Part shown: positions 1-326 of the stretch, piece by piece | Numbering within the stretch: the first letter of the stretch is position 1 | How the letters are laid out: every line of letters starts with the position of its first letter | Program-made: the position numbers and the translations under genes | DNA from: Escherichia coli | Lineage (GTDB): Bacteria > Pseudomonadota > Gammaproteobacteria > Enterobacterales > Enterobacteriaceae | Reading direction: 5' to 3' (one strand) | DNA: 326 bases | Assembly (NCBI RefSeq): GCF_003334255.1 | Contig: NZ_QOWU01000262.1 | Notes under the pieces: model-generated | Database searches by the model: none | Told to the model about the DNA's origin: nothing | The model's input: only the letters and a program-made list of their open reading frames with translations

Positions 1-326
1 TACCTCTCCCGTTTACTCAGTTGTTCAGGCAGATGGTGAAGCAGCTCACCGTTGCCGCAGTAAATGGCGGCATGGTTCGGTACCGAAGCACCAAAGCAGC
101 ACAGCAGAATATCGCCCGCCTGTGCAGAGGACAGGGGCACCCGGTAAAAGCCGGTGACCGCCATATTGTCCAGGTAAAGGTTCTGACCGTTGCGCCACCA
201 GTCATCCTCGCGATGAAAATCCGGCATTTCAGTCCCCGCCAGATGATAAGCATCCCGGAACAGCGTGTAACAGTCCGTCACCCCGTGCTCAAAGCGCCGT
301 CCTGTCAGATGTGGCACACAGCGGAA
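1..326 (-). CDS. K: Internal fragment (5' and 3' ends both outside the window) of a phage lambda gpK-like tail tip assembly protein, covering the NlpC/P60 peptidase-like domain
   Basis: Seen in sequence: the reverse-complement frame with codons at + 326..324 (F) through + 5..3 (R) has 108 sense codons and no stop; the other minus-strand frame in the track stops at 17..19, and the + strand frames I translated stop at 37..39 and 155..157. Translation contains ...EHGVTDCYTLFRDAYH... and ...SVPNHAAIYCGNGELLHH..., matching the Cys and His-His arrangement of NlpC/P60 papain-like peptidases. Established knowledge (recalled, not searched): this closely resembles the C-terminal half of lambda gpK, which has an N-terminal JAB/MPN domain and a C-terminal NlpC/P60 domain. 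The trailing 2 nt (+ 2..1, 'ta' on the coding strand) begin the next codon, so the gene continues below position 1; its start lies above position 326. Confidence 0.87.

Follow-up and report, generated by a model that had tools for sequence, protein, structure and literature searches.

A 326-nucleotide stretch of Escherichia coli DNA internal to a lambda gpK-like tail tip assembly gene, and the open reading frames that compete with it

Phage lambda gpK is needed for tail assembly (PMC12617516). A JAB plus NlpC/P60 architecture has been described for 'TAPK' by Iyer, Burroughs and Aravind, who predicted a role for it in processing the N-terminal, ubiquitin-like domain of gpI, the product of the adjacent gene, and reported that some K versions retain the NlpC/P60 domain alone (PMC1779556). 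Mass spectrometry and cryo-EM of lambda virions did not detect gpK, and gpI was resolved in the particles only at residues about 134-223 (PMC10721106, PMC12617516), given as 135-223 in PMC10721106. [quoted passage not shown] Searching the literature for a primary publication on the cleavage of gpI by gpK, we found only this conference summary. A similar factor, PA0639, has been described for the F-pyocin of P. aeruginosa: it is missing from mature particles, and tip-less tubes form when it is deleted (bioRxiv 10.64898/2026.02.24.707460). Its gene holds the equivalent place in the tail-tip block. PA0639 differs in serving a tailocin rather than a phage, and it is likened to gpK here from its description rather than from its sequence.

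Here we analysed a stretch of E. coli DNA 326 nucleotides in length with a G+C content of 57%, referred to below as the window. Our reading, to which we give a probability of roughly 0.93, is that the window represents 326 bp from the interior of gene K, encoding part of a two-peptidase tail tip assembly factor. The identity of the gene itself, as K of a lambda-like E. coli phage or prophage, is close to certain. The K copy in question is already known and extremely common, and the finding is an ordinary one.

With the default threshold of 60 amino acids, ORF listing returned a single ORF of 78 amino acids on the minus strand at 17..253, in agreement with the first-pass annotation, and lowering the threshold to at least 20 amino acids added two further smaller ORFs. 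A different minus-strand frame, read in codons from 326..324 down to 5..3 (the K frame), contains no stop among its 108 codons, as the first-pass annotation had also claimed. Its translation begins with FRCVPHLTGRRFEHGVTDCYTLFRDAYHLAG and ends with HHLPEQLSKRER, and the full 108-residue product is FRCVPHLTGRRFEHGVTDCYTLFRDAYHLAGTEMPDFHREDDWWRNGQNLYLDNMAVTGFYRVPLSSAQAGDILLCCFGASVPNHAAIYCGNGELLHHLPEQLSKRER. The K frame is absent from the ORF listing because the lister requires stop codons on both sides and omits ORFs reaching either end of the window, a rule that agrees with the reason the first-pass annotation had offered. A second fully open frame, which that annotation lacked, runs on the plus strand from base 3 as the in-register antisense of K. 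Among 5000 dinucleotide-preserving shuffles of the window, one or more frames were fully open in 832 (17%), and the particular frame of K was open in 103 (2%). Given that 17% of the shuffles carry some fully open frame, openness alone is weak evidence, and the coding status of the K frame is decided by homology and selection, beyond chance openness. Searches of both strands against Rfam at E ≤ 1 found no RNA families, and the PADLOC defence models matched neither of the two open frames.

At the DNA level, the window is 100% identical to 13 phage records in which the gene is labelled 'phage tail assembly protein' or 'tail tip assembly protein K'; these comprise PPompW-type prophages of Shiga-toxin-producing E. 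coli (STEC), vB_EcoS-569R3, -705R7 and -783R2, and PhiR5_1. Of 5426 complete E. coli genomes, 4278 carry a match to the window DNA, at a median of 2 copies each, and 877 records are at least 99% identical to the window, the gene being annotated there as 'C40 family peptidase'. Many E. coli prophages are defective. Architecture and synteny were read from loci whose DNA is 100% identical to the window, plus relatives. In the PhiR5_1 locus (L001), the K coding sequence occupies 2695..3438 and encodes 247 amino acids, and the window corresponds to 3001..3326 in the same frame with 100% DNA identity. The window translation equals residues 103-210 of this protein, again with 100% identity, so that the minus strand of the window (1..326) spans K codons 103-210 at bases 326..3 and ends two bases into codon 211. 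It begins 306 nucleotides past the K start codon and ends 112 nucleotides short of the end of the gene, both in PhiR5_1 and in an identical E. coli prophage, leaving the start and stop codons outside; the earlier statement that the window lies wholly within K is thus borne out at both loci. Gene order is H-M-L-K-I-J in two loci with 100% identity to the window, PhiR5_1 and the prophage of E. coli CFSAN061761, and the same order is found in lambda and ev207.

Family and domain searches, which the first-pass annotation had put forward as the way to check its assignment, placed the fragment in PHROG phrog_30 'minor tail protein' with E = 5.7e-70 and matched residues 9-102 of the fragment to Pfam NLPC_P60 with E = 1.8e-10 (41.2 bits). 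The likeness to lambda K that it had recognised is also clear, with 89% amino acid identity over 108 of 108 residues and 85% DNA identity over the window to lambda gpK (NP_040598, 'C40 family peptidase'); over its full length, the homolog that contains the window shares 87% identity with the 247-amino-acid K of resequenced lambda. As in lambda, K lies between L and I, combines JAB with NlpC/P60 and has the same active-site residues, and the K of the window represents an allelic variant relative to lambda, of the type found in PPompW-type STEC prophages and PhiR5_1. Salmonella phage ES18 gp27 is a more distant counterpart, with the same two domains in an L-like, K-like, I-like and J-like synteny and with all catalytic residues kept, although it is only 46% identical to the window-carrying homolog. 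Sequence similarity, JAB plus NlpC/P60 architecture and position in the L-K-I-J order all place the gene in the gpK/TAPK family.

Selection was examined in 44 distinct ungapped 326-nucleotide segments, 84-100% identical, drawn from 90 loci; a first scan for related loci had yielded only relatives of 95-100% identity, and the divergent sequences came from annotated phage records. The K frame is open in all 44 segments, and variable columns fall at codon positions 1, 2 and 3 of this frame 18, 11 and 64 times, respectively. We calculated dN/dS by the Nei-Gojobori method for the window versus lambda and as medians over 316 pairs at least 8% divergent. The K frame gave 0.074 against lambda and a median of 0.107. 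By contrast, the values (against lambda, then median) were 1.6 and 1.6 for the +1 frame that holds the 78-amino-acid ORF, 2.8 and 2.8 for the +2 frame, and 2.2 and 1.7 for the in-register antisense frame. Purifying selection is therefore acting on the K frame. The first-pass annotation had named as its own refutation a K frame closed by a stop just outside the window while the frame of 17..253 continued as a longer conserved gene. Instead, the K frame extends openly on both sides in every full-length homolog, and the 17..253 frame has neither a family match nor a dN/dS below about 1.6.

While the assignment to K stands, its scope has to be narrowed, because, of the two domains of the protein, JAB and NlpC/P60, the window covers the NlpC/P60 half only. 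In the full-length homolog carrying the window, Prok-JAB covers residues 3-105 and NLPC_P60 residues 111-224 (E = 1e-12), and precomputed Pfam assignments give the same pair in most of 120 homologs among the matches listed. The first codons of the window (303..326, minus strand) encode K residues 103-110 (FRCVPHLT), corresponding to the end of the JAB/JAMM domain, as placed by the Prok-JAB match, and to the inter-domain linker; a strand at E99-103 forms the final JAB element in the AlphaFold2 model. The remainder (3..302, minus strand) encodes K residues 111-210, the core of an NlpC/P60 domain (MEROPS C40, papain-like) according to Pfam NLPC_P60, AlphaFold2 and Foldseek, and in the full protein this domain runs to about residue 224, past the end of the window.

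To assess active-site conservation, 1.84 billion representative proteins were searched without a profile, yielding 2776 relatives, and 91 full-length ones with 32-58% identity were aligned. The predicted nucleophile Cys121 (codon TGT at 270..272, minus strand), in the motif GVTDCYTLF, is a cysteine in 90 of 91 homologs, and the preceding Asp120 is present in all 91. The predicted catalytic histidine, His187 (codon CAT at 72..74, minus strand) in the motif VPNHAAIY, is found in 90 of 91, while the predicted third member of the triad, His199 (codon CAC at 36..38, minus strand), lies 12 residues further on and is kept in 91 of 91; the adjacent His200 occurs in 86. The whole predicted Cys121-His187-His199 triad is thus encoded within the window, and C121, H187 and H199 follow the order of cysteine, histidine and then polar histidine typical of NlpC/P60 (Pfam PF00877). 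The zinc-site motif of JAB/JAMM metalloisopeptidases (Pfam PF14464), E...HxH...S..D, which lies outside the window, is also present in the full-length homolog: E19 is conserved in 90 of 91 homologs, H68, H70 and D81 in 91 of 91 each, and S78 in 86, with threonine in the other five.

An AlphaFold2 model built on the 91-homolog alignment had a mean pLDDT of 97.4, and as modelled K adopts papain-like and JAMM folds. Foldseek searches of the PDB, with matches at 11-23% identity, paired the N-terminal half of the model with the JAMM deubiquitinases P. furiosus JAMM1 (PfJAMM1), AMSH, CSN5 and Rpn11, and the C-terminal half with MepS/Spr, 7v6s/7v6t/7v6u and the catalytic domains of the C. difficile Acd autolysin at a probability of 1.00. 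These relatives were reached by fold search only, a PDB sequence search with the 108-residue fragment returning nothing at E ≤ 0.001, and neither the sequence nor the fold search found a gpK structure in the PDB. MepS/Spr and the other C40 murein endopeptidases share the papain-like fold with K (Foldseek probability 1.00, target-normalised TM-score 0.55-0.67) and a Cys-His-His triad that is likewise predicted in K. In Spr the triad is C68/H119/H131, with a His-His spacing of 12 residues, the same as in K. However, sequence identity is only 18-22% and, unlike these enzymes, K lacks both a signal peptide and a lipobox, carries a fused JAB domain, belongs to a tail-assembly operon and likely acts on a protein substrate.

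Combining this architecture with the published work on lambda, we propose that K would serve as a cytoplasmic, non-structural two-peptidase maturation protease and assembly factor of the tail tip. [quoted passage not shown] The cleavage of the ubiquitin-like domain would probably be performed by the JAB domain, with the NlpC/P60 domain probably being either an active second peptidase or a substrate-binding module directed to an intracellular tail-tip protein. The description of the gene product as 'structural/assembly' in the first-pass annotation is accordingly kept for assembly and dropped for structure, since gpK was undetected in virions. Because PMC12908700 is silent on NlpC/P60, we infer the role of the window-encoded part only from triad conservation. 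The near-invariant triad, as read from the alignment, supports an NlpC/P60 domain capable of activity, and whether its specific role is that of an enzyme active on a protein substrate we put at about even odds.

The NlpC/P60 domain could also be an independent second tail-maturation protease, for which the cleavage of gpH into gpH* and gpHC is a candidate reaction, its catalyst having been left open in PMC12617516. Such a reading fits the near-invariance of the triad across the 91 distant homologs and the K versions that carry NlpC/P60 alone (PMC1779556), but we consider it improbable; if true, it would be a trait of the whole gpK family and nothing specific to the window.

Somewhat less probable still is that the NlpC/P60 domain hydrolyses peptidoglycan during infection or lysis and is not an intracellular assembly protease. 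A cell-wall role would also fit the structures closest to the C-terminal half, namely the murein endopeptidase MepS/Spr and clostridial autolysins, and the names given to the protein, 'C40 family peptidase' in RefSeq and 'cell wall-associated NlpC family hydrolase' in some sources. Several observations argue against it. gpK was not detected in lambda virions (PMC10721106, PMC12617516), and the defect of K mutants and of the F-pyocin homolog mutant lies at tail-tip assembly rather than in entry (PMC12617516; bioRxiv 10.64898/2026.02.24.707460). A protein substrate is suggested by the fusion to JAB and by the neighbouring ubiquitin-like gpI (PMC1779556). In addition, the N-terminus of K, MTQTESAILAHARRCAPAESCGF, shows by inspection no hydrophobic signal sequence, and the protein should therefore remain in the cytoplasm. 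Membership in the NCBIfam model TIGR02219 (phage_NlpC_fam, putative phage cell wall peptidase) was rejected because the match reached only 20.4 bits against a cut-off of 81.9, a shortfall that may partly reflect the scoring of a fragment only. The cytoplasmic assembly factor with two peptidase domains is the function we retain for K. The gpK family is well characterised, and it is the question of the NlpC/P60 substrate that would hold moderate interest for specialists in phage assembly; the K copy of the window brings no new biology and adds nothing on this substrate.

The two other frames could in principle be genes in their own right. For the 78-amino-acid ORF at 17..253, which lies on the minus strand in the +1 frame of K, the status of a genuine overlapping gene within K might be suggested by an ORF of the same length at the same position in lambda (L002 1512..1748) and by its being unbroken in 43 of the 44 distinct homologous segments, the exception being ev243. 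However, only 5 of 163 K-synonymous single-base changes are able to break this ORF, so its retention in 43 of 44 segments is expected, and among 53 observed synonymous variant alleles 1.6 breaks were expected while 1 was observed. Furthermore, a stop-free run of at least this length arises in the same frame in 13-15% of synonymous recodings of K. Amino acid identity to the lambda counterpart is 64% for this ORF versus 89% for K, its dN/dS of about 1.6 lies far above that of K, it has no PHROG or NCBIfam match, and its product is rich in Cys, Arg and Thr and lacks recognisable features. As a real gene it was ruled out by dN/dS and the codon-recoding null, leaving it a very small probability, and it is judged non-coding, a by-product of the sequence and codon usage of K.

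The weakest candidate is the plus-strand frame at 3..326 in register with K: although it is stop-free over 108 codons, forms part of a 223-amino-acid ORF opposite K in the PhiR5_1 locus (L001 2710..3381, minus) and matches phrog_25447 ('unknown function') with E = 1.5e-10, it remains open when codons are permuted within the fragment (100% of cases) or drawn from the pool used by the homologs (69%), is open in just 37 of the 44 homologs, has a dN/dS of 1.7-2.2, would oppose the direction of the late operon and is annotated in 0 of the 8 annotated records inspected, and a real gene of phrog_25447 at this position, the least probable reading of all, was ruled out by dN/dS and the codon-recoding null. 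The lack of TTA, CTA and TCA codons in this part of K accounts for the openness of the frame, which is judged a non-coding shadow ORF, produced like the 78-amino-acid ORF by the sequence and codon usage of K. The match to phrog_25447 is most simply explained by the 223-amino-acid shadow ORF sometimes being called as a gene, and the family, most simply a set of miscalled shadow ORFs, may consist of such antisense calls.

More generally, short windows cut inside genes defeat start-to-stop ORF listing, and a spurious out-of-frame or antisense ORF may then become the sole feature reported. Such by-products may look conserved without being under selection, as with the 78-amino-acid ORF, whose presence in lambda and in 43 of 44 homologs is what the synonymous-change test leads one to expect.

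The end of the window proximal to gene I probably has a second function. The sequence GGGAGAGGT at 2..10 (minus strand), within the K codons for R-E-R, is predicted to be the Shine-Dalgarno sequence of gene I, and this segment would then probably double as the ribosome-binding site of the overlapping downstream gene. The putative start ATG of I lies 10 nucleotides past the window edge and 103 nucleotides inside K, the sequence at this site being GGGAGAGGTATTCCGAAAAATGG, and both the motif and the ATG are kept in 18 of 18 distinct segments. In the lambda record OM418627, a ribosome_binding_site for I is annotated at the equivalent of window 2..6, and the Pfam Lambda_tail_I domain starts at residue 15 of the ORF beginning at this upstream ATG. 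On these sequence features, gene I probably begins at the ATG inside K. The PhiR5_1 and PGAP annotations place the start of I at a GTG overlapping the K stop (L001 3435; ATG region 3317..3338), and such a start would result in the loss of about 19 residues of the ubiquitin-like domain. Within the 103-nucleotide K/I overlap (L001 3336..3438), 15 columns vary among the 18 distinct segments, a small sample in which 8 fall at the third position of I versus 5 at the third position of K, a distribution that hints at the ubiquitin-like N-terminus of I being the more constrained frame.

Annotation of K differs among the records inspected. One base is missing from the lambda reference of 1982 (J02459/NC_001416) at about position 1267 of the locus L002 (13000-16000), at GCCGGAGG-CTATTTCC, as judged against ev207, PhiR5_1, ev243 and 813R6. 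Owing to this missing base, the first 46 codons of K, including the one for the JAMM Glu, lie in another frame, and K is annotated as 199 amino acids from an internal ATG. Only J02459, NC_001416, OR474059 and OR974322 share the missing base, while two independently sequenced lambda genomes examined (PV340536 and LC730321) possess it and encode an intact K of 247 amino acids; the one-base lack probably reflects a mistake in the reference or a mutation specific to the strain, and it is carried over into papers in which gpK is numbered as a protein of 199 amino acids. The window lies downstream of this difference.

In 813R6 and ev243 (L084 and L086), K is annotated from internal starts, as 199 or 223 amino acids, despite the presence of the base that restores the 247-amino-acid frame. 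The Stx2-converting phage 1717 (NC_011357; L087 1201..1782) aligns to the window with a 1-nucleotide gap (327 versus 326 nucleotides, 94.5% identity); its K coding sequence is annotated as 193 amino acids and is directly preceded by an anti-repressor gene in place of L, and this K may be frameshifted or rearranged. Some database proteins (P0022, P0026, P0028, P0037, P0043 and others) carry a K-like part fused to L (PF05100) or I (PF06805) domains. They are mostly singletons from single contigs, and could be either real fusions, as in Iyer et al. (PMC1779556), or artefacts of frameshift or assembly. Split genes were also seen elsewhere in the block: the tape-measure gene H is divided into two coding sequences in PhiR5_1 (L001 1..1660), and L is divided likewise in vB_EcoS-813R6 (L084 488..1190).

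What the first reader, a model, noticed from the sequence alone, without database searches (positions are those of the whole stretch)
33..272. Candidate NlpC/P60 catalytic residues (Cys and His-His) are intact
In the real frame, the Cys in the motif GVTDCYTLF is encoded at + 270..272 (aca, reverse complement tgt). The His in VPNHAAIY is at + 72..74 (atg, reverse complement cat). The two His in GELLHH are at + 36..38 and + 33..35. The Cys-to-His spacing and a third polar residue about 12 positions after the His fit the papain-like NlpC/P60 arrangement. An intact set suggests this gpK homologue keeps peptidase or amidase potential and is not a decayed prophage remnant.
Basis: partly seen in the sequence, partly recalled or inferred. 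Interest (0 to 1): 0.3.

Follow-up and report, generated by a model that had tools for sequence, protein, structure and literature searches.

The report
Intact peptidase site in tail protein K
The window encodes the middle of the well-known lambda-type phage tail-tip assembly protein K, and its cysteine-peptidase (NlpC/P60) domain does carry an intact, strongly conserved Cys-His-His catalytic set; this is correct but ordinary and already described for this protein family.

The parts
1..326 (-). Internal segment of tail-tip assembly gene K (codons 103-210 of 247); open frame with no stops
   Evidence: Translation. 100% DNA identity to annotated K genes of phage PhiR5_1, PPompW prophages and others and to 'C40 family peptidase' genes in E. 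coli chromosomes.
21..302 (-). NlpC/P60 (Pfam PF00877, MEROPS C40) domain match, window residues 9-102
   Evidence: Pfam i-Evalue 1.8e-10, model positions 1-85 of 105. On the full protein the match is residues 111-224 against model 1-105, E 1e-12.
270..272 (-). Catalytic nucleophile Cys (window Cys19 = K Cys121), preceded by invariant Asp (273..275)
   Evidence: Aligns with MepS Cys94 (mature Cys68). Cys in 102/103 and Asp in 103/103 homologues. First residue of helix 121-131 in the AlphaFold model.
72..74 (-). Catalytic His (window His85 = K His187)
   Evidence: Aligns with MepS His145 (mature His119). 102/103 conserved. Start of strand 187-193.
36..38 (-). Third triad residue His (window His97 = K His199), 12 residues after the catalytic His
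   Evidence: Aligns with MepS His157 (mature His131). 102/103 conserved. End of strand 196-199.
33..35 (-). Second His of the HH pair (window His98 = K His200); not a canonical triad position but a K-family-specific conserved residue
   Evidence: Aligns with MepS Ala158. His in 97/103 and Gln in 5/103 homologues.
159..200 (-). K-family-specific 14-residue insertion (WWRNGQNLYLDNMA, K 145-158) between the Cys helix and the beta-sheet; accounts for the longer Cys-His spacing
   Evidence: Gap in MepS in the hhalign alignments. The WW, G, N-L-Y and D-N positions are conserved in the family.
111..113 (-). Conserved Asp of the G-D motif before the central strand (window Asp72 = K Asp174)
   Evidence: 102/103 conserved. 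Aligns with the GD of MepS 'RTGDLVLF'.
3..10 (-). GGGAGAGG inside K codons K-R-E-R: likely ribosome-binding site for the overlapping downstream gene I, whose ATG lies 10 nt beyond the window edge
   Evidence: L001 sequence 6317-6324 with ATG at 6336. Inference only.

Best explanation
The window is the core of the C-terminal NlpC/P60 (C40, papain-like) domain of a lambda-type tail-tip assembly protein K, a two-domain protein with an N-terminal JAB/MPN metalloprotease domain and a C-terminal NlpC/P60 domain. Shown here: the catalytic set Cys121-His187-His199 (window Cys19, His85, His97) is intact, lies in the same columns as the MepS/Spr triad, sits on the expected secondary-structure elements, and is under strong purifying selection. 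Inferred: the domain is a working cysteine peptidase or amidase in which His187 deprotonates Cys121, His199 orients His187, and the thiolate attacks an amide bond through an acyl-enzyme intermediate. Also inferred: it acts in the cytoplasm during assembly of the tail tip, together with the JAB domain, on a tail-tip component. The most plausible substrate is gpI, whose ubiquitin-like N-terminal domain is reported to be removed by gpK. Cell wall is the less likely substrate.
Against: No enzymatic activity of the NlpC/P60 domain of K, and no mutagenesis of its Cys, is documented in any paper I could reach. The reported gpI cleavage is attributed to the 'deubiquitinating domain', meaning JAB, so the NlpC/P60 domain may have a different substrate or none. 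The closest solved relatives are all peptidoglycan endopeptidases. The aromatic residue equivalent to the conserved Spr Tyr56 is Phe in this protein and in 87/103 homologues (low-confidence alignment), which could alter catalysis. I could not measure Cys-His distances because model coordinates are not exposed.
Confidence: 0.7

Rival explanations
1. The NlpC/P60 domain is a peptidoglycan endopeptidase used at infection. A few copies of K would travel with the tail tip and locally cut the cell wall so that the tape-measure protein and DNA can cross the periplasm.
For: All close structural and sequence relatives are peptidoglycan DL-endopeptidases: MepS, CwlO, LytE, RipA/B. There is a weak match to NCBIfam 'putative phage cell wall peptidase, NlpC/P60 family'. 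The lambda enzyme that cuts peptidoglycan at entry is stated to be unidentified (PMC11101478).
Against: gpK was not found in virions by mass spectrometry and is not resolved in any tail structure. The F-pyocin homologue is absent from particles. The TIGR02219 score of 20-25 bits is far below its 81.9-bit cut-off. The N-terminus shows no hydrophobic signal-peptide-like stretch by inspection of the sequence.
Confidence: 0.1
2. The domain is a non-catalytic binding or scaffold module (pseudo-enzyme). The conserved Cys and His residues would serve to hold a substrate-like tail of gpI or another tip protein, or to stabilise the fold, while all chemistry is done by the JAB domain.
For: The only reported cleavage by gpK is assigned to the deubiquitinase-like JAB domain. 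The canonical Tyr is replaced by Phe. The very high pTM of 0.91 suggests the two domains form one rigid unit.
Against: Pseudo-enzymes usually lose the nucleophile, yet here Cys, both His and the preceding Asp are kept in 102-103 of 103 homologues at about 38% overall identity. Iyer et al. describe tail clusters in which the K-like protein has only the NlpC/P60 domain, which argues the domain has its own role.
Confidence: 0.15
3. The window is a piece of a decaying, non-functional prophage, and the intact residues are simply not yet mutated.
For: The window is only 326 bases of unknown origin, and E. coli genomes carry many prophage copies (median 2, up to 14 places per genome).
Against: There is no stop in 108 codons. 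The sequence is identical in complete phage genome records and in intact tail modules with no pseudogene flags. Differences from relatives are mostly synonymous, with dN/dS 0.03-0.24.
Confidence: 0.03

Closest known systems
Bacteriophage lambda tail-tip assembly protein K (gpK; TAPK of Iyer et al. 2006)
   Same: Same gene family and same position in the tail module (L-K-I-J). 85% DNA identity across the window and 87% protein identity over 247 aa with re-sequenced lambda. Same JAB + NlpC/P60 architecture and identical catalytic residues.
   Different: Twelve amino-acid substitutions within the window, none at conserved positions. The old lambda reference J02459 annotates only 199 aa because of a one-base difference at 14266.
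E. coli MepS (Spr) and other NlpC/P60 peptidoglycan DL-endopeptidases (CwlO, LytE, RipA/B)
   Different: K has no signal peptide or lipobox and acts inside the cell. It carries a 14-residue WW-containing insertion between Cys and His, an extra conserved His after the triad His, and Phe in place of the conserved Tyr. It is also fused to a JAB domain. Sequence identity is only about 20-24%.
Pseudomonas aeruginosa F-pyocin PA0639
   Same: Described as a gpK homologue required for tail-tip formation and absent from mature particles. This matches the assembly-factor behaviour inferred here.
   Different: It belongs to a tailocin, not a phage. I did not examine its sequence or catalytic residues.
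JAMM/MPN deubiquitinase-like enzymes (PfJAMM1, Rpn11, desampylase)
   Different: This is a different domain from the one in the finding. It matters only because it supplies the functional partner and the reported gpI cleavage.

Membership tests
NlpC/P60 (Pfam PF00877; MEROPS C40) | Significant match to the family profile HMM | tested here: met
   i-Evalue 1.8e-10 (41.2 bits) on the 108-aa window peptide. 1e-12 (48.4 bits) covering model 1-105/105 on the full protein, and 103/103 homologues match.
NlpC/P60 (Pfam PF00877; MEROPS C40) | Catalytic Cys in the D-C-[SY] motif, in the same column as a characterised enzyme's nucleophile | tested here: met
   hhalign at 96.5-97% probability places K Cys121 on MepS Cys94 (mature Cys68). 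102/103 conserved. A plain pairwise phmmer alignment misplaced this segment because of the insertion.
NlpC/P60 (Pfam PF00877; MEROPS C40) | Catalytic His, and a third polar residue (His/Glu/Asn/Gln) about 12 residues later on the next strand | tested here: met
   H187 and H199 align with MepS His145 and His157 (mature 119 and 131), and with the equivalent His residues of Spr and LytE. Each is 102/103 conserved.
NlpC/P60 (Pfam PF00877; MEROPS C40) | Papain-like alpha+beta fold with Cys at the N-terminus of a helix and His on a beta-strand | tested here: met
NlpC/P60 (Pfam PF00877; MEROPS C40) | Conserved Tyr upstream of the Cys (Spr Tyr56), proposed to tune the nucleophile or bind substrate | tested here: not met
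   The equivalent position is Phe114 here (F 87, Y 13, W 3 of 103). The alignment of this segment has low confidence. This is an auxiliary feature, not a defining one.
NlpC/P60 (Pfam PF00877; MEROPS C40) | Demonstrated hydrolase activity (peptidase or amidase) | not testable with these tools
   No biochemical data for this domain of K in the searchable literature.
Lambda-type tail-tip assembly protein K | Two-domain JAB + NlpC/P60 protein encoded between L and I in a siphophage tail module | tested here: met
   Identical DNA lies in K of PhiR5_1 (Z-U-V-G-T-H-M-L-K-I-J-lom) and in an E. coli prophage. Pfam gives both domains. PHROG phrog_30 minor tail protein, E 2.5e-160. The window itself shows only the NlpC/P60 part, and its own flanks are unknown.
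Peptidoglycan DL-endopeptidases (MepS/LytE/CwlO type) | Export to the cell envelope (signal peptide or lipobox) and cell-wall substrate | tested here: not met
   The K N-terminus MTQTESAILAHARRCAPAES belongs to the JAB domain and has no hydrophobic leader. gpK is absent from virions. NCBIfam phage cell-wall peptidase model scores 20-25 bits against a cut-off of 81.9.

The most novel reading that the evidence does not exclude
The NlpC/P60 domain of K may be a second, papain-like processing protease of the tail-tip assembly line, with its own cytoplasmic protein substrate. [quoted passage not shown] That would make K a dual-protease checkpoint enzyme and a prokaryotic example of a papain-fold enzyme working with a ubiquitin-like domain. 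The family-specific His200, the WW insertion and the Tyr-to-Phe change would then be adaptations to a protein substrate instead of a muropeptide.
Probability: 0.2. Interest if true: 0.5.

Novelty: already known. Interest (0 to 1): 0.1.

Why it matters
The result has little importance of its own. It confirms that a routine annotation ('C40 family peptidase / tail tip assembly protein K') is right and that the active-site residues are in place. Its wider relevance is that the job of this domain in lambda, the best-studied siphophage, is still not publicly defined. [quoted passage not shown] The near-invariance of Cys121, His187, His199 and His200 across the family argues that catalysis by this domain matters, and it names the exact residues to mutate.

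Tried and rejected
(1) Pairwise phmmer of the window peptide against PDB sequences gave only weak hits (best E 0.11). It aligned the two His correctly but put the Cys against a non-catalytic position of LytE, because K has a 14-residue insertion. I rejected that alignment in favour of profile-based ones.

(2) A profile search of the PDB with the full K family aligned only the His-containing half of the domain, so it could not settle the Cys column.

(3) Anantharaman & Aravind 2003 and Aramini et al. 2008 are not held. The Spr triad numbering therefore rests on a citing paper that prints Cys68, His119 and a garbled third residue, on my own knowledge that the third residue is His131, and on the 26-residue offset computed from the MG1655 mepS sequence.

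(4) Searches for a paper or preprint on gpK's peptidase function found only a conference summary.

(5) I considered folding a K-I fusion to see which active site receives the gpI linker. I did not run it because the tool returns no coordinates or contacts. 

(6) The other five reading frames contain only short ORFs and nothing of note.

(7) NCBIfam gave only sub-threshold hits, so it does not help with naming.

Full report
**Observation**

The 326-base window has one fully open frame, on the minus strand starting at + position 326. It gives 108 residues: FRCVPHLTGRRFEHGVTDCYTLFRDAYHLAGTEMPDFHREDDWWRNGQNLYLDNMAVTGFYRVPLSSAQAGDILLCCFGASVPNHAAIYCGNGELLHHLPEQLSKRER. The other two minus frames are broken by stops, and the plus strand has only a 27-codon ORF.

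Counting on the sequence confirms every coordinate in the finding:
- Cys19 is at + 270..272 (aca, reverse complement tgt).
- His85 is at + 72..74 (atg / cat).
- His97 is at + 36..38 (gtg / cac).
- His98 is at + 33..35 (atg / cat).

**What the sequence is**

The window is 100% identical to part of the gene annotated 'tail tip assembly protein K' or 'phage tail assembly protein' in 13 phage records. These include phage PhiR5_1 and the PPompW prophages of Shiga-toxin-producing E. coli. It is at least 99% identical to a place in 877 E. coli genome records, where NCBI's pipeline calls the gene 'C40 family peptidase'.

In PhiR5_1 the gene lies in a complete lambda-type tail module, Z-U-V-G-T-H-M-L-K-I-J-lom. 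The same holds in an E. coli chromosome, with no pseudogene flags. The full protein is 247 aa, and the window covers residues 103-210. The candidate residues are therefore K Cys121, His187, His199 and His200. Lambda itself is 85% identical over the whole window without gaps.

**Domain assignment**

- Pfam NLPC_P60 matches the window peptide with i-Evalue 1.8e-10.
- On the full protein, Pfam finds Prok-JAB (residues 3-105, 7e-15) and NLPC_P60 (residues 111-224, the complete model, 1e-12).
- PHROGs places the protein in phrog_30, minor tail protein.

**Catalytic columns**

A plain pairwise search of PDB sequences gave only weak hits. It aligned the two His correctly with LytE but misplaced the Cys. 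I therefore built a family profile. An exhaustive HMMER search of 1.84 billion representatives returned 2776 relatives. I aligned 103 clean full-length homologues, 32-58% identical to the query (alignment A1).

Profile-to-sequence hhalign against E. coli MepS/Spr, taken from the MG1655 genome, gave 96.5% probability and 97% with the C-terminal domain alone. The residue equivalences are:

| K residue | MepS precursor | MepS mature |
|---|---|---|
| Cys121 | Cys94 | Cys68 |
| His187 | His145 | His119 |
| His199 | His157 | His131 |
| His200 | Ala158 | – |

Cys68 and His119 are named as catalytic residues of Spr in a paper citing Aramini et al. 2008. That His131 is the third member is from my own knowledge of that paper, which is not held. 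The profile search of the PDB independently aligned the two His with Spr, MepS, CwlO and LytE.

The longer Cys-to-His spacing (66 residues against 51) comes from a 14-residue K-family insertion, WWRNGQNLYLDNMA.

**Conservation and selection**

In A1, Cys121, His187 and His199 are each present in 102 of 103 sequences. Asp120 is present in 103, Asp174 in 102 and His200 in 97. Only about 22 of the 247 positions are invariant or conserved in at least 90% of the sequences.

Against six phage K genes that differ at 10-49 of the 326 bases, most changes are synonymous (dN/dS 0.03-0.24). There are no stops, and the four residues are always kept.

**Fold**

AlphaFold2 on A1 gave mean pLDDT 97.4 and pTM 0.91. 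Cys121 is the first residue of helix 121-131, His187 is at the start of strand 187-193, and His199 is at the end of strand 196-199. That is the papain-like layout.

**How it most likely works**

Shown: an intact, selected NlpC/P60 active-site set.

Inferred: a cysteine peptidase or amidase mechanism, with a Cys121 thiolate activated by His187 and His187 oriented by His199.

The substrate is not established. Several facts point away from cell wall and towards an intracellular assembly role:
- K has no leader peptide.
- gpK is not detected in lambda virions by mass spectrometry and is not resolved in tail structures.
- The F-pyocin homologue PA0639 is absent from particles, and its deletion gives tip-less tubes.

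Iyer, Burroughs and Aravind (2006) described K as JAB + NlpC/P60. They predicted that both peptidase domains process the ubiquitin-like protein I, encoded next door. [quoted passage not shown] The N-terminal domain of gpI is indeed unseen in tail structures. That cleavage is attributed to the 'deubiquitinating' (JAB) domain, so the specific task of the NlpC/P60 domain remains open.

Rival readings:
- A virion-delivered peptidoglycan hydrolase. All structural neighbours are cell-wall endopeptidases, and lambda's entry hydrolase is unidentified, but K is not in virions.
- A non-catalytic binding module. This is unlikely given retention of the nucleophile in 102/103 homologues.
- A decaying prophage fragment. 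This is contradicted by the selection pattern and the intact contexts.

**Comparison with what is known, and novelty**

This is a member of the lambda K family and of the NlpC/P60 superfamily. Both assignments, and the domain architecture, were published in 2003-2006 and are in routine annotation.

Differences from canonical cell-wall NlpC/P60 enzymes:
- fusion to a JAB domain;
- cytoplasmic location;
- the WW-containing insertion;
- the extra conserved His200;
- Phe in place of the conserved Tyr.

These features belong to the whole K family, not to this sequence. The finding is correct and ordinary, so I rate the novelty 'already known' and the interest low.

Noticed in passing
window 3..10 (minus strand); L001 6317-6338: GGGAGAGG inside K codons K-R-E-R lies 11 nt upstream of an ATG (L001 6336, 10 nt beyond the window edge). 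That ATG opens a 226-aa gene I ORF overlapping the last 103 nt of K in another frame, the same overlap as lambda K/I in J02459. It is a likely ribosome-binding site for I embedded in K.
   Followed up: partly
L001 6336-7016 versus annotated 6435-7016; L010 5435-6016: Both the PhiR5_1 record and PGAP annotate gene I from an internal GTG (193 aa). The longer ATG-initiated ORF (226 aa) has the same layout and 103-nt overlap with K as lambda I (223 aa) in J02459. It adds about 33 N-terminal residues that would belong to the ubiquitin-like domain, so the short annotation probably truncates that domain.
   Followed up: partly
L003 (J02459.1) record position 14266 versus L009 (PV340536.1): The classic lambda reference lacks one G after position 14266 relative to a re-sequenced lambda. 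This splits the K reading frame, so K is annotated as 199 aa without the N-terminal part of the JAB domain (including the conserved Glu). The re-sequenced genome gives a 247-aa K that is 87% identical to the protein studied here.
   Followed up: yes
K residues 19-81 (outside the window, upstream of + position 326); L001 5695-5940: The N-terminal JAB/MPN domain has an intact JAMM metalloprotease motif (E19, H68-S69-H70, S78, D81). Each residue is conserved in at least 90% of 103 homologues, so both peptidase domains of K appear catalytically competent.
   Followed up: partly
window 33..35 (His98 = K His200); also 15..17 (Ser104 = K Ser206) and K Arg112, Arg224: Several residues outside the canonical NlpC/P60 triad are nearly invariant in the K family but not in MepS: His200 in 97/103, Ser206 in 102/103, Arg112 in 102/103. 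They may define a family-specific substrate pocket. No explanation was tested.
   Followed up: no
window 291..293 (Phe12 = K Phe114): The position that aligns (with low confidence) to the conserved Tyr56 of Spr is Phe here and in 87 of 103 K homologues (Tyr in 13, Trp in 3). The family therefore mostly lacks the hydroxyl thought to assist the nucleophile in cell-wall NlpC/P60 enzymes.
   Followed up: partly
one search hit list (P0022, P0026, P0028, P0037, P0043, P0115 and others): Many database entries fuse K with L (PF05100) or with I (PF06805) in one long protein. Most have one or two member sequences, so they look like frameshift or gene-calling artefacts at the short L/K gap and the K/I overlap. 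Iyer et al. also mention real K-I and I-J fusions.
   Followed up: no

Follow-up and report, generated by a model that had tools for sequence, protein, structure and literature searches.

The 326-nt stretch of Escherichia coli DNA analysed here (the window) raises the question of which gene it belongs to and how much of its surroundings can be predicted from it. The first-pass annotation had claimed that the window implied the tail module of a lambdoid phage or prophage, and this reading was borne out by its homology to gene K and by the order of tail genes in the loci that match it. We are highly confident that the window belongs to gene K of the M-L-K-I-J tail-tip module of a lambdoid siphovirus. 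This siphovirus is most probably a prophage integrated in E. coli and belongs to a mosaic family, among whose members are the 'PPompW' prophages found at ompW in Shiga-toxin-producing strains; K would act as a peptidase at the time of assembly. Within this explanation, we regard gene identity, gene order and the conservation of catalytic residues as established. K is an ordinary gene of a textbook module, and the majority of sequenced E. coli genomes contain it. The locus serves as a calibration, in that the gene order near K is highly predictable and the wider phage background is not.

The window is an internal part of a predicted gpK-type gene

Minus-strand frame 0 was open from end to end of the window (326 bases, 108 codons), for which the chance expectation is ~0.006 per frame. 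Its 108-residue translation matched the PHROG_30 family ('minor tail protein') at 5.7e-70 and, over fragment residues 9-102, the Pfam family NLPC_P60 (PF00877) at 1.8e-10. An exact copy of the window was found at 12001-12326 of one matching locus (L001), within a coding sequence at 11695-12438. In the exact-match loci, the window corresponds to nt 307-632 (residues 103-210) of a 744-nt gene of 247 residues that is annotated as 'tail tip assembly protein K' or 'C40 family peptidase', and in the same loci lambda K was matched by tblastn with 87% amino-acid identity and a coverage of 0.99. By homology, the window is an internal stretch of a lambda gpK-type tail-tip assembly gene on the minus strand. 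The predicted gene fragment (1..326, minus strand) comprises codons 103-210 and the first two bases of codon 211 and holds most of the NlpC/P60 (C40) domain; both the start and the stop of K lie outside the window.

The pattern of substitution agreed with this assignment. Among seven distinct homologous sequences, variable columns fell 13, 8 and 53 times at codon positions 1, 2 and 3, respectively, of minus-strand frame 0, a skew that identifies this frame as the coding frame under purifying selection, and the closest diverged copy of the window carried seven changes, every one of them synonymous. A search of Rfam with the window gave zero matches down to E = 1, repeats within the window were limited to short two-copy matches of which none was meaningful, and one promoter-like site was present, which was weak (a score of 9/12). 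With the 108-aa window fragment as the only query, TIGR02219 (phage_NlpC_fam, putative phage cell wall peptidase) scored 20.4 bits as compared with a curated cut-off of 81.9, and on this fragment score the window was left without assignment to that equivalog.

Lambda gene K (UNA07264.1, OM418627.1) resembles the gene of the window in its position between L and I, in a 103-nt overlap with I and in its DNA, which is 85% identical over the window. The two differ in annotated length, since lambda K is annotated with 199 aa from an internal ATG, whereas the gene of the window and its RefSeq annotation have 247 aa, a form that restores the complete JAB domain. The shorter form is also annotated in lambda h434 imm21 (L006, 6839-7438), where the internal ATG lies 150 nt after the end of L; the 247-aa form (L001, 11695-12438) starts 11 nt after the last base of L, and its JAB domain includes a conserved E19.

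Gene order around K

To describe the neighbourhood of K, we fetched 22 loci and scored the first 18 of them by tblastn with the lambda M, L, K, I and J proteins; the window sequence is exact in ten of these 18 (L001-L003, L007, L008 and L014-L018). The five genes were found in the order M, L, K, I, J on one strand in 17 of the 18 loci, including all ten exact-match loci, and annotation gives the same order in enteropathogenic E. coli (EPEC) E2348/69 (L019) and in Salmonella phage ES18 (L020), so that the order was present in 19 of 20 loci overall. The specific expectations of the first-pass annotation, namely an L-like gene directly upstream of K and the genes I and then J downstream, all on the same strand, were each confirmed at 10/10 exact-match loci and at 19/20 loci overall. 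The gap between the end of L and the start of K is 10 nt. The sole exception among the 20 is a decayed remnant in E. coli AF44 (L004), which matches only 102 nt, or 31%, of the window. At the scale of whole genomes, a query of 3756 nt that begins in M and extends into J was at least 80% covered in 3196 genomes, and every sampled row with substantial M-J coverage had J, a C40 peptidase, L and a tail assembly protein beneath the match.

Phage ES18 extends the comparison beyond E. coli. Its gp27, annotated as a C40 family peptidase with similarity to lambda gpK, stands in the same M-L-K-I-J order, but its DNA is 69% identical over just 44% of the window, and ES18 carries annotated 'possible moron' genes between H, M and L.

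A few records depart from the usual form of K itself. K appears joined either to L (PF05100) or to I (PF06805) in the singleton protein clusters P0022, P0026, P0028, P0037, P0043, P0105 and P0115, which are probably frameshifted or mis-called genes; K-I fusions have been mentioned previously by Iyer et al. 2006 (PMC1779556). In phage vB_EcoS-683R6 (L005, 8690-9290), whose coat gene is P22-like and whose tail tip is lambda-like, K is unannotated, the window matches in two pieces and a minus-strand 'hypothetical protein' has been called instead; a frameshift or a sequencing error probably accounts for this.

Identical copies of the window lie in different phage backgrounds

Of 5426 complete E. 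coli genomes, 4278 had a match of some kind to the window, at up to 14 places per genome (median 2). Identical copies were joined to M proteins of two types, with 45% or 80% identity to lambda M, to J proteins with 59-79% identity to lambda J, and to at least two head and tail-shaft backgrounds, HK97-like or lambda-like. Only 16 records had at least 99% identity over the M-to-J span, as compared with 877 E. coli genome records for the window. The same mosaicism is apparent when individual elements are compared: the PPompW prophages (e.g., LC567822.1) and the induced phage PhiR5_1 (PV340545.1) share 100% identity over the window and the L-K-I-J arrangement, yet they differ in their head and tail-shaft genes (HK97-like versus lambda-like) and in the cargo that follows J (type III secretion effectors versus Lom, fibre and adhesin genes). 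Because of these differences, the window does not pinpoint one phage, and because exact copies occur in different backgrounds, the wider genome cannot be inferred from it. We conclude that the immediate neighbours of K are predictable and that the rest of the phage is not.

Prophage, free phage or other origin

The first-pass annotation had proposed that an integrase and att sites be looked for as a means of deciding between an integrated prophage and a free phage genome. Both were present in the exact-match element PPompW_132418, which contains intE and xisE together with a repressor pair of the dicA/dicC type and is bounded at both ends by 121-bp duplications (att). In the chromosome of strain CFSAN061761, an ompW remnant beside the trp operon marks the end of the element. 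For the window itself the choice is undecidable from sequence, as both states share one sequence, and it is base rates that favour an integrated E. coli prophage.

An alternative that we consider improbable is that the window derives from the genome of a free phage, whether packaged in a virion or induced. Thirteen phage or prophage records have 100% DNA identity to the window, and these include the induced or isolated phages PhiR5_1, vB_EcoS-569R3, vB_EcoS-705R7 and vB_EcoS-783R2; in addition, related K genes at about 86-91% identity occur in circular 'plasmid' records of 46-48 kb, which is the size of a phage. However, the other nine of the 13 are 'PPompW' sequences of Shiga-toxin-producing E. 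coli, that is, prophages cut from genomes, and the 13 phage records stand against the 877 E. coli genome records with at least 99% identity to the window.

Another explanation, which we judge to be very improbable, is that the window belongs to the remnant of a decayed prophage that has lost the predicted neighbours. The AF44 locus demonstrates that such decay occurs: at L004 8695-9171, K is truncated after 136 codons, at the equivalent of window base 102 on the sense strand, and is joined to a 23-codon fragment of a tail fibre assembly gene beside sitABCD, with both I and J lost. Furthermore, several prophages with the exact window have frameshifted portal or J genes. Nevertheless, the AF44 remnant matches only the 31% of the window noted above, at 91% identity, and M, L, K, I and J are all retained in 10/10 exact-match loci. 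In AF44, an IS3 element was also observed upstream among terminase remnants. The frameshifted portal or J genes lie at L001 3206-4430, L003 9674-12420, L018 6859-10331 and L010 7752-11230; three of these prophages have the exact window sequence and one is 95% identical to it. Some of these widespread K-bearing elements are probably defective.

We assign a negligible probability to the possibility that the NlpC/P60 domain belongs to a non-phage locus, for example to a cell-wall hydrolase of bacteria, to a tailocin or to a gene on a plasmid; a non-phage locus was the refuting scenario named in the first-pass annotation. NlpC/P60 domains are widespread in bacteria, and 60 plasmid-labelled records match the window, but phage tail genes surround K in both of the plasmid hits examined, and most of the other plasmid-labelled matches are phage-sized circles or chromosome-sized records. 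In all listed rows, the annotated feature beneath the match is a tail protein or C40 peptidase gene within a tail module, and the exact-match loci that were fetched with enough flank contain head genes as well, so that for exact matches a non-phage origin is effectively refuted; no such case was seen among the loci and rows examined.

An open antisense frame commonly arises from codon usage in GC-rich genes, and the notion that plus-strand frame 2, which is free of stop codons across the whole window, encodes a gene was rejected as scarcely credible, since homologues of 85-90% identity have 1-3 stops in this frame and substitutions track the codon phase of the minus-strand frame rather than its own.

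Predicted catalytic residues and the role of K

The full K protein of L001 contains two peptidase-like domains, Prok-JAB at residues 3-105 (7e-15) and NLPC_P60 at residues 111-224 (1e-12). The window holds only the second of these, the JAB/JAMM metalloprotease domain being outside it. A first homologue search returned only close relatives (at least 67% identity), which were uninformative for conservation, and conservation was scored instead in an alignment of 87 sequences, K and 86 relatives from a representative library, with a median identity to K of 38%. In this alignment, Cys121, the predicted catalytic nucleophile of the NlpC/P60 domain, was 97% conserved and the preceding Asp120 at least 95% (Asp120-Cys121 codons at window positions 270..275, minus strand), whereas the remaining four cysteines of the window were just 6-13% conserved. 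His187 (codon at 72..74, minus strand), the predicted catalytic histidine, was 99% conserved and aligned with the HVGIY or HMGIY histidine of solved NlpC/P60 hydrolases. His199 and His200 (codons at 33..38, minus strand) were each 98% conserved and aligned with the YH or IH motif of the solved hydrolases, and one of the two, lying 12-13 residues past His187, is the predicted third residue of the triad. The putative Cys121-His187-His199/200 triad would be wholly encoded by the window. Outside it, the JAMM residues H68, H70 and D81 were at least 95% conserved.

Sequence similarity to solved NlpC/P60 structures was weak. A sequence search of the PDB found no solved K structure; the only hits were one to a JAB domain (2kks) and several to NlpC/P60 domains, all of them weak, the best of the latter having an E-value of 0.01, and one pairwise alignment put the catalytic cysteine at a position other than that given by Pfam. 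Bacillus subtilis LytE (PDB 8i2f) and a Tn916-like hydrolase (PDB 9ubf) belong to the same Pfam family, and both histidine motifs align with those of K, which has the conserved Cys-His-His. In contrast to these bacterial endopeptidases, K has a JAB domain fused to it, and in sequence it resembles them only very weakly (E 0.01-0.08).

What K might cleave is suggested by earlier work. gpK is required for assembly of the tail tip and was undetected in virions by mass spectrometry (PMC10721106), and its location has been described as unknown (PMC12617516). Because K is fused to a JAB domain and is undetected in virions, a peptidoglycan substrate is unlikely, and we infer that K would be a peptidase acting on phage proteins during assembly rather than a virion cell-wall hydrolase. 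Iyer et al. 2006 predicted that K processes gpI, whose N-terminal domain is ubiquitin-like (PMC1779556). In gpI this domain is followed by a linker rich in glycine and, at the C terminus, by a plug domain. Cryo-EM has resolved gpI for residues 134/135-223 only (PMC10721106, PMC12617516), which fits processing by K but is not proof of it, as the missing N-terminal part could be disordered. The literature searched contained no experimental report of K peptidase activity, of a K substrate or of gpI cleavage. Both the enzymatic activity and the substrate of K are putative, and the conserved Cys-His-His domain may cleave phage proteins such as gpI or gpH.

Gene I probably starts within K

The 3′ end of the window contains a candidate ribosome-binding site for the next gene. 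A Shine-Dalgarno-like tract, GGGAGAGG(T), lies at window positions 2..10 on the minus strand (GGGAGAGG at 3-10) and is the equivalent of the lambda ribosome-binding site, which the lambda record (L006) annotates at the equivalent bases, 7321-7325. The ATG of gene I is found 10 nt beyond window position 1 and 11 nt past the tract, so that gene I overlaps K by 103 nt (L001 12336-12438) in a different frame. The tract and the ATG were conserved in 16/16 loci compared (9 distinct sequences), and lambda gpI aligned from that ATG in all loci that possess gene I. Within the K/I overlap, the third-position bias of the K frame was gone (5/9/11 variable columns at codon positions 1/2/3).

The RefSeq/PGAP annotation begins gene I at a GTG that lies 99 nt later, which leaves a 4-nt overlap with K and removes 33 residues. 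The Pfam domain Lambda_tail_I corresponds to residues 15-97 of the long form of gpI, and its start is among the residues lost. Taken as a sequence-based prediction, gene I most probably starts at the ATG with the 103-nt overlap, and the shorter RefSeq start looks wrong; K and I would be translated from overlapping frames, with the ribosome-binding site of gene I inside the 3′ end of the window. Automated annotation appears to begin gene I ~33 codons late and to cut into the ubiquitin-like domain. A third start for gene I is used by one plasmid annotation.

Cargo beyond and within the tail-tip module

The first-pass annotation had expected any variable host-range or accessory cargo to lie beyond J. 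Cargo was indeed found there, in the form of Lom, side-fibre (stf) and fibre-assembly (tfa) genes or the type III effectors EspO, NleG and EspM; what did not stand was the restriction to that place, as additional genes were also found between I and J and between M, L and K. The spacer between I and J ranged in length from 60 nt in lambda to 980 nt and was 342-343 nt in most exact-match loci, and its GC content was ~0.42 as compared with 0.55-0.66 in the tail genes. It contains a small unit that is antisense to the tail genes, with a near-consensus promoter (-35 TTCACA, -10 TATAAT) and a strong terminator. In L001 this unit is at 13022-13163 on the minus strand relative to the tail genes, which is the plus strand of the window, ~700-840 nt beyond window position 1.

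A Northern probe and coordinates have been published for the small RNA (sRNA) PasB (PMC8550237, table S6), according to which the 83-nt PasB of EPEC E2348/69 lies in prophage PP6, between its genes I and J. PasB of E2348/69 was identical to L001 13104..13022 at 82/83 nt, and the target of the probe was exact in 7/10 exact-match loci; the predicted promoter puts the start of the transcript ~15 nt upstream of the reported PasB 5′ end. On this match, the predicted I-J unit is PasB, a Northern-validated Hfq-dependent sRNA. Other candidates were considered and set aside. The anti-sRNA AgvB was rejected, as both AgvB and AsxR occupy the moron site at PR′ and have sequences unlike that of the unit, and PasA, PasC and PasD were excluded by their context near Q and the lysis genes. 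No Rfam family was assigned to the unit, the best hits being far below gathering scores, and when the transcript predicted for pasB was folded, it showed no signal of stability apart from the terminator (z = −0.9).

The pasB unit was found at 4400 places in 1800 of the 5426 E. coli genomes, and the sampled RefSeq rows had no RNA annotation beneath it. With this validated sRNA gene located between I and J in most exact-match prophages, and lacking annotation in the RefSeq records examined, the tail-tip module does itself carry cargo.

Variants of the unit with 77-79% identity to pasB were present at L002 12016-12163, L009 7518-7664, L010 7516-7664, and L011 7516-7658 and 8189-8329. These variants retain the -35 and -10 elements, a TTAATCTTC core and the terminator, and differ in their 5′ body. 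The last of these loci, OkiPb01696 (L011), has at least two pasB-like copies in its 980-nt spacer, and in the genome-wide search, the best match to the pasB unit was at 60-80% identity in 779 records. The pasB-like variants may constitute a wider sRNA family than the few-nucleotide variants of PasB that have been described. We tentatively suggest, as a proposal somewhat less probable than not, that the I-J spacer is a general slot for small-RNA cassettes, in which case PasB would belong to a wider family whose members share the promoter (-35 TTCACA and a TATAAT-like -10), the TTAATCTTC core and the terminator but swap the 5′ body. If so, the variants with 77-79% identity and the multi-copy loci would be expressed sRNAs with different targets.

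Insertions elsewhere in the module were found in OkiPb01696, a relative with 90.5% identity, which has a porin gene, ompC, between M and L (2462-3625) and two Arc-family genes with an antirepressor gene between L and K (4551-6146). The arc/antirepressor insert resembles immI of phage P22. A hok/gef gene follows J in the same locus.

Follow-up and report, generated by a model that had tools for sequence, protein, structure and literature searches.

In phage lambda, gpK is required for assembly of the tail, and its location has been described as 'unknown', the protein being unresolved in virion structures (PMC12617516). Genetic work counted gpK among the proteins J, I, L and K that form the tail-tip initiator (PMC3224144), and mass spectrometry left it undetected in virions, leading to the suggestion that it is non-structural (PMC10721106). 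Iyer et al. 2006 proposed that the JAB and NlpC/P60 domains of TAPK process the ubiquitin-like protein TAPI (PMC1779556); a biochemical activity of gpK is not demonstrated in this cited lambda literature. Here we analyzed a 326-nt stretch of Escherichia coli DNA (the window, throughout) that encodes part of a protein of this type. It is virtually certain that the window lies inside the tail-tip assembly gene K of a lambdoid (lambda-tail-type) E. coli prophage, and that it carries a diverged allele of lambda K and not lambda K itself. The gene is well known, very common and entirely ordinary, and holds no novelty.

An internal fragment of a two-domain tail gene

Six-frame translation of the window showed a single frame open from end to end on the minus strand (1..326), comprising 108 codons read from base 326, while the remaining five frames were interrupted by stops. 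Because 9.7% of shuffles of the window also contained some fully open frame, an open frame of this length is weak evidence alone, and the identification therefore rests on homology, namely on DNA matches of 100% and on PHROG 30 "minor tail protein", which the window hit at E=5.7e-70 and the complete parent protein at E=2.5e-160. Within the K gene of PPompW_132418, which is 744 nt long, the window covers nt 307-632 with 100% identity: bases 326 down to 3 are K codons 103-210 of 247, bases 2-1 open codon 211, and neither the start nor the stop codon lies within the window. The minus-strand translation is FRCVPHLTGRRFEHGVTDCYTLFRDAYHLAGTEMPDFHREDDWWRNGQNLYLDNMAVTGFYRVPLSSAQAGDILLCCFGASVPNHAAIYCGNGELLHHLPEQLSKRER. 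Three short ORFs in other frames (78, 50 and 27 aa) overlap the K frame and were set aside as unsupported chance occurrences.

We next placed the fragment within its protein. The full-length identical parent protein matched Pfam PF14464 Prok-JAB over residues 3-105 (E=7e-15) and PF00877 NlpC/P60 over residues 111-224 (E=1e-12). The window encodes the linker between the two domains and most of the C-terminal NlpC/P60 (C40, papain-like) peptidase domain, which occupies bases 3..302 on the minus strand (window residues 9-108) and runs on past the window edge. The N-terminal JAB/MPN domain (E...HxHx7SxxD) lies outside the window and was present in every 100%-identical parent gene examined, where HSHPGGLPWLSEAD was read directly. 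Full-length similarity to lambda K and a C-terminal NlpC/P60 domain with conserved Cys and His place the protein in the lambda gpK type (PHROG 30; TAPK of Iyer et al. 2006). By tblastn, this family was found in 1,681 phage records, spanning phages of Escherichia, Klebsiella, Salmonella, Ralstonia, Burkholderia, Pseudomonas and Vibrio as well as T1-like phages. Membership of NCBIfam TIGR02219 (phage_NlpC_fam) or of the desampylases was considered and rejected, as all NCBIfam matches were sub-threshold: TIGR02219, with a curated cut-off of 81.9 bits, scored 20.4 bits for the window, 24.7 for the full protein and 24.3 for lambda K, and is a distant relative only. A PDB sequence search returned no solved close relative, the best matches being 2kks for the JAB half (E=2e-4) and a match at E=0.01 for the NlpC/P60 half.

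Divergence from lambda K and the lambda reference annotation

The preliminary description of this DNA had held that several substitutions separate its translation from lambda gpK (tail tip assembly protein K, UniProt P03729). We aligned the lambda reference J02459 13000-16500 to the window, which matched positions 14438-14763, inside gene K, without gaps at 277 of 326 nt (85.0%), leaving 49 nucleotide differences. The translations aligned gaplessly with 96 of 108 residues identical (88.9%) and 12 replacements (lambda residue first, window numbering): I32T, L55M, E56A, A57V, L60F, Q62R, A67S, P70A, V73I, S80A, D92N and I99L. All three motifs named in that description are present in the window and differ from lambda: AGTEMPDF replaces AGIEMPDF (one replacement), DNMAVTGFYRV replaces DNLEATGLYQV (five) and CGNGELLHHLP replaces CGDGELLHHIP (two). 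Four more replacements, at residues 67, 70, 73 and 80, fall within PLSSAQAGDILLCCFGAS, a stretch that had gone unnamed. The differences so described thus proved real, the alignment giving the values above and not the 100% identity to lambda gpK that would have refuted them, and the window is indeed a lambdoid variant distinct from lambda. The further assertion that the substitutions lie in otherwise conserved stretches held in part: the lambdoid alleles of E. coli do share these stretches, but in the family at large the replaced columns themselves are variable.

Lambda K is the nearest well-known named reference and is colinear with the window, yet nothing supports the notion that the window is lambda's own K and the described differences mistaken. 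Against it stand the 49 nucleotide and 12 amino-acid differences from J02459; moreover, resequencing of lambda isolates gave K regions 99.9-100% identical to that of J02459, and the divergence of the window is therefore not within-lambda variation. We consider this explanation excluded. Lambda isolates and their close relatives share at least 99.5% identity over K, compared to 85.0% for the window, which places it outside Lambdavirus lambda; the species threshold is 95% genome-wide nucleotide identity. Furthermore, the prophages that carry the identical allele have HK97-type and not lambda-type head genes.

Codons that differ from lambda comprise 31 synonymous and 12 non-synonymous changes. 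The dN/dS ratio relative to lambda was 0.065-0.088 by three methods (dS 0.64-0.83), and relative to other alleles it was 0.13-0.15. A dN/dS of about 0.07 relative to lambda indicates that purifying selection on the gene is strong, and its divergence from lambda is old and reflects neither noise nor decay. Over the full length, the parent protein of the window and the 247-aa gpK of resequenced lambda are 87.0% identical, with 32 replacements, and the differences are densest at K residues 157-175 and over the last 37 residues of the C terminus (75.7% identical).

The lambda reference itself calls for caution. J02459/NC_001416 annotate K as a protein of 199 aa, with the N-terminal 46 residues of JAB readable upstream in another frame. 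A single additional G after J02459 position 14266, present in lambdas sequenced independently (PV340536, LC730321) and in many close relatives, restores a 247-residue K colinear with the parent gene of the window; thus, K is annotated as 199 and not 247 aa because one G is missing from J02459. The site of this G, at about position 1267 of the lambda locus we extracted, is just upstream of the annotated K start and outside the window. The 199-aa annotation loses the N-terminal part of the JAB domain, including its conserved Glu. Its absence reflects either an error in the 1982 sequencing or a frameshift peculiar to one stock. The same "+G at 14,266" appears in the breseq lambda test data; a full-text literature search found no explicit statement of a frameshift in the lambda K reference. 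Because K is truncated in the classical annotation, the 247-residue form is the one to use when a protein is compared with "reference gpK". We also observed that the gpK homologue of Gifsy-1 (NC_010392.1 12850-13449, our locus L006) is annotated as exactly 600 nt and 199 aa, as in the lambda reference, and the truncated lambda annotation may have served as the model for its start. A separate oddity is MW057783.1, deposited as 'Campylobacter phage CJLB-4' and labelled a Campylobacter jejuni phage: this record has a lambda-like length of 48,361 bp and matches lambda at 99.9% over L-K-I, and it looks like lambda DNA that was deposited under another name, perhaps a contaminant or a control.

Prophage context and integrity of the gene

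To the left and right of K in its nearest relatives, the genes are those of a lambda-type tail. A megablast search of 50,697 phage records returned 13 that were 100% identical to the window over all 326 nt: nine records with PPompW-type prophages from Shiga-toxigenic E. coli (PPompW alone in six, and as part of a Stx2a-phage record in three), the three isolates vB_EcoS-569R3, 705R7 and 783R2, and PhiR5_1. Stx1a- and Stx2a-converting long-tailed phages came next, at 95-97.5%. Phage records annotate the gene as "phage tail assembly protein" or "tail tip assembly protein K". Matches at 99% or more were found in 877 E. coli records, and among the top matches listed all were 100% identical and annotated "C40 family peptidase"; a homologue was present in 4278 of 5426 complete E. 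coli genomes, at 14,093 places in all and with a median of two per genome. The preliminary assignment to a gpK orthologue from an enterobacterial prophage is therefore borne out, and the window can be placed in a very common E. coli prophage allele.

The loci of LC567822 and NZ_CP042903, both identical to the window, share the gene order tape measure, M-like, L, K, I, J, such that K sits between the L and I/J homologues of a siphovirus tail module. Both prophages are ompW-associated, one by name and the other, in E. coli CFSAN061761, by an adjacent truncated ompW, and the whole 744-nt gene is identical between PPompW_132418 and CFSAN061761. The CFSAN061761 prophage is a mosaic lambdoid prophage, because it combines tail genes in lambda order with HK97-type head genes.

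This prophage also raises the question of whether the window derives from a cryptic prophage in which K is a decaying remnant without function. In CFSAN061761 (NZ_CP042903.1), the identical copy sits in a prophage with a frameshifted portal gene, with truncated tail-fibre remnants and the truncated ompW nearby (9674-12420 of our locus L003), and E. coli genomes hold up to 14 K homologues each. Many K-bearing E. coli prophages are defective. However, the frame is intact across the window and the full 744-nt gene is intact in the identical copies, dN/dS has the low value given above, and phage records that name a host (PhiR5_1 on E. coli C and the vB_EcoS isolates) contain the very same sequence. 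We thus consider decay of the gene improbable. The CFSAN061761 prophage copy is probably defective as a phage, though its K gene is intact; as hundreds of records share the sequence, the copy in the window could likewise come from a defective prophage.

The K gene overlaps gene I at its 3' end in some annotations. Two starts are in use for gene I: J02459 and LC567822 put it 103 nt inside K, RefSeq and PV340536 at the stop codon of K, the two positions being 6336 and 6435 in our locus L002. A Shine-Dalgarno-like GGGAGAGG lies inside the K coding sequence at bases 3..10 on the minus strand. The ATG that begins the longer version of gene I follows 12 nt downstream of it and is located 10 nt beyond the window; GGGAGAGG may serve as a ribosome binding site. 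Within the 103-nt K/I overlap, most differences between lambda and PPompW fall at third positions of the K frame. Nevertheless, the I-frame peptide ARICL(Y/H)GDLQRFGRR is conserved too, so that the K- and I-frame peptides are each partly conserved, and either annotated start of gene I may therefore be the true one.

Other elements in the window were few. Rfam gave no match on either strand at E<=1, and a terminator scan of the window returned none. A single weak promoter-like match, GTTACA-17-TATCAT (9/12), was observed at window positions 271-243 on the minus strand, in the sense direction inside K, with hexamers identical in lambda; the match is probably due to chance or driven by coding, the identity of the hexamers in lambda stemming from the conserved residues that they encode. 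Repeats were limited to short two-copy matches and a 10-nt palindrome and were dismissed as being at chance level.

Predicted active site, variable patch and proposed role of the protein

To compare the peptidase domain with its relatives we used a family alignment of 12 diverse homologues. D18-C19 was invariant in all 12, and the Cys codon TGT at bases 270..272 on the minus strand (window residue 19, K residue 121, motif TDCYT) would, going by established knowledge of NlpC/P60 enzymes, encode the catalytic nucleophile. N84-H85 was likewise invariant in the 12 homologues; His85, the predicted catalytic His (codon CAT, bases 72..74, minus strand; K residue 187, motif PNHAAIY), aligns weakly with the His of the HxGIY motif in solved NlpC/P60 hydrolases (E 0.01-0.08). 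Furthermore, His97-His98 (codons CAC CAT, bases 33..38, minus strand; K residues 199-200, motif LLHH) were present in every alignment row that reaches them, the sole row without them being truncated, and they align with the H of 'fiHa' in LytE. From these alignments, one of His97 and His98 is predicted to be the third polar residue of the catalytic triad. The assignment of Cys, His and third polar residue draws on established knowledge of the family together with weak alignments to LytE and Tn916-type hydrolases.

The predicted catalytic residues are untouched by the 12 replacements that separate the window from lambda, all of which fall at columns that are variable across the family; at position 60 the window has the family-consensus F, whereas lambda is the outlier. 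Eight of the 12 cluster in the most variable patch, which spans K residues 157-175 (window residues 55-73; bases 108..164 on the minus strand). Of the 49 nucleotide differences, 24 are in the window's middle third. In the family alignment the columns of this patch are variable and contain indels, making it the most variable and indel-prone part. The replacements are best explained as the usual drift between alleles at surface positions that tolerate change, such as is seen throughout the mosaic gene pool of lambdoid phages. It is doubtful that the cluster at K residues 157-175 instead represents a specificity patch that co-varies with the I, J or L alleles of each mosaic tail module; if it did, K alleles would not be freely interchangeable between lambdoid phages, and the patch would point to a binding surface of gpK in the tail-tip initiator.

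What the protein does is less settled than its identity, and the mechanism outlined here is taken from the lambda literature. A K-type protein would act in assembly of the tail tip, where J, I, L and K are followed by H and M, and would not remain in the finished virion. Its peptidase domains would most likely process or chaperone a tail-tip component, for which the proposed substrate is the ubiquitin-like gpI (Iyer et al. 2006). We regard such an assembly-time role as peptidase or chaperone as the likeliest one, with moderate confidence. The non-virion status of gpK is judged by its absence from mass spectrometry and from cryo-EM maps.

The NlpC/P60 domain could also be read as a virion-borne peptidoglycan endopeptidase that opens the cell wall at DNA injection. 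The nearest solved relatives are indeed cell-wall hydrolases (LytE, Tn916-like), albeit at E of 0.01-0.08, and the nearest NCBIfam model is named 'putative phage cell wall peptidase, NlpC/P60 family'; that match, however, reaches only 20-25 bits against its cut-off. Furthermore, mass spectrometry of lambda virions did not detect gpK, three cryo-EM studies did not resolve it, and the fusion to a JAB domain together with the constant adjacency to the ubiquitin-like gpI point to a protein substrate. A cell-wall role is thus unlikely, and a role during tail assembly is preferred.

Among described systems, the K of the PPompW-type prophage of Shiga-toxigenic E. coli (LC567822, BCI49299.1) and RefSeq WP_000194723.1 "C40 family peptidase" are the same allele, without a difference in the window. 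The K homologues of Stx1a- and Stx2a-converting long-tailed phages and of Salmonella Gifsy-1 are members of this family and do not differ from the window in length over the stretch it covers; those of the Stx phages are 90-97% identical, and that of Gifsy-1 is 80.6% identical at the amino-acid level. These homologues represent intermediate alleles, some of which have the MAVTGFYRV patch of the window and differ elsewhere (e.g. AGIDMPDFE), and this sharing of patches is consistent with mosaic exchange. Lambda gpK (J02459 CDS 14276-14875) agrees in its JAB and NlpC/P60 architecture, in its catalytic residues and in its L-K-I-J neighbourhood. At the greatest distance, NlpC/P60 cell-wall endopeptidases (LytE, Spr/MepS-type and Tn916 Orf hydrolases) have in common with K the papain-like Cys-His-His motifs DC...., xHxxIY and xxHx at marginal sequence similarity (E of 0.01-0.08); unlike them, the K protein is fused to a JAB domain, is without cell-wall-binding modules and probably has a protein as its substrate.
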